A stretch of DNA of 64,000 bases, taken from an uncultured Ignavibacteria bacterium. GTDB lineage: Bacteria > Zixibacteria > MSB-5A5 > RBG-16-43-9. The stretch spans positions 135,427 through 199,426 of the forward strand of contig CAZEDM010000005.1 in NCBI GenBank assembly GCA_964511075.1, read 5' to 3'. How positions within the stretch are numbered: position 1 is the first letter of the stretch; every line of letters starts with the position of its first letter. Both the position numbers and the translations under genes were made by a program. Positions 1-64,000 of this stretch are shown one piece after another. Below the pieces are notes generated by a model that saw nothing but the letters and a program-made list of their open reading frames with translations, did not search any database and had not been told where the DNA came from.

Positions 1-8
1 ACTTAGAT

Positions 9-1088
9 TTGTCTTCCGATAAAAGACTAGCTGTTAACCGTGTTTTTGTTCTTGGTGCGGGTTTCTCACGGGCGTTTGGGTTCACAACATCTGATAAGAT
101 TGTGAAGGGTGTGATGGATTTCTTTGCACCAAATATATCCAATCCATGGTTTAAGCACAATTATAGGAAGGTTAAGCAATGGCTTAACGTGTACTGCCCC
201 AACTGGCATCAAACAAGTCCCAGTCTGACCGACGTAGCTAACAAGTTTTTCCCTTATGATTTTCACAAGCAACATGCAACTATTGACCCAATATGCGCTT
301 ATGCAGACAAGGTGTCATGGGAAGATGATAACTATCCTTTTAAGCCTCCGGGATTCCACTATGATGAGGTCTTATTATCTTTTGAAGTTTTGTTGTGTAT
401 ATATCTCTTTGCTGGACTTCTCACGAATGAAGTCCTTGTCGACTGGGCTAATAAGCTTTTCCAACAGTTCAGGGGAGACGATTTTATTATTACCTTGAAT
501 TGGGACGTAATTTCTGAGACTCTTCTGACAATGAACGGTATACCTTTCACCAGATATGAATGGCATGCAGACTACGTCAAAGTCATCAAATTACATGGTT
601 CGATTGACCTAATTGGGCTTCCGAATGAAAAAATGCGAAACCACATTCGGAAGAACCCAAACGTTTTGGAATGCCTGACTCCGCTCCTTTGGCGAGTGGT
701 GACTTCCGAAGGTTTCTTTCCGAGAACTCACCCATGGCCTCTTGGGAGAGAGCTATTCCCTTGGGAATGGTACAACAAGTCTGCAGTTCTCATTATGCCA
801 CCTTACTATACGTATGGCTATGGATATAAGCTTATTCAGTTCAATTGGCTAAAGGCCATGACCGTTCTAGAACGGGCAAAAGAAGTTTTCATCATAGGCT
901 ATTCCCTATGCGAGAGCGATAAATCATTTTGCAGTCTTCTTGAAAGAGTTGGCAAGATTTGGCAACTCAAGAATCGTGTACAGGTTTGGAATCCCGATCC
1001 AGAAGTAGGTGAACGAGCCAAGATATTATGTGGAGAAAGCCGAATTGATTTTCACCAAAAACCAGCGTCAGAATTTAGATTTTGTTGA
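9..1088 (+). CDS. SIR2-like (SIR2_2 family) NAD-utilising protein; may be 5'-partial at the window edge
   Basis: N-terminal VFVLGAGFS Rossmann strand, DFIITLNWD (conserved Asn), KLHGSID (conserved His) and FIIGYSLCESD are the hallmark blocks of the stand-alone bacterial SIR2_2 domain. The ORF begins at a TTG 8 nt from the window edge with no upstream in-frame stop. Confidence 0.6.
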   Translation: MSSDKRLAVNRVFVLGAGFSRAFGFTTSDKIVKGVMDFFAPNISNPWFKHNYRKVKQWLNVYCPNWHQTSPSLTDVANKFFPYDFHKQHATIDPICAYADKVSWEDDNYPFKPPGFHYDEVLLSFEVLLCIYLFAGLLTNEVLVDWANKLFQQFRGDDFIITLNWDVISETLLTMNGIPFTRYEWHADYVKVIKLHGSIDLIGLPNEKMRNHIRKNPNVLECLTPLLWRVVTSEGFFPRTHPWPLGRELFPWEWYNKSAVLIMPPYYTYGYGYKLIQFNWLKAMTVLERAKEVFIIGYSLCESDKSFCSLLERVGKIWQLKNRVQVWNPDPEVGERAKILCGESRIDFHQKPASEFRFC

Positions 1089-1338
1089 GAATAGAAAAGA
1101 GGATGGTACTACTTAAAAGATTGCCTTTAACAATGGCTAACAAAGTACTTGAGGCTGACACCCAAAGGTAGTCCTTTTTAAGTACTCAAACCGTTATGCT
1201 AAACCCGGCAGGCAAATTTACAAAAGGATAGTAAATAACCATGATAAAAGCAATTTTTCGTCCATCATTATTATTCACAGTTTCATTTATAGGTTTCTTG
1301 TGGCTAATTTTTGCTTGCTTTAGAGGAAAGGAGAAAAT

Positions 1339-2121
1339 ATGCTTATCTGTATAGATATAGGAAACACCAGCACTGCTATAGGTATCTTTGTAAAAAACAT
1401 TTTGAGGAACCACTATAGAGTTTCCTCCAACCATTTTTTAACCGCGGACGAATGCGGGATTTTATTCATACAGCTTGTGGGAGAAATCAAGACCGAGAAG
1501 ATAAAAGGGGTGATCATCGCCTCCGTGGTTCCTGCCCTAACTTCTGTTTACCAGGAGATGAGCCAGAAATACTTGCACTCTGAACCAGTCATAGTCTCCT
1601 CAAAGCTTCCCTTGGGAATAAGGATACTTTATGATGACCCTGAGCAGGTAGGTGCAGACAGGCTGGCCAATGCAGTGGCTGCTTTTGAGCTATACGGAGG
1701 TCCGGCTATTGTGGTCGACCTGGGCACAGCTACCACTTTTGATGTTGTTTCCGAAAAAGGGGAATATCTGGGTGGAGCCATATCCCCTGGAATCGAGACC
1801 TCCTCAGCTAACCTTTTTAAGAAGGCTGCTCTTCTTTCCAAAATCGAATTAGGAAAACCCAAAAAAGTCATAGGCTTAAATACCCAAGATAGTCTTAGAT
1901 CCGGAATAATCTATGGAGCAGTCGGGCAGATAGATGAGATAGTAAGAAGAATAGAGAAAGAATTGGGCAAAAAAGCCAAGGTCATTGCTACTGGCGGCTT
2001 GGCAGATTTGATTTCCGAAGAATCTGCAACCATTAATAAGATAGATGCAACTCTCACTTTAAAAGGGCTCAAGATTATCCATGATAGAATTGTAAAATCT
2101 AAAAAATTCAAACAAAATTAA
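1339..2121 (+). CDS. coaX: type III pantothenate kinase
   Basis: MLICIDIGNTSTAIGIF N-terminus, ASKHA fold motifs (VVDLGTATTFD) and length about 260 aa. Confidence 0.85.
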   Translation: MLICIDIGNTSTAIGIFVKNILRNHYRVSSNHFLTADECGILFIQLVGEIKTEKIKGVIIASVVPALTSVYQEMSQKYLHSEPVIVSSKLPLGIRILYDDPEQVGADRLANAVAAFELYGGPAIVVDLGTATTFDVVSEKGEYLGGAISPGIETSSANLFKKAALLSKIELGKPKKVIGLNTQDSLRSGIIYGAVGQIDEIVRRIEKELGKKAKVIATGGLADLISEESATINKIDATLTLKGLKIIHDRIVKSKKFKQN

Positions 2122-2213
2122 ATAAATTTAAGTAAATTTAAAATAATGGGTTTGATAAACTTGATTCTCGTTATTATCTTAAATTTTTTTTTATTTATTG
2201 TTAATTTTTTTAC

Positions 2214-2242
2214 TTGATTTTTAAAAAGACATATTATATACT
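2214..2242 (+). promoter_or_regulatory. sigma-70-like promoter of groES-groEL (TTGATT, 17-nt spacer, TATACT)
   Basis: TTGATT at 2214-2219, 17-nt spacer, TATACT at 2237-2242, immediately upstream of the CIRCE element. Confidence 0.5.
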
Positions 2243-2252
2243 CTTTATTCCC

Positions 2253-2279
2253 TTAGCACTCTAAAAGCGAGAGTGCTAA
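2253..2279 (+). promoter_or_regulatory. CIRCE inverted repeat (HrcA operator)
   Basis: TTAGCACTC-N9-GAGTGCTAA is a perfect match to the CIRCE consensus, about 100 nt upstream of groES. Confidence 0.9.
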
Positions 2280-2385
2280 AAAAATCCTGTATCCTGAAGT
2301 AGGACTTAGAATAAGTAAAAAATTGGTGAAATTTTAAAGCATAAATAAACCCGATAAAATGGAATCAAAGAAAGGAGGAACAGCT

Positions 2386-2673
2386 ATGCAAGTTAAGCCT
2401 TTAGGCGACAGGGTCTTAATTAAGCCACTGGAGGCAAAAGACATGAAAAAGGGAGGGATTATCATCCCTGATACTGCCAAGGAAAAACCTCAGGAGGGGG
2501 AGGTAATCGAGGTCGGTCCAGGCAGAGTTACAGATGACGGTAAAAAGGTCCCCATGGAGGTAAAAAAGGGTGATAAGGTTCTATACGGAAAATATTCCGG
2601 CACCGAGATAACCATAGAGGATACGGAATACCTGATAATGAGAGAAAGCGACATCTTAGCTATATTAAGTTAG
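2386..2673 (+). CDS. groES: co-chaperonin GroES
   Basis: [14 protein letters not shown]... is a GroES signature. AGGAGG lies 8 nt upstream of the ATG at 2386; the track ORF starts earlier at 2359. Confidence 0.95.
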
Positions 2674-2700
2674 TCCCCAGCAGGGGAAAAAAGGAGGTAA

Positions 2701-4332
<1,632 letters not shown>

Positions 4333-4361
4333 AAAAGCATTTAGCCATTAGCTAATAGCTT

Positions 4362-4530
4362 ATAGGGGTAGACCTCCATGTCTACCCTGATGTAGGGGCG
4401 ACCCTTGTGGTCGCCCTTTTTATTCCCCTCTCCTTATAGGAGAGGGATAGGGTGAGGTCATTTTCGTAGTGCGGCCCTTCAGGGTCGCAAAGTTTTATGT
4501 AGCGGAAGACTTCAGCCTTCCATTCTTTCC
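4362..4530. repeat. cluster of REP-like GTAG-headed hairpins plus a partial copy of the 85-bp MITE-like element
   Basis: GGGTAGAC..GTCTACCC is a REP-like hairpin. CCCCTCTCC-ttat-AGGAGAGGG is the second half of the 6.2/7.8-kb element. ATGTAGCGGAAG..CCTTCCAT recurs at 21246-21285 and 30060-30085. Confidence 0.6.
4392..4420 (+). terminator. intrinsic terminator after groEL (GC hairpin plus T-run), itself a GTAG-headed REP copy
   Basis: GTAGGGGCGACC-cttg-TGGTCGCCC followed by TTTTTATT. Confidence 0.6.
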
Positions 4531-4655
4531 AATAACAGACACTAAAGACGCGCTCAGATTTCATCACGAACGATGCACTCCATATAAAATTCTAATTGAC
4601 TCTCCCTCAAATTTTATTATGATAAACTCAGGTTTTTCTATTTTATATTAAAGAC

Positions 4656-6053
4656 ATGGACCTTTTTGAGAAGGAAAAAGATAAGAGAATAAGCGATAAT
4701 CCGCCTCGCAGGGAGGAAACTCCCTTAGCTGACCGGATGAGGCCCAGGAACTTTGAGGAGTTTGTGGGACAGAAGCATATTCTCTCCCCAGGAAGCGTTT
4801 TAAGAAATGCCATCGAAAAAGGGGAGCTTCAGTCCCTCATCTTCTGGGGACCTCCGGGAACAGGCAAGACCACTTTGGCCTTTATCATAGCCAATTATAC
4901 CGGCGCAGATTTCAAAGCTTATTCTGCAGTTACCTCCGGGATAAAGGAGATCAAGGAGATCATAGCCTCTGCCACCAGACAGAAGAAGCTCTATAACCGG
5001 AAAACGATTCTATTCGTGGATGAAATCCACAGATTCAACAAAGCCCAGCAGGATGCCTTTTTACCCCACGTGGAAAAGGGAAACATAATCTTAATCGGCG
5101 CTACCACTGAAAACCCATCCTTTGAGGTGATCTCCGCCCTGCTCTCCAGAACCAAAGTTTATACCCTGAATCCCTTATCCGAACCAGAATTAAAACAGAT
5201 AATCGATGCTGCCTTAAAAGACAAGGAAAGAGGTCTGGGTAATTTCAAGATAACCTTAGAGGACAAAGCCAAAGATTTCATCTATCAGATGGCAAACGGC
5301 GATGCCCGGGTTGCCCTGTCCACCCTGGAGTTTGCTGTTATGACTACCTCTCCGGATGAAAAAGGGATAAGAAACATAAACTTACGGATAGCCCAGGAGG
5401 CTATGCAGAAGAAGGCTTTGGTATATGATAAGGCAGGAGAGGAGCATTATAATATAATCTCCGCATTACATAAAAGTTTAAGAGGCTCGGATGTGGATGC
5501 AGCCCTGTACTGGCTGGGAAGGATGCTTGCCGGCGGAGAGGATCCGCTTTACATCGCCAGAAGGTTAATCCGCTTTGCCACAGAGGACATCGGAAATGCA
5601 GACCCCCAGGCTTTGCAGGTAGCAATCGCCGCAAAAGAGGCATATCACTTTCTGGGAACGCCTGAAGGAGAGCTTGCCTTAGCCCAGACAGTTGTATATC
5701 TTGCCACAGCTCCCAAAAGCAATTCCATATATAAAGCCTTTGGAAAAGTGCAGAAGGAGATCCAGGAGACCCAGGCTTTACCTGTGCCCTTGCACATCCG
5801 AAATCCGGTCACCAAACTGATGAAGGAGCTGGATTACGGCAAGGATTACAAATACCCGCATGACCACCCGTATCATTTTGTGGATGAGGAGTACCTGCCG
5901 GATAATCTGAAAGGGAGAAGATATTATCACCCCACGGATTTCGGCTTCGAGAAAGAGATCAAGAAGAGAATGGAGTGGTGGCAGAAGAAAAAAGAAGAAC
6001 TGAGAAAAGGTAAGGAGAAAAACAAATCTAATAATTCGCAAAAGCAGAAATAA
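4656..6053 (+). CDS. rarA: replication-associated recombination protein A (AAA+ ATPase, MgsA/WRNIP1 family)
   Basis: [15 protein letters not shown], Walker [10 protein letters not shown], Walker [10 protein letters not shown], plus a Lys-rich C-terminal tail. Confidence 0.9.
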
Positions 6054-6094
6054 AGTTGCTCGATTCATCCAGCCTGTTGGGAAAGAACAGTAAT

Positions 6095-6173
6095 AGTAGG
6101 TCAAGCATGGCGAAGCCTGCTTGACAAAAATAGAAAATGTCGAGCAAACCTTTCGGATATGCTTGACCTACGA
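6095..6173. repeat. palindromic element with GTAGGTCAAG...CTTGACCTAC termini (family B)
   Basis: Termini TAGTAGGTCAAGCATG / ATATGCTTGACCTACGA. Related copies at 12635-12715, 13262-13306 and 28321-28395. Confidence 0.55.
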
Positions 6174-6174
6174 A

Positions 6175-6300
6175 AACTCTCCCTTTATGGGAGAGAGTAG
6201 AGAGCGGAGTCAGATATTTCACCCTCCCTTTATCCCTCCCATCGAGGGAGGGAAATTCAATCCCCTCTCCCCTCGTGGGAGAGGGATAGGGAGAGGGGGA
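6175..6300 (+). repeat. 85-bp multi-hairpin MITE-like element, copy 1
   Basis: TTCACCCTCCCTTTATCCCTCCC-atcg-AGGGAGGGAAATTCAATCCCCTCTCCCC-tcgt-GGGAGAGGGATAGGGAGAGGGG. Near-identical copies at 7808-7892, 7908-7993 and in reverse at 41713-41795; half copy at 4424-4458. Confidence 0.8.
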
Positions 6301-6381
6301 ACATAACGCAAAAAAAGATGAACATCTAAAATAAGCTCAGACGATATCAAATAGCCCAATAATTGGGCAACTACAAAACAG

Positions 6382-7665
6382 GTGCTTATGTTTAAAAAAA
6401 TCTTCATATTATCTCTTTTCCTGCTTTTTATTTTACTCCTGTTTCCCCTTAATTCGGACGCTCAAAAGATTCTGGTCCCCATGGATTTTTCTCAGTCTGA
6501 CCATCTTAAAGGCTACGGCGTTGCCTACTGGTGCTTAAAACAGGGTTATACTGTGGAATGGCTTCTGAATTACAGAGCTGGCTCCTTTATGGCAGACTAC
6601 CGGGAGAATATCGCCGATCGCTGCAGGCTACAGGGCGTAACCTTCGAGAATATAGACTTAGCCCAAGCTGGCTCCATCTATCAGGAGATAGAGGAGAACA
6701 ATATGGAGGTGGTCTTGCTGGAGAAGGCTCCAGCCATTGCAGTATATGTCCCACCTAACAAGGAACCCTGGGACGATGCGGTAAGACTGGCTTTGGCTTA
6801 TGCTGAGATCCCCTATAAGACCTTATGGGATGTGGAGGTCTTGAAGGGTGAGCTGGAGAAATACGACTGGCTGCATCTGCATCACGAGGATTTCACCGGG
6901 CAGTACGGGAAGTTCTATGCCAGTTTCAGAAACGAGCCCTGGTACCAGGAGGAACAGGCAACCTGCGAGGAAATTGCTAAAAAATTAGGCTTCAAAAAAG
7001 TCTCTGAGGAAAAAAAAGCAATAGCTCGGGCAATCAAAAACTACGTGGCCCAGGGAGGGTTTCTTTTTGCCATGTGCTCTGCCCCAGAGACTATGGACAT
7101 AGCCTTATCTGCAGAGGATGTGGATATTGTGCCCCAGGAGTTCGATGGAGACCCTCCTGATCCCGATTGTCAGAAGAAGTTGGATTATTCCAAGACCTTT
7201 GCCCTTACCGACTTCATCCTGTCCTTAAACCCCCTGGAATATAAACACTCCGATATAGACACCTATTTAGACCGCTTCACCTGGGGCATAGATAAGCGCA
7301 ACGATTATTTTACCCTTTTCGATTTCTCCGCCAAGCTGGACCCAGTTCCCTCGATGCTGGTCCAGGACCATGTTAACGTGGTCAGGGGCTTTATGGGACA
7401 GACCACCGCTTTCAGAAAATCACTTTTGAAAAAATATGTTACCATCTTAGGTGAGGTAGAGGGGCAGGATGAGGTTAGATATATTCACGGTAATTTCGGA
7501 AGGGGAACTTTCACCTTTTTATCCGGGCACGACCCGGAGGATTACGAACACCGGGTAGGCGACCCACCCACAGATTTGAGCCTGCACAAGAACTCACCCG
7601 GCTACCGCTTGATTCTGAATAACATCCTTTTCCCCGCAGCCAAAAAAAAGGAGAGGAAAACCTGA
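6382..7665 (+). CDS. secreted hypothetical protein (signal peptide), flanked by MITE-like repeats
   Basis: Hydrophobic N-terminus MFKKIFILSLFLLFILLLFPLNSDAQ. No confident family match from sequence alone. The real start is probably the ATG at 6388. Confidence 0.5.
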   Translation: MLMFKKIFILSLFLLFILLLFPLNSDAQKILVPMDFSQSDHLKGYGVAYWCLKQGYTVEWLLNYRAGSFMADYRENIADRCRLQGVTFENIDLAQAGSIYQEIEENNMEVVLLEKAPAIAVYVPPNKEPWDDAVRLALAYAEIPYKTLWDVEVLKGELEKYDWLHLHHEDFTGQYGKFYASFRNEPWYQEEQATCEEIAKKLGFKKVSEEKKAIARAIKNYVAQGGFLFAMCSAPETMDIALSAEDVDIVPQEFDGDPPDPDCQKKLDYSKTFALTDFILSLNPLEYKHSDIDTYLDRFTWGIDKRNDYFTLFDFSAKLDPVPSMLVQDHVNVVRGFMGQTTAFRKSLLKKYVTILGEVEGQDEVRYIHGNFGRGTFTFLSGHDPEDYEHRVGDPPTDLSLHKNSPGYRLILNNILFPAAKKKERKT

Positions 7666-7715
7666 AGGGAATTCTATAGCAAAGATAGACACTATACAGG
7701 TGTTTGTTAGTAGAC

Positions 7716-7775
7716 GGTAGCCACGGCCTTTAGGTTGCGGGTCCTATAAGGCAGTCTAAAGTCTGCGGCTACCAA
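7716..7775. repeat. REP-like long imperfect hairpin (GGTAGCCAC...GCGGCTACC)
   Basis: Inverted repeat GGTAGCCACGGCC ... CTGCGGCTACC with a GTAG head. Confidence 0.4.
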
Positions 7776-7807
7776 CTAAGAAATATAAGAAATAAAGGAA
7801 AACATAT

Positions 7808-7892
7808 TCACCCTCCCTTTTTATTCCCTCCCGTCAAGGGAGGGAAAATTCAGTTTCCTCTCCCCCTGTGGGAGAGGACTAAGGAGAGGGTG
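7808..7892 (+). repeat. 85-bp MITE-like element, copy 2
   Basis: Roughly 85% identical to the copy at 6220-6300, same orientation. Confidence 0.8.
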
Positions 7893-7907
7893 CATAAGAA
7901 GATATAA

Positions 7908-7993
7908 TTCACCCTCCCCTTAATTCCCTCCCTTCGAGGGAGGGAAAATTCTGTTCCCTCTCCCCTGGTGGGAGAGGGGTAGGAAGAGGGGGG
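7908..7993 (+). repeat. 85-bp MITE-like element, copy 3 (tandem with copy 2)
   Basis: Same family; the two tandem copies are 15 bp apart. Confidence 0.8.
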
Positions 7994-8004
7994 AAAATAA
8001 TAAA

Positions 8005-9198
8005 ATGAAAACCCCGGTTAAAATCTATTACTTTATTCAGTTTCTCTCCAGTTTAGCCTTTGGCTCGATTATTCCCATCTATGTGCTTTATTTCAGGGAG
8101 TACCAGCTCAATCTTTTCCAGATAGCCCTGTTAGCCTCCGTATTTGAAGCCTCCATCTTAATAACCGAGCTCCCCACCGGGTATCTGGCGGATTTATATG
8201 GACGTAAGCTCTCGGTTATCCTTTCCAGCTTGTCTTTATTTTTCGGAGGAGCAGTTTTCATACTCTTTCCATCTCTGGCTGGATTTATCCTGGCTGAGAT
8301 TTTAGTGGGCCTGGGTGAGAGCTTAAAATCCGGAGCGTTAGATGCCTGGATAGTTGATTCCTTGAAATACCAGAATGAGGCTGAGAAGCAAAAAAAGGTT
8401 TTCGGAACAGGCACGAAATACAAAACCGCGGGAAATCTAATCGGGTTAATCTTCGGTGGCTATTTGGGTTTTTTTAATCTCAAGTTAACCTGGTTTCCTT
8501 TCACACTTATCTTTTTCTTCTCCTTTTTCTTCCTCTTTTTGTTTATGACGGAAGAATACCGCACAGGGACAGAGAGTACCCCTCACAGGGTAAAACCGCT
8601 CAAACAGTTGAGGGAAACTGTACGGGAAAGCTTTTCACTTCTGAGACTTGAAAAAACAATTTTGGCTCTGATTATCCTGGGGCTTTTTTCCGAATTCTCC
8701 TATGAAACCATAAGCCAGTATTGGCAGGTTCACTTCTATGAGGGTTTAAAGATAAGCCCGGAATATTTCGGCTGGATAGCTGCTGCCTCCTCTGTGATTC
8801 TGATATTATCTTTGAATCTGGTCATGAAACTATCCTCAAGGTTCAAATCGGAAGCCAACTTCGTGCTCCTGCTGCAGTTTGGCTTTATAAGCTCTCTTGT
8901 AATTATCGCCTTGAGCATAAGCCCTTTTTTAGCCATAATGCTCTTCGTTCTCTTACAGACATTCCAGGGGTTCAAGGAGCCTATTTTACTGGATCTGTAT
9001 AACAGATCCATCCCTTCCCACAGACGAGCTACCCTGCTTTCATTTATAAATCTTACCAATTCCACCGGGGAGGTCTTAGCCGGACTGTGTATCGGCATAA
9101 TTGCCTTAAAGTTAGGGTTAAGGGTAACCTTTCTTTTCGGTTCTTCTATCCTTGTGGTAGGAATAATCTTATTTTATCTGGTAAAAAAGAGAAGGTGA
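8005..9198 (+). CDS. MFS transporter
   Basis: About 12 predicted TM helices and the MFS loop motif GYLADLYGRK between TM2 and TM3. Confidence 0.8.
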   Translation: MKTPVKIYYFIQFLSSLAFGSIIPIYVLYFREYQLNLFQIALLASVFEASILITELPTGYLADLYGRKLSVILSSLSLFFGGAVFILFPSLAGFILAEILVGLGESLKSGALDAWIVDSLKYQNEAEKQKKVFGTGTKYKTAGNLIGLIFGGYLGFFNLKLTWFPFTLIFFFSFFFLFLFMTEEYRTGTESTPHRVKPLKQLRETVRESFSLLRLEKTILALIILGLFSEFSYETISQYWQVHFYEGLKISPEYFGWIAAASSVILILSLNLVMKLSSRFKSEANFVLLLQFGFISSLVIIALSISPFLAIMLFVLLQTFQGFKEPILLDLYNRSIPSHRRATLLSFINLTNSTGEVLAGLCIGIIALKLGLRVTFLFGSSILVVGIILFYLVKKRR

Positions 9199-9383
9199 GA
9201 GCTTTATCCTCTTACCCTTTCCAGATTTGGAATTATCACTAAAATGGAAACCTGCGTATTATAATTAAACCTTTGGCAATTGATATGTGTCTAATTTAAA
9301 TCAGGAGTTTCTGCAATCAGGCTTGAAAAAGGATTATTCCCCAGACTTTAATTTTTGAGCTTAAAGAAAAGAAAGGAAATCTT

Positions 9384-10613
9384 ATGAAGAAAGTTTTTGT
9401 CCTTATACCAATTTTGGTTTTACTTATCTTGGTTTTTTTGTTTTTCAGGGGAAAGGGAAAAAAATCAGAGGCTAATTATATAACGGCAGAAGTCCAGAGA
9501 GGGGATATTTCGATCATCATAACTGCAACCGGCGCCCTGGAAGCAGTGACCACAGTTCAGGTAGGCAGCCAGATCTCCGGCACCATCTCTGCCCTGTATG
9601 CGGATTTCAATGATCGGGTGAAAAAGGGGCAGGTCCTGGCCCAATTAGACCCCACCTTCCTAAAAGCCCAGGTTTCCCAGGCTCAGGCAGATCTGGAGAA
9701 AGCCACAGCCTCGGTCAGTCTCTCCAGTAAAGAATACGAGCGCTCTTTATCCCTTTATCAGAAGAATATGATCTCCGAATCGGAGAAAGACCTGGCTCTT
9801 ACCAATTATGAGCTGGCAGTAGCGGAGGAGAAATCTGCCCAGGCAAATCTGGATAGGGTTAAGACCAACCTGGATTACTCCACCATCACCTCTCCCATAG
9901 ATGGTGTGGTTATATCCCGGGATGTGGATGTGGGTCAGACTGTTGCCGCCAGCCTGCAGGCTCCTACCCTTTTCACCATCGCTCAGGATTTAACCAGAAT
10001 GCAGGTAAACACAAGCATTGACGAGGCGGATATCGGGAAGATAAAAGTAGGGCAGGAGGCACTATTTACGGTGGATGCCTATCCGGAACAGTCTTTTAGC
10101 GGAAAGGTGAGCCAGATAAGACTCGCCCCGGAGATCGTGCAGAACGTAGTGTCCTATGACGTGATTATCGAGGTCCCGAATCCTGATCTTTTGTTAAAGC
10201 CCGGGATGACTGCCAATGTGACTGTGCTGGTAGACCAGAGAGGGAATGTGCTCAAAGTCCCTTCTGGAGCCTTCCGTTTCCACCCGGCCAGTGAGGAGAA
10301 ATCTTCTTCTGTCAGGAAAGAGTCAAATCCCATGGCTCAGAGTATACCGTCATCCGATACCGGTGCAGTCAAGTCAAATCCCACAGGTTCCGGCAAGTCC
10401 GGTCAAAACGTTCTCTGGATTCTTGGTCCCCAGGGAATTCCAGAATCAGTCCCGGTTCAAATCGGGATATCAGATGGGTCCTTCACTCAGGTTATCTCCG
10501 ATAAGATCAAACCGGGCGATAAAGTGATCACCGGCCAGAACAACTCCGGGCCTTCCTCGAATAACCAGCAGGTGAATCCCTTCACTCCCAACTTCAGAAG
10601 AGGCAGGAGATAA
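9384..10613 (+). CDS. macA: efflux transporter periplasmic adaptor subunit (HlyD/MacA family)
   Basis: N-terminal TM anchor, a coiled-coil region, and ITATGALEAVTTVQVGSQISGTI beta-barrel/lipoyl motifs typical of membrane-fusion proteins. Sits upstream of the MacB-type ABC pair. Confidence 0.8.
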   Translation: MKKVFVLIPILVLLILVFLFFRGKGKKSEANYITAEVQRGDISIIITATGALEAVTTVQVGSQISGTISALYADFNDRVKKGQVLAQLDPTFLKAQVSQAQADLEKATASVSLSSKEYERSLSLYQKNMISESEKDLALTNYELAVAEEKSAQANLDRVKTNLDYSTITSPIDGVVISRDVDVGQTVAASLQAPTLFTIAQDLTRMQVNTSIDEADIGKIKVGQEALFTVDAYPEQSFSGKVSQIRLAPEIVQNVVSYDVIIEVPNPDLLLKPGMTANVTVLVDQRGNVLKVPSGAFRFHPASEEKSSSVRKESNPMAQSIPSSDTGAVKSNPTGSGKSGQNVLWILGPQGIPESVPVQIGISDGSFTQVISDKIKPGDKVITGQNNSGPSSNNQQVNPFTPNFRRGRR

Positions 10614-10617
10614 GCCT

Positions 10618-11361
10618 GTGCTCATATCCACGGAGAATTTAGTTAAAATCTATAAGCTTGGGGATTTCGAGATCAATGCCCTGAAAGGGATAAATCTGTC
10701 CATTGAGAAGGGTGAATTTGTAGCCATAAGGGGACCCTCCGGCTCGGGAAAATCAACCCTGATGCATATCCTAGGCTGTTTGGACCGGCCCACCAGGGGA
10801 AGATATTTACTTGAGGGAAAAGATATCTCCTCCCTGGACCGCAACAGCCTGGCTCAGATAAGAAACCGAAAGATAGGTTTCGTCTTTCAGGCTTTCAATC
10901 TTTTGTCCAGAACTACTGCTCTGGAGAATGTGGAATTACCTCTGCTGTATAACGGTAATTCCTCCCAAGGTAATCTCGAGAAGGCTAAAAAGGCATTATC
11001 CTTGGTGGGCCTGGAGGGAAGGGAAAACTCTTACCCCAACCAGCTCTCCGGAGGACAGCAGCAGAGAGTGGCAATTGCCCGTGCTCTGATCAACAACCCG
11101 GCGATAATCCTGGCAGACGAGCCTACCGGTAACCTGGATACCAGAACCTCTGTTGAGGTTATGGATATATTTCAATATCTGAATGAAAGCGGAATCACCA
11201 TCGTCCTTATCACCCACGAAAGGGACATTGCCTCTTATGCCAAAAGGAACATAACCTTCAGGGACGGAAAAATCATCAAAGACGAGATAGTCCAGACCTC
11301 CAGAATAGCCAGGGAGGAACTCCTCTCCTTGCCCCAGACAGATGTGGAGGAGGAGATATGA
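10618..11361 (+). CDS. macB: ABC transporter ATP-binding protein (MacB/LolD type)
   Basis: Walker [10 protein letters not shown], signature [15 protein letters not shown], Walker [15 protein letters not shown] start. Confidence 0.9.
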
Positions 11362-12575
11362 GATATTTTCAGATCCTGAAGGTTGCCTATAGGGCCCTAA
11401 GCAGGAATAAGATGCGCTCCAGCCTGACCATGCTGGGGATAATAATCGGCGTGGGAGCGGTAATCGCTATGGTGGGAATAGGGCAAGGTGCAAAAAAGAT
11501 GGTCGATACCCAGATCGCCTCCTTGGGGGACAATCTCTTGACCATATTCCCGGGAAGTTTTATGGGTGGAGGTGTTAGAGCAGGCGCTGGAACTATGACC
11601 ACTTTGACCGAGGAAGATGCTGTGGCCATTAAGGAGAACTGTCCTGCAGTTTCAAGGGTTTCACCTGTGGTTCGAACTAATGCCCAGGTTGTGGCGGGAA
11701 ATCTTAACTGGGGAACCAGGATCGAAGGGTACTCCCCGGATTTCATTCACATTCGCTCCTGGCCCTTAGCCTCTGGAACTTTTTTCACTGACCAGGATGT
11801 AAAAGGCGCTACTAAGGTATGCGTGTTAGGAAAGACTGTGGTGGATAACCTTTTCCCGGGCCAGAACCCCGTTGGGGAAATAATAAGAATCAATAAACTC
11901 CCCTTCAGGGTCATTGGGACTTTAACTCCAAAGGGACAGAATGCCTTTGGTCATGACCAGGATGATTTAATAATAGTGCCCTATACCACTGCCCAGAAGA
12001 AAATCATGGGAATAACTTATATCAATTCTATCATTGCCTCAGCCACGGACCGAAATCTGATAGACTTGGCTGAGGAACAGATAACCCAGCTTCTCCGTCA
12101 GAGACACAAGATCATACCAGGAGAGGATGACGACTTCAGGGTCAGGAGCCAGCTGGATATAGCCAGCGTGGCTGGCTCAACCTCTGGTGTGATGACTATT
12201 CTCTTGGGAGCTATAGCCTCGGTCTCCCTGATAGTGGGAGGCATAGGGATAATGAACATTATGCTGGTCTCGGTGACCGAAAGGACCAGAGAGATAGGTA
12301 TAAGGATGGCAGTGGGAGCCAAGGCTAAGGATATACTGACCCAGTTTTTGATAGAGTCTATGGTTCTAAGCCTGTTCGGAGGTATAATTGGTATTATTAT
12401 AGGGGTATTAAGCTCTCAATTAATTTCGGCTCTCCTGCACTGGCCCATTTTCACCTCAGTCCCGGCAGTAGCCTTATCCTTCTTCTTTGCCGGTTTCGTG
12501 GGAGTTTTCTTCGGCTTCTACCCCGCCAGAAAAGCCTCCAATTTAGACCCCATAGAGGCTTTAAGGTACGAATAA
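11358..12575 (+). CDS. ABC transporter permease (FtsX/MacB-type, 4 TM plus periplasmic domain)
   Basis: MacB-like topology with an N-terminal TM, a large periplasmic domain and a C-terminal FtsX TM bundle. Overlaps the ATPase gene by 4 nt. Confidence 0.85.
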   Translation: MRYFQILKVAYRALSRNKMRSSLTMLGIIIGVGAVIAMVGIGQGAKKMVDTQIASLGDNLLTIFPGSFMGGGVRAGAGTMTTLTEEDAVAIKENCPAVSRVSPVVRTNAQVVAGNLNWGTRIEGYSPDFIHIRSWPLASGTFFTDQDVKGATKVCVLGKTVVDNLFPGQNPVGEIIRINKLPFRVIGTLTPKGQNAFGHDQDDLIIVPYTTAQKKIMGITYINSIIASATDRNLIDLAEEQITQLLRQRHKIIPGEDDDFRVRSQLDIASVAGSTSGVMTILLGAIASVSLIVGGIGIMNIMLVSVTERTREIGIRMAVGAKAKDILTQFLIESMVLSLFGGIIGIIIGVLSSQLISALLHWPIFTSVPAVALSFFFAGFVGVFFGFYPARKASNLDPIEALRYE

Positions 12576-12590
12576 TTTTGTAGGTGCATT

Positions 12591-12715
12591 TGTAGGGACA
12601 GAACACCGTTCTGTCCTTTACTTTTAGATATGTAGGTCAACCATGTCCGCCAGAGGCGGAACTGGTTGACATCTTTTTTTGAATTGTCAAGCAGGCTACA
12701 CCATACTTGACCTAC
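12591..12715. repeat. REP cluster: GTAGGGACAGAACACCGTTCTGTCC hairpin plus a family-B element enclosing a GTCCGCCAGAGGCGGAC hairpin
   Basis: The same GTAGGGACAGAACACYGTTCTGTCC sequence recurs at 21185-21211. The GTCCGCCAGAGGCGGAC hairpin recurs at 30090-30110 and 36060-36076. Confidence 0.65.
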
Positions 12716-13215
12716 AAATTGCGGTCATCGTAAATTTTTTGCAGCAGATGAACATCCAGAAGTTTCCCGAATTTCCGCCCGACTTCCCTCATAATTCCTA
12801 TATGCTCAAAACCCATCGACTTGTGAAGATGAATACTTGCCTCCCCACCCTCAGTCACCCTGGCTATTACCGTGTGCAGACCTGCTTTTTGACCTTTTTG
12901 CAAGACTTTTTCCAAAAGCTTCTTCCCGATTCCCTTGCCCTGGAATTCCTCCTTAACATAGAGTGAAATCTCAGCAGTATCAGAATAGGCACATCTGTCA
13001 GACCACTGGCTTAAAGAGGCCCAACCAATTACAAGACCCTTCTCCTCTGCAACTAATATGGGATATTTTGTGCCGTGATTTGAAAACCACACCTTTTGTT
13101 CCCTGAGAGTCTTGGGCTGGGTGTCGAAGGTGGCAGTCGTTTTGACAATAGCCTCGTTGTATATCTCAGTAATTCGACCCAGATCCTTTAACTTTGCCTT
13201 CCTGATTTTCAGCAT
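12712..13215 (-). CDS. GNAT family N-acetyltransferase (phosphinothricin acetyltransferase-like)
   Basis: IRKAKLKDLGRITEIYNEAI..ATFDT N-terminus and the acetyl-CoA motif QGKGIGKKLLE. Confidence 0.75.
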   Translation of the reverse strand: MLKIRKAKLKDLGRITEIYNEAIVKTTATFDTQPKTLREQKVWFSNHGTKYPILVAEEKGLVIGWASLSQWSDRCAYSDTAEISLYVKEEFQGKGIGKKLLEKVLQKGQKAGLHTVIARVTEGGEASIHLHKSMGFEHIGIMREVGRKFGKLLDVHLLQKIYDDRNL

Positions 13216-13391
13216 ATTTACTCTTTCGATGATCTTAGTCCTCCAAAAAACCGGAATTGGTTGATAATCCCTTCTGCTTTGTCAAACAAGCTACGCCATG
13301 CTTGACTTACAAGTTTGCTTTACTTTCCAAACGCCAAACTCACAAACTCCAAACTGCTCTCAGCCCCGCCTGTGGTGGGATTTCGCTCCGC

Positions 13392-14660
13392 TCAACACCC
13401 CGGTTTTGGTCCGCCTTTGAAAAGATAATTAATCAAATAGACCACGTCACTTACGCCAACATTACCATCACAATTAGCATCCGCAGATGCTGTGAATTTG
13501 GGTAAAAATCCTCCTGTGAAAAGATAATTAATCAGATAAATCACATCTGAAACGCTTAGCACTCCGTCTCCATTACAATCCCCTTCGATCCAGGGAGGAT
13601 ATAAAGCCAGAGAAATGGGTCCGTTCCCTACCAGGTATCTTTGGATAAGAGTCCCGGATGAATCCAGTAGAGTAACATCATCGCTCTGGTAGTTGCAGCT
13701 TAGAACTTTCGAATGAAAAAGAACAGTCACCGCTATCACTCCGGAATCAGTGGTTATGGGATTTTCTTGTCCGTAAATCATAGTGTCCGCGATGCTGTTA
13801 AAAGAATATATCAAACCCGGGTCAGGTGTCCATCCCACTGCAGTCAGATATCCTATCCCATCTGCACTGATGGAGATTACCCCCGGGGTTCCTCCTGTAA
13901 CTATGCTGTCAATTACCGTATTGGTTCTTGTATTTATTCTATAAACCTTTCCGGTAACAGACCCGTAATCACCGGTGCAGACCACATTCAACTCACCCTC
14001 AGGGTCTAAATCCAGATATTGAGGATTTAGCCCTACCAATATGCTATCCACAACTGTCTCTGTCTCTAAATCGAATACATACACCCTTCCCGGAATATAG
14101 CTTAAGGCTTTAAAGTTTTCTGTCCTCTGCACGGAATCGAAAATAAATTCCTGTCTATAAAACCCGCCTGTTTTGGGCCAGGAAAAACCAGAACAGCAGA
14201 TATAAAGCTTGTTCCCCACAGCAAGAATTCCCTCTGGAGCTCTTCCTACTCCATACTCCCCTGTCACAGTTTGATTTTTAATATCGAATTTGGAGATGGT
14301 GTTAGTTGCCCAGTTGGTAACGTAAGCGAATTGGGAATCCGCAAAAGCCATATGATAAGGACTTCTTGGCTCCCCGATATTTATATACCCGGCTGTGGAT
14401 TCTGTTTTAAGATTTATGATCTGGATATCGTGGTCTAATGAGTTGACCACATAGGCGTAATCTCCCTTTATGACAATCTGGTTGGGAGATACCCCTAAGT
14501 TCAGGAAATTGTTGACCACCTCGCCGGTGGTTAGATTGATTTTAGATAAGGTTTCATCCCCGGGATAACTGTTGACCACATAAGCTATATTATCTGCCCG
14601 GGCAGTGGAGAAAACCAAAGTTGAACCTAAAACAAGAGCTAAACAAAGATTTTTTAACAT
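13392..14660 (-). CDS. secreted YVTN-type beta-propeller protein with a C-terminal dockerin-like module
   Basis: Signal peptide, repeated YAYVVNS / YVTNW beta-propeller blades, and a C-terminus DCNGDGVLSVSDVIYLINYLFTGG ... DANCDGNVGVSDVVYLINYLFKGGPKPGC matching the duplicated dockerin calcium-binding loop pattern. Confidence 0.65.
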   Translation of the reverse strand: MLKNLCLALVLGSTLVFSTARADNIAYVVNSYPGDETLSKINLTTGEVVNNFLNLGVSPNQIVIKGDYAYVVNSLDHDIQIINLKTESTAGYINIGEPRSPYHMAFADSQFAYVTNWATNTISKFDIKNQTVTGEYGVGRAPEGILAVGNKLYICCSGFSWPKTGGFYRQEFIFDSVQRTENFKALSYIPGRVYVFDLETETVVDSILVGLNPQYLDLDPEGELNVVCTGDYGSVTGKVYRINTRTNTVIDSIVTGGTPGVISISADGIGYLTAVGWTPDPGLIYSFNSIADTMIYGQENPITTDSGVIAVTVLFHSKVLSCNYQSDDVTLLDSSGTLIQRYLVGNGPISLALYPPWIEGDCNGDGVLSVSDVIYLINYLFTGGFLPKFTASADANCDGNVGVSDVVYLINYLFKGGPKPGC

Positions 14661-14714
14661 AATACTACCTCCTTTAAACTTAGTTTACTGAATTCTCACT
14701 CATAAACTAAAAAA

Positions 14715-16961
14715 TCAATTCCGGTTTAATCCCCAGCTCAGGGATAAACTTATTCCCCATTCTCTTCCGGGCATAGGATGGCGGTAGATAAGTTTGTATT
14801 CCTCATCCGTAAGATTATTCCATTCTAATTTGAGTTTTGTCTCCGTATTTTTGAATTTCTTCTTCAGTCCTATCATCAGGTCCTCTAAGTGATAAGGCTC
14901 CTCTTTTTTGGTGTTAGCCGGTCCGGTAAAGCGCTCTGAAACCCAGCGAATTTTATACAGAGCCTCAAACAGCTTGTACTCGAACCTGAAGCTTAAATTG
15001 GTTAGATACCGGGGTCTGAAAGGAATGAACTTGCCATCTTCCAGCCTGTCCCCGCTTCTGTTCTTGGCAATGGAGACCGTATTGTTGTAGATAACCTCAA
15101 AATACTCTTTCGGGCTTTTCCAGGTTATAAAATCCTCATGCCCGTAGATCTCCGCCTTTGATACATTGACCGGATAGTATCTGCCGTCGAAACTTCTCTG
15201 CCATTCGATAAGATCTGTTATCAGGCTGTGGAAAAAAGTCATCCCTGCGGAAAGCTCTCCCAACCAGGGAAGATGGAATTCGCCTCCTGCTTCTGAATCC
15301 TCTGATTTCTCCGGCAGAAGATTGGGATTACCCTGAGCGAAAACGTCCCCTTTCCAGAACAAGGCATTATTGGAGGGCTGGCGATAGGATTTCCCGTAAC
15401 TTGCTCTTAAGGCTAAGCGGTATCTTTCGCCTTTCGAGAGCACCAGGCCCATCTGCGGGGAAAGGAAATCCCTTAGAGATTTTGAATCGTCCCATCTTAA
15501 GGCAAAATTCAAAGTCAGGTTCTTGAAGAACAACTCCTTAGGCAGAGTAAACTCCTGCTGGTCCGAGAAGAAAAGACTGAAGGTCGACCTTTCTATCCTG
15601 CCCAGGCTATTCTCCGGGATAAGAAAATCCTTGTGATTTAGAACGTCTTCCTGAAACTGGGTTCCGGCTTTGAGCCTGTTAGCTTGAAGAGGCTGTATAT
15701 GCGCAAGCAGTGAGAAATCTATTATATCATCCACATATCTGGAATCGAAAACTGAGATAGTATCGTTCTGAAAATGCTGTTCGAAGCGGGAATACCCTGA
15801 ACTGCCCTCCAGAAAAAAGCTGGGAGAGAATCGTCTGGTCAGTTTCAGGCTCAAAAGCCTGCGCTCATCCTCTGCCCGGGCATTTTGATATGCCACCATC
15901 CAGCCATAGCTTCCCGGAATCCCCTTCTTTGCCTGATAGGCCTGTCCGGAAAAACTCAGCTCGGTTTTCGGATCGAAGAGGTAATTTCCGGAAAAGAATA
16001 TATTGGTAGCTTTGTGATAAGCGTTTTTTCTGGTAGTGGTGCTGTCTCCGTTTTTGCCCTGCTGGTTCAAAAGCTCCCGCTTCTCCGGGTCATCATAAGC
16101 CCATATATTGAAATCGTTTTTGGAATATTCATAGGTATAGGTGAGCTTCAGGAAGAACTTTCCAAAAAAAAGATTCGAAAAAGAGGAATTGAAAATCTCG
16201 GTATCCCAGCTCCCCCAATGATTTTCCAGGCTTAGCCGGCAGGGCTCCTCTCTTTGAGGGAGCGTGATTATATTGATTATCCCCCCTAAGGCATCCGCAC
16301 CGAAGAGGGCAGACTGCCCTCCCTTGAAAACCTCGATCCTCTCCACCATTTCCAGAGGGATGGTGTTAAGGTCGGCTATTCCGTTTCCGGAAGGATTCAG
16401 CTTCTGCCCGTCCAGGAGGACCAGGACATGCTCGGGGGAGCTTCCCCTTATGCTAACCTGATGAGTCCCTCCCACTGTCCCGCTTTTCTGCAGGTAAACG
16501 CCGTTTGTCGACTCGATGACCTCGGAAAGATTTCGAGCCTGCAGTCTTTCAATTCGTCTCCTGTCTATGGTCTCAAGGCTGGCACTGTTGAGAGGTGGTT
16601 TTTCGCCTGAGATCTCAATTCCCTGCAGGAAATATAGCTTCTTTTCTAAGCTGACCCCCAGCTCAGCGGTCACATCCTCATATACCTTTACCTCATAGAT
16701 CTTCTTGTTTTCATACCCCTGGGCTGAAGCCTCCAGAGTATATGTGCCAACCGGGATATTCTCCAGATAGAAATAACCCCTGCTGTCAGTTTTGCATTCG
16801 TAATTGGTATTCAGAATCCTGATGGTGGCTTTGGGAACAGGTTGAAGGTCCTGTTTATCACAAACCCTGCCTTCAATTTTTATGGTGGATTGGGCAAATC
16901 CAGAATAGAAAAAAAAGAGGCTGAAGAATACGGCAAGGGCAGGAAGAAAAATTTTTTTCAT
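14715..16961 (-). CDS. TonB-dependent outer-membrane receptor with an N-terminal carboxypeptidase-regulatory-like domain; likely cobalamin/corrinoid uptake given the upstream riboswitch
   Basis: Signal peptide, CarbopepD_reg-like IEGRVCD..GTYTLEASAQGYE, a plug domain, a C-terminal beta-barrel ending in an aromatic residue, and a cobalamin riboswitch immediately upstream. Confidence 0.8.
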   Translation of the reverse strand: MKKIFLPALAVFFSLFFFYSGFAQSTIKIEGRVCDKQDLQPVPKATIRILNTNYECKTDSRGYFYLENIPVGTYTLEASAQGYENKKIYEVKVYEDVTAELGVSLEKKLYFLQGIEISGEKPPLNSASLETIDRRRIERLQARNLSEVIESTNGVYLQKSGTVGGTHQVSIRGSSPEHVLVLLDGQKLNPSGNGIADLNTIPLEMVERIEVFKGGQSALFGADALGGIINIITLPQREEPCRLSLENHWGSWDTEIFNSSFSNLFFGKFFLKLTYTYEYSKNDFNIWAYDDPEKRELLNQQGKNGDSTTTRKNAYHKATNIFFSGNYLFDPKTELSFSGQAYQAKKGIPGSYGWMVAYQNARAEDERRLLSLKLTRRFSPSFFLEGSSGYSRFEQHFQNDTISVFDSRYVDDIIDFSLLAHIQPLQANRLKAGTQFQEDVLNHKDFLIPENSLGRIERSTFSLFFSDQQEFTLPKELFFKNLTLNFALRWDDSKSLRDFLSPQMGLVLSKGERYRLALRASYGKSYRQPSNNALFWKGDVFAQGNPNLLPEKSEDSEAGGEFHLPWLGELSAGMTFFHSLITDLIEWQRSFDGRYYPVNVSKAEIYGHEDFITWKSPKEYFEVIYNNTVSIAKNRSGDRLEDGKFIPFRPRYLTNLSFRFEYKLFEALYKIRWVSERFTGPANTKKEEPYHLEDLMIGLKKKFKNTETKLKLEWNNLTDEEYKLIYRHPMPGREWGISLSLSWGLNRN

Positions 16962-17021
16962 CTTTTGTTTTCTCGATCTTCCTGCCGGGCAGAGGAAAAA
17001 CTGGAGGTGACTACTTGAGCG

Positions 17022-17265
17022 GCAACAAAAAACCAGCTCGCATAAGGGTAGCTGGCTTAAAAATTTCCCAACCTTTTCCCTACCCGCGCAAGGAAATATT
17101 TACGGTTAAAACAATCTGGCAGGTTTCCTGACTCTGTGGCTTCAGGCCTACCGGCTTTACCTTCCCATCTAAATGACAGTGGTATAGTCAAAGCTTTCGT
17201 AGCCACTTACAGTAGCGGGGCTGTAGCGGAATCTCACCGCCTTCCCGTTCACCAGATTGTAAATC
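17022..17265 (-). promoter_or_regulatory. cobalamin (AdoCbl) riboswitch with terminator hairpin, in the leader of the TonB-dependent receptor gene
   Basis: Minus strand reads GGTGAACGGGAAGGCGGTGAGATTCCGCTACAGCCCCGCTACTGTAAG (conserved GGTG..AGGGAA..GGTGA.ATTCC..GC.CCCGCTACTGTAA core). The B12 box AGTCAGGAAACCTGCC is at 17119-17134 (minus). Hairpin CCAGCTACCCTTATGCGAGCTGG plus TTTTTT at about 17022-17055. Confidence 0.8.
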
Positions 17266-17456
17266 AGATATCAAAGATCAAAATCAAAAAATATTATATC
17301 TTACCTTTTATGTTATGTCAAGCAAATTCTCATTATTTTCGGTAAGCGTCTTTTTTTATCCGGGTTAAGGTCTTATAAATCATAGAACTTCACCCAAAAA
17401 AATATTTTAAAATTAGTCTTTATCTGCTTATATTAAATCTGGTAGATTTTATTGAT

Positions 17457-18431
17457 ATGGTTAGAAGACCCTTTAAAATTTTCAAAGATAAGAATGCCTC
17501 CCTGAGATATCTTAAGGGGAAGACCATCTCCCTCCTGGGATATGGAAACCAGGGAAAGGCTCAGGCTCTGAATTTAAAGGATTCAGGTCTGAAAGTAATA
17601 ATCGGGCTTCCCGGAAATAACAAGGATAGAAAGGTCGCGCTGAAGGATGGTTTTAAAGTCTATACCCCGGAAAAGGCAGTTAAGATCGGAGATATAATCT
17701 CTGTCTTAGCACCCGACCATAAGCATAAGGAACTCTATGAGAAAAGCATCCGTAAAAATCTTGCCCCGGGAAAGACACTGGTCTTTGCCCATGCCTACAG
17801 CATTTACTTTAAGCTGATAGAACCTCCTGATTTTATTGATATAATCTTGGTTGCCCCGCACGGGCCAGGCGAGCTTTTGCGAAAGCTCTATTTAGAGAAA
17901 AAGGGAATAACCTCATTTGTCGCCGTGCAGAAGGACTATTCAAAAAAAGGCTTGAACAAAGCCTTAGCCTATGCTAAGGGGATTGGCTCAACCAGGGCAG
18001 GGGCGATATTGACAACCTTCAAGGATGAGGCAATCGGGGATTTATTCGGGGAGCAGGCTGTCTTATGCGGTGGCCTGTCCGGGCTTTTGAGAGCAGGATT
18101 TGAGACCCTGGTTAAATCAGGCTTGTCCCCGGAAAATGCCTATTTCGAGTGCGTTCACCAGATAGACCTGATAGTTGAGCTGATTAAAAAATACGGAATA
18201 GCCGGCATGTTTGAAAAAATCAGCCAGACCGCGGAGTTTGGTTCCTATATCTCCGGGAAAAAGGTGATAAGCAAAAAGGAAATGGGCAAAATCTTATCAG
18301 AGATAAAAAAGGGGGATTTTGTCAGAAGATGGGCGAATGAATATAAAAGCGGAATGAAAAATTATAAAAAGATGAAAAGGGACTGGAAAAATCATCTGTT
18401 GCAAAAAACCTGGGAAAAATTGAATAGGTAG
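17457..18431 (+). CDS. ilvC: ketol-acid reductoisomerase
   Basis: LLGYGNQGKAQALNLKDSGLKV Rossmann motif and a class I KARI length of about 324 aa. Confidence 0.9.
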   Translation: MVRRPFKIFKDKNASLRYLKGKTISLLGYGNQGKAQALNLKDSGLKVIIGLPGNNKDRKVALKDGFKVYTPEKAVKIGDIISVLAPDHKHKELYEKSIRKNLAPGKTLVFAHAYSIYFKLIEPPDFIDIILVAPHGPGELLRKLYLEKKGITSFVAVQKDYSKKGLNKALAYAKGIGSTRAGAILTTFKDEAIGDLFGEQAVLCGGLSGLLRAGFETLVKSGLSPENAYFECVHQIDLIVELIKKYGIAGMFEKISQTAEFGSYISGKKVISKKEMGKILSEIKKGDFVRRWANEYKSGMKNYKKMKRDWKNHLLQKTWEKLNR

Positions 18432-18561
18432 GGACAATTCACGAATTGCCTCTGCAGATTACACCAGATTAGTAGCCCTACCTTGCCTCAAGGTGGGGAA
18501 ATTGACCAGAATAAAAACAAAAAATCTTGCTTTTTAACAAAAATAATTTAAGTTCTTTGGA

Positions 18562-19044
18562 ATGAAAGCACCTGAGGATAAAATCGTCTATCGTTATTTC
18601 GGGATTGAGTTCAGGATAATCTTCTATCTGGCTGCGCTGTTTTTCCTTTTGCTATCCATAGTCATTATTAAATCGTTTTCAGCTTTGAGCCTTATCTCGT
18701 TTTTAGTCTTTCTGCTCATCACTCTCCTGACCTATTTTGATTCAACCCGCCATTTATTAACTATGGAGGAGAATGAACTGGGTCTGAAGAGGTTTTTCTC
18801 CAGAGGTAGTCTGAAAGAAATCCGTATAAACTGGGACAGGATCAATAACATAACCACCCGGGAATACGGGATTTTTAAGCTTCTGAAAACCACCCAGATA
18901 AATTCACCCGTAAAGGAAAAGATCAGAGTCTTCTCCTTTATGGAGGACTATTATCATTTTCTAAAGGATTTATGTGAAAGGTCTAAAAATGCCAAAATCG
19001 ATAAGTTCACCCAGGACCTGCTCACCGGGCAGGCCGATTTTTAA
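18562..19044 (+). CDS. hypothetical membrane protein (possible bacterial PH-domain membrane protein)
   Basis: Two N-terminal TM helices followed by a soluble roughly 90-aa domain. Weak family assignment. Confidence 0.4.
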   Translation: MKAPEDKIVYRYFGIEFRIIFYLAALFFLLLSIVIIKSFSALSLISFLVFLLITLLTYFDSTRHLLTMEENELGLKRFFSRGSLKEIRINWDRINNITTREYGIFKLLKTTQINSPVKEKIRVFSFMEDYYHFLKDLCERSKNAKIDKFTQDLLTGQADF

Positions 19045-20074
19045 GTTACTCGTAGAGATTTTGCTCTGTTTGGTATTCGCTTCTTCTCTTTATCCTCAGC
19101 CTGCATTTGCCTCGGAAACTGATCTGGATTCCATCATCTTCAGGGGAACAGATCTTATTCACCAGGATAAATTTGAGGAGGGTATTTCTGAGTTCAAAAA
19201 GATTGTGGAGAAATACCCGGACGACCCGGCAGGCTATTTCTTCATCGCCGCATCTTTACAGACCCTGATAGACGACTATAGAAACGAGAAATACAAAGAG
19301 GATTTTGAAAAAAATATCGACCTGGCAATAGAGAAAGGTTACGAAAAAGTAGAGAAAAATCCCGATTCGGCCATAGACCATTTTTACTTGGGTGGCTCCC
19401 TGGGTTACCGGGGCATCTATCGCTCTTTCAGGGGAAGCTGGTGGGGTGCATTTCGGGATGGAGGGAAAGCCAACTCTCATCTGAAACAAGCCGTGGAGCT
19501 GGATTCTAATCTTTACGACGCCTATTTCGGGCTGGGCGCCTACCACTACTGGAGGAGCGTGAAATCAAAGCTCTTCTGGTGGCTGCCCTTTTTCGGGGAT
19601 GAAAGGAAAAAGGGTATTCAGGAGACGATGATTGCTATCCAGAAAGGGAAGTACGCCAAAGATGAAGCTGCCTATTCCCTTTTGCGCATCTATCTGGAGG
19701 AAAAAGATTACCCCTCTGTCTTGAAATGGAGCCAGGAGGTTAAAAGAATCAATGAAAATGACCCCTTCAGATTATGGATGACCGGCTTTGCCTATATCGG
19801 ACTGGACGATTGGATGGAGGCTAAAGACATTTTCCTTGATTTATTGAAGGTTCTGAGAGCTTCGCCTTACTATGATCCGGCAGGCGAATACGAGTGCAGA
19901 TACTGGCTGGCGTATGTAAATTACAATTTGGGAGATTTGCAATCCGCTGAGGAAGAGTTAAGCCAGGCTTTGAAGCTGGAGCCGGAGACAAAGGGGAATA
20001 ATTATGCAGAACCTTTTATGGACAAAATTAAGGATCTTCAAAAAGAAATCTCCAGGAAAATAAAACCTAAATGA
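18974..20074 (+). CDS. secreted TPR-repeat protein (paralogue 1)
   Basis: Signal peptide and TPR-like repeats. Shares DPAGYFF.., SWWGAFR.., AVELDSN.YDAY.GLG.YHYW blocks with the next gene. Confidence 0.6.
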   Translation: MKGLKMPKSISSPRTCSPGRPIFKLLVEILLCLVFASSLYPQPAFASETDLDSIIFRGTDLIHQDKFEEGISEFKKIVEKYPDDPAGYFFIAASLQTLIDDYRNEKYKEDFEKNIDLAIEKGYEKVEKNPDSAIDHFYLGGSLGYRGIYRSFRGSWWGAFRDGGKANSHLKQAVELDSNLYDAYFGLGAYHYWRSVKSKLFWWLPFFGDERKKGIQETMIAIQKGKYAKDEAAYSLLRIYLEEKDYPSVLKWSQEVKRINENDPFRLWMTGFAYIGLDDWMEAKDIFLDLLKVLRASPYYDPAGEYECRYWLAYVNYNLGDLQSAEEELSQALKLEPETKGNNYAEPFMDKIKDLQKEISRKIKPK

Positions 20075-21111
20075 AACGCATCTTTTTTATTTTATTTATA
20101 ACAGGATATTTGATTTCTATTTTTTGCGCTTTTCCCCAAGCCGAGGACTATCCCCCTTATGCCACCCTGGCTTTAGAGGGTATAAACGCCACTTTAAATG
20201 AAAACTACTTTTTCGCCGAGGATAGATTCAAAAAGATCATAAGCTCAGATTCCCTTGACCCGGCCGGCTATTTTTTCCTGGGAGCACTGTACCAGGCTGA
20301 GATGATGGACTACGAGAGCGATTTCAAGGAGGAGGAATTTTATTCTGTTCTTGAAAAAGCCATCCGGTTGGCTCAGAAGAGGATCAGCTCTGGAAGCAGC
20401 ACTCTCCTCTGGGATTATCTCTACCTGGGAAACTCCTATGGATATTTGGGAGTGTATAAAGCCCGCCAGGGGAGCTGGTGGTCTGCTTTCAGAAACGCCA
20501 TGGAGGCAAAATCTGCCTTTAAAAAAGCAGTTGAGCTTGATTCGACCTTTTACGACGCCTATCTGGGCCTGGGCTCATACCATTACTGGACCAGCCACTT
20601 TACCAAGACCTTTGCCTGGCTTCCTTTTTTTGCAGATGAAAGGGAGAAAGGGAAGGAGGAATTGAAATTAGCCGCGGATAAAAGCCTTTTCTCAAAAGCG
20701 GCGGCCTGGAATGCCCTCATCTGGATCTACATCAAAGAAAAAGATTACTCCCGGGCTATAGAATTATCTAAGGGCTTGCAGGAAGAATATCCGGAGGGCA
20801 AGCTCTTCTTATGGGCTACAGCCACGGCCTATTATGAGAGATATGACTGGGAAAACGCCATAGAATACTATAAGCTGATAATCAAGAAATTAAAAAAAAA
20901 TCCGGAGGAGAACCACTATAATCTAATCGAATGCAAATACTACATTGCCCAATCCTATTTTAACTTTGGCGATTTCGCCCAGTGTATCCAAGCCTGCCAG
21001 GAAGCATTAAACTATAAGTTGGACTCGGAGACCAAAGAAAGACAGGAAGATAAGCTGGATAAGTTGGAAGAGCTTTTAGAAAAATCTTTGAAAATCACTG
21101 GGAAGAAATAG
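20071..21111 (+). CDS. secreted TPR-repeat protein (paralogue 2, tandem duplicate)
   Basis: The same conserved blocks as the preceding ORF. Start overlaps the upstream stop by 4 nt. Confidence 0.6.
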   Translation: MKRIFFILFITGYLISIFCAFPQAEDYPPYATLALEGINATLNENYFFAEDRFKKIISSDSLDPAGYFFLGALYQAEMMDYESDFKEEEFYSVLEKAIRLAQKRISSGSSTLLWDYLYLGNSYGYLGVYKARQGSWWSAFRNAMEAKSAFKKAVELDSTFYDAYLGLGSYHYWTSHFTKTFAWLPFFADEREKGKEELKLAADKSLFSKAAAWNALIWIYIKEKDYSRAIELSKGLQEEYPEGKLFLWATATAYYERYDWENAIEYYKLIIKKLKKNPEENHYNLIECKYYIAQSYFNFGDFAQCIQACQEALNYKLDSETKERQEDKLDKLEELLEKSLKITGKK

Positions 21112-21184
21112 CCCCGGCTTGCTGGAAGTGGAGGATACTCTTCGATGGAACAGGCATCTTGCCCGTTCTATAGTTCCTTTTCCT

Positions 21185-21285
21185 GTAGGGACAGAACACT
21201 GTTCTGTCCCTATTTTCAAATGTAGCAGAAACCCTTAGGTTCCCATCTTAGAGAAAATGGAAGGCTAAAGCCTTCCGCTACATTT
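21185..21285. repeat. REP pair: GTAGGGACAGAACACTGTTCTGTCCCT and GGAAGGCTAAAGCCTTCCGCTACAT hairpins
   Basis: First hairpin is nearly identical to 12602-12627. Second is the reverse complement of the 4498-4526 element. Confidence 0.65.
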
Positions 21286-21303
21286 TTACTATCTTTAAAA
21301 TTT

Positions 21304-22146
21304 TCATTTTAGTTTAATATTATTTCTTGCATCCTCAAGAGCTTTTACACCTGATATATTGATGAAAATATGAAATCTGCTGACAATATCATCTAATTTG
21401 ACACTCCCTTTAGGATCTCGTTTGCGCCAAGGTAATTTTGGTTGCAATGGGAGATCTATCTCTGCAAAAGGGGAAAGTACTATCTGCTCAGTTTTATCTT
21501 CGATTCCAAACTTTTTAAAAAAATCTGGTGGAGGGTCTATTCGTCTCTTGCCACCTGAGAATATTGACGACCTGTGCTTAGATACATTATGTTGGTCAGC
21601 AATTTGACGTATTAAGTCCTTGTTTTCACACCAGTAACTTTTTAAGGAAGGGAAATAATTCTTATATCCTTCGACAAATTCTACTTTATCGTCTTTCTTT
21701 TGCTTACCTAAAATGTTCCAAGGGAAAATTTGGGCCAATTTGGTTTCATCAGTCACATCCTTAAATTGAATAGGATTTGCAACATATCCAAGTGCATTTA
21801 ACATATACACTATACACTCAACTGCCGAATCCATATTAAATAGCATTGATGAAAGATGATATTCAGTGAGTTCATAAAGAAAAAGCTCTCTCGTTTTGTG
21901 AGCAATTCCAGATTGAAAAATTAAATCAACTAAGCCCCAAGAGCGGATTTGGTAGTAATGAATTTCAACACCCAGAATCCGTGCACGTAATCCATCCAAA
22001 CCATTTATAAAATGATTAAGCCAGTCACCTTTATTGCCAAGATGAGTCTCATCGCTAGCATGTCGCGCAAAACTCCTTAAAACTTCAAAAGGAGACAAAT
22101 CAAATTTAAGAAAATAGTCATTCGATGTTCTATTATTATTCAACAA
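21304..22146 (-). CDS. hypothetical protein, AT-rich orphan
   Basis: A 280-aa ORF with no recognisable motifs. Its composition is visibly more AT-rich than its neighbours. Confidence 0.4.
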   Translation of the reverse strand: MLNNNRTSNDYFLKFDLSPFEVLRSFARHASDETHLGNKGDWLNHFINGLDGLRARILGVEIHYYQIRSWGLVDLIFQSGIAHKTRELFLYELTEYHLSSMLFNMDSAVECIVYMLNALGYVANPIQFKDVTDETKLAQIFPWNILGKQKKDDKVEFVEGYKNYFPSLKSYWCENKDLIRQIADQHNVSKHRSSIFSGGKRRIDPPPDFFKKFGIEDKTEQIVLSPFAEIDLPLQPKLPWRKRDPKGSVKLDDIVSRFHIFINISGVKALEDARNNIKLK

Positions 22147-22161
22147 TATATCCTTCTTTCT

Positions 22162-22602
22162 TTATTTTTTACTTACACTATTTAGCAATGTCAAATAAGC
22201 CGCAAAAATCGTGGTCAACAATTGTAGAAACGGGGATATAAATATCATCAGAGCCAGCCAGCCGATAAAGCTGATTCTTGGGTTATAAAGGATTAAGGGA
22301 ATCCCGAAATTCTTGAAATCGTATCCTAGGGTGAAAAGCAATTTAATCGTGGGCACCCAGAGAACAGCCATCACTATGAAAGTGAAAAGAGAAGTGGTGA
22401 TGGCATAATGTAAAACTTTTTTGAGAACATCCCCCGGGACTTCATAAAGCAGAGTTATTCTCCTGGCAATATACCATCCGACTACAAACCCGAATAATAT
22501 GCAGAAGATCGGGACGCCCATTCCCATGCCAACGCAGATTAAATCGAGAAATACAAAAATTAATAAGACAATTTTTGAGTTCAGTCTAAAAAGTCTGTCC
22601 AT
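22162..22602 (-). CDS. hypothetical small integral membrane protein (4 TM)
   Basis: Hydropathy pattern only. Confidence 0.4.
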   Translation of the reverse strand: MDRLFRLNSKIVLLIFVFLDLICVGMGMGVPIFCILFGFVVGWYIARRITLLYEVPGDVLKKVLHYAITTSLFTFIVMAVLWVPTIKLLFTLGYDFKNFGIPLILYNPRISFIGWLALMIFISPFLQLLTTIFAAYLTLLNSVSKK

Positions 22603-22605
22603 AGC

Positions 22606-23589
22606 CTACTCTCGAAATGATGCTATCGCCTCCTCCAGTGCAATTTTAACTGGAGTATAAGTTATGCCCAATTCTTTTTCAGCTTTGATCCCATCAAACC
22701 TGGTGCCTTCTTTCATCGTCCTCATCTGATCAACAGACATACCCCAGAGGGGCGGTCTTTTTACGATATTGGCTAAAAAAGTTAGAAGTATAGAGTTTAC
22801 CATAACCAGAGAACCAGGCAGGCTTATTCTGGGCAGGGGAACACCTGAGATCTCACTTACCATCTTGTTTATCTCTCCAAACGTCAGTTGATATTTCCCC
22901 ACTAAGTATTTCTCGCCGATATTGTTCTCCTTCTCAGTTGCTCTTATGATAGTCTCAGCCACATCTTTCACATACACAAAAGTGAAAAAGGAATTAACGA
23001 ATACCGTAGCAGGTAACCGCCGATAGATCAGATCTTTGATATATTTGCCAGTGGTTTTTGGGTCTCCCGGACCTAAGACCGCACCTGGGTATACCATAAC
23101 CAGAGGCAATTTATCTTTCTCATAAAGCTCCCAGGCAATAAGGTCACCCTCATATTTGGTTCGGAAATACTCGCTGAAGCGAACCGGACCAACCTCACTT
23201 TCCTCAGTGAAAGGACAATCCTTAGGTTTACCGTAAATCCCCGCTGTGCTGACATGCACCACCTTGGAGATACCCGTTTCCAGAGCACATTCCATCGCAT
23301 TTCGTGTACCTTTTATATTGACCTCTGTATAGATTTGCTTATCAGGCTCCCAGAAGGAGTAGAGATTAGCTAAGTTGATCACCGCATCGCAACCCCTCAT
23401 CCCCTCAAGTATAGACTTTTTATCAGTTACATCTCCAATAATGATACTGGCTCCAGACCCTTGCAGAAGATCAGTTTTGCTTTCCTTCCTGACCAGACAG
23501 TTAAGCTTATGTTCTGTTTGAGCTAATCTTTTAATTAAATGAGTTCCAATGAATCCCGTAGCCCCGGTGATGAAAAGTTTCATTTTCAC
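22606..23589 (-). CDS. NAD-dependent epimerase/dehydratase family protein (extended SDR)
   Basis: GATGFIGTHL Rossmann motif and a YxxxK-like catalytic region. Confidence 0.75.
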   Translation of the reverse strand: MKMKLFITGATGFIGTHLIKRLAQTEHKLNCLVRKESKTDLLQGSGASIIIGDVTDKKSILEGMRGCDAVINLANLYSFWEPDKQIYTEVNIKGTRNAMECALETGISKVVHVSTAGIYGKPKDCPFTEESEVGPVRFSEYFRTKYEGDLIAWELYEKDKLPLVMVYPGAVLGPGDPKTTGKYIKDLIYRRLPATVFVNSFFTFVYVKDVAETIIRATEKENNIGEKYLVGKYQLTFGEINKMVSEISGVPLPRISLPGSLVMVNSILLTFLANIVKRPPLWGMSVDQMRTMKEGTRFDGIKAEKELGITYTPVKIALEEAIASFRE

Positions 23590-23672
23590 TCCCTTAATTG
23601 TTATCTCTTAGTGCGGTTCTTTCAGGATCGCTTAGCAAATAGAGACATATGTTATGCTTCTCTAAAATCTCA

Positions 23673-24440
23673 TTACTTGGCTGTATATCCTCCATCAATC
23701 ACCAGCTCGCTGCCGGTAACGAATTTGGATTCATCTGAGGCAAAATAGAGGATACCATTAGATATATCCTCCGTCTCACCAATATGTCCTATTGGCTGTA
23801 AACTGTCCAGCATTTTTCTTCCTGCCTCCACATCCCCCTGAGATCTTAAGAAGTTTTCCAGCATAGGAGTCCAGATAAAACCAGGATGGACTGAGTTGAC
23901 CCTGATTTTATCCTTGGCATAAAGAAAGGCATCTGTTTTGGTCATAATTCTCACCGCTCCTTTGGAAGCATGATAGGGAGGCACATCTGGCGCACTCACA
24001 ATCCCATAAATGGAAGAAAGATTGATAATGCTACCACCACCAGCTCTTCTCATATAGGGTATTGTATGTTTGGTGCAGAAAAAGACCCCTTTGACATTGA
24101 CTGCCATAACCCTATCCCACTCCTCCTCTGTCAGTTCATCCGTGGGTTTGCTGGGCCCGGCAATGCCGGCATTATTGACCAAAACACCTATTTTGCCAAA
24201 GGTCTGGTTAATCTCAGAGAATACTTTCTGAACCTCTTTTTCATTCGAGACATCCAGATGCCAGAATCTGGCAATCCCACCAAAGCTTTTGATCTCATCA
24301 ACCACTTTCTGCCCCTCTCTGTCCAGAATATCAGTAACCACAACCTTCGCCCCCTCTTGGGCTAAAAGGATGCAGGTGGCTTTACCAATTCCCAATGAGC
24401 CGCCTGTCACGATAGCAACTTTATTTTCTACTCTACCCAT
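23673..24440 (-). CDS. SDR family oxidoreductase (FabG / glucose-1-dehydrogenase-like)
   Basis: KVAIVTGGSLGIGKA, NNAG and the catalytic YHASKGAV motif. Confidence 0.8.
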   Translation of the reverse strand: MGRVENKVAIVTGGSLGIGKATCILLAQEGAKVVVTDILDREGQKVVDEIKSFGGIARFWHLDVSNEKEVQKVFSEINQTFGKIGVLVNNAGIAGPSKPTDELTEEEWDRVMAVNVKGVFFCTKHTIPYMRRAGGGSIINLSSIYGIVSAPDVPPYHASKGAVRIMTKTDAFLYAKDKIRVNSVHPGFIWTPMLENFLRSQGDVEAGRKMLDSLQPIGHIGETEDISNGILYFASDESKFVTGSELVIDGGYTAK

Positions 24441-24510
24441 TCACACCTCCTTGTCAGATTAAAGCTTTGACAGTCGAAGGATACAAATTTTGCTCTGAGA
24501 ATTTCATACC

Positions 24511-25815
24511 CTACTTGAAAAAAGGTCGAATCACCCTGCCTGTAAATTTACGGTAAATTACCTCAATGGCGAAAGCCAGTCCGAGCATGAAAAGAAGAAC
24601 CCAAAGATTGTTCTTCGATTCCCTGACTGTCTGCCAGATCAACAAGCCTAATGCTGCGATACAGATAACTATACCAGATCCCGAAATCCATCTATGGCTT
24701 TTCGTCTTTATATAAAGACGAAAATTGGAACCGTTCACAGCCGCAAAGACCAGTAAAAATCCGCAGCTTCCCATCATGGAAATGCTGGATAGATCGAACA
24801 GGTTGGCTATCAGCAGGGTCAAGGCAGAGGTAATAAAAAGACCTTCCACAGGACGATTCCATATCTTCTTCTCCAATTCCTCGGGCAGTTCTCCCTCCTT
24901 GGCGATTATGTAGCTGATGCGAGAAGCCCCATACAGGGTAGCATTGATCGCCGAGGAGGTGGACAAAAGGGCTGCGATGGCGATAAGGGTAAAACCAAAA
25001 GTTCCCATAAAGGGTTTGGAAGCAACTGCCAGCGCATAATCCTTGGCTCCCACAATCTGACTTATAGGCAGATTCCCCACTGCCACGATGGAGATGAGAA
25101 CATATAATACAATGACAAACCCGACTGCAGAATAATAAGCACGGGGAAGGGTCTTCCGGGGATCTTTTACCTCTCCAGCGGTATTGGCAATTAGCTCAAA
25201 ACCCTCATAGGCCAGAAAAATAATCATCCCGCCAGCTATCAGCTGCAGTGAGGTAGACCAGGTGGATAGCTGCAATCGCTGAATCTCTATGCTTCGGAAG
25301 CCCGTTACAATGAAGAGGACCAGGATGGCAATTTTGAATCCCACTATCCACTCCTCAGCCTCGCCTATGACCCTGGCCTGTAGAATATTTAAACCGGTTA
25401 ACAGGAGGATAATACCACTGGTCAATATATGTTTCCAGACCATCTGATCTGTAGCAGGGAAAAAGGTAGCACCGTAACTACCAAAAGCATAGGCATAAAG
25501 GGAAAGCATCACGATGTAGCTTAACCAGAGGAGGATATTAATTCCTCCGGTGATTAATCCGGAACCGAAGGCCTGATTCAAAAACTCGACCGTGCCTCCG
25601 GGGCTGGGATAGGTGACCGACAGCCTGGCATAAGAGTAGGATGTGATTAGAGCAACCACACCTGCCAGGGTGAAAGCAATGAAGGTCCCCCCCTCTGCCA
25701 GCTGAACCGCAAGACCAAGGACGGCAAAAATTCCGCCACCCACCATCCCTCCCACTCCTATGGAAACTACTGACCAAAATCCAACGAACTTTCTTTTTGA
25801 CCGGAAACTGCTCAA
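24511..25815 (-). CDS. APC-family amino acid permease
   Basis: About 12 TM helices and the N-terminal GVGGMVGGGIF APC motif. Confidence 0.75.
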   Translation of the reverse strand: MSSFRSKRKFVGFWSVVSIGVGGMVGGGIFAVLGLAVQLAEGGTFIAFTLAGVVALITSYSYARLSVTYPSPGGTVEFLNQAFGSGLITGGINILLWLSYIVMLSLYAYAFGSYGATFFPATDQMVWKHILTSGIILLLTGLNILQARVIGEAEEWIVGFKIAILVLFIVTGFRSIEIQRLQLSTWSTSLQLIAGGMIIFLAYEGFELIANTAGEVKDPRKTLPRAYYSAVGFVIVLYVLISIVAVGNLPISQIVGAKDYALAVASKPFMGTFGFTLIAIAALLSTSSAINATLYGASRISYIIAKEGELPEELEKKIWNRPVEGLFITSALTLLIANLFDLSSISMMGSCGFLLVFAAVNGSNFRLYIKTKSHRWISGSGIVICIAALGLLIWQTVRESKNNLWVLLFMLGLAFAIEVIYRKFTGRVIRPFFK

Positions 25816-26034
25816 GGATAAAACCTCATCTCAGCTAAGGTCCTCAGCATAAAAAAAGTGATCAACAAAACAGATTAGAATTAAGGTGCTCACCGGATGA
25901 ACTGCGTATTTCCCGACCGTAGACTCGAGGACCAAATTTCTGAATATCCCATTCAGTATGGTTGATATCGCAAAAACCAACCAAATTCTAAGTGCAGATT
26001 TAAGTATTTTCATCCTTATTTGAAAACTCTCCAG

Positions 26035-26589
26035 CTATTGATGATCCATCTGCTTACGAATCTTCTCCCTGGTTTTTTTGCCTGCTAATTTCTCACAGAG
26101 ATATAAACCTAAATCTATTGAGGAGATAACGCCTCTGGCGGTAATCACATCTCCTTCATCCACAATCCTTTTATTCACCACTTTTGAACAGAATCTTTTC
26201 AACTCCTTAAAAGCTCCAGGATGGGTGGTCGCTTTTTTCCCTTTTAGAAATCCAGCCTCACCCAAAAGCAAAGAGCCGGTGCAGACCGAGACTATGAATT
26301 TACAATCTTCTGCGGTTTTGAGCCACCTGATAAAACCTTTATCCCTGGCTAATTTTCTGGAGCCGAATCCACCCGGCACGATCACCATATCATAATTTTT
26401 GAGAGATTTGTTAACCTTGGTGGGAATGAAAACAAGGCCGGTGTTGTCCTTGATTTTTCTGGTATACGAACAGATATCCCATTTCAGATTTTTTAAAAAG
26501 CCCATACCCTTAAGCCGGGTCAAAGGGTCATACACCCCTATAAAATCCAGGGCAGTCATTTCGTTATATATGATAAAAGCAATTTTCAT
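26035..26589 (-). CDS. DJ-1/PfpI family protein
   Basis: MKIAFIIYNEMTALDFIGVYD, nucleophile elbow VCTGSLLLGEAG and the PGG motif. Confidence 0.75.
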   Translation of the reverse strand: MKIAFIIYNEMTALDFIGVYDPLTRLKGMGFLKNLKWDICSYTRKIKDNTGLVFIPTKVNKSLKNYDMVIVPGGFGSRKLARDKGFIRWLKTAEDCKFIVSVCTGSLLLGEAGFLKGKKATTHPGAFKELKRFCSKVVNKRIVDEGDVITARGVISSIDLGLYLCEKLAGKKTREKIRKQMDHQ

Positions 26590-26634
26590 AAAGCCCCTAT
26601 GATGTTATCTCAAAAAAGCTATTTACCTCCGGCT

Positions 26635-28266
26635 TTAAATCTGCTCTAACCCTTTGAAAAAAGCAGGCCAGAAGGGGTCCTGTTTGGGTATAGCTAAAGT
26701 CACGGTTTTCCCATCCAGCCTTTTCATAACCCTCTTCTTGTTCTTAAGGACTTTCCCTATGATGGATGCTTTTATACCTATCTCTTTCAGCTTTTTAAGG
26801 ACTTTCTTAGAGTGAGTAGGATTGACTGTAAGCAAAAGTGAGCCTTCGGCAATTGCTGCTACCGGGTCGATATTTAATTCCTCGCAGACGAATCTCACTT
26901 CCTCAGGATAAATAAATAATTCCTCGTCTATCTCCATCCCCACATTGCTGGCATTGGCAATCTCGAAAAGACCCCCTATAACCCCGCCTTCTGTGGCATC
27001 GTGCATCGAGGTAACCCCGCCTGTCTCCATTGCAGCCAGGCAATCCTTAACCACGGTCATCTGCTTGCAAAGCGATTTTGCTTTTTCCACCAGCGAGGAA
27101 GGATATTTCTCCTTTAATATTTTTTCATACAAAAAGGAGAGTATTCCCACTGTCTCTATGGCTGGCCCTTTGGTCAAAATCACATCATCCCCCGGTTTTG
27201 CTCCAAGCGGAGTAACATATTCATCCTTGTCTGCTATGGAAAAAACGGTTATCCCTCCTATTAAGGGGACAGCACCAACCGGATAATATCCTGTATGCCC
27301 TCCGACTATGGTGATCTCCAGTTCGAGCGCAGTTCTATGGATGGAATCCACGATTTCTCTGAAATCCTCATCCCTGGTCTGCGGGGGCATCAAGAGAGTA
27401 TAGGTCATATATTTCGGCTTAACCCCTATCACTGCCACATCGCTTGCCCCGATATGCACGGTATACCAGCCGAACATCTCCAGAGACTGCCCGGGTATGG
27501 TGAAAATCGGATCCTCGGCAACTACAAGCACCTTATCATCGCCGATATCGATAACCGTAGCATCCACACCAGTCAAAGGGGGGACTAAAACGCTTTTGTC
27601 CTTTTTACCTAATCTCTTCAAGATAAACTGTTCAAAACTCTCCAGGTCGATCTTCCCGATCTTGGGAAGAGGCTGAAAGCTTTGAGCATAGGATCTGGCA
27701 ATCTCACAAATCTGCTCTGCTATCTTTACTGGATTTTCTCCTATCATTACTGATAAAGGCTCTTTGCCTAAAGCCTCAGTCTCATAGAATATCTTTGGGG
27801 CTTTACCTTCTGAAGACCTGATCAGTTCTTTTATCTTCCAGGGCATAGAGGCGCCCTCTTTCTCTATCACTTCTGCTGGTTCCTTTTCCCGGTCGATCAC
27901 ACCGAAGACCCATCCTTTAGATTTGCAGTACCCTCTCAACCACTTCATCAGAGGAGGATTGGAGGCAAAATTTATCCCAGCCCTGACGGAGGGATCGAAT
28001 TTATTCAATTCGATGATCAGCCTTGCCATGTGGCTGGAGGCGCCGAATTTTGGTCTGCCAGAGGCATAAGGCATTCCATTCACCATAGTTATCCTGCCGT
28101 CAATAGCCAAAACATCCTCAGGAGTTTTGGGATTTGTTTTAGCATAGACCAAATTCGCCCTTACCTCCGGGATAAGAGATACAAATTCCTTACATCCCTC
28201 GATCTTCTCCAGAGCTAAAATCATTTCAGCCAAAAGCTCTGATTTTTCATCTCTTATGCTTGACAT
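26635..28266 (-). CDS. AIR-synthase-related (PurM-like) protein with an extra roughly 200-aa N-terminal domain
   Basis: C-terminal half carries PurM-superfamily blocks (DATVIDIGDDKVLVVAEDP, HIGASDVAVIGVKPKY, GGHTGYYP, DATEGGV). The N-terminal domain is unassigned. Confidence 0.55.
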   Translation of the reverse strand: MSSIRDEKSELLAEMILALEKIEGCKEFVSLIPEVRANLVYAKTNPKTPEDVLAIDGRITMVNGMPYASGRPKFGASSHMARLIIELNKFDPSVRAGINFASNPPLMKWLRGYCKSKGWVFGVIDREKEPAEVIEKEGASMPWKIKELIRSSEGKAPKIFYETEALGKEPLSVMIGENPVKIAEQICEIARSYAQSFQPLPKIGKIDLESFEQFILKRLGKKDKSVLVPPLTGVDATVIDIGDDKVLVVAEDPIFTIPGQSLEMFGWYTVHIGASDVAVIGVKPKYMTYTLLMPPQTRDEDFREIVDSIHRTALELEITIVGGHTGYYPVGAVPLIGGITVFSIADKDEYVTPLGAKPGDDVILTKGPAIETVGILSFLYEKILKEKYPSSLVEKAKSLCKQMTVVKDCLAAMETGGVTSMHDATEGGVIGGLFEIANASNVGMEIDEELFIYPEEVRFVCEELNIDPVAAIAEGSLLLTVNPTHSKKVLKKLKEIGIKASIIGKVLKNKKRVMKRLDGKTVTLAIPKQDPFWPAFFKGLEQI

Positions 28267-28319
28267 ATCTTTACCTTTCTCTCACAGTTGCCCGATTCAT
28301 TGGGGGATTTCCGTAGTTA

Positions 28320-28450
28320 GTTTTTGTCAAGTAGTCCTACAGTCAACAAGCTCACTGCCTGAGTTTGTCGAAGGGCGGACATACTTGACCTACCTGCTGA
28401 AAGCCTCGCCCTTCGACTGTAGGGGCACATTGCAATGTGCCCCTACACAG
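28320..28450. repeat. REP cluster (family-B element, long GTCGAAGGGCG/CGCCCTTCGAC hairpin, perfect palindrome TGTAGGGGCACATTGCAATGTGCCCCTACA)
   Basis: Inverted repeats read directly from the sequence. GTAG heads. Confidence 0.65.
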
Positions 28451-28455
28451 AAAAA

Positions 28456-29904
28456 CTAACAACTTGCTCCAAAATCCTTTTTGAAAGCCTCGACCAGCTT
28501 TGCACCCCAGTTATCCAATGGAACCAACTTGCCGAAGAAAAATCTCAAAACCGGCGGCTCCTCCACGAACTTCAATCCTTTAACCATATCCCGGTGCTGT
28601 AATAGCCAGTTCAGCCTGTCAACCACATACTCGATCTGCGACATGGTATAGACCCTTCGGGGAACTGCCAGCCGGGCTAATTCCAGGTCTGAGGCGATCT
28701 CCTCTTTTGTGTCCGGGTCACGGTCAACTGAAATCGTGCCTCTTTCCATAGTCCTCACCCCGGAGATAATATAGATTGCAGCAGATAAAGCACCTGCTGG
28801 ATACTGATTCCAGGGGATATGGGGTAAAAACAGCTTGGCATCCACATGGCAGGCAAGTCCTCCTGGAGGAGTGACCACAGGGACTTTATGATCGATTAGC
28901 CTCTCTGCAAAATATTTTACAAACTCAGCCGCACTGCCTGCCACATTCACGTCCGTCATCTCCCTTAATCCCACTGCCATAGCCTCGATCTCCTTGGTTG
29001 ACATCCCGCCGTAGGTCAAGAACCCCTCATACACCGGAAGCCAGGGCTTTATCGCCTCGAAATATTCCTTGTTATTGGTAGCGATGAATCCGCCTCTCAC
29101 GCAACTGCTCTTTCTGCCCGAGAGATAGAAGATATCGACATAGCTCATCATCTCTGTGATTATCTCCTGAATAGATTTATTCTCATACCCCTTTTCCCTC
29201 TTTTTGATGAAATAGGCATTCTCTGAAATCAAACTTCCGTCATACACCAACATGATATTATTGTCTGAGGCAATCTTCTTCACCTCTTTTAAATTCTGCA
29301 GAGAGAATGGTTGTCCTCCTAAAAGATTTGTAGTTGCCTCCATCCTTATAAAGGATACTTTATCTTTCCCGTATTTCTTTATGACATCCTTGAACTTCTG
29401 TAAATCTAAATTCCCTTTAAAAAGGTTGGTGCTCTGCGTATTTAAAGCCTCATCCGTGTAGATTTCCAAGACCCTTCCTCCGGCCAGTTCGAAATGGGCT
29501 CGGGTGGTGGTGAAATGGTAGTTCATCGGGACAACGTCCCCGGGCTTCACAAATACTTTGGCTAAGAGATGCTCAGCCGCCCTGCCCTGATGAACCGGCA
29601 GAACATATTCGAACCCCAATACATCTTTTATGGCAGAAGCCAATTTATAGAAACTCTCGCACCCGGCATAGGCATCGTCTGAGACCATCATGGCCGCCAG
29701 CTGGTTATCGCTCATGGCATTGGTCCCGCTGTCAGTAAGCATATCCAGAAAAAGGTCTCTGGTGCGTAAAGAGAAGGTATTATACCCACCCTCTTCAATA
29801 GCCTTAAGCCTCTGGTCAGCTGGTATAAGAAAAGTCTTCTGCACAATCCTCACCTTGTGCATCTCCATAGGGAGCTCTTTACCATTGGAAAGCTTCACTA
29901 TCAT
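28456..29904 (-). CDS. tnaA: tryptophanase / tyrosine phenol-lyase family (beta-eliminating lyase, PLP-dependent)
   Basis: Collinear similarity to E. coli TnaA across the whole protein (DLLTDSGT, VHQGRAAE, NAYFIKKRE, SGRKSSCVRGGFIA with the PLP-Lys region). Confidence 0.8.
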   Translation of the reverse strand: MIVKLSNGKELPMEMHKVRIVQKTFLIPADQRLKAIEEGGYNTFSLRTRDLFLDMLTDSGTNAMSDNQLAAMMVSDDAYAGCESFYKLASAIKDVLGFEYVLPVHQGRAAEHLLAKVFVKPGDVVPMNYHFTTTRAHFELAGGRVLEIYTDEALNTQSTNLFKGNLDLQKFKDVIKKYGKDKVSFIRMEATTNLLGGQPFSLQNLKEVKKIASDNNIMLVYDGSLISENAYFIKKREKGYENKSIQEIITEMMSYVDIFYLSGRKSSCVRGGFIATNNKEYFEAIKPWLPVYEGFLTYGGMSTKEIEAMAVGLREMTDVNVAGSAAEFVKYFAERLIDHKVPVVTPPGGLACHVDAKLFLPHIPWNQYPAGALSAAIYIISGVRTMERGTISVDRDPDTKEEIASDLELARLAVPRRVYTMSQIEYVVDRLNWLLQHRDMVKGLKFVEEPPVLRFFFGKLVPLDNWGAKLVEAFKKDFGASC

Positions 29905-30059
29905 TTAAACCTCCTTATATGATATATAGTTGAGTTTTAAATCATCTCTTTTATCTAAAGACATTTAAGACCTTAATTTATCTTTTAAATTTATAAAAAT
30001 CAACCATATTCTTTAATTTAAGGGACTAAAAAGCTCTGGTCTTTCTTTCTTGTGTAGCG

Positions 30060-30115
30060 GAACTCTTTAGAGTTCCATAAAAATGGAGGTCTGATCCGCC
30101 TCTGGCGGACCGCTA
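30060..30115. repeat. compound REP (outer stem TGTAGCGG/CCGCTACA enclosing two hairpins)
   Basis: GGAACTCTTTAGAGTTCC and TCCGCCTCTGGCGGA hairpins sit inside an 8-bp outer stem. Confidence 0.6.
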
Positions 30116-30176
30116 CAAAAAATTAAGCTTCTCTCTAATTCTCTCCAGCAAGGGAGAGAGGGGATCGTCTCACATC

Positions 30177-33100
30177 TTACTTCTTACCTTTTAAGTAATC
30201 AATCATCGGCTGGGTGACCAAAGGCACCACATCTTTGATCATATGAGGCATCAGATTATCCATCACCCTGGGCATCAGCTCTGGCATTTGCTCTGCCATA
30301 TAATCAGGCATAGGGATACGCTCTTTTACTTTCTCTAACATCACCGGCATCACCTTGGGCATCATCCTTGTCAAGAGCCTGGGAAAAAGTATGGGGAACA
30401 TCGGCTTCATTAAATTCAACGCTCCGGGAATCTTTCCCATAAGCCTCATCATACCACCCATTCCGAAGGGCATGGCGGAGATAAGCTCGGGCCACATAGT
30501 TTTCATCAGGTCAGCAAATCCCTGAGGAGTCATAAGTTCAATCATCTCCTCGAAAACTGCCCATTGCCTTTGCACCTCTGGATTTGGGTCTGGGAAATCA
30601 TACCCCAATGCCTGTGAGGTGAATCTGGCTAAATCTACAACTTCAATCGGCATCTTTTTCTTGTCCGCGCTGACCCGCAACTGAAACTCACAGCAGGGGC
30701 AGAGTGCCAGGACTTTCTCCGCACCCGCCTCTATTGCCTCGTCCAGTCTTGTCATGCCTATCTCAGCTGCAACTGGCGGTTCTTTTATAAGGGTCAGCAC
30801 GCTCCCGCAGCAGTGCGCTTCTTCCCGGTTATGACTCATCTCCACAAATTTCACATTGGGAATAGACTTTATAAGCTCTCGCGGAGGTTCATACACCCCA
30901 GAAACCCGGCCTATGTGACAGGAATCGTGCCAGGTAACGGTAACCGGTTTTTGACCCCTTTGTGGAAAAGCAAACTCCCCTGATTTGATTTTCTCAGATA
31001 CCACTTCACTGTAGTGTCTTGTAGTAATATCATACTCTATACCCAATTTCTTAGCCCATTCCGGATAGACCTGTCTCCACATCATATCACAGGCAGGACA
31101 GGAAGTGATAACTGTGTCTGCTCCGGATTCCTTCACTGCCTGAATGTTTTTCTTCATTATATCAGCAAAAAGCTCCCATTTCCCGGCAACTAACATCGGT
31201 GTACCGCAGCAGTTCTCCTTTTCTCCCAGATAGGTAAAATCAACTCCCGCCCTATCCAGAAGCCTGACGCTTGCCATACCTATATCATGCTCCACGTAAC
31301 TGGCGGTACAGCCGGCAAAATAGACATTTTTGGCTTTATGAGATGCCCCGTGCTTCTCTTTTAAATCCCCGGGAAACCATTCTATGCGATTTCTCCTGTA
31401 CCCTGCCCAGATATCTCCCTCTTTTCTTAAAGATTCTGCCATCATCTCAAAGGGCGGGAAGGTCATCTTCTTTTCTTCATGTATGAGCTTCCCCCGTAAC
31501 TTCATCCAGGAAGACTCTATCGGGAGTGCGGCGGAACATCTCAAATTGCAAAGCTCACAGGTTGTGCAGACTACGATGGTGTCTATCATAAACTGGTCCC
31601 ATTCCCTCCTGCCTTCCATATACTCCCTTAGCCAGTACCATTTACCCCTGGGGGATTGGCTCTCCCAGCCCCTTCCGTAAAACTGGTCACATTCCTCTAT
31701 ACAATAGCCACACTGGGAACAACTGTAGGCATACCAGGCAACATCAGAGGGAATACCCCTTACATCTCTTACGGGTCTCTCGCCAATCTGGGTGATGACA
31801 TAGTTCCCAAACGGACGGATCAAAGGCTCGAAAAAACCTGCCAGGCCAAGTGCCGGACCGACTAACCCGTTGTAAAAAACCTTCCCCGGATTTAAAATCG
31901 ATTTCGGGTCTATCTGTTTTTTAAAATTTTCTAACTTTTTTACCCTTTCTCTTCCCAGTACCTTGTCTGCCTTTGTGGCAAAATACAGACCTGTGGAATA
32001 AGCTCTTCCCCCATATCTCTCTGCGATCTTCATTATGGTGAGGACCAAGCTGAAGACAAAATTGTAGTTGAACCTTCGCTGGTCGCTGGGGATAAACCCC
32101 AGGATCACAACCTCAGGCTGGCCATTAAGGCTTTCCCTGATTACTACGCCTTCCTTGACTATGGGCTGGTTGACTTTTTTCTCAATCTCATCCATCACCT
32201 TGCCCAGAGAGGACAGGGGAATTATCACCTCAGCCGGAACCAGGCTCGGACCCAATCTTTTAACCACCATCAGCTTAAAGCGGTTCTTCCATTCATGCTG
32301 GGCAATCCGCTGACTTAAAATCTCTGCCTCACATCTTTTCAGAATCGCCGGTAGCTCACCCATCACTTCCTTCTCATCTTTAGCTCTGAAGGCAAGGGTG
32401 AGAATATAAGCTGCTGGTAACAAAACCCTTTCTTCAATTGGATGGCCATAATGCTCCATAAGAGGAGCTCTGTTTTTAAGCTCTGCCATACGCGGATTGA
32501 TGAATACTAAAGACCAGATGGGGAGTTTTTCCTCTATCATATGTTGAACCAGATTCTGTAAGCCATTTGCATCCGCACAGCCGATGGCTAAGAGCTTTAG
32601 CTCTTCTAAAGGCTGAACCTTAATTGTTGCCTCGCTGATTAAGCCGGTTGTCCCCTCAGCATCGGCAATCAAATCCAACTCTGGGCCGGTAAATTCCCGG
32701 ATTGAACCATCAGACAGAGCCACTTTAGCACTTATAACATTATCTTTGAACCAGCCTGACTCATACGAACCGATCCCGGCACCTCCCTGTGCCAGCCAGC
32801 CCCCGACTGTCGAACCCGGATAGCTGGTGGGATATAACCTGAGGGTCAGCTTATGTTTCTCCAGCTCACGGTCAAGCTTCTCCCATACCACGCCTGCCTG
32901 TACCCTGGCAGTCTGAGCCTCAGGATCAATCTGAAGAATGCGATTCATTCTGTAAAAATCTATCACCATACCATTCTTGACCGGCAAAACCCCGCCATAA
33001 CCAGAGGATGCCTTTCCCCTGGGAGTCAAGGGTACATTGTTCTCCTTTGCCCAGCCTACCAGTTCGACCAATTCCTCCTCGGTTTGCGGCTGAACCACAG

Positions 33101-33254
33101 CCTCTGGCTTTGTGTTCCCTACCAGGATCTTAACAAGCCCGGGGATTGCGGCGATATCATGTCCATAAAGTTCACGCTCGATATTATCAAAAGAAACCCT
33201 GTTTCCGAATTTACCTTCCAGATACTTTCTCTGTTCAAGACCTATTTTGCTCAT
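30177..33254 (-). CDS. fused FAD-linked oxidase (GlcD-like) / Fe-S (GlcF-like: two 4Fe-4S motifs plus two CCG domains) dehydrogenase with a Met-rich C-terminal extension
   Basis: FAD_binding_4 region, CxxCxxCxxxC twice (CSQCGYCIEEC, CTTCELCNLRC), CCG motifs (CCGTPM, HCCGSV). Last roughly 125 aa contain 23 Met, many as MP dipeptides. Confidence 0.8.
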   Translation of the reverse strand: MSKIGLEQRKYLEGKFGNRVSFDNIERELYGHDIAAIPGLVKILVGNTKPEAVVQPQTEEELVELVGWAKENNVPLTPRGKASSGYGGVLPVKNGMVIDFYRMNRILQIDPEAQTARVQAGVVWEKLDRELEKHKLTLRLYPTSYPGSTVGGWLAQGGAGIGSYESGWFKDNVISAKVALSDGSIREFTGPELDLIADAEGTTGLISEATIKVQPLEELKLLAIGCADANGLQNLVQHMIEEKLPIWSLVFINPRMAELKNRAPLMEHYGHPIEERVLLPAAYILTLAFRAKDEKEVMGELPAILKRCEAEILSQRIAQHEWKNRFKLMVVKRLGPSLVPAEVIIPLSSLGKVMDEIEKKVNQPIVKEGVVIRESLNGQPEVVILGFIPSDQRRFNYNFVFSLVLTIMKIAERYGGRAYSTGLYFATKADKVLGRERVKKLENFKKQIDPKSILNPGKVFYNGLVGPALGLAGFFEPLIRPFGNYVITQIGERPVRDVRGIPSDVAWYAYSCSQCGYCIEECDQFYGRGWESQSPRGKWYWLREYMEGRREWDQFMIDTIVVCTTCELCNLRCSAALPIESSWMKLRGKLIHEEKKMTFPPFEMMAESLRKEGDIWAGYRRNRIEWFPGDLKEKHGASHKAKNVYFAGCTASYVEHDIGMASVRLLDRAGVDFTYLGEKENCCGTPMLVAGKWELFADIMKKNIQAVKESGADTVITSCPACDMMWRQVYPEWAKKLGIEYDITTRHYSEVVSEKIKSGEFAFPQRGQKPVTVTWHDSCHIGRVSGVYEPPRELIKSIPNVKFVEMSHNREEAHCCGSVLTLIKEPPVAAEIGMTRLDEAIEAGAEKVLALCPCCEFQLRVSADKKKMPIEVVDLARFTSQALGYDFPDPNPEVQRQWAVFEEMIELMTPQGFADLMKTMWPELISAMPFGMGGMMRLMGKIPGALNLMKPMFPILFPRLLTRMMPKVMPVMLEKVKERIPMPDYMAEQMPELMPRVMDNLMPHMIKDVVPLVTQPMIDYLKGKK

Positions 33255-33298
33255 TTCCCCTCACTGAACTAATATTCAACTTCTCTTTCTTTATCCAG

Positions 33299-34222
33299 TC
33301 AGCCATTCAAAATCTCCTGAAGGGTAGGTTCAACCTCGGAATAAAGGAATTCAAAGCCTGCTTCCCGCAACCTTTTTGGAACCACCCTCTGACCCGTCAA
33401 AATCGTCTCCTCAGCCATCTGACCATAAATCAGGTGAAGGAAAAATCCAGGCAGGGGAAACCATGAGGGCCTTCTCATCACTCTACCCAAAACACTGCAG
33501 AAATCTTTCATCTTTAAGCTTCCCGGAGCTGCGAGATTGAATGCTCCGCTTAAATCCTCTTTCTCCAGCAGGAAACGAATTGCCCTAATCTCGTCCTGCA
33601 GACAGATCCAGGAAAAATACTGCTCCCCATCTCCTGGATGACCGCCAAGAAAGAATTTGAAAGGGGTAATCAGACGCGGAAGTGCGCCACCATCCTTTCC
33701 CAGAACAACACCTGTTCTAATGACTATATGCCTTACCCCCAAGGACCCAACCTCCTTTGTGGAATTTTCCCACCTTTGGGCTACCTCGGGCAAAAAGCCG
33801 GTTCCCAAGGGAAAGTTCTCATCGACGATTTCTTCTGAAAGTGCCCCATAATACCCGATGCCTGAGGATTGGATTACCACTTTTGGTTTTACTTTGGTTT
33901 CTTTTACAGCTTCAACCACTGCCTTACCCGCATTAAGCCTGCTTCCAAGGATTTTTCCCTTTCTGGAAGCAGTCCAGCGCCCGCCTGCGATATTCTCACC
34001 GGCTAAATTTACTATGGCAAAAGAGCCCTCCGCATAGTCTATCCATCCCTTAGCTGTTATGCCATCCCATTCAGCCAGGGTGACTTTCTCCCCTAAAATT
34101 TTGTCTACTGTCTTTGCCTTGCGGGAAAGAGCTATGACCTCATATCCAGCCTCAGACAGATATCCACTCAAAGCTTTCCCGATAAAACCGGTCCCCCCGG
34201 TGATAATTATCCTCATTACCAT
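33299..34222 (-). CDS. TIGR01777-family epimerase-like protein (SDR39U1/YfcH-like, NAD-binding plus DUF1731 C-terminus)
   Basis: MRIIITGGTGFIGKAL N-terminus and a conserved C-terminal ...RLREAGFEF block. Confidence 0.7.
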   Translation of the reverse strand: MVMRIIITGGTGFIGKALSGYLSEAGYEVIALSRKAKTVDKILGEKVTLAEWDGITAKGWIDYAEGSFAIVNLAGENIAGGRWTASRKGKILGSRLNAGKAVVEAVKETKVKPKVVIQSSGIGYYGALSEEIVDENFPLGTGFLPEVAQRWENSTKEVGSLGVRHIVIRTGVVLGKDGGALPRLITPFKFFLGGHPGDGEQYFSWICLQDEIRAIRFLLEKEDLSGAFNLAAPGSLKMKDFCSVLGRVMRRPSWFPLPGFFLHLIYGQMAEETILTGQRVVPKRLREAGFEFLYSEVEPTLQEILNG

Positions 34223-34241
34223 TAATTATATCTGAATCTTT

Positions 34242-34679
34242 CTATCGAACTTTCGCTTTCTCCCAGCTCTCAATCTTTCCTGCTATAATCTCGAATATGG
34301 GGTGAGGCTCAATATCCTTCACCACTTGAACCTCTTTGTATTTACGGGGCTCTCTCTTCTTTAATTTACTTCTGAGCAAATTAAATTCATGCCCAAGCTG
34401 ACCCTTGGTCACCCTGATCCTCCTGATCTCTCCTCTTTCCCCGATCTTCCTCTTTTTAAAATTATACCCTCTTTTGCTGGATTCCTTCCATATTTCAAGA
34501 AGGTAATTAGCAATAGCCTTCAAGGGATAAGCATGGTTTTTGAATCTCAACAATTGGGGGTGGTTTACGTACCCTTTTGTTTCTCCCTTCAGAACCTTCT
34601 GGGCAAGCAACCCCTCTCTCCACAGAGCCAAAAGCCCTATCTTATCAAGATATTTTGGATGTATGCTCCACAACCTCAA
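34242..34679 (-). CDS. pyrimidine-dimer DNA glycosylase (T4 endonuclease V-like)
   Basis: LRLWSIHPKYLDKIGLLALWREGLLAQKVL matches the conserved N-terminus of the Pyr_excise family. Proposed TTG start at 34679 overlaps the TspO stop (TTGA). The track ORF extends further, to 34730. Confidence 0.6.
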   Translation of the reverse strand: MRLWSIHPKYLDKIGLLALWREGLLAQKVLKGETKGYVNHPQLLRFKNHAYPLKAIANYLLEIWKESSKRGYNFKKRKIGERGEIRRIRVTKGQLGHEFNLLRSKLKKREPRKYKEVQVVKDIEPHPIFEIIAGKIESWEKAKVR

Positions 34680-35161
34680 GGATTGAGCCTCAATAAAGAA
34701 AAATTCAGAGCTGCGGCAAAGCTCACCCACAGGAGGTAGGGCAGAAGCAGAATACCGGCTGTCTTTGATACTCTAAAGAAATAAAATACAGTCAATAAAA
34801 TAAAAATCCAGAGAAGCACTATCTCGATAAACCCCAGAAGTGGGGACCTGAGGCCGAAAAACAGAACCGACCAGATGGAGTTTAAAACCAGCTGAATAAT
34901 GAAAAATCGGAGTGCCAGATTAACCTGTGGATTTTCTATACCCCTTCGCCAGACCAGAAAGGCTGATATACCCATCAAAAGATATAGACTGATCCAGACC
35001 GGTGAAAATATCCAGTTAGGTGGGGTAAAAGAGGGCTTGACCAGAGTCGCATACCAGGTGGGAATAGCAGGAGTGGTGAAAACAGATCCGATAACCCCTG
35101 CAAACTGGCAGATGATTATGCTTATTAAAAGCTTGGGAATCTCGTTTAGATTGATTTTCAC
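34676..35161 (-). CDS. tspO: TspO/MBR family tryptophan-rich sensory protein
   Basis: Five TM helices, Trp-rich, FSPVWISLYLLMGISAFLVW motif. Confidence 0.8.
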   Translation of the reverse strand: MKINLNEIPKLLISIIICQFAGVIGSVFTTPAIPTWYATLVKPSFTPPNWIFSPVWISLYLLMGISAFLVWRRGIENPQVNLALRFFIIQLVLNSIWSVLFFGLRSPLLGFIEIVLLWIFILLTVFYFFRVSKTAGILLLPYLLWVSFAAALNFSLLRLNP

Positions 35162-35254
35162 TATTTAATCGCTCCTCTTTTTGAGTGTAAACCTTCAGGT
35201 TTATTTCTAATGTAATTATTAGGCATTTTTACCTTGGTAGATCAGACATTCTTG

Positions 35255-35330
35255 TATGACCGAACAGACTGGAATGTCTGTTCTCTCTGCTTTCGTAGAG
35301 CGAAGCAGTCAAGGTCTTGTCTACAGGATC
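35255..35330. repeat. REP-like element (CAGAC-tggaa-TGTCTG hairpin; GTAGAGCGAAGC..GTCTACAGG)
   Basis: Palindromes read from the sequence, related to the 42.8/43.1-kb copies. Confidence 0.45.
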
Positions 35331-35364
35331 CTGGCGAAGACACCAGCCTTTCACTCAAGCAAAA

Positions 35365-35946
35365 CTAAAGTTTTGCACTCCATAACTTTTTCCCCAATTC
35401 AAATGCCTTCTGTATCATCCTTTTATCATCTTTCACCTTCCCTTTCTCAAAGAAACTATGAGCATAAAGCATCTTATCCACAAATTTTATATTCGCCCAG
35501 ACGAAAAAACCTTTAAGAGTGGAAAGGGCGTAATCGAATCTCTGTCTTTCGCCAGCCACTAAGATTATTACTCCCTTTCTTTTCTTTTTCAGCTTTGATT
35601 TGAAAATATACCTGTTGTCTTTCTTAACCAAAGGAGTCAGACAGTTGCATCTATCCAAAAATAATTTCATCTGAGCGGAGACGGTGTCAAAATAAATGGG
35701 CGAGCCTAAGACCAGGACATTAGAGCTTTTAAGCCTGGAGTAAATTTTGTCCATATCATCTTTGATAATACAGAACTCCGGCTCAGGATTTTTCCCGCAG
35801 GATTTACAGGGGGAAATATCCAATTCATCCAAATATATGATCTCGGTCCTGGCCCCTTTGCTCTCTGCCCCCTTTAGAACCCCTCTGATCAACAGATCCA
35901 CATTTCCGTTTTTAACCGGGCTACCCGAGATTCCTAAAACCCTCAT
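35365..35946 (-). CDS. flavodoxin-like fold NAD(P)H-dependent FMN reductase / iron-sulfur flavoprotein family
   Basis: MRVLGISGSPVKNGN N-terminus typical of NADPH-dependent FMN reductase-like proteins. CxxC-containing segment. Confidence 0.65.
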   Translation of the reverse strand: MRVLGISGSPVKNGNVDLLIRGVLKGAESKGARTEIIYLDELDISPCKSCGKNPEPEFCIIKDDMDKIYSRLKSSNVLVLGSPIYFDTVSAQMKLFLDRCNCLTPLVKKDNRYIFKSKLKKKRKGVIILVAGERQRFDYALSTLKGFFVWANIKFVDKMLYAHSFFEKGKVKDDKRMIQKAFELGKKLWSAKL

Positions 35947-35970
35947 ATATATTTATCTTCCTGGAGAATT

Positions 35971-36090
35971 TAGAGATGCATTGCTATGCATCTCTACAGA
36001 AGTGCGGCGGGCAAGGGTGCCCGCCCTACAAATAACAAAGGTATTAATAATTGTTGGCAGTCCGCCAGAGGCGGACCAGCCCTGCATTTT
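35971..36090. repeat. REP cluster (TAGAGATGCA-ttgcta-TGCATCTCTA; GCGGGCA-aggg-TGCCCGC; GTCCGCCAGAGGCGGAC)
   Basis: Three consecutive perfect hairpins. The last is shared with 12648-12665 and 30090-30110. Confidence 0.65.
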
Positions 36091-36158
36091 CCCAAAGAAC
36101 TCTTAGGGGAAAAGTTTTTTAGCTTTTCCCCTAAAACCTAACACCTATTTCCTAAAAT

Positions 36159-36266
36159 CTATTTCGTGACCTTCTTCATCGGAGCCCCGCAGCATTTCCC
36201 TGCTTTGCTGGAGGTATATCCGCACTTGGGACACTTATAGGTGGCTTTCTTTTTTTTGACCGGCAT
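36159..36266 (-). CDS. unannotated small zinc-ribbon protein (35 aa: MPVKKKKATYKCPKCGYTSSKAGKCCGAPMKKVTK)
   Basis: ATG at 36266 (minus) preceded by GGAGGTGA 6 nt upstream. CPKC..(10 aa)..CC(G) four-Cys arrangement. Below the length threshold of the ORF track. Confidence 0.6.
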   Translation of the reverse strand: MPVKKKKATYKCPKCGYTSSKAGKCCGAPMKKVTK

Positions 36267-36354
36267 CCTTTCTCACCTCCTTCGGTCCTCTTGTTCTTCA
36301 AGCTAAGGACCCTCTAACTCAAAATAAGACTCTTCTGATTTATCTTTTTACCCA

Positions 36355-36843
36355 TCAATCTGTCAAGCCTATCTCGACCTTCTCGGATTTCAAAGGAATG
36401 GAAGTCTTCAAAATCCCCTCTATATAATATCTCCCGCCTAAGACATACCTCCTCTGGGTATCTCTGGCATCCCATTCAGTCTGAAATGACCAGACCTCCC
36501 CCGGATAGATGTTAAGCTCAAGCGGAGTTTTCTTGAAGGTCTTATCATAAGACCATCTCCAGACTTCCCATCCTCTTCTATATATTACGAAATCGAAGAG
36601 CTGACTGGTGTCAAAATTAAATTTAACCGGCTCAGAAGAGATATTCTCGATCTCCAGTTTTAAATCCACTGGGCCACCCAGTGGGTAACCTCTATCCTGG
36701 GTTAGAACCCGGACTTTTATTTCCTGATAGGGGACCTCCTCCGGGGGATTGGTCTGGGGCGGTTTATCCTGATACAGAGGAGTACATCCGAGAAAAAAAA
36801 TCAAAGAAAAGAGAGAAAGAAAAAAACTAAATCTTTTGAACAC
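36355..36843 (-). CDS. lipoprotein with BsuPI-like (intracellular proteinase inhibitor) domain
   Basis: Lipobox FFLGC and a roughly 110-aa beta-sandwich region with the BsuPI-like pattern (PV.F.F.TSQ.FDF.IY..G.EVWRWS). Confidence 0.5.
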   Translation of the reverse strand: MFKRFSFFLSLFSLIFFLGCTPLYQDKPPQTNPPEEVPYQEIKVRVLTQDRGYPLGGPVDLKLEIENISSEPVKFNFDTSQLFDFVIYRRGWEVWRWSYDKTFKKTPLELNIYPGEVWSFQTEWDARDTQRRYVLGGRYYIEGILKTSIPLKSEKVEIGLTD

Positions 36844-38959
36844 TTTCTTCTCCTGAGGATTCTGAAAAATATTCCAAATCCCTTTTCCGGCTTTTGGATA
36901 TCAACATCTCCAAGATAAACAAACCCAGGGCAAGCCACAAGAAGTTTCTGCTCAGCTCTTTTCCATATCTGGTTCTCAAGACCTCTTCTTTCAAATCCTG
37001 GTCCGGTTTCATAATCAGTATATTTTCATTCCCCTTCAACTCTTTTTTTAAATCCTCGTTTTTTAATCCTCCTGGATCCGAATCCCTAGTATCAAGGTTT
37101 ACCGCGAACCGGTCTAAAACCTCGTCTGCGGATTGAAGCTTATAGATGCCCGGCATTGCCAAATCACCAAGCTTCAGAATCACCCTATCCTCAACAATCT
37201 CAGGGAGTAAAATGATTTTAAGGTTCTCGGGGCTTAAAAGCTCTAGTCTTTCAGCTTTTTTTAAATCAAATTCCTTCCTGGCCTTCTCTCCCACTAAAAA
37301 TTCTTTTGAGGAGAAAAGACCTGAGGAGAGGTATTCCACAGCGCGCTGCATCAAGGGGACAAAAAAGGTGTGCTCGCCTAAATCTGAGAATTTGGGGTCC
37401 ATAGAGCTCAACAGGGCGATGATCTTACCCCTTCCGTGTAAGCTCTCCACTAAGGCTGGAGAACCGTTGCTGAAACTTGCCAGGATCCTGGTACTTTTCC
37501 CGGGGATTACCTGGTATATTGAATAAAACTTTATCAGGGGGAATCTGGATCTGTTCAGACCCTTATAAGGCAGAAACAGGGGATGAAATAAATCTACCTG
37601 TTCCAGGGTTAAAAACCCCTCTGCTTTTCCGGATGGCCCTTCTTCTCCTTCGAAGGTTGAGCCAAGATACCTCTGACAGATCTCCCTATATAATTCCTCT
37701 TCTGTCTCACTGAAGAAAAAGAAAACCCCTTTGCCTGAGTTTAAAAAACCTTCTAAGCTGAAAAGATCCCCAGGCTTAATCCCTTCATAATCCGAGAAAA
37801 TAATCACGTCATAATCTGATAGCTCCCTTGTGTGAAAGAAACCTGGCTCAACCTGGGTAATTTTGATCCTGCTTTCTTTCCCCCCCTTTGGATTTAGGGC
37901 TAATTTCAAATAGTTTTGCTTCTCCTCTTTACTTTTCACCAGAAGAACTTCAATTTGCTGGGGAACCACGAAGCTGAAATATCTTTTATTATCCACCAGG
38001 AGATTATCATCGGAAAGCTCCAGATAGCCCGAATGAAACCCTGTTTCACCGACCGATTGGGTGAAGCTGACCTCGCCCTCCTGGCCTTCTCTCAAGTCCA
38101 CATCTGTCTGGCTTACCCTTTTCCCGTCCAAGTAAAGGCTCAGAAGCAGGTTTTGAACCGATCTCTGGCTATAATTTTTAACTGTTCCCTTTATCTCAAA
38201 GGGAATATCTGCTGTGACTATCCCCTGTGGGAGCTCGATATTCTCTATTGCCCAGTTCTCTTTCTCCTCCTGCGACAATCTGATGATAAAGAGCTTGACC
38301 CCCTTATCCTTGAAGCCAGAGCTCCATTTTATCAGAATCGAGATCTCCCCTGGTTCCAAATCTGTAAATAGATATATCTCCTTGTTCTCATTCACGCTCC
38401 GGGATAGAAGATCTAACCCCCTTTCCAAAGCTTTACCCAAATCCGCAGGCTCAAAGGTAAGCTCAATTTCACCAATGGCTCTGGATATGAGGGAAGAGTC
38501 AAATGTGGGGTGGGCTGAAAACGCCTCCGGCTCCGAATTATAAGTGATCAGGTAGATCTCATCCCCCTCTTTGTAATTTCTTAAAAGTTCCTCTGCTTTT
38601 CTCTGAGCTATCCCTAGTAGATTTCCTGTTTTTGTCTCATACCCCATCCGATAGGAGTTATCCATCAGGAAGAGTATCGAGCTTTTGGCCTCTGCTCCCA
38701 GTTTCGAGGCAAACCCACTCTGGGAACTGGGCCTGGCAAAGGCCAAGACCACACAGAGGATTATCAGGGAGCGAATCAAGAGAAGCAAAAGCTCCTTAAT
38801 TTTTACTGCCCTGAGCCTGGTCCTCTCCAGCGACCTTAAAAACACCAGAGAGGAGAAATCTATTTTCTTGACCCTCTGTCTGCTGAAGAAGTGGATTAGA
38901 ACCGGGAGGGCTAAGGCTAAAAGAGCCCAGAGCAGGATAGGATTAAGAAAACTGAACAT
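36827..38959 (-). CDS. BatA-N-terminal-domain protein (aerotolerance-operon family; double-TM N-terminus, large extracytoplasmic region, C-terminal TM)
   Basis: MFSFLNPILLWALLALALPVLIHFFSRQR is the conserved BatA N-terminal motif. Context with MoxR/DUF58. Confidence 0.65.
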   Translation of the reverse strand: MFSFLNPILLWALLALALPVLIHFFSRQRVKKIDFSSLVFLRSLERTRLRAVKIKELLLLLIRSLIILCVVLAFARPSSQSGFASKLGAEAKSSILFLMDNSYRMGYETKTGNLLGIAQRKAEELLRNYKEGDEIYLITYNSEPEAFSAHPTFDSSLISRAIGEIELTFEPADLGKALERGLDLLSRSVNENKEIYLFTDLEPGEISILIKWSSGFKDKGVKLFIIRLSQEEKENWAIENIELPQGIVTADIPFEIKGTVKNYSQRSVQNLLLSLYLDGKRVSQTDVDLREGQEGEVSFTQSVGETGFHSGYLELSDDNLLVDNKRYFSFVVPQQIEVLLVKSKEEKQNYLKLALNPKGGKESRIKITQVEPGFFHTRELSDYDVIIFSDYEGIKPGDLFSLEGFLNSGKGVFFFFSETEEELYREICQRYLGSTFEGEEGPSGKAEGFLTLEQVDLFHPLFLPYKGLNRSRFPLIKFYSIYQVIPGKSTRILASFSNGSPALVESLHGRGKIIALLSSMDPKFSDLGEHTFFVPLMQRAVEYLSSGLFSSKEFLVGEKARKEFDLKKAERLELLSPENLKIILLPEIVEDRVILKLGDLAMPGIYKLQSADEVLDRFAVNLDTRDSDPGGLKNEDLKKELKGNENILIMKPDQDLKEEVLRTRYGKELSRNFLWLALGLFILEMLISKSRKRDLEYFSESSGEESVQKI

Positions 38960-40867
38960 CTATTCTAAGAGTTTAAGCCTTTCTTGAGCCAAGAGCTTTT
39001 CCTCATAACCGGAGGGCAGATGCAGTACCTGCTGATAATAATCTATTGCTTTTTCCTTTTCACCTTTCAGCTCATATAACTTGCCTAAATCCAGGTAAAC
39101 TTTTCCCAAATAGAAGGGCCTGTCTTCCAAAAATTCTGCTATCTGAAAAGTGACCAAAGCTGAATCCAACGCTCCTAAGGACAGGTAGAGCTCCCCGATC
39201 TTCACATAGGGGTTGGCGAAAAGACCTCCGCTGGATGAAAGGTAATGAGTGGAAGACCGCAAGCCCGAATATAGATTTGCCTGTGCTCTCAGGCTGTCAC
39301 CCTCTGCAGAATAAACTTTGGCTAAACCCGAATATATCTCCGCCCAGTCCGATACCCCGGGATTTAGGCTCTTGGCCTTCTCAAAGCTCTGTTTGGCTTG
39401 GTCAAAGTTTCCCTGACCCAGAAGGATCTCCCCTAATTTAATCTGAGGAGCAGCGTAGTTCGAATCCAAGCTCAAAGCCTTGAGGTATTCTATCCTGGCT
39501 GAATCTTTATCCCCCTGCACAAGATATAAACTACCCAGAATGAAACAATCGCCAGCATTCAGCGTATCGATCAGGGTCATCTGCTTATAGACCCTCTGAG
39601 CCTCTTTGTAATCTCCCAGGGAAAAATAGGCTCCTCCCAGCTTGTTTAAGATTCGCAGGATATTTTCTCGCTCCGAGTATCGGGTATAGATTTTTAAGGC
39701 ATCCTCTAAGAGCTTAGCGGCTTTTGCATAATATCTGTAATCCAACCTTCTATCCGCTATCGGCTCCAACTCCTTCTCGTCCCACTTGTACTTATCCAGA
39801 AAGGAAAGCCATTCCTCTTCCATCTGGGAGAAGGTTTTGTTATATACCTTTTCGAAAACCGAATCGAAACTCAGATCTGTGACCTGAGAGTAGAACTTCT
39901 TGAATCCATCCATACCATAGATATCGATCAGGTAGCTGGTAAAGGAATATGCCTGAATTAAAGCGGTCTGCACTGGAGCTTTTCTGTAGTCTGAACTTAT
40001 CTTGAGTTGGGACAGAGGTATAAGAGAGCCTTCCTCCTTGAGTTTCTTGGCGTAATAATGACTTAACTCCAAATAACCTGAAACACCCTCTGCCACAAAG
40101 GCAGGCGCATACCCCCAGTACTCGTATAAAAGAAGAAGCAGGGGGCCCGGAAAATCAACGCTCTCCCTCTCCTTTTCAAAAAGCACGTAGATCTTATGCT
40201 TGCTCGGAGCCAGGCTTATATTCAGTCTCTGGTCCCAGACCGCCTCGGGGATCTCGCAGGGACAGATGAAATAGTCGATCTTATGGGTCTGCGGATAGTC
40301 GAACCTGAAATAACGTTTTATCCCGTCATAATCCAACTCCAGATAGTTTTTATTCATATTATAGAAAAACTCAGCCAGGGAGTTCTCCATAAAGGTGAAG
40401 GCGTAGTGGACGCTCTCTTTATAGAACCAAAGGGTATCCGTAATAAGATAACTGCAGTGATCTTCCTTCTCCCTAAATCTTCTTGGGGTAAGCTCCAGCA
40501 GAAACACCCTGTCTTTTTTCAGCTTGATATCTTTTATGATATAGGTGTGCTCCAAGCCCATAAGAAAATTTTTGAAAATCTTTTCCATCTCCGGAGCCAA
40601 GGTGAAAAGGCTTAAATTCAGGTGAAGGCTTGTGCTGTCCAGCTTCTGGAAGTTTATATTTAAGGTGAAATTGCCTACGAACATAGAGGCGTTAACCCCC
40701 TCCCTGACCTCGAACTCCCTTTCATCCACAGTGGAAAAGCTTAAGGAATCCCCTTTTATCCCCTCCTTCAATTTTAACCCTACCTCAAGATAGGTTGAGG
40801 CAAATGCATTAGAAAGGCTCAGGGTTAAAATAAAAGCCATTAAAAAAAGTGAAGTCTTCATCTTCAT
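38960..40867 (-). CDS. secreted TPR-repeat protein (BatC/D-like member of the Bat cluster)
   Basis: Signal peptide; C-terminal half is made of TPR repeats (GDYKEAQRVYKQ.., QGNFDQAKQSFEKA..). Confidence 0.6.
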   Translation of the reverse strand: MKMKTSLFLMAFILTLSLSNAFASTYLEVGLKLKEGIKGDSLSFSTVDEREFEVREGVNASMFVGNFTLNINFQKLDSTSLHLNLSLFTLAPEMEKIFKNFLMGLEHTYIIKDIKLKKDRVFLLELTPRRFREKEDHCSYLITDTLWFYKESVHYAFTFMENSLAEFFYNMNKNYLELDYDGIKRYFRFDYPQTHKIDYFICPCEIPEAVWDQRLNISLAPSKHKIYVLFEKERESVDFPGPLLLLLYEYWGYAPAFVAEGVSGYLELSHYYAKKLKEEGSLIPLSQLKISSDYRKAPVQTALIQAYSFTSYLIDIYGMDGFKKFYSQVTDLSFDSVFEKVYNKTFSQMEEEWLSFLDKYKWDEKELEPIADRRLDYRYYAKAAKLLEDALKIYTRYSERENILRILNKLGGAYFSLGDYKEAQRVYKQMTLIDTLNAGDCFILGSLYLVQGDKDSARIEYLKALSLDSNYAAPQIKLGEILLGQGNFDQAKQSFEKAKSLNPGVSDWAEIYSGLAKVYSAEGDSLRAQANLYSGLRSSTHYLSSSGGLFANPYVKIGELYLSLGALDSALVTFQIAEFLEDRPFYLGKVYLDLGKLYELKGEKEKAIDYYQQVLHLPSGYEEKLLAQERLKLLE

Positions 40868-40871
40868 AACC

Positions 40872-41690
40872 TCATCCTCTGTATAGTTTCTTTAAGGTGT
40901 TTAAGTTCTTCTTATCCCATTCCTCCTCCTTGGGGGTTTCTAAAATCTTGGGTATATTCTCAAATCTTTTATCGTTTAAAATAAGCCCGAAAGCATCTAA
41001 CCCTATAAATCCCTTACCGATATGCTCGTGCCGGTCAACCCTGGTGCCCAGGTCTTTTTTGGAATCGTTCAGATGTATTGCCTTCAACCTGTTTAATCCT
41101 ATTATCCTATCAAACTGCTTAAAAGTCTCATCATAAGTTTTCTTATCTCTGATATCATAACCTGCGGCAAAGGTGTGAGCGGTATCATAACACACACCTA
41201 ACCTTTTGTTCCCCTCTGTCGATTCTATGATCTCCGCTAACTGTTCAAATTTGTGACCCAGAGTGCTCCCCTGCCCGGCAGTTGTTTCCAAGCAGATCTG
41301 GGTTTTAAAGTTTTTGCTTTTGGAATGAACCCAGGACAAAGATTCTGCAATCCTTTTTATTCCTTTCCTTTCATCTGGATTTGATCCGGGATGCATAACT
41401 AAAAAGGGCAAACCCAACTTCTCTGAACGAGTCAATTCCAAAAGCAGTGCCTCTCTTGATTTTTGCAGAAGCTCCTTATCGCCTGAGGCGATATTTATGA
41501 GGTAGGAATCATGACCTACAACTGATGTTATCCCTGTCTCCTTTTGGGCCTGTTTGAATTTCTCTATATCCTCAGGGGTCAGCTCTTTTGCTTTCCATTG
41601 ATTGGCGCTTTTGGTGAAAATCTGGATGGTGGTGCATCCAAGCTCTTTGCCTGAATGAAGGGAGTTGAAAAATCCACCTGCGATTGACAT
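40872..41690 (-). CDS. nfo: deoxyribonuclease IV (AP endonuclease family 2)
   Basis: MSIAGGFFNSLHSGKELGCTTIQIF..., metal ligands HDSYLIN and HLNDS. The track ORF, which runs on to 41843, is extended 5' by read-through of the MITE copy; start placed at ATG 41690. Confidence 0.85.
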   Translation of the reverse strand: MSIAGGFFNSLHSGKELGCTTIQIFTKSANQWKAKELTPEDIEKFKQAQKETGITSVVGHDSYLINIASGDKELLQKSREALLLELTRSEKLGLPFLVMHPGSNPDERKGIKRIAESLSWVHSKSKNFKTQICLETTAGQGSTLGHKFEQLAEIIESTEGNKRLGVCYDTAHTFAAGYDIRDKKTYDETFKQFDRIIGLNRLKAIHLNDSKKDLGTRVDRHEHIGKGFIGLDAFGLILNDKRFENIPKILETPKEEEWDKKNLNTLKKLYRG

Positions 41691-41712
41691 ATGTGCACCG
41701 ATTAGAAGCACT

Positions 41713-41795
41713 GTTCCTCCTTGAATTTCCCTCCTTTGTAGGGAGGGATAGAGGGAGGGTGAACCCCTCCCTCTATGGGAGAGGGAATTTATATT
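41713..41795 (-). repeat. 85-bp MITE-like element, copy 4 (reverse orientation), in the nfo 5' region
   Basis: Reverse complement reads TTCACCCTCCCTCTATCCCTCCCTACAAAGGAGGGAAATTCAAGGAGG..., matching the 6.2-kb copy. Confidence 0.75.
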
Positions 41796-42807
41796 ACCAC
41801 AGCCTCTGCCTCTTATTAAGATACGCAAACAAAGCCCTGTCAAAAGGAACAGAGGTGTCCAATCTCACATAATCTACCATACTCTCTCTGCATTCCAAAG
41901 TATATCTGTTCAACAGCTCGTTCATCTTCTCCTGATACACTCTTCTTACCTGCCAGGGAGAGGTCATAATCTCCTCTCTGGTCTCCAAGTCTTTAAAAAC
42001 CGCTTGGTTCTCGAAGGCGAAGCTTTTCTCCTTGGAGTCTAATATATGAAATACGATTACCTCATGCTTTTTATGCCTGAAATGTTTCAGCCCTGTGATT
42101 ATCTCCTCAGGCTGGTCAAAGAGGTCAGATAAAAGTATTATCAGACCTCTTCTTTTTATCCTCTCTGCCATCTGATGCAGGGTTGAGCTAATATCAGTGG
42201 TCTCAGAGGGTGAAAGTTTATCTAACTCTTTTAAAAGGTTATGCAGATGGCTTAAAGTCGACTTGGGCGGGATATACTTTCTTATCCTCCGGTCGAATAC
42301 CACCAGCCCCACAGAATCCCTTTGTTTGAGCATCAGGTAGGACAAAGCCGCGCAAAGATAGGAAGCATATTCCAATTTATTTATCCCATTGGAGGAATAA
42401 CCCATAGAGCCTGAAATATCCAGAAGCAGATAAGCCTTTAAATTAGTCTCTTCCTCGAATTCCTTGACAAAATACCTGTCTGCCTTGCCGTAGACTTTCC
42501 AGTCGATATTCCTCAAGGGGTCACCCGGCATATACTGCCTGTGCTCGGCAAACTCAACTGAAAAGCCGTGATAGGGACTGCGATGCAGTCCAGCAATAAA
42601 CCCCTCCACCACCAACCTTGCCTTAATCTCAATCCCGGCGAGCTTGGATACAACCTCCGGTCTCAAAAATCTGCGATGATCTTGCATATCTATTTGGAAC
42701 TCTCCGCCAAATGCGGGGTTAATGCTGGAAGTCTTTAAGACCTCCGCTACATTTCCACAACTATTTTGGTGGCTCAGGCATCTTGCCTGAGCATATTGAA
42801 CAGACAA
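41794..42807 (-). CDS. DUF58 family protein (vWA-like; MoxR partner)
   Basis: Conserved DUF58 blocks (YMPGDPLRNIDWKVYGKADRYFVKEFEEE, LLDISGSM, RGLIILLSDLFD). Located downstream of the MoxR ATPase. Confidence 0.8.
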   Translation of the reverse strand: MSVQYAQARCLSHQNSCGNVAEVLKTSSINPAFGGEFQIDMQDHRRFLRPEVVSKLAGIEIKARLVVEGFIAGLHRSPYHGFSVEFAEHRQYMPGDPLRNIDWKVYGKADRYFVKEFEEETNLKAYLLLDISGSMGYSSNGINKLEYASYLCAALSYLMLKQRDSVGLVVFDRRIRKYIPPKSTLSHLHNLLKELDKLSPSETTDISSTLHQMAERIKRRGLIILLSDLFDQPEEIITGLKHFRHKKHEVIVFHILDSKEKSFAFENQAVFKDLETREEIMTSPWQVRRVYQEKMNELLNRYTLECRESMVDYVRLDTSVPFDRALFAYLNKRQRLW

Positions 42808-42830
42808 GAACGTCTGTTCTACCTTTTTTC
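42783..42830. repeat. REP-like element (CAGACAAGAACGTCTGTTCTACC)
   Basis: Hairpin CAGAC..GTCTG / AGAACAG..CTGTTCT. Related to 43060-43105, 21135-21165 and 35262-35290. Confidence 0.5.
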
Positions 42831-43049
42831 TTTCAGTTCCCCTATCTCCTTTTCCACCTCTTTGAGCTCCTCTTCCAAATCCCTTTTATATTCCTCCAAC
42901 ATCTTCAGATATTCCTCTTTTTTGGGAAATCTCCAGGGTCCGCGAAAATAGAAGCCAAAGGGTGGAAACCCAAAATCAAATCCAAAGTCTTTGAATCTAA
43001 ACCCTTTTCTCATATCTTGTTCCTCGCGATACTTCGATAACTTAGACAT
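42819..43049 (-). CDS. small hypothetical protein (aromatic/Gly-rich FGFDFGFPPFGFYF segment plus charged coiled-coil tail)
   Basis: ORF flanked on both sides by REP elements. The N-terminal part of the track ORF overlaps a REP, so the start is placed at the internal Met. No SD checked. Confidence 0.3.
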   Translation of the reverse strand: MSKLSKYREEQDMRKGFRFKDFGFDFGFPPFGFYFRGPWRFPKKEEYLKMLEEYKRDLEEELKEVEKEIGELKEKR

Positions 43050-43059
43050 CCTTACCTGA

Positions 43060-43105
43060 ATCCACAGAACAGGCAAGATGTCTGTTCTACCTTTAAAAAT
43101 TACTC
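43060..43105. repeat. REP-like element (AGAACAGGCAAGATGTCTGTTCT)
   Basis: Palindrome read from the sequence. Confidence 0.5.
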
Positions 43106-43137
43106 CTTGCTAATGGCTACTTGCTACCTGCTACAGG

Positions 43138-43536
43138 CTAAAAGGAAAATCTTATCCCGAACTGGTTTACCGGCTTATCCACGAAGGTCCCTATTATCCT
43201 CTGATAGTTCAAGCCGATAACAGCTTTAGTGTTCGCAGAGCTAAATACAGAATATATATCTTTGACTAACCCGAACTCAAAATAGTGACAGATCTTATCC
43301 TTCTCCTGCAGGTTCCGGTCGAAATCCCCGGTTATCTCCAAGGTAAACCAGGTGCCCAGCTTAAAACTGTTAATCATAACTATCTGCAGGGTCTGACCCG
43401 CATCTCCCCAATCATCATAGGCATTCTGGTAAAGTGAGATATTATTGGAAATAGGGTTTACCTCAAAGGTCTGAGAGAAAACAAATGTCGGCAGAATCAG
43501 GATGAAAAAAAGAAAAATGAAAATCTTTTTTTTCAC
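43138..43536 (-). CDS. small secreted protein, possible outer-membrane beta-barrel (C-terminal Phe)
   Basis: Signal peptide, alternating hydrophobic pattern, and terminal ...GIRFSF. Confidence 0.4.
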   Translation of the reverse strand: MKKKIFIFLFFILILPTFVFSQTFEVNPISNNISLYQNAYDDWGDAGQTLQIVMINSFKLGTWFTLEITGDFDRNLQEKDKICHYFEFGLVKDIYSVFSSANTKAVIGLNYQRIIGTFVDKPVNQFGIRFSF

Positions 43537-43640
43537 TCTTCCCTCCTTTAAAAAATAACTCTGAAGTGTAAAGCTTCAGCTTTACCTAGTACAAACGGAA
43601 AAATATTTTGATAAACCTAAAGGTTTATACTCCAGCCGTC

Positions 43641-44669
43641 TTAATCTTTTTCCTTTATATCCTCTAACAATTTCTGAATAATCTCAAATGTCCCCACTCC
43701 ATCTGCCTCCGCATTGAAGCTGGTTACGATTCGGTGACGCAAAACCGGAAGGGCAACCGCTTTGACGTCTTCACAGGAAGGGGTATATCTTCCATCCAGA
43801 ATAGCCTTGGTCTTTGCTCCTAAGATCATATACTGAGAGGCTCTGGGACCTGCTCCCCAGGTTACCCAGTTCTTTACATAATCTAAAGCCTTGTCCATCC
43901 CAGGCGGATCAGTTGACTGGGGACGGGTGTATCTGGCAAGTTTCACTGCATAATCTATCACATGATCTGATACTGGAACCTTTCGGGCAAGCTTCTGCAA
44001 TCTTACAATCTCCTCTGCACCCATAACCTTTTCCAAATCCCGGAAGTAGGCTGAAGTGGTGGTCTTGACTATTAAATTTTCCTCTTCTGAGGAAGGATAA
44101 TCAATATATATGTTGAACATAAATCTGTCCAACTGAGCCTCAGGCAGAGGATAGGTCCCTTCCTGCTCTATGGGATTCTGGGTGGCTAAGACAAAGAAAG
44201 GCTCAGACAACTTATAGGTTTCTCCCCCGGCTGTAACCTCGTGTTCCTGCATGGCCTGAAGCAAAGCTGACTGCGTCTTGGGTGGGGTTCTGTTTATCTC
44301 GTCTGCCAGGATTATATTGGCGAAAATCGGCCCCTGGATGAATTTAAAACTCCTATCGCCGCTAGTAACATTTTCCTGAATAATCTCCGTTCCGGTAATA
44401 TCTGAGGGCATAAGGTCAGGGGTGAACTGAATACGGCTGAATTTCAAATCCAAAATCCTCGAGATCGTGCTGATTAAAAGGGTTTTGGCTAATCCCGGGA
44501 CACCGATCAAAAGACAGTGGCCATTGGAGAGAAGGGCAATTAAAAGCTCGTCTATCACCTTTTCCTGCCCGATGATAACTTTCTGGATTTCCTTTTTAAT
44601 CCTGTCTCTGGCTTCTCTTAACTTCTCAACTGCTATAAGGTCATCTTTTTCGGGTCTATTTTCTGTCAT
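43641..44669 (-). CDS. MoxR-family AAA+ ATPase
   Basis: [32 protein letters not shown] Walker A, Walker [22 protein letters not shown], and a length of about 340 aa. Confidence 0.9.
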
Positions 44670-44902
44670 CCAACCTCCGGGAATTCCTTGTTTTCTCTAT
44701 GTTTTATATTAATACGCAAAAAAGATAAGTCAACTTAATTCTTGGGCTGTAAAAGGGAAATAGGGGATGATGCCAAGGGAGAAGCTATTATGATGCTACG
44801 CTCTTCGTTGGTGTCCTCATCAACGGAGAAGGGGAGGCCCCTCTGAACAATATATATAAAATCTGAGTTATTGGTCAGGAGACCAATAATTAACAGAAAA
44901 GA

Positions 44903-46336
44903 TTATTTTTTCTGAATCGACCCCTTTACTAAGCTTTGGAGATCGTAAGTGCTGATCTTATTATAAACCGTGGCTTTGCTCACCCCTAAAACCCTGGCAA
45001 CGGTATCGATACATCCATCAGACGATTTTAAGGCCTGGGTATAGACTAATTTCTCAATCTCATCAAAGCTTAGCTTACCTAAGATAGGGCAACTATCTTT
45101 TGGGTTATCTTTAGTGCATTCTGTCCCCAAGAAGGAAGCTTTTTCCTTGAAAAACCCTTCCACTAAGTCCTTCAAAGTAATTAATCTGTCTGCTTTTTCA
45201 CAAGCCAGAGAGATAGTATTTTCTAATTCCCGCACATTACCAGACCAGGTTTTTTCCTCTAAATATTTTTTAGCCTCAGAGGTTATCCCCAAAATCTCCT
45301 TACCAGTCCCTTTGGACTTTGCCTTTATAAAATAATCGATTAACAAAGGCAGATCTTCCTCTCTTTCTTTTAGAGAAGGAACTTTTATGGTCGAAACCTT
45401 CAATCTAAAATATAAATCCTCCCGGAAAAACCCCTGTTTGATTAAATCCTCGATTTCTTTATTGGTAGCAGAGATAATCCTTACATCTAGATCTACAGGA
45501 GAGGTAGTTCCCAAAGGCTCCAGCTTTTTCTCTTCCACTATTTTTAGAAGTTTCGCCTGCAAATCTAAGGACAGATCGCCGATCTCATTTAAGAATATAG
45601 TGCCTGAATTTGCGAGCAAAAATTTTCCGGGTCTTTCATCCACCTCAGTTGCCACCCTTCTTTTTATGCCGAAAAGCTCAGATTCCAATAAATTCTTGGG
45701 TATTGCCGGACAGTTGACTGATACAAAAGGTCCTTCTTTTCTTTTACCCAGATAATGAATTGCCTTAGCAGCCAAATCCTTGCCTGTGCCGGTTTCTCCT
45801 AAGAGCAAAACGGCGTAATCAGAGTCCAGGGAACCTTCTATCTGCTGAAACATCTTAACCATTAGCTCTGATTTACCCACCAAGCCGAAGCTATTATATC
45901 TTTCAACCAGCTCTTTTTTCGTCTTATCCTTCCACTCTAAGGCTCTCTGCATCTTGAGTTTCAAAAATAGAAAATCCTTTTGCATTGCGTCCCATTCCAC
46001 ATAATCATAAGCTCCTAAATGTAATGCCATCGCTGCTGAATCAAAATCCGCAAATGAGGTAACCATTATTATGGGGATATTCTTATCTATCTCCTTTATT
46101 TTCTTTAGAATTCTCAACCCCTCATTCTGCACATCTTCAATCGGACCTAAAAGCTCCTCTTTTTTTGCTTTGGCAAAGCTTTTATCCAAGAGAATCAGCT
46201 CATAATCATTCTGAGCCAAATCTCCTTGTAGGTTTTTACCATTATAGATATGAAAATATTCATAATCCTCGGAGATGAACTGCTTGCAATAAGCAGTTAT
46301 ATCCTCTCCGTCATCTATGATTAAGACCTTGACCAT
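44903..46336 (-). CDS. sigma-54-dependent response regulator (NtrC/Fis family: receiver, AAA+ sigma-54 activator, Fis-type HTH)
   Basis: Receiver LIIDDGED..LILLD..IIMVTSF. GETGTGKDLAAKAIH Walker A. GAFTGA-region equivalent. C-terminal ARVLGVSKATVYNKI HTH. Confidence 0.85.
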   Translation of the reverse strand: MVKVLIIDDGEDITAYCKQFISEDYEYFHIYNGKNLQGDLAQNDYELILLDKSFAKAKKEELLGPIEDVQNEGLRILKKIKEIDKNIPIIMVTSFADFDSAAMALHLGAYDYVEWDAMQKDFLFLKLKMQRALEWKDKTKKELVERYNSFGLVGKSELMVKMFQQIEGSLDSDYAVLLLGETGTGKDLAAKAIHYLGKRKEGPFVSVNCPAIPKNLLESELFGIKRRVATEVDERPGKFLLANSGTIFLNEIGDLSLDLQAKLLKIVEEKKLEPLGTTSPVDLDVRIISATNKEIEDLIKQGFFREDLYFRLKVSTIKVPSLKEREEDLPLLIDYFIKAKSKGTGKEILGITSEAKKYLEEKTWSGNVRELENTISLACEKADRLITLKDLVEGFFKEKASFLGTECTKDNPKDSCPILGKLSFDEIEKLVYTQALKSSDGCIDTVARVLGVSKATVYNKISTYDLQSLVKGSIQKK

Positions 46337-46438
46337 GAGTTAAAATCTCATCACTGAATAACCCTCTCCCTTGTCTGAAATCATTCCTTTTGCCAAGATA
46401 ACCTCTTTTTCTCTTTCGTCAAGCACTTTATCTCTATG

Positions 46439-46486
46439 GAGTGCATCGTCCGTGACGATGTTGCATTGACCCGGTCAATGCACTCA
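46439..46486. other. compact three-stem structured element (8-bp outer stem enclosing two hairpins) upstream of the sigma-54 regulator
   Basis: GAGTGCAT [CATCGTC-cgtg-GACGATG] T [TGCATTGAC-ccgg-GTCAATGCA] ATGCACTC. All stems are perfect. Confidence 0.4.
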
Positions 46487-46495
46487 ATAGTTTTT

Positions 46496-46536
46496 AAAAG
46501 CCGCCGGACTTGTATGCTCTAAACCCGGTGGCTTTT
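46496..46536. terminator. bidirectional-looking hairpin (AAAAGCCGCCGG..CCGGTGGCTTTT), probable terminator for the 46617-48272 gene
   Basis: GC stem flanked by A-run and T-run, about 80 nt downstream of the minus-strand gene end. Confidence 0.45.
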
Positions 46537-46616
46537 ATTTCCCCTCACGGAGTTCCTAATTCCCCACTACCTCAGCAGTATCATCCTCTTGGCTCTAATC
46601 CGCATTAAATTAAGCC

Positions 46617-48272
46617 TCAAAAAATAGTTTTTACCATGACATCGTCGAAATAGTTGATGCCATCTTCAACTCTAAGCCCAATCTTACCTTGAGAGTATGT
46701 ATTATTATTTGCAGTAAGTTTTAATTGTCCATTCACATATAGGCTGATGGTTGAACCCTCTAGTTCCATCTTAACAGAATACCATTGCGTCGCGTCTATG
46801 GTATCAGCTACTTGGACTAAATAAGAAGGCGACCCATCGACTGTTTTACCTATCCACCAAGAACCCACATTTCCATTCCAGTTGGCATCAAATGCACCTT
46901 CGTAATAATTCTTGTTATCTTGTACTCTCCCTAATACAGAGAAATGATGCCTACCTTCACCTAACTTCACTTTAACTGTTATCGAGTAGTCATCCCAAGA
47001 ATGTTGGCCAGTATGAGATTGCGCATCTGAGGTCCAATTGTATGGGTCGTATCCTTTGTAAATCTGGTTTTCAACTGTCCACGTACCATTATTCGTATCT
47101 TGCCATCCAGTGTGAACCCATCCACTATCATCACCATCACTAAAATCATCGAAAAAGAGGATATCTTCAGATGGTATTTCTGGACAGCCTGGTTGAGGTC
47201 CGCCTTTGAAGAGATAACTTATCAAATAAACTACATCTGTAACCGATAATTGTTCATCACCATTTACATCTCCGATTAGAAATGGATTGGGCGCTGAACC
47301 ACCCTTGAAGAGATAATTTATCAGATAAATCACATCCGAAACAGATACAGTTCCATCACTATTAGCATCTCCACACAAAGGCATTGGCAAATCTGTTACT
47401 ATCCATAGCTCTTCGTTACCTGTTCTATCAGATGAAAATACCAAAGTTCGACTATCTGGTGACCAACTTGCCCAGATGTTGTTACCCTCGCCGTTAGTTA
47501 TTTGATATAAACCATAAGCTTCGCCTCTAGCATCAACTACCCAGATGTCCCACTTCCCAGATCTTTGCGAAGAAAAAGCGATCCATTTGCCATCAGGAGA
47601 ATATTCTGGTTCTACACCATCTCTCGGCCAACTATATGTTAATCTTGTCCATTCTGTGCAGTCAGAGGAATTAATGCTATAGACATTCTCATCGGCACTA
47701 TATTCAAATATTATCTTTGAACCATCGGGAGAGTAACTTGGATAGTTTTCACTGCTTGAGCTTGTACATAATTGGGAAGGAGTTCCTCCTGAAGATGGAA
47801 CTTTCCAGAGATGATATCCGCCTGACAAGTGCCTGAATATTATAGCATCACCATCCGGCGAATAGTTTGGTCCGACGCAATCTGTCAGATAAGTAATTCT
47901 ATCCGATTCTCCACCTGAAGAAGGTATCGTGTATATATCCCAATAACTCTCAGCTGTTGATTGGTATACTATGGTATCATCATTAGGTGACCATTCAGGC
48001 TCTTGCTCTCCGAAAGGACCCCAGACACCTAATCCCGATGATGGTGATAGAAGGGTTGGTGTTCCTCCTACCGCAGGCATAATCCACATGCCATATTGTC
48101 CTCCACGCTCTGATAAGAAAACAATTCGACTACCATCATGGCTCCAGCTTGGTTGAATATCCTGTCCCGAATTATTGGTTAGCTGGGTAAAAGTGACAGC
48201 GTGACTTAGTGTGACGCTCAGTAATACCAAAAGAGCAATCAAAACGTAGAAAACAAATCTTACACTGATCAT
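46617..48272 (-). CDS. secreted PD40/TolB-like beta-propeller protein with an internal dockerin-like module and a C-terminal jelly-roll (DUF1080/LamG-like) domain
   Basis: Signal peptide. Repeated SPDGS.IVF / WSPD.. blades. CGDANSDGTVSVSDVIYLINYLFKGG ... GDVNGDEQLSVTDVVYLISYLFKGGPQPGC is nearly identical to the C-terminus of the 13392-14660 protein. Confidence 0.65.
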   Translation of the reverse strand: MISVRFVFYVLIALLVLLSVTLSHAVTFTQLTNNSGQDIQPSWSHDGSRIVFLSERGGQYGMWIMPAVGGTPTLLSPSSGLGVWGPFGEQEPEWSPNDDTIVYQSTAESYWDIYTIPSSGGESDRITYLTDCVGPNYSPDGDAIIFRHLSGGYHLWKVPSSGGTPSQLCTSSSSENYPSYSPDGSKIIFEYSADENVYSINSSDCTEWTRLTYSWPRDGVEPEYSPDGKWIAFSSQRSGKWDIWVVDARGEAYGLYQITNGEGNNIWASWSPDSRTLVFSSDRTGNEELWIVTDLPMPLCGDANSDGTVSVSDVIYLINYLFKGGSAPNPFLIGDVNGDEQLSVTDVVYLISYLFKGGPQPGCPEIPSEDILFFDDFSDGDDSGWVHTGWQDTNNGTWTVENQIYKGYDPYNWTSDAQSHTGQHSWDDYSITVKVKLGEGRHHFSVLGRVQDNKNYYEGAFDANWNGNVGSWWIGKTVDGSPSYLVQVADTIDATQWYSVKMELEGSTISLYVNGQLKLTANNNTYSQGKIGLRVEDGINYFDDVMVKTIF

Positions 48273-48318
48273 GACATAGCTCCTTCATAAGGTTTTAATA
48301 ATTAATCTTCTCTACCAT

Positions 48319-48813
48319 TTATTTACCTACCGTAGTTACAGTGTTTAATATTTCGTTCATCACATCAATTACTATCTTAGCACCCTCACCAAGAGGCATA
48401 ATCTTATCCCCAATTTTTCCAAGCGTGTTATCGACTAACTTTAGTTGATGTGGATATGTGTGATACCTGAGACACCAACAAGTGTTATTGTTATGTTTCA
48501 TTGCTTGATCCCAGACAAGATAAGCAGTACCAGAAAGAGCAGAGAAAAGAGCCACAGAATATCCAACCTTGGCTGTAAAAGTACTTGGAATATTTGCTTC
48601 ACGAAATAAAGTTAACACGATTCTATCTGCTACTTTCCAGTTATAACCGAATTCTTCTCTGATACGTTTTGATTCATAGGAGCTAATGCAGAATTGGTTT
48701 ATTACTGAGCCGTCTCTCAATTGTTCACGATGAGGCTCCAAAGCCATACTTCCAGTAGGAGCAACAATTGAGAGAATCAACGTGAAAGCAATGATAAAAG
48801 TGATTTTATTCAT
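48319..48813 (-). CDS. hypothetical secreted protein
   Basis: Start moved to MNKITFIIAF (AAAGGAG 6 nt upstream). Signal peptide. Confidence 0.5.
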   Translation of the reverse strand: MNKITFIIAFTLILSIVAPTGSMALEPHREQLRDGSVINQFCISSYESKRIREEFGYNWKVADRIVLTLFREANIPSTFTAKVGYSVALFSALSGTAYLVWDQAMKHNNNTCWCLRYHTYPHQLKLVDNTLGKIGDKIMPLGEGAKIVIDVMNEILNTVTTVGK

Positions 48814-48863
48814 CTCCAACTCCTTTCTTTTTTTGAGCTTAAGAGTGAACATCAAGTAGCTCC

Positions 48864-49070
48864 TCAGCTTTTCGCTGCATAACCGAAACTAATGAGTGCG
48901 GATGTTCCCAAAATAAGAGCACCAGTGTACTCTCCCTCACCCGCACACAAGAAGGCAAAAACAGCAAAAATCAGCCCCGGCACTATAGCCCAACGTCCTT
49001 TCTGAGGGCGTTCTCCTCGTTTCCAGAGCTCGGCGCCTGGATCCACCCTCCAAGGATTCTTTACAGACAT
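48864..49070 (-). CDS. small membrane protein (68 aa)
   Basis: Strong SD GAGGAGGTGA 7 nt upstream, two hydrophobic helices, and apparently co-transcribed with the downstream gene. Confidence 0.5.
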   Translation of the reverse strand: MSVKNPWRVDPGAELWKRGERPQKGRWAIVPGLIFAVFAFLCAGEGEYTGALILGTSALISFGYAAKS

Positions 49071-49395
49071 GAATAATCACCTCCTCAATACAATTCCTTA
49101 TAGTCCTTTCTTATGATTGGCAGATTTATCACCTCCTCCTTCATTACCTTAAATTAATTTTTTGTATCCTAAGCTAACTTAGTGCTTTAACCTTTGCGTG
49201 TAATTCGGGCATGCAACCTTTATGCCAGGTTGTTCCTTAAGGTCTAAAATGAAAAGGTGAATATAGGTAAGTTAAAAATATATTTGAGGATAACTATTTA
49301 ATCTACTGAAGTATGAGGGGTAATAATTTACTATCAAATCCTGTTTTAGTCTCTATAAATTCTAATTTTTAGAAATTCCTATCTAAATTTTAGAA

Positions 49396-51477
49396 TCATT
49401 CCACCCTTACCCCCTTTTCCCACCTCTCAAATTTTTTCCACTTTTCTATTACTTCAGGGGTGATGTCAAAATCAATCAATCCCCTTTGTCTTAACTTAGA
49501 CCACTCATCATAAAAACGGCCTGACAAAATCAAATTTATAAAATTCAAATTTTGATCAACGAAATACTGCCTTTTCAATTCCTTATAGTCGGTCACTGTA
49601 ACAGCATATTGGTCGTATCCTTCTCTTTTTCCATCATAGTAAATACCTGCATGTGGATACATCCCTATTTTCTTTTCAGGGTCTATGATCCTTGGAATTT
49701 TAATATATACTTCCTCATGAGCTTTTGGTAACACTTTGCTAAAATATGGAGGGGATTGACCTTTCACATTCCTCCCATCCAAAATGAAAAGAATGGGGGC
49801 AGCGTTACCGTTCTCTAAAAAATTATTTATTCCTCCACAAACGATCTCCATCTCGCCATCCTTATCAATGTCTTTTATAAAAACGATTTCAATATGTCCT
49901 GAATGCCAGTATTCACCTTCGAGTTTACCATCTTTATTTAAAACGAATATCTGACAGGGAAACCAAGTTTTACAGTTAGCAGATTCTATCACCTCTTTTT
50001 CGCCATCTTGATCCACATCTTCAATATAAATTTTGTGTGCAGGCGTATAAATATCTCCTCCAGTTTCATAAATGCCGCTCCTCCCAACATTGAACCTCCA
50101 CAACTCATTGCCCTCAAAGTCTAAGCAGAGGATATATCCAGTCTTTGATTCGGTCTCTTTGAAACCTACAAATATTTCATTCTTACCATCTGAGTTAACA
50201 TCATTAAATTCGATTGCATGCTTTATAATCAGTGCGTTTGTACCTGGAGCAAGTTCAGTAGTAAAATGGATTTCTCTTATGAATCTTCTTCTCCATAATT
50301 CTTCCCCACTTTTATTATATATTATAAGCAGCTTGTTCTCTTCAACTTCTGCAGAGGCTGGATTCCAATCCTCCCAGAACCTGGCATATTTGTTGAATTG
50401 AAAATACAAGATTAACAAAAGTATTAGTATCAACCCTCCCAGAATACTCAGTGAAGACCTCCAGCTTCTAAGCTTTATCACCAGAGCCTTACCTTCTTCG
50501 ACTTCCAAATCCTGTTCTTTTGCCTTCTCTTTATTTATTTTTATCTGAATTCTTGTCCCTTGATTTATCTTATTTTCCACATTCCAATCACCATATCTTT
50601 TTATGAACTCAACTGTCTCCTCTGTTATCCCCAAACCCAAACCCGTATCTTTACCCTTTGTAAATCCTCTCTTGTAGAAACTCTCTTTTGTTTTCTCATC
50701 CATTCCAACCCCGTTATCCTCGATCTCCACCATCACCTCATCATCCTTCCCGGTCACTACTACCCTCACCCAAACTGGTAGCTGGTAGCTCGTAGCCTGC
50801 AGCTTTGTTTCCACCGCCTCCACCCCATTTCTAATTAGATTTGAAATTAGCTTCTGCCAGTCCTTGTAGCTTTTATAAGGCAGCCTGAATCTTTCACCGA
50901 TATCTTCATATCTCTCTTCTATTGATATCTGTTTCTCTCTGAGTGTCCCGTCCTTCTCAGTCCTGACTATCTTGACTGCTTCCTTTATTACCTCATTCAA
51001 ACTGAAAGTGAATCTCTGGGTGGCTTCGTCTAAAACTCTTTCTATTTCATTGGAGAAAATATCTAACTTATTCTTAAGCTCTAAGATTTTCCCTTTATCT
51101 TTTTCTATCCTGGCTAAATTTTTCCTCACACCCGCAAGTAGATGATTCAGCCTCACATCCACAAGGAGGGAAGAAATCAGCAAAAGGTTTCTTCTCTGGT
51201 CTTTCAGAAGGGATTCGAGCTGCCCAATTAAATCTTTGAAATATGCCAGATGAGTAGAGATACTCTCCCCTCTCTCCCAGGTAGAGAGTATCATCTCTAA
51301 GGAGGCGACCTTTTTCTTTCTTTCGTGGATTAAATCATCCCTTAAGGAGTTGAGAATTTGAAAATCTGGCTCTTTGCCTTCTAATCTGAGGGAAATGAAG
51401 GTGAGCAGAGAGTAAAGATATTCGCTGAAAAGAAAGATAAGGATTAATAGAACTATGATTATAAGATAGACAAGCAT
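49396..51477 (-). CDS. GHKL (HATPase_c) sensor-kinase-like membrane protein with the ATPase N-terminal to a second TM and a C-terminal FG-GAP/VCBS-like repeat domain
   Basis: N-box LISNLIRNGVEAV, G1 EDNGVGMD, G2 GLGLGI. TM at about residues 340-360. DVNSDGKNE, DVDQDGEKE, DIDKDGEME repeats. No obvious H-box. Confidence 0.6.
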   Translation of the reverse strand: MLVYLIIIVLLILIFLFSEYLYSLLTFISLRLEGKEPDFQILNSLRDDLIHERKKKVASLEMILSTWERGESISTHLAYFKDLIGQLESLLKDQRRNLLLISSLLVDVRLNHLLAGVRKNLARIEKDKGKILELKNKLDIFSNEIERVLDEATQRFTFSLNEVIKEAVKIVRTEKDGTLREKQISIEERYEDIGERFRLPYKSYKDWQKLISNLIRNGVEAVETKLQATSYQLPVWVRVVVTGKDDEVMVEIEDNGVGMDEKTKESFYKRGFTKGKDTGLGLGITEETVEFIKRYGDWNVENKINQGTRIQIKINKEKAKEQDLEVEEGKALVIKLRSWRSSLSILGGLILILLLILYFQFNKYARFWEDWNPASAEVEENKLLIIYNKSGEELWRRRFIREIHFTTELAPGTNALIIKHAIEFNDVNSDGKNEIFVGFKETESKTGYILCLDFEGNELWRFNVGRSGIYETGGDIYTPAHKIYIEDVDQDGEKEVIESANCKTWFPCQIFVLNKDGKLEGEYWHSGHIEIVFIKDIDKDGEMEIVCGGINNFLENGNAAPILFILDGRNVKGQSPPYFSKVLPKAHEEVYIKIPRIIDPEKKIGMYPHAGIYYDGKREGYDQYAVTVTDYKELKRQYFVDQNLNFINLILSGRFYDEWSKLRQRGLIDFDITPEVIEKWKKFERWEKGVRVE

Positions 51478-51596
51478 TAAACCCTCAATCAGTCATTACA
51501 AGGAGTTCCGCCAACTGCTGGATGGCGAAGCATCCATCTTTGATTGAGTAAAAAGACCGCTCTCCCCGCTAGAGGTAAAATTGCAATGACTGGATT

Positions 51597-52319
51597 TTAT
51601 TCCACCACTATCTTTTTATCTTTTATGTAAATTTTCTTCGTTTCCCCGGGATTCAAAATGAAGAAATCTGACTCAAGCCTCTCCGGTTTCACCATAAGGA
51701 GAAGCCTTCTCCAGCTGTATATTTTCCCCCAGATCTCAGTAGGTCCTCCGGAAAGTTTATAGGCTTTTATTTTCTCCCCTGATGTATCAGAGGATGAGAA
51801 GATCTCTAAGGAGATAAGCTTATACCCATCCGCGAATCCAAATAAACCCAACCACTCCTCCCAGTTTAAAATCTCCGCTTCAAGCTTCAATCTTGTCTCC
51901 GGGTATGTTAAGTCCTGCCTTGGTAGTTCAAAATCTTCCTGGTAAACCTTTCCCTTTTTACCCTGGGCCAGGAAAGAGATTACCAAATAAGAACCTTCAA
52001 CCTTTTCTGCTTTAAGCTCTGCAACAAGTTTTTCTGAGGATAGAACATTAAAGGGGCGTAGCTGATTTTGCATTTGAAAAAATAACCAGGCGAAAAAGAT
52101 AAACAGAATCGAGAGAATAAAAATAATGACCCTGGTCAACCTACCGTAGTTTCTCTTCTCCTTTTCCTCTTCGATTATGCGAACCCTTTTTAAAAGCCAG
52201 AAAAAAAGGGTAAAAAGCAAAAAAAGCCCCATTACCAGAAATATGACTCCAAAGACTGCAATTTTATACTCAAAACCTATGGTTCCGAATCCGGACATAA
52301 AACCTTCTTTAGGTTTCAA
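51597..52319 (-). CDS. hypothetical membrane protein
   Basis: Two N-terminal TM helices followed by a soluble domain. Confidence 0.4.
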   Translation of the reverse strand: MKPKEGFMSGFGTIGFEYKIAVFGVIFLVMGLFLLFTLFFWLLKRVRIIEEEKEKRNYGRLTRVIIFILSILFIFFAWLFFQMQNQLRPFNVLSSEKLVAELKAEKVEGSYLVISFLAQGKKGKVYQEDFELPRQDLTYPETRLKLEAEILNWEEWLGLFGFADGYKLISLEIFSSSDTSGEKIKAYKLSGGPTEIWGKIYSWRRLLLMVKPERLESDFFILNPGETKKIYIKDKKIVVE

Positions 52320-52396
52320 TAAGTTTTGAAGTTAAACTCCAACTCTTAAATTTAACTTTAAAAAGCATCAACATTTAGCAAAAAAGATGTGGATAA

Positions 52397-52405
52397 GTAT
52401 GGTTT
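52397..52405. promoter_or_regulatory. single consensus DnaA box (TGTGGATAA) in the AT-rich spacer upstream of parB
   Basis: Exact 9-mer; only one copy nearby. Confidence 0.3.
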
Positions 52406-52510
52406 TAAAGTCTGCATTGTTCTGTCGTAATCCATTGGTTTGTAATCACTTAACATCTTATTCGCATATTGCGCTATTTTATAAACATTTTGAAAAATAA
52501 TCCCTATTCC

Positions 52511-53362
52511 TCAGATTGTAATCTGCAGCAGCTCTAAAATTCGGTTAAGGTCCTCATCTGAATAGAACTCTATCAGTATCTTCCCTCTTTTTCTCCCTTT
52601 TATTATTTTAACTGAGGTCCCAAGATATTGTTTCAATTTATCTTCTATCAGCTGAAGTTGAGGATATACTCTTTTAAGTCTTTTTGGTCGGATTTTCTTT
52701 TTACCATATACTATCTCCTCTGTTTCCCTAACAGATAATCCATTGTTAATTATATCGTTAGATAAAGCTATGCGGTGCTCGTCAGAATCTAAGCTCAAGA
52801 GTGCCCTTGCATGACCCTCTGAGAGCTTACCGGATATTATACTATTCTGGATTTCTTCTGGTAAGTTCAATAATCTCAACATATTAGAGATGGTCGCTCT
52901 GTTCTTTCCAACCTTTCTGGATAGGTCTTCCTGGGTTAACCCGAACTCCATAATTAATCTTTTATATCCCTTAGCTTCATCAATTGGATTCAAATCCTCT
53001 CTCTGAATATTTTCTATAATGGACAATTCAAGCGAACCCTCTTTCGACAGATTTTCTGCCAAAATGGCCGGAATTAAAGATATGCCTAATTTTTTTGCTG
53101 CAACAAACCTTCTCTCTCCAGCTATTATTTCATATCCTTCATCAATTTTTCTAACTATAATTGGTTGAATTATACCCTTTTCCCTTATAGAATCTGCCAA
53201 TTCTGTTAATTTATCCTGATTGAAACTGCCTCTGGGCTGCAATGGGTTTGTTCTGATTTTCTCAACTTCTAACTCTAATATCTCTTTTTTCACCCTGTTC
53301 TCTTCCTGGGAAATCTCAGGGATCAAGGCTTTTATCCCTTTACCTAAGGCTACTCTTTTCAT
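52511..53362 (-). CDS. parB: ParB/Spo0J partition protein
   Basis: ParB-box GERRFVAAKKLG, an HTH region, and overlap with the upstream parA. Confidence 0.9.
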   Translation of the reverse strand: MKRVALGKGIKALIPEISQEENRVKKEILELEVEKIRTNPLQPRGSFNQDKLTELADSIREKGIIQPIIVRKIDEGYEIIAGERRFVAAKKLGISLIPAILAENLSKEGSLELSIIENIQREDLNPIDEAKGYKRLIMEFGLTQEDLSRKVGKNRATISNMLRLLNLPEEIQNSIISGKLSEGHARALLSLDSDEHRIALSNDIINNGLSVRETEEIVYGKKKIRPKRLKRVYPQLQLIEDKLKQYLGTSVKIIKGRKRGKILIEFYSDEDLNRILELLQITI

Positions 53363-54116
53363 GGTCCAATATCTCCTTGGCTAAGTTTATATAGTTCTCC
53401 GCACCTGTGGAATGAATATCATATAAAATAATCGGCTTGCCAAAACTTGGCGACTCTGATATCCTCACATTTCTATGGATGACGGTTTGATATATCTTTG
53501 AGCCGAAGTACTTCCTGGCCTCCTCCGCTACCTGTTTGGAGAGATTAAGCCTCACATCATACATAGTCAATAAAACTCCTTCTATTTCAAGTTTTGGATT
53601 CAGGCTCTTCTGCACCAGATTTATGGTATTTAAAAGTTGGCCTAACCCTTCCAGTCCGTAGTATTCACACTGAATCGGTATAAGTACAGAATCAGAGGCA
53701 GTCAAAGTATTAATGGTTAAAAGCCCCAGTGAAGGTGGGGTATCTATGATAATAAAATCATATTCCTCTTTAATTGGGATTAGAGCTGAGCTTAATTTTC
53801 TTTCTCTGCTTTTTAAATTCACCATCTCCACCTCTGCCCCCACTAGCCTTAAAGTGGACGGAACAATCTCCAGAAAGGGAACTTCTGTTGGAAGAATAAC
53901 ATCCTTGATTGGAGTTTCGTCGATCAAAACCTCATAGATGGTCTTCTCCAGGTTATTCTTATTTATTGCCATCCCGGAGGTTGAATTAGCCTGTGGGTCG
54001 ATATCTATCAATAGAACTTTTTTTTCTGCCATTCCCAAACAGGCAGATAGATTAACGGCGGTCGTGGTTTTGCCTACTCCCCCTTTTTGATTAGCAACTG
54101 CAATTACCTTCCCCAT
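53340..54116 (-). CDS. parA: ParA/Soj partition ATPase
   Basis: Deviant Walker A NQKGGVGKTTTAVNLS. Confidence 0.92.
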   Translation of the reverse strand: MGKVIAVANQKGGVGKTTTAVNLSACLGMAEKKVLLIDIDPQANSTSGMAINKNNLEKTIYEVLIDETPIKDVILPTEVPFLEIVPSTLRLVGAEVEMVNLKSRERKLSSALIPIKEEYDFIIIDTPPSLGLLTINTLTASDSVLIPIQCEYYGLEGLGQLLNTINLVQKSLNPKLEIEGVLLTMYDVRLNLSKQVAEEARKYFGSKIYQTVIHRNVRISESPSFGKPIILYDIHSTGAENYINLAKEILDHEKSSLR

Positions 54117-54186
54117 TCAAAATCCTTTTCTCTTAACACCAACTCCTTATGATTTTTGTATTTATAAAAGAGAAAACTGGGAAAAG

Positions 54187-54855
54187 TCAAGAGGTTTTTT
54201 GAATCAGAACAAAAAATCTTTTTAATCTCATCTCAGGTATCTCGAAATATTTTATATCCTTAATCTGTAATTTCAAATTCTTACAACTTTGAAGAAACTC
54301 TATAATCTCGGATCTGTACGAGCCTCCCTTGTAGGTAACCAGCAATCCATTTGTTCTTAGAAAGGGATAACAGATTGGAATGGTCTCCTTCAATTTCCCA
54401 AAAGCCTTAGCAGTGATGTAATCAAAGCTTTCTATGAAGTCCGTCGAAGCTTGCAGATTTTCAATTCTTTCCTGAAGAACTTCGGTGTTATTCAATTCTA
54501 AAGATCCTATCATCTTTTTCAAAAACAAAACCTTTTTGCGGACAGATTCAACCATGACTATTTTTAAATCTTCCCTGACAATCTTCAGCGGAATCGCCGG
54601 AAAACCAGCTCCGGAGCCTAAATCCAAAATGTTCGAGCCTGCTGGTATATTTATAGCCTTGAAGAGTAAAAGAGAATCTAAAAAATGCCGGTGTATATCT
54701 TCAGGTTTATCTTTTTTTCTCGAGATTAGGTTTATCTTTTCATTCCAGGCACTAAGCTCGTTCAGATAAAGACTAAATTTTTCAGATAATCTGGAGGAAA
54801 GGTCTAAGCCTATATGGATTTTTAGTAGTCTCTTAAATTTTTCCTCGGGTTTCAC
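54187..54855 (-). CDS. rsmG: 16S rRNA (guanine527-N7)-methyltransferase
   Basis: GidB family LDLGSGAGFPAIPL SAM motif and a length of about 220 aa. Confidence 0.85.
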   Translation of the reverse strand: MKPEEKFKRLLKIHIGLDLSSRLSEKFSLYLNELSAWNEKINLISRKKDKPEDIHRHFLDSLLLFKAINIPAGSNILDLGSGAGFPAIPLKIVREDLKIVMVESVRKKVLFLKKMIGSLELNNTEVLQERIENLQASTDFIESFDYITAKAFGKLKETIPICYPFLRTNGLLVTYKGGSYRSEIIEFLQSCKNLKLQIKDIKYFEIPEMRLKRFFVLIQKTS

Positions 54856-54863
54856 GTGAAACT
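54848..54863. promoter_or_regulatory. parS site (GGTTTCACGTGAAACT)
   Basis: 14/16 match to TGTTTCACGTGAAACA with a perfect central palindrome. Overlaps the annotated rsmG start. Confidence 0.7.
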
Positions 54864-54869
54864 TTTGGC

Positions 54870-56762
54870 TTAGGTTTTTGTCTTGCTTGAGGATGTATCC
54901 TTTCTTGAGCTGAACTGCTTAATGTAGACCATAAGAACAGCTATATCCCCAGGAGATACTCCGGATATCCTGGAAGCCTGGCCTATGGACCTGGGTTTAA
55001 TTCTCATTAATTTCTCCTTTGCTTCCTTTTTGAAACCCTTCAGATCAGTATAATCAAAATCCTCAGGAATAACCATATCCTCCAATTTCTTGAACTTTTC
55101 TATCTCTTTCAACTCTCTTTGAATATAGCCATCGTATTTAATCTCTATCTCCACCTTTTCTCTTAATGTTATTGGGAGCTCTGTAGAAACCTGGTCAATT
55201 TTCTCCAAGTCATCATAGGTTATCTCCGGCATCTTCAGGGCATAGGCTAAGGAAACCTGTTTACCATTGGTTTCTTCATCCAAAAATTTACCAAAAGAGC
55301 TTAAAGGGACAAATATTTTCTTTAACCTTAGCTTCTCCTCTTCTATTCTTTTGCTTTTTTCTTTAAACTCTCTATAAATGTCATCCAAGACTAACCCATA
55401 TTTATGCCCGTAGCTTAAAAGCCTTTCATCTGCATTATCTTCCCTTAGGATTAGCCTGTGTTCTGCCCTAGAAGTAAACATCCTGTATGGCTCCTGAGTC
55501 CCTTTGGTTACCAAATCATCTATAAGCACACCAATATAGGCTTCACTTCTGTCCAGAATAAAAGGCTCTTTTTTTCTTAGCTTCAGGGCCGCATTTATAC
55601 CAGCCATAATCCCCTGAGCTGCGGCTTCTTCATAGCCTGAAGTGCCATTTATCTGTCCGGCAAAGTAAAGATTTTCCACCAACTTTGTCTCTAAGGTAGA
55701 CTTGAGCTGAGTTGGAGGGAAAAAATCATATTCTATGGCATAACCCGGACGGGTCATCTCTACCTTTTCTAAACCGGGAACTGTCTTTAAAGCCTTTAAC
55801 TGAATATCTTCAGGCAAAGAAGTAGCAAAACCGTTAACGTAATATTCAGTAGTATTATCCCCCTCAGGCTCCAGGAAAAGCTGATGTCTGATTTTTTCCT
55901 TGAATTTAACCACCTTATCTTCGATTGAGGGGCAATACCTTGGACCCACGCCCTTTATAACACCACTATAAAGGGGGGAACGATCCAAGTTTTCTAAAAT
56001 TATTTTATGACTATTCGCATTAGTATGAGTCAGATAACAAAGCTCATCTCTTTTAGCCAGGCTCTTTGTTCTCAAAGAAAAAGGTCTGAAGTTCTCCTCC
56101 CCTGGCTGGGGAATGGTTTTTGAAAAATCTATGGTTTTCCCGTCTAATCTTGGAGGAGTCCCGGTCTTAAGCCTTCCAACTTCAAAACCAACCTCCTTCA
56201 ACTTATCAGAAAGCTTTAAAGCTGGAAACTCCCCTGCCCTTCCTGCTGAAAAATTGACTAAGCCTATATGAATCAAACCATTAAGGAAAGTACCGGCAGT
56301 CAAAATAACTATATCTCCATAATAAATTGTACCTGTGGAAGTCAAAACACCCTTGACATTTCTATCTTCAATTAAAATCTCTTCGACATTACCCTGTTTT
56401 ATCCAGAGATCAGGTTGAGTTTCAATAGAATTCCTCATAGCCATCTTGTAGGCTACCCTATCACACTGAGCTCTTGAGGACCAGACAGCAGGTCCTTTTT
56501 TTCTGTTTAGGGTCTTAAACTGGATGTAGGTTTTATCTGTAATATAACCCATCTCTCCGCCCAAGGCATCGATTTCCCTGACCAGATGGCCTTTGGCTGA
56601 ACCACCAATAGCCGGGTTGCAGGACATCTGTGCAATGGTCTCCTTATTAATAGTCAAAAGCAAGGTCTTACACCCCATCCGCGCAGATGCCAAAGCCGCC
56701 TCACATCCTGCATGACCGGCACCAACTACTATAACTTCAAATCTTTCCTGATATTCAATCAT
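54870..56762 (-). CDS. mnmG: tRNA uridine-5-carboxymethylaminomethyl modification enzyme
   Basis: GidA family [26 protein letters not shown] motif and a length of about 630 aa. Confidence 0.95.
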
Positions 56763-56778
56763 AGCTTCACGTGAAACA
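56763..56778. promoter_or_regulatory. parS-like site (AGCTTCACGTGAAACA)
   Basis: 14/16 match to the parS consensus, immediately upstream of mnmG. Confidence 0.6.
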
Positions 56779-56837
56779 TAATTAATAATTTAAATAAATT
56801 AAAATTTATACGTTATAAGTCAAGAGGATTTCTGAAG

Positions 56838-59213
56838 TTATTTATACTTAACCTCACAGAGTACCGAATTAAATGGATTGAAAACTATCCCCTTTGGAGA
56901 AACAGGAACTTTGGGCAATTTTATTTCCGTGTATGGTTTATCTATCAGCACCTTGACAATAGAGTACTTATCCTCCCCGAAATTCAACACCACCGGCACT
57001 ACCATTTTAAAACCCTCTGAGACATTCTCCTGCTTAACCTTAAGATTCACCACGAATTTCCCGTCCTGTGTCTGCTCTTTTTCCCAGGAGACAGTATAAG
57101 TCGGGATTTCGATGCCGTAGACCCACTGGTCGAAAAACCAGCCCATATCCTCCCCGAAATGTTTATCCACAATCTTTTTAAAATCCTCCGTTGATGCCTC
57201 CTTGAGATAATATGTGTTGACGAAATCCTGCAGCATCTGCACAAATTTTCCATCATCCATGGTTTTGAAATCCATCATCATATTTCTAAGCATATGAATG
57301 ACATAGGCCCCTTTCTGATAAACCAAGATATCGAAGTCCAGCGATTCGGAGGAGTCCAGCCTGTATCCCAGCCACAGAGGCCCGGCTTTTGTGCCTTTGA
57401 TTTTGAAACCTCCTTTGCCCAAGATATTATCCTTCCAGTGCTCGATTATGTTGAAAAATGTCTTGTTATCCTTGAAATACATCTGGGTATACCAGGCACC
57501 GGAATAGGTAGCCAGCCCCTCGCTTAACCACTGGTCATGATAGGTCTTCCATCCCACAATATGCCCCCACCACTGATGAGAGACCTCGTGTGCCCTGAAA
57601 TACTCGGTTGCCCCCTGGACCTCATTCTGGAAAGTCACCCAGGAAAGATGCAAAAGCCCGGGGAATCCCTGGCCATAAGCAGCAGGTATCTCTGCAACCG
57701 ATATCTTTGGGAAAGGGCATTTCCCAAATAAGTTCTGGAAGAAATTAAGACTGTTAACCACATCCGCGCCTATGTTCTCCTTGATATGCTTATCCTGAGC
57801 CATCAGATCCATATCCGGGTAAATGAGGGAGAGGCGGTTATAATCGGAGGTGAACTGCCTATGACTTTCTGCTACATGATAGATCGAGACGTCTGGAAGT
57901 CCCTCGTTCTTCAAATCCAGGACCTCAAAGCTCCCTAAGTTGAAAGAGACCAAGGCTACCGGTATATCCTCGACCCAGCGGGTAAGCAGAAAATCTTTTT
58001 CCATTTTCTCCTTTACTTTTTCTCCTATGGAGATGAACTTGTAACCCTTTGGGCTTCTGAAGGTAAGGTCGAAGGTTGACCTCTGGTTATACCCATACTG
58101 AGGATACCAGAAACTTGAATACTCCAGATAAAAGTCCCCGTAAATATTCTTACTCATAACGTCTCCGGAGTAAGTAAAAATTAATTTTTCCTTCTGACCG
58201 TCTATTGAGGGAGTGTTCAGTATAACACCTACCTCTGCAAAGCCTTTCTCCTGTATGAACGAAAGCTCTTTTCCGGAACTATCCTTTACCTGGCTAACCT
58301 CGAGCTTCTCAGCCATATCGAAGCTCAAGACCCTCACCCCGCTTTTAAGAAAAGTTAAATCTACTTCGCAATCTGAAGTAATCTTACCGGAAGTAGATAT
58401 CATCACTTCCATTCTGTAATGTTCGATCTCTATCTCATTTATCTCCTCCTCTTTGGGGGCAGGCTCAGACTCAAAAGAGCAAACCAGATCAACCCCTTTA
58501 GGAAAAGCAGGGGATATTCCGGTTTTGAACTCCTGCATAAGTTTAACCTGCTCAATATCTTTTGGGTCATACAAAAAGAAAAGGGTGCTGCCTGAACGGG
58601 GTGATATCTCTGCCCAGAAAAATCCTTCTCCTTCTTCCTGCACTAAGTCTGACAATATCCTTGTCTCGTGATTGAAAATAAGGTCTGGATTGAAATAAAG
58701 CTCCTCTTTGATTTTTTTCCTGCCTGAATTGAAAATATCTTTAGCCTTACCAGGTATATCCCCCTCTTCAAAGTTCAATCCAGAAAGTTCCTCATCGGTC
58801 GAATCGGAAAACCTCAGATATAGCTTGTCGAATTCCGTTTTAAGAGCAGAAGATTTGGTGAATTTCTCGAGTTGATATTTCTCTATATCCGTAGGAGGAG
58901 AAAACTCAAAGACCCCTTCACCTATAAAAACCGCACCGGTGATTTTGCCAGAAACAGGCTTGGCAAGATAAATTTCACCCTTTTTTAAATGGAAGGTAGC
59001 GACATCCCTTTTTAAAACAAGATCTTCGACCTTTGCTGTTTTAGTATTGTCCAGCTCGAGTGATTTTAACTGGTCATAAAGTCCTGATATCTCAGTGCCT
59101 GAAAGCTCTGCTCTGCTCTGAGCAAAAGAGGCCCGGCTTAGAAGTGCTACTGTCAGAAACACCAAATAAAAACTGATGAATCTTATCTGGAATGTTCGTG
59201 AAGACAACCTCAC
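56838..59213 (-). CDS. secreted M1-family zinc metallopeptidase (aminopeptidase N-like)
   Basis: Signal peptide and gluzincin motif HEVSHQWWG...(18)...WLSEGLATY. Confidence 0.8.
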   Translation of the reverse strand: MRLSSRTFQIRFISFYLVFLTVALLSRASFAQSRAELSGTEISGLYDQLKSLELDNTKTAKVEDLVLKRDVATFHLKKGEIYLAKPVSGKITGAVFIGEGVFEFSPPTDIEKYQLEKFTKSSALKTEFDKLYLRFSDSTDEELSGLNFEEGDIPGKAKDIFNSGRKKIKEELYFNPDLIFNHETRILSDLVQEEGEGFFWAEISPRSGSTLFFLYDPKDIEQVKLMQEFKTGISPAFPKGVDLVCSFESEPAPKEEEINEIEIEHYRMEVMISTSGKITSDCEVDLTFLKSGVRVLSFDMAEKLEVSQVKDSSGKELSFIQEKGFAEVGVILNTPSIDGQKEKLIFTYSGDVMSKNIYGDFYLEYSSFWYPQYGYNQRSTFDLTFRSPKGYKFISIGEKVKEKMEKDFLLTRWVEDIPVALVSFNLGSFEVLDLKNEGLPDVSIYHVAESHRQFTSDYNRLSLIYPDMDLMAQDKHIKENIGADVVNSLNFFQNLFGKCPFPKISVAEIPAAYGQGFPGLLHLSWVTFQNEVQGATEYFRAHEVSHQWWGHIVGWKTYHDQWLSEGLATYSGAWYTQMYFKDNKTFFNIIEHWKDNILGKGGFKIKGTKAGPLWLGYRLDSSESLDFDILVYQKGAYVIHMLRNMMMDFKTMDDGKFVQMLQDFVNTYYLKEASTEDFKKIVDKHFGEDMGWFFDQWVYGIEIPTYTVSWEKEQTQDGKFVVNLKVKQENVSEGFKMVVPVVLNFGEDKYSIVKVLIDKPYTEIKLPKVPVSPKGIVFNPFNSVLCEVKYK

Positions 59214-59235
59214 CTACTCCTGCGTTTGAGTTTTT

Positions 59236-59715
59236 TCAGAGGCTCTTGAAAACCGTCTCCACATGCGGCTGGAAACCCATCTTTCTCCAGAATGCTTTTG
59301 CTGTCTCGTTTAAGACGGCAACCCGAAGCTCGATGCGATGCACTCCCCGTTCCGCAAACCACGACTCGGCATTTTTGTACATCTTCTCGCCTATCCCTGC
59401 CCGGCGGCACCTTTGAGTAACTGCCAGATCATATACGCTTCCGTAGTCCCGGTTCTCGAATACCGGCGGATATTTTGCCAGCATTGCCAGGCAGTACCCC
59501 ACCAAAACACCTTCTTTTTCCGCCACCAGAACCAGGGAGCCATCTTTTTCGAGATGGCACGCTATAAACTCCTTGAAGTGCTCGTGCCCATCTGCTGCCC
59601 GGGTAAAAATAGGGTCTCGTTCTTTGTGAAAGTCCATAAACTCCTGCCACAGAAGCCCGATGGACTCTAAGTCCTTTGCAGTTGCCTTGCATATAACCAA
59701 CTCTGATGTTTTCAT
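59236..59715 (-). CDS. GNAT family N-acetyltransferase
   Basis: QRCRRAGIGEKM acetyl-CoA binding motif in a roughly 160-aa protein. Confidence 0.7.
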   Translation of the reverse strand: MKTSELVICKATAKDLESIGLLWQEFMDFHKERDPIFTRAADGHEHFKEFIACHLEKDGSLVLVAEKEGVLVGYCLAMLAKYPPVFENRDYGSVYDLAVTQRCRRAGIGEKMYKNAESWFAERGVHRIELRVAVLNETAKAFWRKMGFQPHVETVFKSL

Positions 59716-59732
59716 TGAAATTTAGACTCCAT

Positions 59733-60263
59733 TTATACCGTTAACGGGATGCGCTTAATTGTCTGTACCGTATCATTCTCATATTTCGCCACGTCAAGCG
59801 CAGAGATGCACCCAGCTATGGCAAATTCCTCCCTGTTCCAGGTTTCAATCATCTCCAGGCACTTCAGAGGGTCTTTTGAGTTCCCAACCCCCATATGCGG
59901 AACAAAGTCAACAAAGAGCGCCCGCTGTGGAAATAGTTTATCGGCATACAGTTTGTCGTGTAGCTTTACGATTTTGCTGTACCCCTCGTCCGGCACCAGA
60001 AAAGTGTGATAATTATCGTTGAAGGAATCTTTATTGAGGACGGCACAGCGCAGGCAGAACTTAAGTGCTTGAACGCCTTGGGCTTGCCTTTCGATTTCCG
60101 AGATAAAAGGCTCGGCTTCCCAGCCTTTGCGTATGGGAAATACCAGAGTAAAATGCGGCTCGACTATATGGTAATACAACTCGTCGTTATCTTTTCTGAA
60201 TTCCTGTATCCGCTCATAATCGCTTTTTTTGATTTCCGGATACGCAATCACTATCAGTGCCAT
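59733..60263 (-). CDS. hypothetical protein, possibly 2H-phosphoesterase-like (one canonical HxTx motif)
   Basis: PHFTLVF is canonical H-x-T-x. PHMGVG is a degenerate second motif. Weak assignment. Confidence 0.3.
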   Translation of the reverse strand: MALIVIAYPEIKKSDYERIQEFRKDNDELYYHIVEPHFTLVFPIRKGWEAEPFISEIERQAQGVQALKFCLRCAVLNKDSFNDNYHTFLVPDEGYSKIVKLHDKLYADKLFPQRALFVDFVPHMGVGNSKDPLKCLEMIETWNREEFAIAGCISALDVAKYENDTVQTIKRIPLTV

Positions 60264-60344
60264 AGCTATTACTCCCTATTATGAAAGCTGATTTGAAAAC
60301 TATCTTACATTTCCCTGCTTGGAGCTACTTTGGTTATTTTCCTC

Positions 60345-61049
60345 TCACATCTTCCTGCCAACTGCAATCAGGCGCCGACTTGACCGGCGAAATTTTTCGC
60401 CTTTGAAAGAGCCGTAGATTTTATCTATTATCAAGCCGGCTTGCTCGAACAACTTTTTTGTCTCCCCAAAGGTGTAGAGCCGCATAGAAGAGCTATTCTT
60501 AGGGTCGTTGCGCCCGTTGACGATCCTGCGGGAGATAATCTGCTTTGTATCCTTGTCCCAGTGGTTACGTACAATCACCTCACCGCGGCGTTTCTCAGGC
60601 ATGAAGTGCCGCAGGATATATTCGCGATAGACTTGATCGATCAGCAAACGACCGCCTGGACGTAGCGCGCGAGCATAACGCCGGAGGAGTTCGAAATTTT
60701 CCTCATCCGAAAAATAGCCGAAACTGCCTCCCCAGTTGAAAATCCCGTCGAACTCCTCTTCAAAATCCAGTTTGCGCAGGTCCATAACCCGGAATCTGCC
60801 GGATAAACCCTGAGTGCGAAATCTGCGACGTGCACGATTCACAAATTGCAAACGCAGGTCGATACCAGTGACAGAGAAGCCCTGATGTGCCAGATGAAAG
60901 GCAATACGCCCTGCCCCGCAAGGCGCATCCAGCACACTTTGCCCCTTGCTCAACCGCAAAGCTCTCTTGATGAACCGGGCCTCTTCTTCTCCCTCCTTAT
61001 CCGGAAGAAGCCAGAGAGACTCTTCCATTGTCTCAAACCAGTCTGGCAT
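60345..61049 (-). CDS. class I SAM-dependent methyltransferase
   Basis: VLDAPCGAGRIAFHLAHQGFSVTGIDL (motif I and post-I acidic residue). Confidence 0.75.
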   Translation of the reverse strand: MPDWFETMEESLWLLPDKEGEEEARFIKRALRLSKGQSVLDAPCGAGRIAFHLAHQGFSVTGIDLRLQFVNRARRRFRTQGLSGRFRVMDLRKLDFEEEFDGIFNWGGSFGYFSDEENFELLRRYARALRPGGRLLIDQVYREYILRHFMPEKRRGEVIVRNHWDKDTKQIISRRIVNGRNDPKNSSSMRLYTFGETKKLFEQAGLIIDKIYGSFKGEKFRRSSRRLIAVGRKM

Positions 61050-61176
61050 GATTCGGTTCCTATAGGGCAGATGAAATTGATAGTTTTTCTTTATTGATAA
61101 AACCTATAAGCTCTAACATTCGAATTAAGCGACTGGACTTGCGCAAAGCGCGAGAACGAGCCGCTTGAATAAGGTA

Positions 61177-61803
61177 TTATGAGTTTTTATTTTTTCGTTT
61201 GTCAATAATATTTAATAAATGCGTTGCTAACAACAGCATTTCAAATGTTTCCCTAAACTCAAGTTCAACATCTCTATGGCTGTGAGGATTTTTATATAAC
61301 CCTATAGTGCCACAAAAAAGGTCAGATATGGCTTGTCTTTCTGCTTTTGGAACGGAGGTGTCAGTTAAGGGACCCTTTTCAAGCTCAAAAGCCTTTCTCA
61401 TTAGCTGAACCCCTATTAAGTCAGAAGAAAAGCCACATGCTTTTCTTGCCTCTATTTCTACTGCCTTAAACGCTTTAAAAACAGCATCGGAGAATTCTGA
61501 GCGCTCTACATGTGGCAAACATTTTTTTATGATTATTTCATGGAATAGTAGAGAAGGGACTAAAGTCCACTTACCTATCAGACGTTGAAAATCTTCTTCT
61601 TTAAATTGGACTCCTTTTTGTGTAGGGTGGAGGATTTCTCCATCTTCACCCTGTTCTATTTGAAATAATCGTAAGTCAATAAAGGTATAGGGACTATCTT
61701 TATATTTTACTCTTGATAGTCGAATTCTCTCATATGATCTTCTTGAGATCTCGACAATAGTTTCTTGGAAAAGAATATTTGATTTTATGTTTTTTTTACT
61801 CAT
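61177..61803 (-). CDS. hypothetical protein with C-terminal TIGR02391/Hypoth_Ymh-like (HEPN-like, Abi-associated) domain
   Basis: C-terminal AVFKAFKAVEIEARKA...LMRKAFELEKGPL...LFCGTIGLYKNPHSHRDVE...LLLATHLL fits the remembered TIGR02391 consensus. N-terminal roughly 100 aa unassigned. Confidence 0.55.
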   Translation of the reverse strand: MSKKNIKSNILFQETIVEISRRSYERIRLSRVKYKDSPYTFIDLRLFQIEQGEDGEILHPTQKGVQFKEEDFQRLIGKWTLVPSLLFHEIIIKKCLPHVERSEFSDAVFKAFKAVEIEARKACGFSSDLIGVQLMRKAFELEKGPLTDTSVPKAERQAISDLFCGTIGLYKNPHSHRDVELEFRETFEMLLLATHLLNIIDKRKNKNS

Positions 61804-61811
61804 AACATAGG

Positions 61812-61860
61812 TTTATCTGTACTAATTATATTGCGCTTACTGTCTTTCTGGCCATAGAAA
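61812..61860 (-). repeat. copy A of a ~48-bp conserved element directly upstream of the Ymh-like gene
   Basis: GTTTATCTGTACTAATTATATTGCGCTTACTGTCTTTCTGGCCATAG versus copy B at 62815-62863: identical 16-mer TTATCTGTACTAATTA and about 80% identity overall. Confidence 0.7.
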
Positions 61861-61881
61861 CCTCACTTAACACGACTTTCC

Positions 61882-62052
61882 TCATAAGTCTTCAAAGAAC
61901 TTTTTGACTTCAGAAACTGACGTATCATTAGAAAAAGATTTCAACACTCTACCGTGGATACCATTCTCACGTACTTCAATCTCACCTGTATCGTGCTTGT
62001 AGGAGAGAGCGTACTTTTTTTCATCTGTGTGCATCCACAGCACGTTTTTCAT
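61882..62052 (-). CDS. unannotated small ORF (56 aa: MKNVLWMHTDEKKYALSYKHDTGEIEVRENGIHGRVLKSFSNDTSVSEVKKFFEDL) between the TIR and Ymh-like genes
   Basis: ATG at 62052 (minus) with GGGGAG 2-3 nt upstream. Same strand as the flanking defence genes. Below the ORF-track threshold. Confidence 0.4.
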   Translation of the reverse strand: MKNVLWMHTDEKKYALSYKHDTGEIEVRENGIHGRVLKSFSNDTSVSEVKKFFEDL

Positions 62053-62136
62053 TTCTCCCCTATGTTCCTTAACGAAAATTTGTTGACTTTTCCAGATAAT
62101 GGCACCTGCAATTGCGTGGTAGATATAACCCGCCGC

Positions 62137-62781
62137 CTATGGGTAATTAAGAATAGAATCAGCATTACAAACCGCACATCGAAATTTACCATATCGATGG
62201 ATTTTATAATTGGAGGAACACTTCCAACACTGCACATCGATTCCAAATGAAGGTTTAGACTTATTAAATAGAAGCAAACCCGCTAAACCAACTGCAAAAC
62301 CTGCTGCGGCTCCTTCACCCCTATCTCTCTCGTTCAATAGAGCTCCCCCCACTGTTGCAGCAGACAACGTGGGAACCACATGTGAATCATCATAGTTCTC
62401 GATTATTGAACGCAGATATTTACGCCATTCTTCAGTTTTTTCAAAAAGTACATAATGATTTAAGCGAGGGATGATGACTCTGATTTTACCTAAAGACTCG
62501 ACTGGTTCAAAGATCCAAATATATTTATTCTTAGCTGTACCGCATTCCCAGGTAATCCAATCTCTCGTATGTTTGAGATTTTCAACATTTTCACTTAGCA
62601 AAACAAAGACGGCGTTTGATGCCTGTATGTCTCGCTCAATTTTCTCAGCCGTCACACCGCTTGGTGGGTCTTTCTCCAATTCTTCAAGATGGGGCTTCAC
62701 TTTAGTTCCAGCGAATGCCTCCAAAAAGAAATGAATTATGTCTTTATCAATCTTGCTATGGGATATGAATACCTGTGCCAT
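62137..62781 (-). CDS. TIR-domain protein with predicted TM segment and C-terminal zinc ribbon
   Basis: N-terminal VFISHSKIDKD (TIR alpha-A/beta-A signature), DWITWE (W-x3-E, putative catalytic Glu), AAAGFAVGLAGLLLF hydrophobic helix, and C-terminal CWKC...(12)...CAVC. Confidence 0.65.
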   Translation of the reverse strand: MAQVFISHSKIDKDIIHFFLEAFAGTKVKPHLEELEKDPPSGVTAEKIERDIQASNAVFVLLSENVENLKHTRDWITWECGTAKNKYIWIFEPVESLGKIRVIIPRLNHYVLFEKTEEWRKYLRSIIENYDDSHVVPTLSAATVGGALLNERDRGEGAAAGFAVGLAGLLLFNKSKPSFGIDVQCWKCSSNYKIHRYGKFRCAVCNADSILNYP

Positions 62782-62814
62782 TATTTGCCCTTCCTTAAGA
62801 CAAGTAATCTAAAA

Positions 62815-62863
62815 TAGTTTTATCTGTACTAATTAAATCGCTATCACTGCCTTTCTAGACCAT
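62815..62863 (-). repeat. copy B of the ~48-bp conserved element upstream of the TIR gene
   Basis: GTTTTATCTGTACTAATTAAATCGCTATCACTGCCTTTCTAGACCATG. Lies 30-80 nt upstream of the TIR start, which has an AAGGAAGGG RBS. Confidence 0.7.
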
Positions 62864-62926
62864 GCAGTAAAATTCACCGCTGGCATTTTTGCCGACCGCT
62901 GAAATGATTTTTCACTACCCTTATAT

Positions 62927-63538
62927 TTATGCTGCAAGTCCAATGATAATCAAAGGAACTGCGGGAACGCCGCGACCCTGCCTAACGACATTGTAGATTT
63001 CACCTTCATAATAGGGCACGCCGGAACTCATGTGTGATTGGAGAGATTTCATTGGTAGGATTTCAACACCGACGTCAATATAGTCGCCGACGTAGAAGGC
63101 AAGATGTTTTACGAAGAGGTCGTAGGCTACGAATGAATATTTACCGAACTGCACTTCAACGGCCACTCGGTCTTTGACAAAATCGGTCTGGTTGTAGCTA
63201 AAAATAGGCACTTCGCCTGCTGCCTCAATTTCTTTCTTCTGTGCCTCCGGTGTCATAGTAAGTGTCTTTCGAATCAGCTTTTCACTCTTAGTTACCCAAT
63301 AACTGACCCGACTCTCTTCCCAGCTCTTGGCACGCAGCAGTCTTTTAAAGTCAGCATTCATACCAACAGGACTATAAAGAATTTCACCCTTCATCGTTTT
63401 CTCTTTGGAAACTTTGGCCTTGAACTTTTCTGCATCCACGTTTTTAATGACGGATTGCACTTCTCGCCACAGACCGGGTTTGTGAACCAGAAGAAATTCG
63501 CGGCCATTTAGATGGGAATAGGTTTCTACAATTTTCAT
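62927..63538 (-). CDS. type II restriction endonuclease, BglII-like fold
   Basis: DFVKDRVAVEVQFG has D-x8-E-x-Q spacing identical to the BglII catalytic motif (D84/E93/Q95), in a roughly 200-aa protein. The ATG overlaps the upstream methyltransferase stop (ATGA). Confidence 0.6.
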   Translation of the reverse strand: MKIVETYSHLNGREFLLVHKPGLWREVQSVIKNVDAEKFKAKVSKEKTMKGEILYSPVGMNADFKRLLRAKSWEESRVSYWVTKSEKLIRKTLTMTPEAQKKEIEAAGEVPIFSYNQTDFVKDRVAVEVQFGKYSFVAYDLFVKHLAFYVGDYIDVGVEILPMKSLQSHMSSGVPYYEGEIYNVVRQGRGVPAVPLIIIGLAA

Positions 63539-64000
63539 CTTGTCTGGTATCTAATCTTCCTCTCTTTAATTAACAAGATTTGCTTCGAGTTTTCGGAATT
63601 GACCCAGGGGGCTGAAGTTAGCTTATTACCCGCTTCAATTGGATCATACACAGGTTTGTCCATTGGCCGGGTTTTCAAAGTTCCAATGAGTTCTTGCTGT
63701 ATTCTGTTTTTGGCCAATTCAATGTACTTGGGAACTATCTCTGCACCTGCCCCACGGCGATTATGACGAATAGCGGCAATGATTGAACTACCTGTACCAA
63801 GAAAGGGATCTAAAACCCAATCCCCTTCATTTGTCATTGCAAGAACGAGGCGCTCTATCAGTTCCACAGGGAATTGACAGGGATGTTCAGTTTTTTCAAC
63901 ATGGTTACTCTTTACATTAGGAATAACCCATAAATCTCCCGGGTTTTTACCCAGAGGATTGCAAGAGTATTTTCCGGCATTTGGTCCTTTAAAATGTTTT
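63535..64000 (-). CDS. DNA methyltransferase, beta-class N4-cytosine/N6-adenine (C-terminal part; N-terminus beyond the window end)
   Basis: HPCQFPVELIERLVLAMTNEGDWVLDPFLGTGSS matches the conserved HP..KP.eL...li......VLDPF.GSGTT block of N4/N6 methylases. The ORF is open to the window edge. Confidence 0.75.
   Translation of the reverse strand, partial: KHFKGPNAGKYSCNPLGKNPGDLWVIPNVKSNHVEKTEHPCQFPVELIERLVLAMTNEGDWVLDPFLGTGSSIIAAIRHNRRGAGAEIVPKYIELAKNRIQQELIGTLKTRPMDKPVYDPIEAGNKLTSAPWVNSENSKQILLIKERKIRYQTR

Follow-up and report, generated by a model that had tools for sequence, protein, structure and literature searches.

Intergenic three-arm repeats in a Zixibacteria-like genome very probably belong to the BoxC/PIT/TMECO class and do not mobilise the gene they flank

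The repeats found in the 64-kb window (the whole stretch of DNA analysed here) form a genuine multi-copy intergenic family and are a further example of an already known bacterial repeat class. Taken together, the evidence makes it very probable that they are three-arm repeats of the BoxC/PIT/TMECO class, structure-prone and unstable, that they are not MITEs, and that they do not move the 425-aa gene they surround. This removes a false lead, since neither a mobile cassette nor a new MITE is present, and it assigns a repeat from an uncultured phylum to a class of motifs described chiefly in E. coli and other Proteobacteria.

The family is present where the initial annotation had located it. Three full copies were found, at 6218-6299 (c1), 7807-7892 (c2) and 7908-7993 (c3), with gapped pairwise identities of 81.6%, 86.0% and 82.8%. 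All three contain the two CT/GA stem-loops described for them, and Watson-Crick folding predicts a three-way junction for every one (~-49 to -53 kcal/mol). Each ~85-bp copy is composed of a unit A and an inverted unit B of differing subtypes. On the plus strand, unit A runs C-arm, C-arm, loop, G-arm, with 7-nt arms (CCCTCCC), and unit B runs C-arm, loop, G-arm, G-arm, with 9-nt arms (CCCTCTCCC); the units start with TTCACCC or CCCTCTCCC. The A-to-B linker spans 8-10 nt and contains AAATTC, while the B-to-A linker spans 12-16 nt. A generic three-arm search recovered about ten distinct units in the window, whereas 20 shuffles yielded none. Coding sequence makes up 88% of the window, and every unit lies in one of five intergenic spacers. 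Short arms of simple composition might suggest chance low-complexity CT/GA sequence without any family relationship. This reading is refuted by the shuffles and by the recurrence of the same architecture in relatives and other phyla, and it sits poorly with full copies that are 82-86% identical across ~85 nt; we regard its probability as practically negligible.

The individual units vary in completeness. A solitary unit B (c5, 4425-4457, plus strand), recovered by the three-arm finder, occupies the groEL-mgsA spacer and has 8-nt arms (CCCCTCTCC-TTATA-GGAGAGGG-ATA-GGGTGAGG). Positions 4424-4458 had been described as a half copy of more than 80% identity, whereas this unit shares 65-74% identity with the other B halves. 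Upstream of the 425-aa gene, a decayed unit B' (6177-6206, plus strand; CTCTCCC-TTTAT-GGGAGAG-AGTA-GAGAGCG) had been overlooked, and this locus is therefore a B'-A-B array; in relatives L003 and L007, its orthologs at this site are intact B units. Within c1, unit A (6218-6253, minus strand; TTCACCCTCCC-TTTAT-CCCTCCC-ATCGA-GGGAGGGA on the plus strand) has its C-G-G reading, the purine-motif and G4-capable one, on the minus strand, and is followed by unit B (6263-6299, plus strand; CCCTCTCCC-CTCGT-GGGAGAGGG-ATA-GGGAGAGGG(GG)). The array downstream of the gene has the order A-B-A-B. It comprises c2, with unit A at 7807-7846 (minus strand; TTCACCCTCCC-TTTTTATT-CCCTCCC-GTCAA-GGGAGGGAA) and unit B with shortened arms at 7856-7892 (plus strand; CCTCTCCCC-CTGT-GGGAGAGG-ACTAA-GGAGAGGGTG), and c3, with unit A at 7908-7946 (minus strand; TTCACCCTCCCC-TTAATT-CCCTCCC-TTCGA-GGGAGGGAA) and unit B at 7956-7993 (plus strand), which ends 11 nt upstream of the start of an MFS gene.

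The fourth of the supposed full copies, at 41713-41795, is 54-60% identical to the others over its full length and proved to be one A half beside a different hairpin, which reduces the count of full copies above 80% to three. Its unit A (c4, 41721-41763; C-G-G reading on the plus strand, TTCACCCTCCC-TCTAT-CCCTCCC-TACAAA-GGAGGGAAATTCAA on the minus strand) shares 76-79% identity with the other A halves, and the flanking genes run along the minus strand. Its reported location in the nfo 5' region is borne out: the unit ends at an AAGGAGG ribosome-binding site before the GTG at 41708, and the nfo product matches TIGR00587 with 318 bits. Extra CT/GA arms adjoin c4 at 41764-41790 (CCCTCTCCC-ATA-GAGGGAGGGG on the minus strand). 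These are not a unit B; they pair with the first arm of c4 unit A in a 12-bp palindrome. A weak, A/G-poorer three-arm unit, likewise absent from the initial annotation, lies in an intergenic spacer at 30128-30159 (minus strand; TCTCTCC-CTTGCT-GGAGAGA-ATTA-GAGAGAAG), and its membership in the family is uncertain.

Earlier studies of the E. coli motif are reportedly those of Bergler/Bachellier and of Hoyne & Maher. The published TMECO pattern is CCCTCNCCC-N3-6-GGGNGAGGG-N3-GGGNGAGGG (Holder et al., NAR 2015, PMC4666352). In a regex scan, which also picks up the BoxC units of E. coli K-12 at hrpB-mrcB and lldD-trmL, unit B of c1 is an exact match at 6263-6297 and unit B of c3 differs by one substitution at 7956-7990. 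In c2 and c5 the B unit is a shortened form of the pattern, and unit A, with its 7-nt arms, falls outside the 9-nt pattern and is hence a variant. The window and the BoxC/PIT/TMECO elements share the three-arm design and the arm sequences CCCTCTCCC, GGGAGAGGG and GGG[A/T]GAGGG, a strictly intergenic and multi-copy occurrence, and surroundings that vary between relatives (here a qualitative comparison of six). Inverted pairs in E. coli always join two subtypes (PMC4666352), as do c1, c2 and c3. In the C-C-G reading, the window and the E. coli hrpB-mrcB unit have even the TTCACCCTC lead-in in common, and A precedes B in the lldD-trmL pair as well. However, in E. coli B precedes A in four of the five pairs, with spacers of ~16-27 nt, whereas the window prefers A-then-B with an 8-10 nt linker and contains tandem A-B-A-B arrays. 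The second loop is ATA, CTA or GTA in the window and TTA or CCG in E. coli, the partner unit A has CCCTCCC arms outside the TMECO pattern, and the host is Zixibacteria-like rather than a proteobacterium.

The same BoxC sequence family has been read differently as HPG1/HPG2, with the form GGGAGAGGG-TTA-GGGTGAGGG and a conserved C-rich 5' flank (Kaplan et al., NAR 2016, PMC5100583). These elements are likewise intergenic and often occur as opposite-strand pairs (PMC5100583). They contain four G3 tracts, and the purine strand of each unit in the window also carries four, a G-quadruplex potential recognised here from sequence alone, with predicted loops of 1-3-1 to 1-5-1 nt. A G4/hairpin/duplex switch is an interpretation already published for the E. 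coli motif (PMC5100583). The arms are also mirror-symmetric, as a triplex requires, and the remark in the initial annotation that the stems could form triplex or H-DNA coincides with a published reading of the motif, which formed a triplex in single strands in vitro and gave no observed footprint in vivo (PMC4666352).

By analogy with the E. coli motif, a mechanism can be proposed. Each unit reads as a pyrimidine arm and, beyond a loop, the purine arm complementary to it, with a further purine arm after a short loop; on the opposite strand, a purine arm comes behind two pyrimidine arms. The duplex would mostly remain ordinary B-DNA, and exposure of a strand during replication, repair or transcription may allow the unit to form its hairpin. 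The spare purine arm could then enter the hairpin groove as an intrastrand triplex or, alternatively, complete a G-quadruplex with the three remaining G-tracts. Such folded structures would be expected to hinder polymerases and favour slippage, deletion and recombination, and the repeats may for this reason persist, duplicate, decay and vanish in spacers, marking sites of gene-content change. Instability of the neighbourhood has been reported for the E. coli motif (PMC4666352), and the same is seen here, with units that are lost, decayed or interrupted by nested hairpins and with differing genes beside them.

The gene between the arrays had been annotated as a 427-aa frame at 6382-7665. The gene is present, and its start is most likely the ATG at 6388, giving 425 aa; an identical 425-aa protein is called as a gene on another assembly. 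The protein falls into no family in Pfam or NCBIfam but has more than 8000 homologues. It had been proposed to form a mobilised or recombination-prone cassette. Mobilisation is contradicted by its homologues and by its fixed position, as the gene is found after mgsA in each of the six relatives that were examined, with one extra reverse-strand gene intervening in L002 alone. The closest relative (95% amino acid identity) keeps the gene at the same site without A/B units upstream, an outcome that the initial annotation itself had named as counting against its proposal. Recombination-proneness, by comparison, fits the variable neighbouring genes: rSAM, DUF559 and MFS genes beside the units are present or absent depending on the relative (a qualitative observation in six). 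The 425-aa gene is therefore a conserved fixed-position gene, and variation lies with the repeats and with the genes that come after them.

These observations bear on the proposal that the ~85-bp element is a true MITE, a non-autonomous transposon with terminal inverted repeats and a transposase encoded elsewhere, whose flanking copies render the gene mobilisable. The size of the element is suitable, several copies of 82-86% identity exist, and imperfect inverted ends (TTCACCCTCYCC ... GGRGAGGGTG) can be drawn. Among close relatives the upstream array is present or absent, and in relatives other hairpin elements are nested inside units. Known MITEs such as Correia/NEMIS and Nezha are comparable in size, imperfect inverted ends, intergenic location and strong predicted folding. 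Nevertheless, the 85-mer separates into two three-arm units that behave autonomously, and the supposed terminal repeats are merely the outer third arms of A and B. In the window and in Zixibacteria relatives alike, units are found singly, in A..B or B..A order, and in arrays. No consistent target-site duplication was found at the copy ends (flanks GATAT/AACAT for c1, ACATA/CATAA for c2 and TATAA/AAAAT for c3), CATA standing on both sides of c2 only. The upstream B-A pair is common to L003 and L007 at the same site, and the simplest history is thus old residence followed by loss in L009 and L010, with no new insertion. No transposase came to light in an unsystematic inspection of these loci, and we know of no parent IS for these elements. 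Together with the fixed position of the gene, this renders a MITE very improbable. For the E. coli motif, no connection with transposons was found (Holder et al., PMC4666352).

REP/BIME-like elements, in which hairpin units are copied by a RAYT-type (HUH/Y1) single-strand transposase into alternating spacer arrays, offer another comparison. Enterobacterial REP/BIME sequences and the REPINs of Pseudomonas are also short intergenic palindromes found singly or in alternating inverted arrays with defined linkers, and their doublets form a longer hairpin. The alternating orientation and two linker types seen here resemble BIME architecture, nested insertions occur in the relatives' units, and classic GTAG-headed palindromes are present in many spacers of the same genome. 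The GTAG, however, belongs to other repeat families of those spacers; a loose-criteria census of GTAG-plus-hairpin sites gave 40, against 21-43 in shuffles and so not above them, and only its long-stem examples are meaningful. In units A and B themselves, a sequence check found no GTAG/CGTC head, the feature that defines REPs, and the third arm has no counterpart there. No RAYT gene was noticed, in passing only, beside any copy, and no RAYT partner is known to us. A REP/BIME origin is accordingly unlikely.

The BoxC/PIT/TMECO assignment extends well beyond this host. The unit A pattern was found in at least 120 stretches from at least 12 phyla, often several times per genome, against an estimated chance expectation of ~1-10; the arms recur unchanged, and the loops are clade-specific. 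A full TMECO-type unit B follows unit A in 12 of the 133 matches listed. The exact A-to-B composite appeared in 16 stretches of a metagenome scan, representing ~8 loci, too few for a target-site analysis. A simple ORF caller placed 40 of the 133 cross-phylum matches inside ORFs, but it is unreliable in GC-rich genomes, and only the orientation relative to tandem flanking genes was therefore used. A short-armed CCCTCCC variant of the class is thus spread across at least 12 phyla. Such repeats break short-read assemblies, and one public contig terminates within copy c1. They also mark spacers in which gene content changes, a help in curating MAGs and in interpreting breaks of synteny.

A role at the RNA level, as a terminator, 3'-end stabiliser or translational switch in UTRs, draws on several features. 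Each of the five loci in the window runs in the same direction as its flanking genes (a small sample), the predicted RNA folds are very stable, and unit A upstream of the 425-aa gene is conserved far beyond neutral sites. The stop codon marks the beginning of units in L002, L007 and L010 (TGATCACCC), and units end at or near a ribosome-binding site or start in L002, as at nfo in the window. A switch could operate through the GGGAGGG arm, which is Shine-Dalgarno-like and would be sequestered by CCCTCCC. Yet the hairpins lack a following U-tract, and a consensus scan for intrinsic terminators returned only these hairpins, without proper T-tracts. Rfam gave no gathering-threshold match over the elements when the whole window was scanned, and at E<=1 over 4300-8100 only sub-threshold eukaryotic miRNA-like hairpins appeared, as expected by chance. 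Among the cross-phylum matches listed, unit A has the same orientation as tandem flanking genes in 22 cases and the opposite in 22 (crude gene calls), and the distance from unit to start codon ranges from ~20 to ~140 nt among orthologs. As recounted by Holder et al. (PMC4666352), Hoyne and Maher tested the E. coli motif and saw neither promoter nor terminator activity. We consider an RNA-level role improbable. A related candidate, anti-Shine-Dalgarno mimicry, was raised by the abutment of c4 on the nfo ribosome-binding site and by the L002 unit just before a start codon; TCACCCTCCCTTT resembles the 16S 3' end, and GGGAGGG is Shine-Dalgarno-like. It was dropped as a general explanation in view of the same variable distances and evenly split orientations.

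The conservation of unit A is harder to reconcile with instability. The orthologous c1 unit A is identical at 35 of 35 nt between the window and L002, whereas four-fold degenerate sites of the adjoining gene are 44-51% identical. With those sites near saturation, the identity points to either constraint or re-homogenisation, and a purely passive, instability-only model leaves it unexplained. Sequence-level selection for a function conserved across phyla is conceivable, if doubtful. It is hinted at by this identity, by ortholog units being more alike than paralog units of one genome, and by the recurrence of the arms, with clade-specific loops, in at least 12 phyla. The units might be recognised by a widespread factor that binds DNA or RNA, or serve as a structural switch at gene boundaries. 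If selection does act on the units, candidate-phylum genomes would provide a comparative route to BoxC function.

The repeats that the initial annotation described at 6175-7993 are present in the sequence, and repeat finding with alignment delimits three full copies of about 85 bp, c1 (6218-6299), c2 (7807-7892) and c3 (7908-7993), with gapped pairwise identities of 81.6%, 86.0% and 82.8%. A fourth full copy had been placed at 41713-41795; this stretch is 54-60% identical over the full length and holds a 5' half only (c4, 41721-41763 on the minus strand, sharing 76-79% identity with the remaining 5' halves), adjoined by a different CT/GA hairpin. The half copy claimed at 4424-4458 exists as a 3' half (4425-4457), at 65-74% identity to the other 3' halves rather than above 80%.

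Each full copy is composed of two separable units. Unit A, TTCACCCTCCC-TTTAT-CCCTCCC-ATCGA-GGGAGGGA, carries two C-arms followed by one G-arm, each of 7 nt, and unit B, CCCTCTCCC-CTCGT-GGGAGAGGG-ATA-GGGAGAGGG, carries one C-arm followed by two G-arms of 9 nt, so that B is the inverted design of A. The ends of the 85-mer that had been read as terminal inverted repeats are simply the outer third arms of the two units. A-to-B linkers span 8-10 nt with AAATTC, and B-to-A linkers 12-16 nt. With a decayed unit B (B') at 6177-6206, the upstream locus reads B'-A-B and the downstream locus A-B-A-B. A search of the window for the generic three-arm design (pyrimidine arm, loop, purine arm, loop, mirror purine arm) recovers about 10 distinct units, versus none in 20 shuffles; all are intergenic, in five spacers of a window that is 88% coding. 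In some other genomes more than two tandem C-arms precede the hairpin, for example (ACCCTCCCCTA)n at about 540-603 of a Pirellulales locus (L027), and also in L033, L081 and L013; arm number can thus expand, probably by slippage.

By full-text search, the arm sequences were traced to Holder et al. 2015 (PMC4666352), who describe the E. coli BoxC repeat, also named PIT element or TMECO, with the pattern CCCTCNCCC-N3-6-GGGNGAGGG-N3-GGGNGAGGG. Applied to the window, this pattern matches exactly at 6263-6297 and with one substitution at 7956-7990, and in E. coli K-12 it recovers the hrpB-mrcB and lldD-trmL units. The lldD-trmL units form a pair in the A-then-B order of the window, spaced by 59 nt. 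The window repeats are of the BoxC/PIT/TMECO three-arm kind, already known; what is found here are alternating arrays, including a short-armed variant, in a Zixibacteria-like genome. In E. coli K-12 all 23 BoxC copies are intergenic, without strand bias, and five inverted pairs each join two subtypes; 262 proteobacterial genomes yield 3610 copies, with no phage association (PMC4666352). In vitro, single-stranded BoxC DNA adopts a triplex, in line with the earlier remark on triplex formation, but no footprint was seen in vivo; no promoter or terminator activity was found in earlier tests cited there, and TMECO flanks vary between strains significantly more than control regions (PMC4666352). Kaplan et al. 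2016 (PMC5100583) interpret the motif as a switch between G-quadruplex, hairpin and duplex.

The gene between c1 and c2 encodes a 425-aa protein (ATG at 6388). An identical protein is encoded on a Logan metagenome contig (L001) that terminates 9 nt into c1 (its position 1 is window 6227), which indicates that the repeat breaks short-read assemblies. More than 8000 homologues of the protein exist; the closest named ones come from candidate division Zixibacteria, with the NCBI label 'asparagine synthetase B', and neither Pfam nor NCBIfam assigns the protein to a family. In six relatives (84-95% amino acid identity) the gene directly follows mgsA, except that one reverse-strand gene intervenes in L002, and it lies upstream of HlyD-ABC-FtsX genes wherever the contig extends that far. 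The gene is part of the core and keeps a fixed position, and the mobilised cassette suggested previously does not hold. With separable units, no consistent target-site duplication at the c1-c3 flanks and this fixed position, a MITE or cassette reading is unsupported.

The relatives carry units A and B in arrangements different from that of the window: L003 and L007 place a B..A pair ahead of the gene, L002 has a lone A whose distance to the gene start is about 25 nt, L010 has a full A-B immediately after the stop codon, and several have solitary units. Spacer alignment shows the upstream B..A pair to be common to the window, L003 and L007 and absent in L010 and L009, the closest relative (95% amino acid identity); long residence followed by loss is the simplest history. 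Downstream, gene content varies, with gene-MFS in the window, gene-DUF559-rSAM-MFS in L010, gene-rSAM in L009, gene-rSAM-HlyD in L007 and gene-HlyD in L003, and units sit at every junction with readable gene order. The window's A-B-A-B array would be explained if the window lineage had lost rSAM through recombination of two A units in direct orientation. Within 1809-2223 of L010, a 120-aa DUF559 ORF (Vsr-like endonuclease domain) is framed by direct B repeats (1809-1841 and 2191-2223), at a site corresponding to the interior of the window array; this ORF is possibly a small selfish gene that either entered the repeat by insertion or was duplicated together with it.

In the spacer upstream of the gene, the orthologous unit A agrees at 35/35 positions between the window and L002, at 33/35 in L007 and at 31/35 in L003, whereas identity is only 44-51% at four-fold degenerate sites of the adjacent gene and the sequence around the unit cannot be aligned. 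This misfits a purely passive model and suggests constraint on the unit itself, although part of the identity stems from loops that follow a strong family consensus; paralogous A halves inside the window are 86-88% identical. Full copies are computed to fold as RNA into a three-way junction (about -49 to -53 kcal/mol, z-scores -2.7 to -5.8), the repeats match no Rfam family, and the window hairpins lack terminator T-tracts. All five window loci are co-oriented with flanking genes; across phyla, unit A runs with tandem flanking genes in 22 cases and against them in 22 (crude gene calls, among the matches listed), which leaves a strand-specific RNA role unsupported as a general rule. By analogy with the E. 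coli work, the most likely mode of action is that exposed single strands would fold transiently into hairpin, triplex or G4 forms, and that this folding would promote local indels and rearrangements.

The unit A pattern ACCCTCCC-N3-9-CCCTCCC-N4-6-GGGAGGG, scanned over one genome per species, gives at least 120 stretches, often several per genome, against about 1-10 expected from base composition alone by our calculation. The matches listed include Nitrospirota, Desulfobacterota, Planctomycetota, Bacteroidota, Alpha- and Gammaproteobacteria, Chloroflexota, Actinomycetota, Spirochaetota, Paenibacillus, Armatimonadota, Nitrospinota and WOR-3; among them, 12 of 133 have a complete TMECO-type unit B within 45 nt after unit A. 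Hairpin loops among these matches differ by clade, with ATCAA-like loops in Nitrospirota, Desulfobacterota and these Zixibacteria and GCAAGC in Alphaproteobacteria; this favours subfamilies particular to each lineage, with constrained arms, over a recent transfer across phyla. JGI metagenome contigs contain few instances of the exact Zixibacteria-type composite (16 stretches, about 8 loci). IMG/VR viral or prophage contigs, in phage DNA or host flanks, give 63 stretches for unit A and at least 120 for TMECO, with 3-4 copies on some (L169, L175).

Other small hairpins are nested in some units of relatives and metagenomes, in the loop or between G-arms (L009 3757-3900, L010 4247-4345, L002 7186-7245, L140/L143, L135). 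One piece, CCGCCTATGGCGG, lies within the unit A loop; another, TTGAAAATCCCGCCAGAGGCGGG, separates the G-arms of unit B and recurs at this position in two genomes, in loci that are not orthologous, reflecting either a preferred target or a composite copied whole. The window also holds several further families of small intergenic palindromes with a GTAG head, a hallmark of REP elements (4368-4545, 6096-6171, 12592-12715, 13278-13310, 21185-21283, 28419-28446, 30054-30126, 35997-36090 and 42750-43090), such as GTAGGTCAAGCA...TGCTTGAC (three copies), GTAGGGACAGAACA...TGTTCTGTCC, GTAGCGGAAGnCTTnAGCCTTCC and GTAGGGGCACATTGCAATGTGCCCCTA. One such palindrome replaces the A/B units in the mgsA-gene spacer of L009.

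At the nfo start (41709-41748, minus strand), TCCCTCC-CTACAAA-GGAGGGA-AATTCA-AGGAGG places the ribosome-binding site AAGGAGG at the site that a third purine arm would occupy in the c4 hairpin, probably by coincidence. A cobalamin riboswitch (RF00174, 88 bits, 17101-17271, minus strand) precedes a 748-aa TonB-dependent receptor gene (14715-16961, minus strand). The 74-nt direct repeats of 99-nt period at 13411-13583 and 47200-47372, inside two minus-strand genes, are coding repeats unrelated to the three-arm units; for the 422-aa ORF at 13392-14660, the Logan gene call gives a Dockerin_1 domain.

Follow-up and report, generated by a model that had tools for sequence, protein, structure and literature searches.

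A variable mnmE–mnmG insertion as a probable patchwork of defence-type modules, with a TIR–hairpin–zinc-ribbon protein and a PC4-HEPN fusion as uncharacterised single-gene candidates

The minus-strand gene block at the end of the 64,000-nucleotide stretch analysed here (the window) is most likely a patchwork: self-contained modules of defence type, each acquired independently, that lie within a variable insertion flanked by mnmE and mnmG. All five minus-strand open reading frames that an earlier note on this DNA had claimed are present where it placed them, and profile and structure matches showed that their assignment to defence-type genes and the domain calls were correct. The description as a compact defence island holds for the type of genes, but these are unrelated modules side by side and not one system. 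The region is an insertion into a conserved gene row near oriC, with the order dnaA / rpmH rnpA yidC mnmE, about 12 extra genes, and then mnmG rsmG parA parB. That the block is strongly AT-rich and hence acquired was an overstatement, as its GC content of 0.399 is ordinary in comparison to 0.433 in the window (z = -0.9). The Ymh gene (0.346) is the only clearly AT-rich gene of the block, the GC outliers are the adjoining GNAT and SAM-methyltransferase genes (0.51-0.52), and the range among adjacent genes is mixed (0.35 to 0.52).

The 3' part of a gene for a beta-class DNA methyltransferase is located at 63535..64000 (-) and matches PF01555 with 1.7e-24 for the in-window part. The full gene encodes 316 aa, extends past the window end, and reaches 2.6e-51 with PF01555 for the full-length protein in L001. 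The motif order, with SPPY preceding FLGTGSS, is that of the beta class, the SPPY motif is of the N4-cytosine type, and the PADLOC model MTase_II is matched with 5.5e-34. The neighboring gene (62927..63538, -) encodes a BstYI-type Type IIP restriction endonuclease with the BglII/BamHI fold (PF09195, 1.6e-33; PADLOC REase_II, 1e-95) that aligned with BstYI (PDB 1sdo) over 202 of 203 residues (4.5e-91). The TGA of the methyltransferase overlaps the ATG of the endonuclease as ATGA, and the pair is therefore translationally coupled, in agreement with the earlier claim of a methylase coupled to a BglII-like nuclease, which is now identified as a BstYI orthologue. The cognate methyltransferase and endonuclease lie within one operon, as in Type II restriction-modification (R-M) systems of the BstYI type. 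The BstYI system has the same endonuclease over nearly the full length, as well as the same PF01555 methyltransferase fold with the SPPY-FxGxG order, and shows no notable difference from the pair found here; the R-M system of this locus is thus of an already known type. Based on BstYI orthology, the predicted specificity is R^GATCY, and the window shows no depletion of RGATCY sites (60 observed, 59.6 expected).

The TIR-like protein of 214 aa (62137..62781, -) was delineated by profile matches, structure prediction, and homologue alignment. It comprises a TIR fold (residues 1-128), a hydrophobic, Gly/Ala-rich helical hairpin (135-174), and a four-cysteine zinc ribbon (181-211). The predicted structure of the first part is a TIR (flavodoxin-like) fold, and the best fold and profile matches were TIR domains and ThsB models. 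The score for Pfam TIR_2 was below the gathering cut-off, and a sequence-based comparison of PDB chains with the TIR-domain profile gave no match, even at E 10. W75-I-T-W-E79 within helix 72-82 is invariant across 50 homologues, and the W-x3-E motif noted earlier is thus indeed retained; motif and position suggest that E79 is the equivalent of the catalytic Glu. Of the single TM helix that had been proposed, the hydrophobic segment remains, but it is a short Gly/Ala hairpin with putative membrane insertion and not one helix. Two uncharged helices of ~15 residues each (135-149 and 158-172) are separated by the conserved charged turn NE[KR]DRG. As the hydrophobic helices have only this length and the Kyte-Doolittle maximum over 19 residues is 1.32 (compared to 2.19 for a 15-mer and a family median of 1.58 for a 19-mer), a true membrane span is uncertain. 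One homologue matched the Pfam glycine-zipper families PF05433 and PF13488. The CxxC...CxxC ribbon could be substantiated, with the knuckles C185-x2-C188 and C202-x2-C205, both invariant in homologues, on a small beta-sheet of four short strands predicted in 181-211. The family profile weakly matched Rpb12/RPABC4 (0.0074) and S27e.

Among the PADLOC models, none beyond ThsB matched the TIR protein, with residues 3-85 aligning to positions 37-118 of the 183-position model; in contrast to ThsB, the protein has the hydrophobic hairpin and the C-terminal zinc ribbon, which lie outside this matched region. Canonical Thoeris was ruled out, as a TIR-domain ThsB is present but ThsA (SIR2, or Macro/TM with SLOG) is absent within 10 kb on either side of the locus, and PADLOC detected nothing in the neighboring hypothetical proteins of this 20-kb context. 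A defence-related combination of TIR domains and hydrophobic or TM elements is likewise found in Rst_2TM_1TM_TIR, which is listed among defence systems (bioRxiv 10.1101/2024.10.26.620412), and in TIR or TM effectors of Pycsar/CBASS. However, TM and TIR are found in separate proteins in those systems, or they depend on a cyclase signal, whereas TIR, hairpin, and zinc ribbon are here on one chain, and no cyclase or sensor-domain neighbor of the TIR gene was found at the locus.

The last gene of the block (61177..61803, -) encodes a protein with a PC4-like ssDNA-binding domain and a Ymh/TIGR02391 HEPN domain. Both profiles scored above their curated cut-offs (PF09509, 3.4e-22, 79 bits versus 25; TIGR02391, 1.3e-13, 51.1 bits versus 39.45), and the assignment to this family, for which the earlier note had suggested PF09509 as a check, was therefore justified. 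The PC4-like domain (about residues 10-79) has the four-stranded curved beta-sheet and subsequent helix of PC4/YdbC as well as family-level sequence similarity, and the HEPN helical fold is present in the predicted structure of the second domain (about residues 87-207). HEPN motifs are defined by R-x4-6-H at the end of helix 3, together with an upstream E-x3-[KR] (PMC3710099). E116-x3-R120 is present and invariant among homologues, and K171-N-P-H-S-H176 directly follows helix 153-170; its Lys, likewise invariant, replaces the canonical Arg. The Ymh family has been classed as HEPN and is known in the form of solos and in R-M operons, and the fusions described include pMORC, AbiJ-NTD1/2, and AbiTii, with no mention of PC4 (Anantharaman et al. 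2013, PMC3710099). The protein analysed here differs from that description by its PC4-like N-terminal partner and by the Lys in the motif. More than 220 matches retained the full-length architecture, and the closest homologue comes from a Cloacimonetes MAG. A literature search for PC4 and HEPN returned nothing relevant. The neighboring LigT-like and SAM-methyltransferase genes were considered as HEPN partners and rejected, as they do not recur beside Ymh homologues. The Ymh domain also gave a weak and partial match to PD-Lambda-3_B (1.2e-5, residues 87-177). PD-lambda-3, which was reportedly described by Vassallo et al. in 2022, is a two-gene system, and no PD-Lambda-3_A match was found at the locus. 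It acts by abortive infection (PMC13190303).

The annotated 56-aa ORF between these two genes (61882-62052) belongs to a 5'-truncated gene remnant of the Vch_cass14 family (61882..62136, -). It matched PF18315 (3.2e-11) at profile positions 49-93 of 97, which is the C-terminal half only, and residues 79-132 of PDB 3IMO. A word-index search returned only the ORF itself, and the relatives were obtained by exhaustive search; they are mostly 109-122 aa long and align from about residue 57, and an intact gene of the family encodes ~113 aa. The homology continues in frame upstream of the ORF up to the TIR stop codon and aligns with full-length members, and the ORF together with 28 upstream in-frame codons corresponds to the C-terminal two-thirds of the family. 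As the first 27-30 residues with the conserved R..HHA motif are missing and there is no start codon for the middle segment, the ORF is a remnant and not a full family member. In comparison, Vch_cass14 (PDB 3IMO) is a full-length alpha+beta domain of ~110 aa whose N-terminal helices are not present here, and the N-terminal region of Vch_cass14 contributes to the dimer interface and the hydrophobic pocket (PMC3548836).

A ~50-nt imperfect direct repeat, delineated by pairwise alignment and with only two copies in the window, is found directly upstream of the TIR gene (62810..62861, -; exact 17-nt core TAATTAGTACAGATAAA at 62819-62835) and directly upstream of the Ymh gene (61803..61853, -), where it touches the start codon and overlaps the sigma-70-like match TGGCCA-18-TATAAT. 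This repeat is probably a shared promoter region. Similar expression of the TIR and Ymh genes may follow from the common upstream sequence, which may leave room for some local functional coupling of the two. A role of the repeat as a signal linked to a mobile element or to the gene families was rejected, as TIR and Ymh homologues elsewhere are preceded by neither the 17-nt core nor the 50-nt repeat, with a mere faint likeness upstream of the closest Ymh homologue. Folding of the DNA 62782-62929 (-) revealed a hairpin followed by TTTT just past the endonuclease stop (62873..62903, -; MFE -15.7, z = -2.3), which was retained in the centroid and probably terminates the R-M operon. A stem-loop without a T-run just past the Ymh stop (61127..61166, -), seen in the MFE and centroid folds, is possibly a terminator as well; the region as a whole was not significant (z = -0.67).

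The TIR and Ymh genes are adjacent on the same strand with short gaps and share the repeat, and one could thus imagine that the TIR and Ymh/HEPN proteins constitute, together with the small ORF, one new multi-gene system, in which, for example, TIR would serve as the sensor or generate a signal and HEPN would be the RNase effector. We consider this very improbable. In searches with tblastn and HMM, no Ymh or 56-aa relative was found within about 6 kb of TIR homologues at 29 genomic loci (median 12.6 kb), and no TIR or 56-aa relative was found near Ymh homologues at 80 metagenomic loci, many of which are short (median 3.9 kb, at least 5 kb in 29 of them); TIR and 56-aa relatives were also absent from the gene tables of six loci of the closest Ymh homologues. 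Moreover, the middle ORF is a truncated remnant, no sensor of nucleotide signals such as SLOG, Macro, CARF, or SAVED could be recognised in the Ymh protein, and the repeat does not accompany the homologues. We rejected the single TIR–Ymh(–56 aa) system on this zero co-occurrence, an outcome that the earlier note had itself named as a refutation of its proposal, and the two genes most likely adjoin here through chance of island assembly. An integron-like cassette array (CALIN), in which promoterless cassettes are split by attC sites, has in its favor the remnant of an integron cassette protein family, the small co-oriented genes of widely differing GC, and the stem-loop past the Ymh stop, but it is the least probable of all explanations and was rejected. 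Folding of the four intergenic gaps revealed no repeated attC-like imperfect palindromes, with three gaps folding no better than shuffles and the fourth containing the single terminator-like hairpin, and no integrase is present in 20 kb of context. In addition, the sole repeat is direct and upstream of genes rather than downstream, and the methyltransferase and endonuclease genes overlap as an operon.

With more than 200 matches that keep the full-length architecture, the TIR-hairpin-ribbon family occurs in at least ten lineages that range from Acidobacteriota to Lokiarchaeum, with both Asgard and methanogenic archaea among them, and with 59-82% identity to the TIR protein among the matches listed; no match was obtained in the viral, plasmid, and phage collections searched. 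All members belong to uncultured lineages, which would account for the family having escaped testing. A non-immune role as a membrane-associated housekeeping, signalling, or toxin protein, with the TIR-like domain as scaffold or nucleoside-processing enzyme, appears unlikely. The family is distributed patchily over bacteria and archaea of unrelated phyla and at the same time highly identical in sequence, by which horizontal transfer is implied; copies are interrupted, frame-split, or shortened in L007, L020, L023, and L027, the top matches were to TIR domains and to ThsB models, and the homologues elsewhere are usually found among defence genes, which agrees with the initial view of the protein as defence-associated. 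These neighbors include Type ISP/IIG R-M, MkoA, AriA, PtuA, PD-T4-6 kinases, other TIR proteins, Schlafen, and E1/Ubl/JAB genes. Somewhat less likely still, the TIR protein could belong, as effector or sensor, to a larger system with a varying partner, such as the adjoining R-M here or the E1/Ubl/JAB operons. In line with this, a same-strand ThiF/E1 gene is immediately upstream of three distant homologues (L006, L015, and L027), of which L006 also has a ubiquitin-like gene and L027 a JAB domain. Type ISP R-M is immediately upstream in L003 and L004, and the BstYI-type R-M lies upstream here. However, any single partner recurs in at most 3-4 of the 29 loci, no conserved neighbor family was found for the TIR or the Ymh protein, and the TIR gene is set apart from the R-M operon by the terminator-like hairpin as well as a promoter-like region of its own. 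Literature searches for TIR with transmembrane/zinc ribbon, with glycine zipper, or with ThiF and JAB gave nothing relevant. The family is thus large, conserved, uncharacterised, and without a fixed partner.

In the preferred patchwork, the modules would be the R-M operon closed by its own hairpin, the TIR protein, which stands alone and has a promoter region to itself, the dead Vch_cass14-family remnant, presumably left by a recombination that joined it to the 3' end of the TIR gene, and the stand-alone PC4-HEPN protein. The Gly/Ala hairpin may hold the TIR protein at the cytoplasmic membrane face or drive helix-helix oligomerisation, and the zinc ribbon may serve in sensing or interaction; once clustered by a trigger, the TIR domains would build the Glu79 active site, which would cleave NAD+ and thereby abort infection. 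In the other protein, the PC4-like domain could bind ssDNA, for example phage replication or injection intermediates, and this would license the HEPN RNase site (E-x3-R and K-N-x3-H) to cut RNA as an Abi-type response. The NADase and RNase activities, the membrane association, and the sensing roles of zinc ribbon and PC4 are in this sense what we infer. As points against the preferred explanation, we counted the Lys in the HEPN motif, the TIR_2 score below gathering together with the missing sequence match in the PDB, the short hydrophobic helices, the ~50-nt repeat shared by the TIR and Ymh genes, the short length of many metagenomic Ymh loci, and the 59-82% identity across phyla, which exceeds what is usual for defence genes.

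The locus as a whole is an ordinary defence island, and its remaining value lies in the TIR family and the PC4-HEPN fusion, two uncharacterised candidates of one gene each, neither of whose architectures was found in the literature searched. We tentatively propose, as a joint and rather uncertain claim, that the first is a new self-contained, single-gene, membrane-associated effector and the second a single-chain ssDNA sensor-RNase. If so, the hairpin would either bring an NADase to where the phage genome enters or produce a lethal membrane lesion by itself, in an effector family spread by horizontal transfer through numerous bacterial phyla and through archaea, Asgard lineages among them. If the TIR protein protects alone against phage, it would be a compact effector with trigger and localisation encoded in a single chain of 214 aa, and the PC4-HEPN fusion would be a simple model of ssDNA sensing coupled to an RNase. 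Both genes are small and easily synthesised and tested. As a side aspect, the TIR gene ends with TAG where homologues read Gln and extend about 10 aa more; as TAG terminates 12 of the 50 long ORFs in the window, recoding or readthrough that would fuse TIR to the downstream remnant was ruled out.

The ORF list reproduced exactly the positions that the earlier note had given for five consecutive minus-strand genes (61177-64000), and its reading of this block as a defence island is supported. Judging from profile and motif matches, the methylase and nuclease genes form a BstYI-type restriction-modification (R-M) system, which is of a known kind and offers nothing new. The beta-class DNA methylase (63535 to past 64000, minus strand) matched PF01555 with 1.7e-24 for the part inside the window and with 2.6e-51 for the complete protein of 316 aa encoded in L001, a public 61-kb contig with the same locus; its TSPPY precedes DPFLGTGSS, which is the beta-class order, and motif IV is of the N4-cytosine type. 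The TGA of the methylase and the ATG of the nuclease overlap as ATGA, confirming the coupling noted before. The nuclease (203 aa, 62927-63538, minus strand) could be aligned with BstYI (PDB 1sdo) over 202 of its 203 residues (E 4.5e-91) and matched PF09195 (1.6e-33) and the PADLOC model REase_II (1e-95). Directly 3' of its stop codon, a hairpin followed by TTTT (62873-62903, minus strand; fold z-score -2.3) probably marks the end of the R-M operon. Upstream of the methylase gene and outside the window, L001 carries three hypothetical genes (6557-8173; about 160, 230, and 102 aa) for which Pfam and PADLOC searches gave no match. The 102-aa protein, with a faint HTH_7 match (0.038), could be a candidate R-M controller or another island gene.

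The TIR-like protein (214 aa, 62137-62781, minus strand) matched the PADLOC ThsB profile (2.4e-8), whereas the Pfam TIR_2 match (2e-4, 22.3 bits) stayed under the 28-bit cut-off, and a sequence search of the PDB with the TIR part returned zero matching chains; the sequence evidence for the TIR identity is thus modest. The predicted model consists of a beta/alpha core (residues 1-128), two helices (135-149 and 154-174), and a four-stranded ribbon (181-211), and its fold matches are PdTIR, MyD88, SARM1, Cat1, B. cereus TIR, and AbTIR, with concordant Foldseek results. F5, S7, H8, S9, W75, W78, E79, G81, W119, and R120 are invariant in 50 family sequences, as are the four ribbon cysteines C185, C188, C202, and C205. 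As W75 and E79, located in helix 72-82, are among these invariant residues, the W-x3-E motif recognized earlier is real and conserved, and by motif and position E79 is the putative counterpart of the catalytic glutamate of TIR NADases. The proposed hydrophobic helix was correct as to a hydrophobic element but not as to a single helix: it is a hairpin in which two Gly/Ala-rich helices, uncharged and each about 15 residues long, are joined by a conserved charged turn, NE[KR]DRG. Hydropathy of the hairpin is high over 15 residues (2.19) and reaches only 1.32 over 19 residues, with a family median of 1.58, which leaves a classical membrane span uncertain. One homologue has Pfam glycine-zipper matches. 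The ribbon resembles the zinc ribbons of Rpb12 and S27e. In this combination of TIR, hairpin, and zinc ribbon, the family is an uncharacterised variant among TIR defence proteins.

TIR NADase active sites assemble across oligomer interfaces, as established for SARM1, AbTir, plant TIRs, and SPARTA. A trigger might cause clustering of the TIR domains and thereby switch on NAD+ cleavage via E79. The hairpin would then act as a tether on the membrane's inner side or mediate helix packing, and the zinc ribbon could serve as an interaction or sensing module. Alternatively, the hairpin might, as a glycine zipper, be a membrane-damaging effector by itself.

The earlier note had further proposed that the TIR-like and Ymh proteins are paired as one system, with co-occurrence in other genomes as the touchstone. 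Using tblastn, neither the Ymh nor the 56-aa protein was found in 29 loci with TIR-protein homologues (median 12.6 kb), and neither the TIR-like nor the 56-aa protein was found in 80 metagenomic Ymh loci, which are often short (29 of the 80 reach at least 5 kb). Hidden Markov models of the three family alignments gave no cross-match at E 1 against all six-frame ORFs of these loci, and the two closest Ymh homologues among the matches listed (86% and 75% identical) have surroundings unlike this one, with no TIR gene. As co-occurrence was absent from these loci, a specific TIR-Ymh system is not supported, and the proposal fails by its own measure.

The homologue search for the TIR family gave 206 matches; among the 120 listed, the query's own cluster being left out, identity was 59-82%, and most matches had about 224 aa with 97-100% query coverage. 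The 29 loci, found by scanning a single genome for each species, belong to bacteria (Deltaproteobacteria, several Acidobacteriota, Bacteroidota, Nitrospira, Sedimentisphaerales, Thermotogae) and archaea (Lokiarchaeum, Njordarchaeum, Methanophagales, Methanoregula), and there were zero matches in IMG/VR, PLSDB, and the phage collection. When all neighbouring ORFs were clustered, no family occurred in more than 4 of the 29 loci. The neighbours include Type ISP/IIG R-M, MkoA, AriA, PtuA, and PD-T4-6-type kinases, as well as other TIR proteins, Schlafen/AlbA, an Upf1-like helicase, and a reverse transcriptase. Several copies appear decayed (L007 4917-6462, L020 6001-6441, L023 139-761, and L027 6001-6653): the copy in L007 is broken by a 270-aa reverse-strand ORF, the match in L020 is limited to query residues 1-145, those in L023 and L027 are in two pieces, and splitting across frames also occurs. 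This spread without a recurrent partner, together with the defence neighbours and the decayed copies, marks a self-contained gene that moves from one defence island to another. A possible sub-pattern is the linkage to ThiF/E1, as in three distant loci such a gene lies directly upstream of the TIR-family gene on the same strand (L006 1958-5246, L015 4030-6648, L027 3940-6662). L006 also has a ubiquitin-like gene, and in L027 a JAB domain is fused to E1 and a SIR2-like gene is close by; these loci may represent a Bil-like ubiquitin-type defence operon tied to the TIR family.

The Ymh protein (208 aa, 61177-61803, minus strand) belongs to the TIGR02391/Ymh family as had been suggested, with PF09509 (79 bits) and TIGR02391 (51 bits) both exceeding the curated cut-offs. 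Its AlphaFold2 model (pLDDT 87.4) shows a four-stranded sheet with a helix (residues 10-79), which corresponds to a PC4-like ssDNA-binding domain, and then a helical bundle. The invariant residues include E116-x3-R120 and K171-N-P-H-S-H176, the latter at the end of helix 153-170, where the R-x4-6-H motif of HEPN domains is positioned (PMC3710099); the lysine, at which arginine is canonical, is invariant in 45 sequences. An invariant arginine (R177) directly follows the motif histidine. Ymh has been classed as a HEPN family that occurs as solos and within R-M operons, with pMORC, AbiJ-NTD, and AbiTii given as fusions and PC4 unmentioned (PMC3710099). The family is therefore already known, and its PC4 fusion is without description in the literature searched. 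Among 220 homologues, named 'TIGR02391 family protein' by their sources, the 120 listed were 55-86% identical; no conserved neighbour was found, and plasmids and nine viral contigs also carry the HEPN part. A weak match to PD-Lambda-3_B (1.2e-5) links the protein loosely to PD-lambda-3, which acts by abortive infection (PMC13190303). Conceivably, binding of ssDNA by the PC4-like domain could license the HEPN RNase.

Between these two genes, the 56-aa ORF (61882-62052, minus strand) is, by homology, the end of a Vch_cass14-family gene that has lost its 5' part. It covers profile positions 49-93 of the 97 of PF18315 and matches residues 79-132 of the 3IMO chain; its relatives, searched for exhaustively among 1.8 billion representatives, mostly have 109-122 aa, with the match beginning near their residue 57. 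Translation in frame upstream of its ATG yields AAGYIYHAIAGAIIWKSQQIFVKEHRGE, which aligns with the middle of full-length family members, and the homology spans the 'intergenic' 84 nt as far as the TIR stop codon, extending the remnant to 61882-62139 (minus strand). What is lacking is the first 27-30 residues, with a conserved R..HHA, so that the ORF is what remains of a gene truncated at its 5' end. The TIR ORF is in frame with this remnant, and a single TAG separates the two, which would suit a recoded fusion. This was ruled out, as TAG is an ordinary stop that ends 12 of the 50 long ORFs in the window, and the boundary is therefore a junction scar. The TAG aligns with a glutamine of the TIR homologues, which run about 10 residues further (...PQMAGYI...). 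Folding of four intergenic regions and 20 kb of gene context revealed no attC-like structures or integrase at the locus.

In L001, the gene order is dnaN, dnaA, rpmH, rnpA, yidC, mnmE, about twelve extra genes, mnmG, rsmG, parA, parB (with a bar between dnaA and rpmH). The extra genes (L001 5128-17912; window about 54870 to beyond 64000) are, in order, three hypothetical genes, the R-M pair, the TIR gene, the remnant, the Ymh gene, and genes for a SAM methyltransferase, a 2H/LigT-like protein, a GNAT, and an M1 peptidase. The block is therefore part of an insertion in a conserved origin-proximal row, and the mnmE-mnmG interval looks like a variable hotspot beside oriC. The description of the block as strongly AT-rich was overstated, as its GC content is 0.399 versus 0.433 for the window (z = -0.9) and the Ymh gene alone (0.346) stands out as low. 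The adjacent GNAT, 2H/LigT-like (2'-5' RNA ligase family), and SAM methyltransferase genes (59236-61049, minus strand) range from 0.46 to 0.52, with the GNAT and SAM methyltransferase genes as high outliers (0.51-0.52), and this mosaic fits piecemeal acquisition. The SAM methyltransferase matched the PADLOC mad2 model (2e-21), which may merely reflect the common methyltransferase domain.

An imperfect direct repeat of about 50 nt, whose exact 17-nt core is TAATTAGTACAGATAAA, is found directly upstream of the TIR gene (62810-62861) and the Ymh gene (61803-61853), both on the minus strand, and these are the only two copies in the 64-kb window. The Ymh copy overlaps a sigma-70-like match, TGGCCA-18-TATAAT. 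Among the matches listed, the repeat was absent upstream of TIR and Ymh homologues elsewhere, apart from a faint resemblance at the closest Ymh homologue. Most simply, the repeat is read as a duplicated promoter region, through which the two genes would be expressed similarly, in this genome only. The only Rfam family exceeding its gathering score in the window is a cobalamin riboswitch (RF00174, 17101-17271, minus strand, 88.4 bits).

Follow-up and report, generated by a model that had tools for sequence, protein, structure and literature searches.

What is the short stretch of DNA that precedes both of two neighbouring defence genes, one encoding a TIR protein and the other a Ymh-like protein? 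The repeat lies in a window of 64,000 nucleotides (the whole stretch of DNA that was analysed), and an earlier note had offered two readings of it, namely (i) a promoter or operator through which both genes would respond to one regulator, or (ii) the direct-repeat boundaries of an inserted cassette holding the TIR gene and a 56-aa ORF. The best reading, to which we give a probability of roughly 0.6, is that the repeat belongs to an attI-like docking and expression module. The two repeats are probably lineage-specific, diverged copies of a conserved junction module that heads integron-type cassettes.

A repeat search of the window returns a direct-repeat family of 47 nt with copies at 61803–61849 and 62810–62856, which match at 39 of 47 bases (83% identity), lie on the same strand and are spaced 1007 nt apart, bearing out the duplicated element of about 48 bp described earlier. 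The 16-mer reported as identical in the two copies is also present, within an exact common run that is one base longer (17 nt, TTTATCTGTACTAATTA on the + strand). A degenerate 47-mer fitting both copies gives 2 matches against 0.00 expected from 100 shuffles, and the 16-mer with up to 3 mismatches gives 3 against 0.68 expected, the third match being unrelated. Allowing one 1-nt indel, the similarity between the TIR-proximal copy (copy A) and the Ymh-proximal copy (copy B) reaches about 60 nt and ends exactly at cassette boundaries. No further copy is found by a two-sequence nhmmer profile in 72.8 kb, comprising the window and an 8.8 kb extension. All the genes in the repeat region are on the − strand. 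Copy B abuts the ATG of Ymh (61803–61801), where the tiny ATG-TTA-TGA reading frame seen earlier is found at 61808–61800 and where Ymh has no Shine–Dalgarno (SD) sequence, and copy A stops 29 nt upstream of the TIR start codon (62781).

The gene calls themselves hold. The TIR gene (62137..62781, − strand) encodes 214 aa, has its own SD and is ThsB-like by PADLOC (E 2.4e-8), with a Pfam TIR_2 match (E 2e-4) that lies below the Pfam cut-off. The second gene (61177..61803, − strand; 208 aa) belongs to Hypoth_Ymh/TIGR02391 (E 3.4e-22), and the 56-aa ORF between them (61882..62052, − strand) matches PF18315, 'integron cassette protein VCH_CASS14' (E 3.2e-11, profile positions 49–93 of 97). Ymh and TIR are cassette genes, because their homologues elsewhere carry attC sites. 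The TIR homologues, 60–91% identical and found in unrelated contexts across phyla, have a conserved attC 5′ part (..CGCAATTTAAC AAGCG) after the stop codon, and one of them (L003) has a full attC hairpin with a fold z of −3.96. The upstream similarity of two others (L005 and L018) to the window begins at the core-like heptamer TTTAGAT of junction A (62807..62813, − strand), the inferred 5′ boundary of the TIR cassette, in which the core-site G is replaced by T; the attC R″ of L018, ATCTAAC, is the complement of GTTAGAT. In the window the attC of the TIR cassette (62053..62136, − strand) is decayed: its first 27 nt are common to the homologues and a GTTAAGG core stands at 62067–62073, R″ is lost (CACGCAATT|gcagg) and the fold is not significant (z 0.08).

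The Ymh cassette can be delimited in the same way. Its 5′ boundary is the core site GTTATGA at junction B (61800..61806, − strand; G|TT), which contains the Ymh ATG, and the tiny ATG-TTA-TGA frame is the conserved ATGTTA of the module fused to the TTATGA of the cassette. The Ymh homologues L009, L011 and L016 all start GTTATGA(c); in L009 and L016 the cassette start, GTTATGAC, and the attC R″, GTCATAAC, complement each other exactly, and the attC fold of the homologues has a z of −3.0. The window cassette start is likewise complementary to its own R″ (GTTATGAGT versus ACTCATAAT), the R″-like ACTCATAAT complementing TTATGAGT except for AAC changed to AAT. The attC relic (61111..61183, − strand) consists of an R″-like CTCATAAT, which contains the stop codon, a hairpin AAGCGGCTCG..CCAGTCGCTT and an R′ of GTTAGAG, and folds weakly (z −0.67). 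From GTTAGAG onward the sequence is conserved at a cassette start in the relative L176, which has canonical attCs at the syntenic locus.

Between mnmE and the M1 peptidase/mnmG lie a restriction–modification pair, TIR, the VCH_CASS14-like ORF, Ymh, a SAM methyltransferase and further genes. This stretch is probably a cassette array in partial decay, without a visible integrase, and what looked like a 'defence island' near oriC is recast as such an array. No Phage_integrase-type gene is found among the called genes within ±10 kb, nor is there an integrase among ten window ORFs of 300–410 aa. Clusters of attC sites and single attC sites that lack an integron integrase are known as CALINs and SALINs, respectively. 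The terms are those of IntegronFinder (PMC4889954). The island and many related loci resemble CALINs in having co-oriented cassettes with attC and no integrase nearby; however, the definition of a CALIN includes no conserved head element, and the attCs of the window are partly decayed.

Copy B (61802..61870, − strand; about 69 nt) separates the 56-aa ORF from the Ymh cassette, with ...ATTAGTACAGATAAACCTATG|TTATGA as its end. It matches the family nhmmer profile at 61870–61802 (model positions 81–150, E 2.4e-10) and was also aligned to individual members. Copy A (62808..62866, − strand; about 59 nt) has R.BglII on one side and the TIR cassette on the other, its end being ...ATTAGTACAGATAAAACTATT|TTAGAT; the two-sequence profile matches it at 62866–62808 and the family profile at 62843–62808 (E 3.6e-5). 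The variant seen in copy A also occurs upstream of the closest TIR orthologue, L015 (family-profile E 1.7e-6). Both window copies are of the short-core form, a diverged variant with a broken short frame, and it is very probable that they are members of the family and stand at cassette junctions. Among the TIR and Ymh homologues generally, the module is found upstream only in L015, and is absent from L003, L004, L005 and L018 (TIR) and from L009, L011 and L016 (Ymh).

The second reading comes close, in that the copies do mark the 5′ boundaries of cassettes, but the mechanism is different. They do not flank a single inserted block of TIR and the 56-aa ORF as its attL/attR or as a target duplication; each is a separate copy of a widespread module that borders the next cassette, at T|TTAGAT for TIR and at G|TTATGA for Ymh. 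Nor is there the single copy that had been envisaged at an empty site, as the relatives L176–L178, which lack TIR and Ymh, have no copy at the syntenic locus.

Beyond the window, a 19-base core pattern recovers at least 120 metagenome loci (contigs and metagenome-assembled genomes, MAGs) and 36 genome loci, the hosts being MAGs assigned to Zixibacteria (the lineage of the window), WOR-3, Ignavibacteria, Cloacimonadota, Stahlbacteria and others. Retrieval required an exact 19–20-nt core, which makes the conservation of that stretch circular, but over the 30 nt that the search pattern left unconstrained, 101 distinct copies agree with the consensus at 53% identity or better. The family has a core of about 65 nt, sometimes extended to about 300 nt, with a left end that varies widely and a fixed right end, ...ATTAGTACAGATAAACCTAT|GTTAG. 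The universal part of the core ends ...GTAATTGTAATTTTATTAGTACAGATAAACCTAT|GTTAGGC, where the bar marks the start of the next cassette and the position of integrase crossover, G|TT. Variability is 0–0.2 over the final ~45 nt; GTTAG is kept past the junction, beyond which variability exceeds 0.5 and the sequences of different copies are unrelated. Some pattern matches are due to chance (e.g. in Niallia, Lachnospiraceae and SAR86), and the one partial match in viral contigs is probably also of this kind.

The earlier note had held that occurrence at unrelated loci would reduce the element to another REP family. To the letter this is what is found, as the family precedes many unrelated genes in many genomes, but the copies are specific to cassette junctions and are not scattered. 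As with REP and MITE sequences the module is a short intergenic repeat with several copies per genome; unlike them it is not palindromic, is tied to junctions in a fixed orientation to the downstream gene, is clustered and extends across phyla. The window itself, with its extension, has just 2 non-palindromic copies in 72.8 kb, and on the complete Zixibacteria chromosome OY970208.1 all 3 exact pattern matches and 1 degenerate copy lie within 4 kb.

The units downstream of the module often behave as integron cassettes. In 18 of 94 copies the 8 nt that follow the junction are found again as their reverse complement, the expected R″, 250–2300 nt downstream, compared with 3.6 ± 1.7 in controls (maximum 9 in 200 trials). 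Most of the ten recurrence cases that were inspected are textbook attCs (L041, with GCCTAAC...GTTAGGC, and L143, L094, L025, L169 and L111), and in the L161 array the start of a CBS cassette, GTTAGGATT, exactly complements the R″ of that cassette, AATCCTAAC. Some downstream genes have no attC, for example the catalase in Zixibacteria L173. The genes behind the module are functionally unrelated and include catalase, glycosyltransferase, AsnA, CBS, Fic, TIR, Ymh and many unknowns. On the upstream side most copies follow non-cassette genes (GlnS, secretin, DEAD helicase, Ldh), and only a minority directly follow an attC by crude scans, which are noisy and make the upstream negatives indicative only. 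The same unit of module and downstream gene is found behind different upstream DNA in five groups of loci, against only one pair of loci with the same upstream and a different downstream sequence, a pattern no less compatible with a leader that moves along with its cassettes than with a docking site fixed in place.

The architecture of the core suggests what its role at the junction may be. It contains three direct core-like heptamers, GTTAGAA (at −56), ATTAGTA (at −24) and GTTAGGC, of which the first is degenerate in the window copies. An inverted L-like box, CAGATAAAC, lies 4 nt ahead of the R box and corresponds to the attC L′ box CAGGTGAGC in an AT-rich form. In sequence, the CAGATAAAC box and the heptamers resemble the L box and direct repeats of attI. 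An R box with a G|TT crossover stands directly 5′ of the cassette (consensus ...CCTAT|GTTAGGC), the corresponding sites in the window being GTTATGA (B) and TTTAGAT (A). The core may act as a double-stranded attI-like recombination site, through which an integron integrase encoded elsewhere in the genome would join or exchange cassettes; for such a recombination role we judge the odds to be even.

A close known counterpart is the attI1 site of class 1 integrons. A true attI normally adjoins intI. In attI1 the ORF-11 region provides an SD and a short ORF across the junction, which can help to translate cassettes that have no ribosome-binding site, and the SD and short frame of the module, if read across its junction, would be analogous. 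The attI1 site measures 65 bp and comprises an L box, an R box GTTRRRY and the repeats DR1 and DR2 (PMC12901181). The module is similar in length (about 65 bp), would be a double-stranded, non-hairpin site, has its G|TT crossover immediately 5′ of the cassette and has the inverted L-like box a few bases upstream, followed by further direct core-like repeats. It differs in that no intI is adjacent in any locus examined, in its several copies per genome or locus, and in a sequence that is conserved across MAGs of several phyla, whereas known attI sites are class-specific. With no integrase adjoining any copy examined, in about 150 loci, the defining feature of attI is missing. A phmmer search with one tyrosine recombinase, of limited sensitivity and confined to the fetched flanks, found no integrase among 414 ORFs of at least 230 aa from loci L003–L174, and the divergent ORFs upstream of module copies are not integrases. 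In the Delta-attI-type gene cassettes of mobile integrons, known from clinical settings, resistance cassettes end 3′ in a truncated copy of attI1 or attI2 (PMC12901181). These too are attI-derived or attI-like boundary sites inside arrays rather than beside intI, but the module heads its cassettes and is found in environmental candidate phyla.

An unlikely alternative to an attI-like module is that a core of about 58 nt, with G|TTTATA... and ...CCTATG| as its ends, constitutes a mobile cassette without an ORF. It would recombine at a hairpin-less palindrome formed on circularisation (ATAAAC-CTAT-GTTTAT), and an integrase would insert it before other cassettes, to which it would bring a promoter or ribosome-binding site as do the promoter cassettes of Vibrio superintegrons. 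At L161, L139 and L145 there are cassette boundaries on both sides of the module with no ORF between them, and in the arrays L161 and L139 the unit is flanked by a complete attC R′ (G|TTATCT, G|TTAAAG, G|TTATAC) on one side and by the G|TT of the next cassette on the other. The start of the unit (TTATCTG or TTTATA) is complementary to CAGATAA(A)C near its 3′ end, much as a cassette start is to R″, the core folds only as AGGTTTAT/ATAAACCT, and the occurrence of module and gene together behind different upstream DNA would also be expected. However, the unit has neither attC L boxes nor extrahelical bases and so fails the structural definition of a cassette, its left boundaries vary widely and most copies follow the non-cassette genes listed above, not an attC. 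The gene-less units of Vibrio are taken as ordinary cassettes with their own attC, in line with the general definition. Gene-less cassettes with sense promoters are documented in the superintegrons of Vibrionaceae, and in Vibrio the cassettes behind them have been shown to be turned on by these units (Blanco et al. 2024, PMC11014356). The module likewise is an ORF-less unit within arrays, in sense orientation, and is proposed to activate downstream cassettes; set beside that account, it differs in having no attC, in forming a single conserved sequence family and in that its promoter activity is predicted.

The attI-like module may also provide cassettes that would otherwise be promoterless with signals for expression. 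In most copies a strong SD precedes an ATG that opens a short frame running across the junction (an SD plus an ATG 30 nt before ATTAGT in 66 of 101 copies), and longer forms add sigma-70-like hexamers (TTGCGA/TTGTAA-18-TAAAAT) and conserved upstream hairpins, H1 and H2. The promoter and SD assignments in the family are predicted ones, made by consensus matching; the Zixibacteria-type TTGCAT-17-TATCTT, read by eye, fails the criteria of the promoter scan. The short frame shows no coding signature, its codon-position variability being 0.18/0.22/0.16, and is broken in copies A and B and in L015, all three of which keep ATTAGTACAGA and TAAA (split in L015 by a 1-nt insertion). Judged from sequence, conservation acts on the DNA and not on the peptide, because there is no codon signature and because ATTAGTACAGA and TAAA are kept where the frame is broken. 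A leader or arrest peptide (MVRNSRNCNFISTDKPML) was rejected because codon-position variability gives no sign of coding and because the window subfamily has a disrupted frame.

Within the window an expression role is tentative. Ymh lacks an SD and has its ATG within the core site; copy B may still drive it by means of a sigma-70-like TGGCCA-18-TATAAT (61825..61854, − strand; 10/12 in the promoter scan, a consensus match only) and the overlap of ATG-TTA-TGA with the ATG. The first reading is plausible only for the Ymh copy: the TATAAT there is derived and not a feature of the family, the match in copy A is poor, and nothing indicates a common regulator. The broader form of that idea, in which 17–25 nt act as an operator or promoter-proximal site for one regulator, or the whole as a 5′-UTR or leader-peptide attenuator, co-regulating the genes behind it, is improbable. 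It would suit the conserved stretch that overlaps and follows the −10-like hexamer in copy B, the SD and short ORF in most family copies and the hairpins H1 and H2 of the long forms, but the downstream genes are functionally unrelated, the frame lacks a codon-position signature for a peptide and is broken in the window, and the sharp end of similarity at G|TT with R″ complementarity downstream is unexpected for an operator. Moreover, the RNA folds of the window copies are no better than shuffles (z +1.25 and +0.11) and no Rfam family matches. Searches of Rfam, with an E-value threshold for the island and for one long form and the gathering threshold for ten family loci, gave nothing relevant, and nothing above the level of E about 1 for the window copies or the long forms. 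An RNA element was rejected since the folds of the window copies and of the intergenic regions do not exceed those of shuffles.

It is highly improbable that each copy is the attC of the cassette before it, with species-specific sites resembling one another as the VCRs of Vibrio do: the copies do sit between consecutive cassette ORFs and end in a GTTRRRY-like core, and the pre-core box CAGATAAAC resembles the attC L′ box CAGGTGAGC of the same loci, but the element lacks both an R″ (RYYYAAC) partner and an L″ box, it folds significantly neither as DNA nor as RNA, and L161 and L139 have a complete canonical attC upstream of the module as well. An attC identity of the element was accordingly rejected, the core fold being −4.9 kcal/mol (z −1.5) and a strict attC scan of L001 finding none. 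Just as improbable is an origin from an insertion sequence or group II intron with attC core sites as its target, comparable to IS1111-attC or group IIC-attC elements, of which the module would be a remnant or MITE with 5′-truncated copies; a fixed right end with a variable left end, insertion exactly at GTT core sites and a left-end motif common to the L161 units would fit, but no ORF tested near the copies encodes a transposase, a DEDD recombinase or a reverse transcriptase, Rfam returns neither a group II intron nor any other family, IS-type terminal inverted repeats are lacking, and the module has the same orientation as the cassettes, to which IIC-attC introns lie antisense. The end of an IS110/IS1111 element or group II intron was rejected as a candidate because no such ORFs or RNA families were found at the loci tested, and a dif/Xer-like site or LexA box because, by eye, the half-sites fail to match and the position is close to oriC.

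To our knowledge, beyond a few integron classes, attI sites and the expression of distal or orphan cassettes are poorly known, and standard tools annotate only intI and attC. One conserved, readily searchable cassette-start marker of about 65 nt, present in several little-studied phyla, would offer a handle for finding cassettes, and the defence genes that they carry, in metagenomes. It would let one test directly if dispersed attI-like sites are used in trans by integron integrases, and would suggest a mechanism for switching on promoterless cassettes, here those of the ThsB-like TIR and TIGR02391 genes. The most far-reaching possibility, which we hold to be rather doubtful, is that the module is a new integron component, a portable docking and expression adaptor that is integrase-less and has spread across several phyla. 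Were that so, the module would combine a hairpin-less attI-like site with a translation start, joined in the long forms by a promoter, it would explain the expression of the TIR and Ymh cassettes outside the classical Pc-attI platform, and there would be many separate points of cassette capture and expression per chromosome, served by an integrase in trans.

The duplicated element that the earlier note had seen before the TIR and Ymh genes is borne out by a repeat search, which finds a single direct-repeat family in the window, 47 nt long, at 61803-61849 and 62810-62856, with 83% identity, a spacing of 1007 nt and an exact common run of 17 nt. The likeness between copy A (62808..62866, minus strand, 5' of TIR) and copy B (61802..61870, minus strand, 5' of Ymh) extends to ~60 nt when one indel is allowed, and a degenerate 47-mer matching both is absent from all shuffles. 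No third copy is detected by a two-sequence nhmmer profile in the window plus an 8.8 kb extension. In gene orientation, as used for locus L001 (the same contig; window = 72782 - L001), copy A reads ..ATGGTCTAGAAAGGCAGTGATAGCGATTTAATTAGTACAGATAAAACTATTTTAGATTACTTGTCTTAAGGAAGGGCAAATAATG and leads into TIR, and copy B reads ..ATGGCCAGAAAGACAGTAAGCGCAATATAATTAGTACAGATAAACCTATGTTATGAGT and leads into Ymh, whose ATG falls inside GTTATGA; all genes in this region lie on the minus strand.

Both copies are members of a widespread family of short modules, and each stops at the point where an integron-type cassette begins. The reading of the copies as cassette boundaries, proposed earlier, comes close to this, except that each is a separate module copy and not one end of a single inserted block; its companion, a shared operator, fits the data poorly. 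The boundary at copy B is marked by Ymh (TIGR02391), whose homologues at 75-86% identity occur in unrelated contexts and all start with GTTATGA. At L009 (a Cloacimonetes MAG with several attC sites) and L016 an attC begins at the Ymh stop codon; its R'' box, GTCATAAC, exactly complements the gene start GTTATGAC (fold z -3.0), which is the signature of an integron cassette with its boundary at G/TTATGA, the slash marking the cassette start. The window Ymh has the same layout: an R''-like ACTCATAAT in which AAC has become AAT, then a hairpin, then an R' box GTTAGAG. From GTTAGAG on, the sequence is kept at a cassette start in the relative L176. The gene has no ribosome-binding site of its own. 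These cassettes have their start codon within the R' core (G/TTATGA) and their stop codon within R'' (TCATAAC), at 61800-61806 and 61176-61183 (minus strand) in the window, 5997-6003 and 6633-6640 in L009, and 2093-2099 and 2727-2734 in L016, so that the recombination boxes double as translation signals.

The TIR homologues (60-91% identity) each occur as a lone gene, in MAGs whose names point to various phyla, and have in common, 3' of the stop codon, ..GGCGGGTTAyATC..CGCAATTTAAC AAGCG, where L003 carries a complete attC (z -3.96); the window TIR keeps the first 27 nt of this attC and has lost R''. Upstream, the TIR regions of L005 and L018 match the window only from TTAGATTAC.. onward, and the closest orthologue, L015 (91% identity), keeps the element upstream within different flanking DNA. 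Because TIR and Ymh locate the cassette starts in this way, the likeness of copies A and B is seen to end exactly at two cassette 5' boundaries. The L015 gene (1164-1807) has an in-frame TGA ~24 codons in and appears to be a pseudogene, with the module variant still upstream. The window TIR (62137-62781, minus strand) is ThsB-like; inspection by eye shows a membrane-like stretch rich in Gly and Ala and two CxxC pairs at the C-terminus that could form a zinc ribbon. A partner ThsA is not found near it, and it may thus be a pared-down defence cassette of one gene. The 56-aa ORF (61882-62052, minus strand) matches Pfam 'integron cassette protein VCH_CASS14' and ends only ~25 nt before copy B, which suggests that the attC of this ORF has been lost; the match covers only the C-terminal half of PF18315 (profile positions 49-93 of 97), and the ORF is either a short or a truncated member.

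The contig runs on past the window, with the order dnaN, dnaA, then rpmH, rnpA, yidC, mnmE, then the island, then mnmG, rsmG, parA, parB. The island begins with three hypothetical genes, a BglII-like methylase and endonuclease, copy A, TIR, the 56-aa ORF and copy B, and continues with Ymh, a SAM methyltransferase, a 2'-5' RNA ligase, GNAT and an M1 peptidase. It appears to be a cassette array with decayed attCs, and no integrase is found nearby, either among the called genes within +/-10 kb or among ten further window ORFs of suitable size. Clusters of attC sites that lack an integron integrase are called CALIN, and single such sites SALIN. The window MnmG shares 69-84% identity with proteins bearing the name 'candidate division Zixibacteria', which places the window in that lineage. 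The relatives L176-L178 (MnmG 85% identical) carry other accessory genes 5' of the M1 peptidase, with canonical attC sites and no copy of the module; the single-copy empty site envisaged earlier is therefore not what they hold. The variable island covers ~56838-64000 of the window and L001 6550-15950 (counterpart L176 1-9900, with other genes in the relatives); with mnmE on one side, the M1 peptidase/mnmG on the other and dnaA-dnaN a few kb away, it probably adjoins oriC. L176 also holds two decayed 5' fragments of the window's SAM-methyltransferase gene, at ~1950 and 3245. The BglII-like type II restriction endonuclease (PADLOC E 1e-95) and N6/N4 methylase lie directly 5' of copy A (62927-63538 and 63535-64000, minus strand); a 70-nt hairpin-rich stretch 3' of the endonuclease stop could be a non-canonical attC or a terminator.

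The family was retrieved with the core common to A, B and L015, and an exact 19-20-mer was demanded, which biases how conserved that stretch looks, how many copies are counted and which taxa are reached, so that the counts of more than 120 metagenome loci among the matches listed and 36 genome loci are lower bounds. The genome matches include WOR-3 MAGs with several copies clustered per contig, a complete chromosome of Zixibacteria that has four copies inside 4 kb (three exact, one degenerate), and Ignavibacteria, Cloacimonadota, Stahlbacteria, Aminicenantia, Atribacterota and unclassified MAGs; some few matches are evidently due to chance. At least 101 distinct copies are clearly related over 30 upstream nucleotides that the search pattern left free. 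The family profile scores copy B at E 2.4e-10 and copy A at E 3.6e-5, and A, B and L015 form one lineage variant because they have derived states in common (AGAAAGrCAGTrA versus the consensus AGAAATAGCCGTAA). The consensus, ...AAGGAGGTTTATATGGTTAGAAATAGCCGTAATTGTAATTTTATTAGTACAGATAAACCTAT/GTTAGGC, is increasingly conserved toward the cassette start, and GTTAG is kept beyond it before the copies diverge. The left end is variable and the recurring unit is the last 65-70 nt; 54 of 95 copies are core only, the rest having extra upstream blocks, namely two hairpins, an A/T-rich block with TTGCGA/TTGTAA-18-TAAAAT and a further block in five Zixibacteria-type copies. A good copy (nhmmer E 3.6e-16) in a MAG labelled Thermoplasmatota archaeon (L165 6911-7013, minus strand) reflects either a binning error or inter-domain transfer.

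The genes behind the module are mutually unrelated (catalase, glycosyltransferase, AsnA, a CBS protein, Fic, a PIN-like protein and many unknowns). The first 8 nt past the junction recur as a reverse complement 250-2300 nt downstream in 18 of 94 copies, versus 3.6 +/- 1.7 in controls, and of ten cases looked at, most are classic attC sites (such as GCCTAAC-AAACA-...-GTTAGGC in L041; also L143, L094, L025, L169 and L111). The gene 5' of the module is usually not a cassette gene (GlnS, secretin, DEAD helicase, Ldh), and crude attC scans place the module directly after an attC in few copies only (L161, L139 twice, L145). L161 is a plain cassette array with a complete attC, the module as an ORF-less unit and then, starting right at the junction, the next cassette; in the CBS cassette of this array GTTAGGATT exactly complements its own R'' AATCCTAAC. 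Five locus groups have one module-plus-gene unit behind differing upstream DNA, with module pieces of differing length; one locus pair has the opposite pattern, alike upstream and different downstream. No tyrosine recombinase was found among 414 ORFs of the fetched flanks (one query) or among divergent upstream ORFs.

Within the core, a Shine-Dalgarno consensus match precedes an ATG 30 nt before ATTAGT, opening a short ORF that encodes MVRNSRNCNFISTDKPML... and is open in most copies. Its codon-position variability is flat (0.18/0.22/0.16) and its frame is broken in A, B and L015, so that the constraint is on DNA or RNA rather than on a peptide. A comparable short frame across the junction is ORF-11 of attI1. 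The core also contains three direct core-like heptamers (GTTAGAA, ATTAGTA, GTTAGGC) and, 4 nt before the last, a box CAGATAAAC that differs from the L' box CAGGTGAGC of attCs at the same loci by purine transitions only. The docking site attI1 is 65 bp long and comprises an L box, an R box GTTRRRY and two upstream direct repeats, with crossover at G (PMC12901181), a layout that the core appears to reproduce. On this reading the core would serve as a double-stranded, attI-like site for recombination by an integrase whose gene lies elsewhere; within arrays, sites derived from attI are known to function (PMC12901181).

The chief competing explanation makes the core itself a mobile mini-cassette without a gene, as the ORF-less unit of L161 might be read; gene-less cassettes acting as promoters are known from Vibrio (PMC11014356). 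The data do not separate this reading from the attI-like site, and both may hold. An attC is rejected, the core having neither an R'' nor an L'' box and its folds being insignificant, and the IS/intron reading likewise fits poorly, group IIC-attC introns lying antisense to the cassettes whereas the module has their orientation. Simply another REP family, the case that the earlier note named as a refutation, fits poorly too, since the modules end at cassette starts in many genomes.

Beside its proposed role as an attI-like site, the module may supply expression signals to the cassette behind it. Copy B contains a match to the promoter consensus, TGGCCA-18-TATAAT, and at its junction the conserved ATGTTA of the module is fused to TTATGA, giving an ATG-TTA-TGA that overlaps the SD-less Ymh start and could couple translation. 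Copy A has a weak promoter consensus match only, and TIR has an SD match of its own.

In one subfamily (L020, L048, L074, L083, L087, L095, L127, L128 and L134) the short frame reads on into a conserved protein of ~350 aa whose N-terminus has a hydrophobic segment, MIRNSYNFISTDKPISDARNIIFVKFVCLF...; its gene may have been fused to the module or may have its true start internally. An attC-like site ~985 nt 3' of the module copy in L088 ends ..CTCAGATAAACTTAC/GTTAGACC, so that the L-like box and core of the module are also present inside an otherwise unrelated site. The intergenic regions of the syntenic Zixibacteria loci L173 and L036 are made of several other repeated blocks, among them AGTAGCAGTAGGTCGGGCTGTTGAAAACTGCCCGAC hairpins, CCTGACCTGACGGAAAAATTT and an inverted-repeat block of ~90 nt of which L036 has two copies, 99% identical, a pattern suggesting that this lineage reuses its intergenic DNA heavily in modular form.
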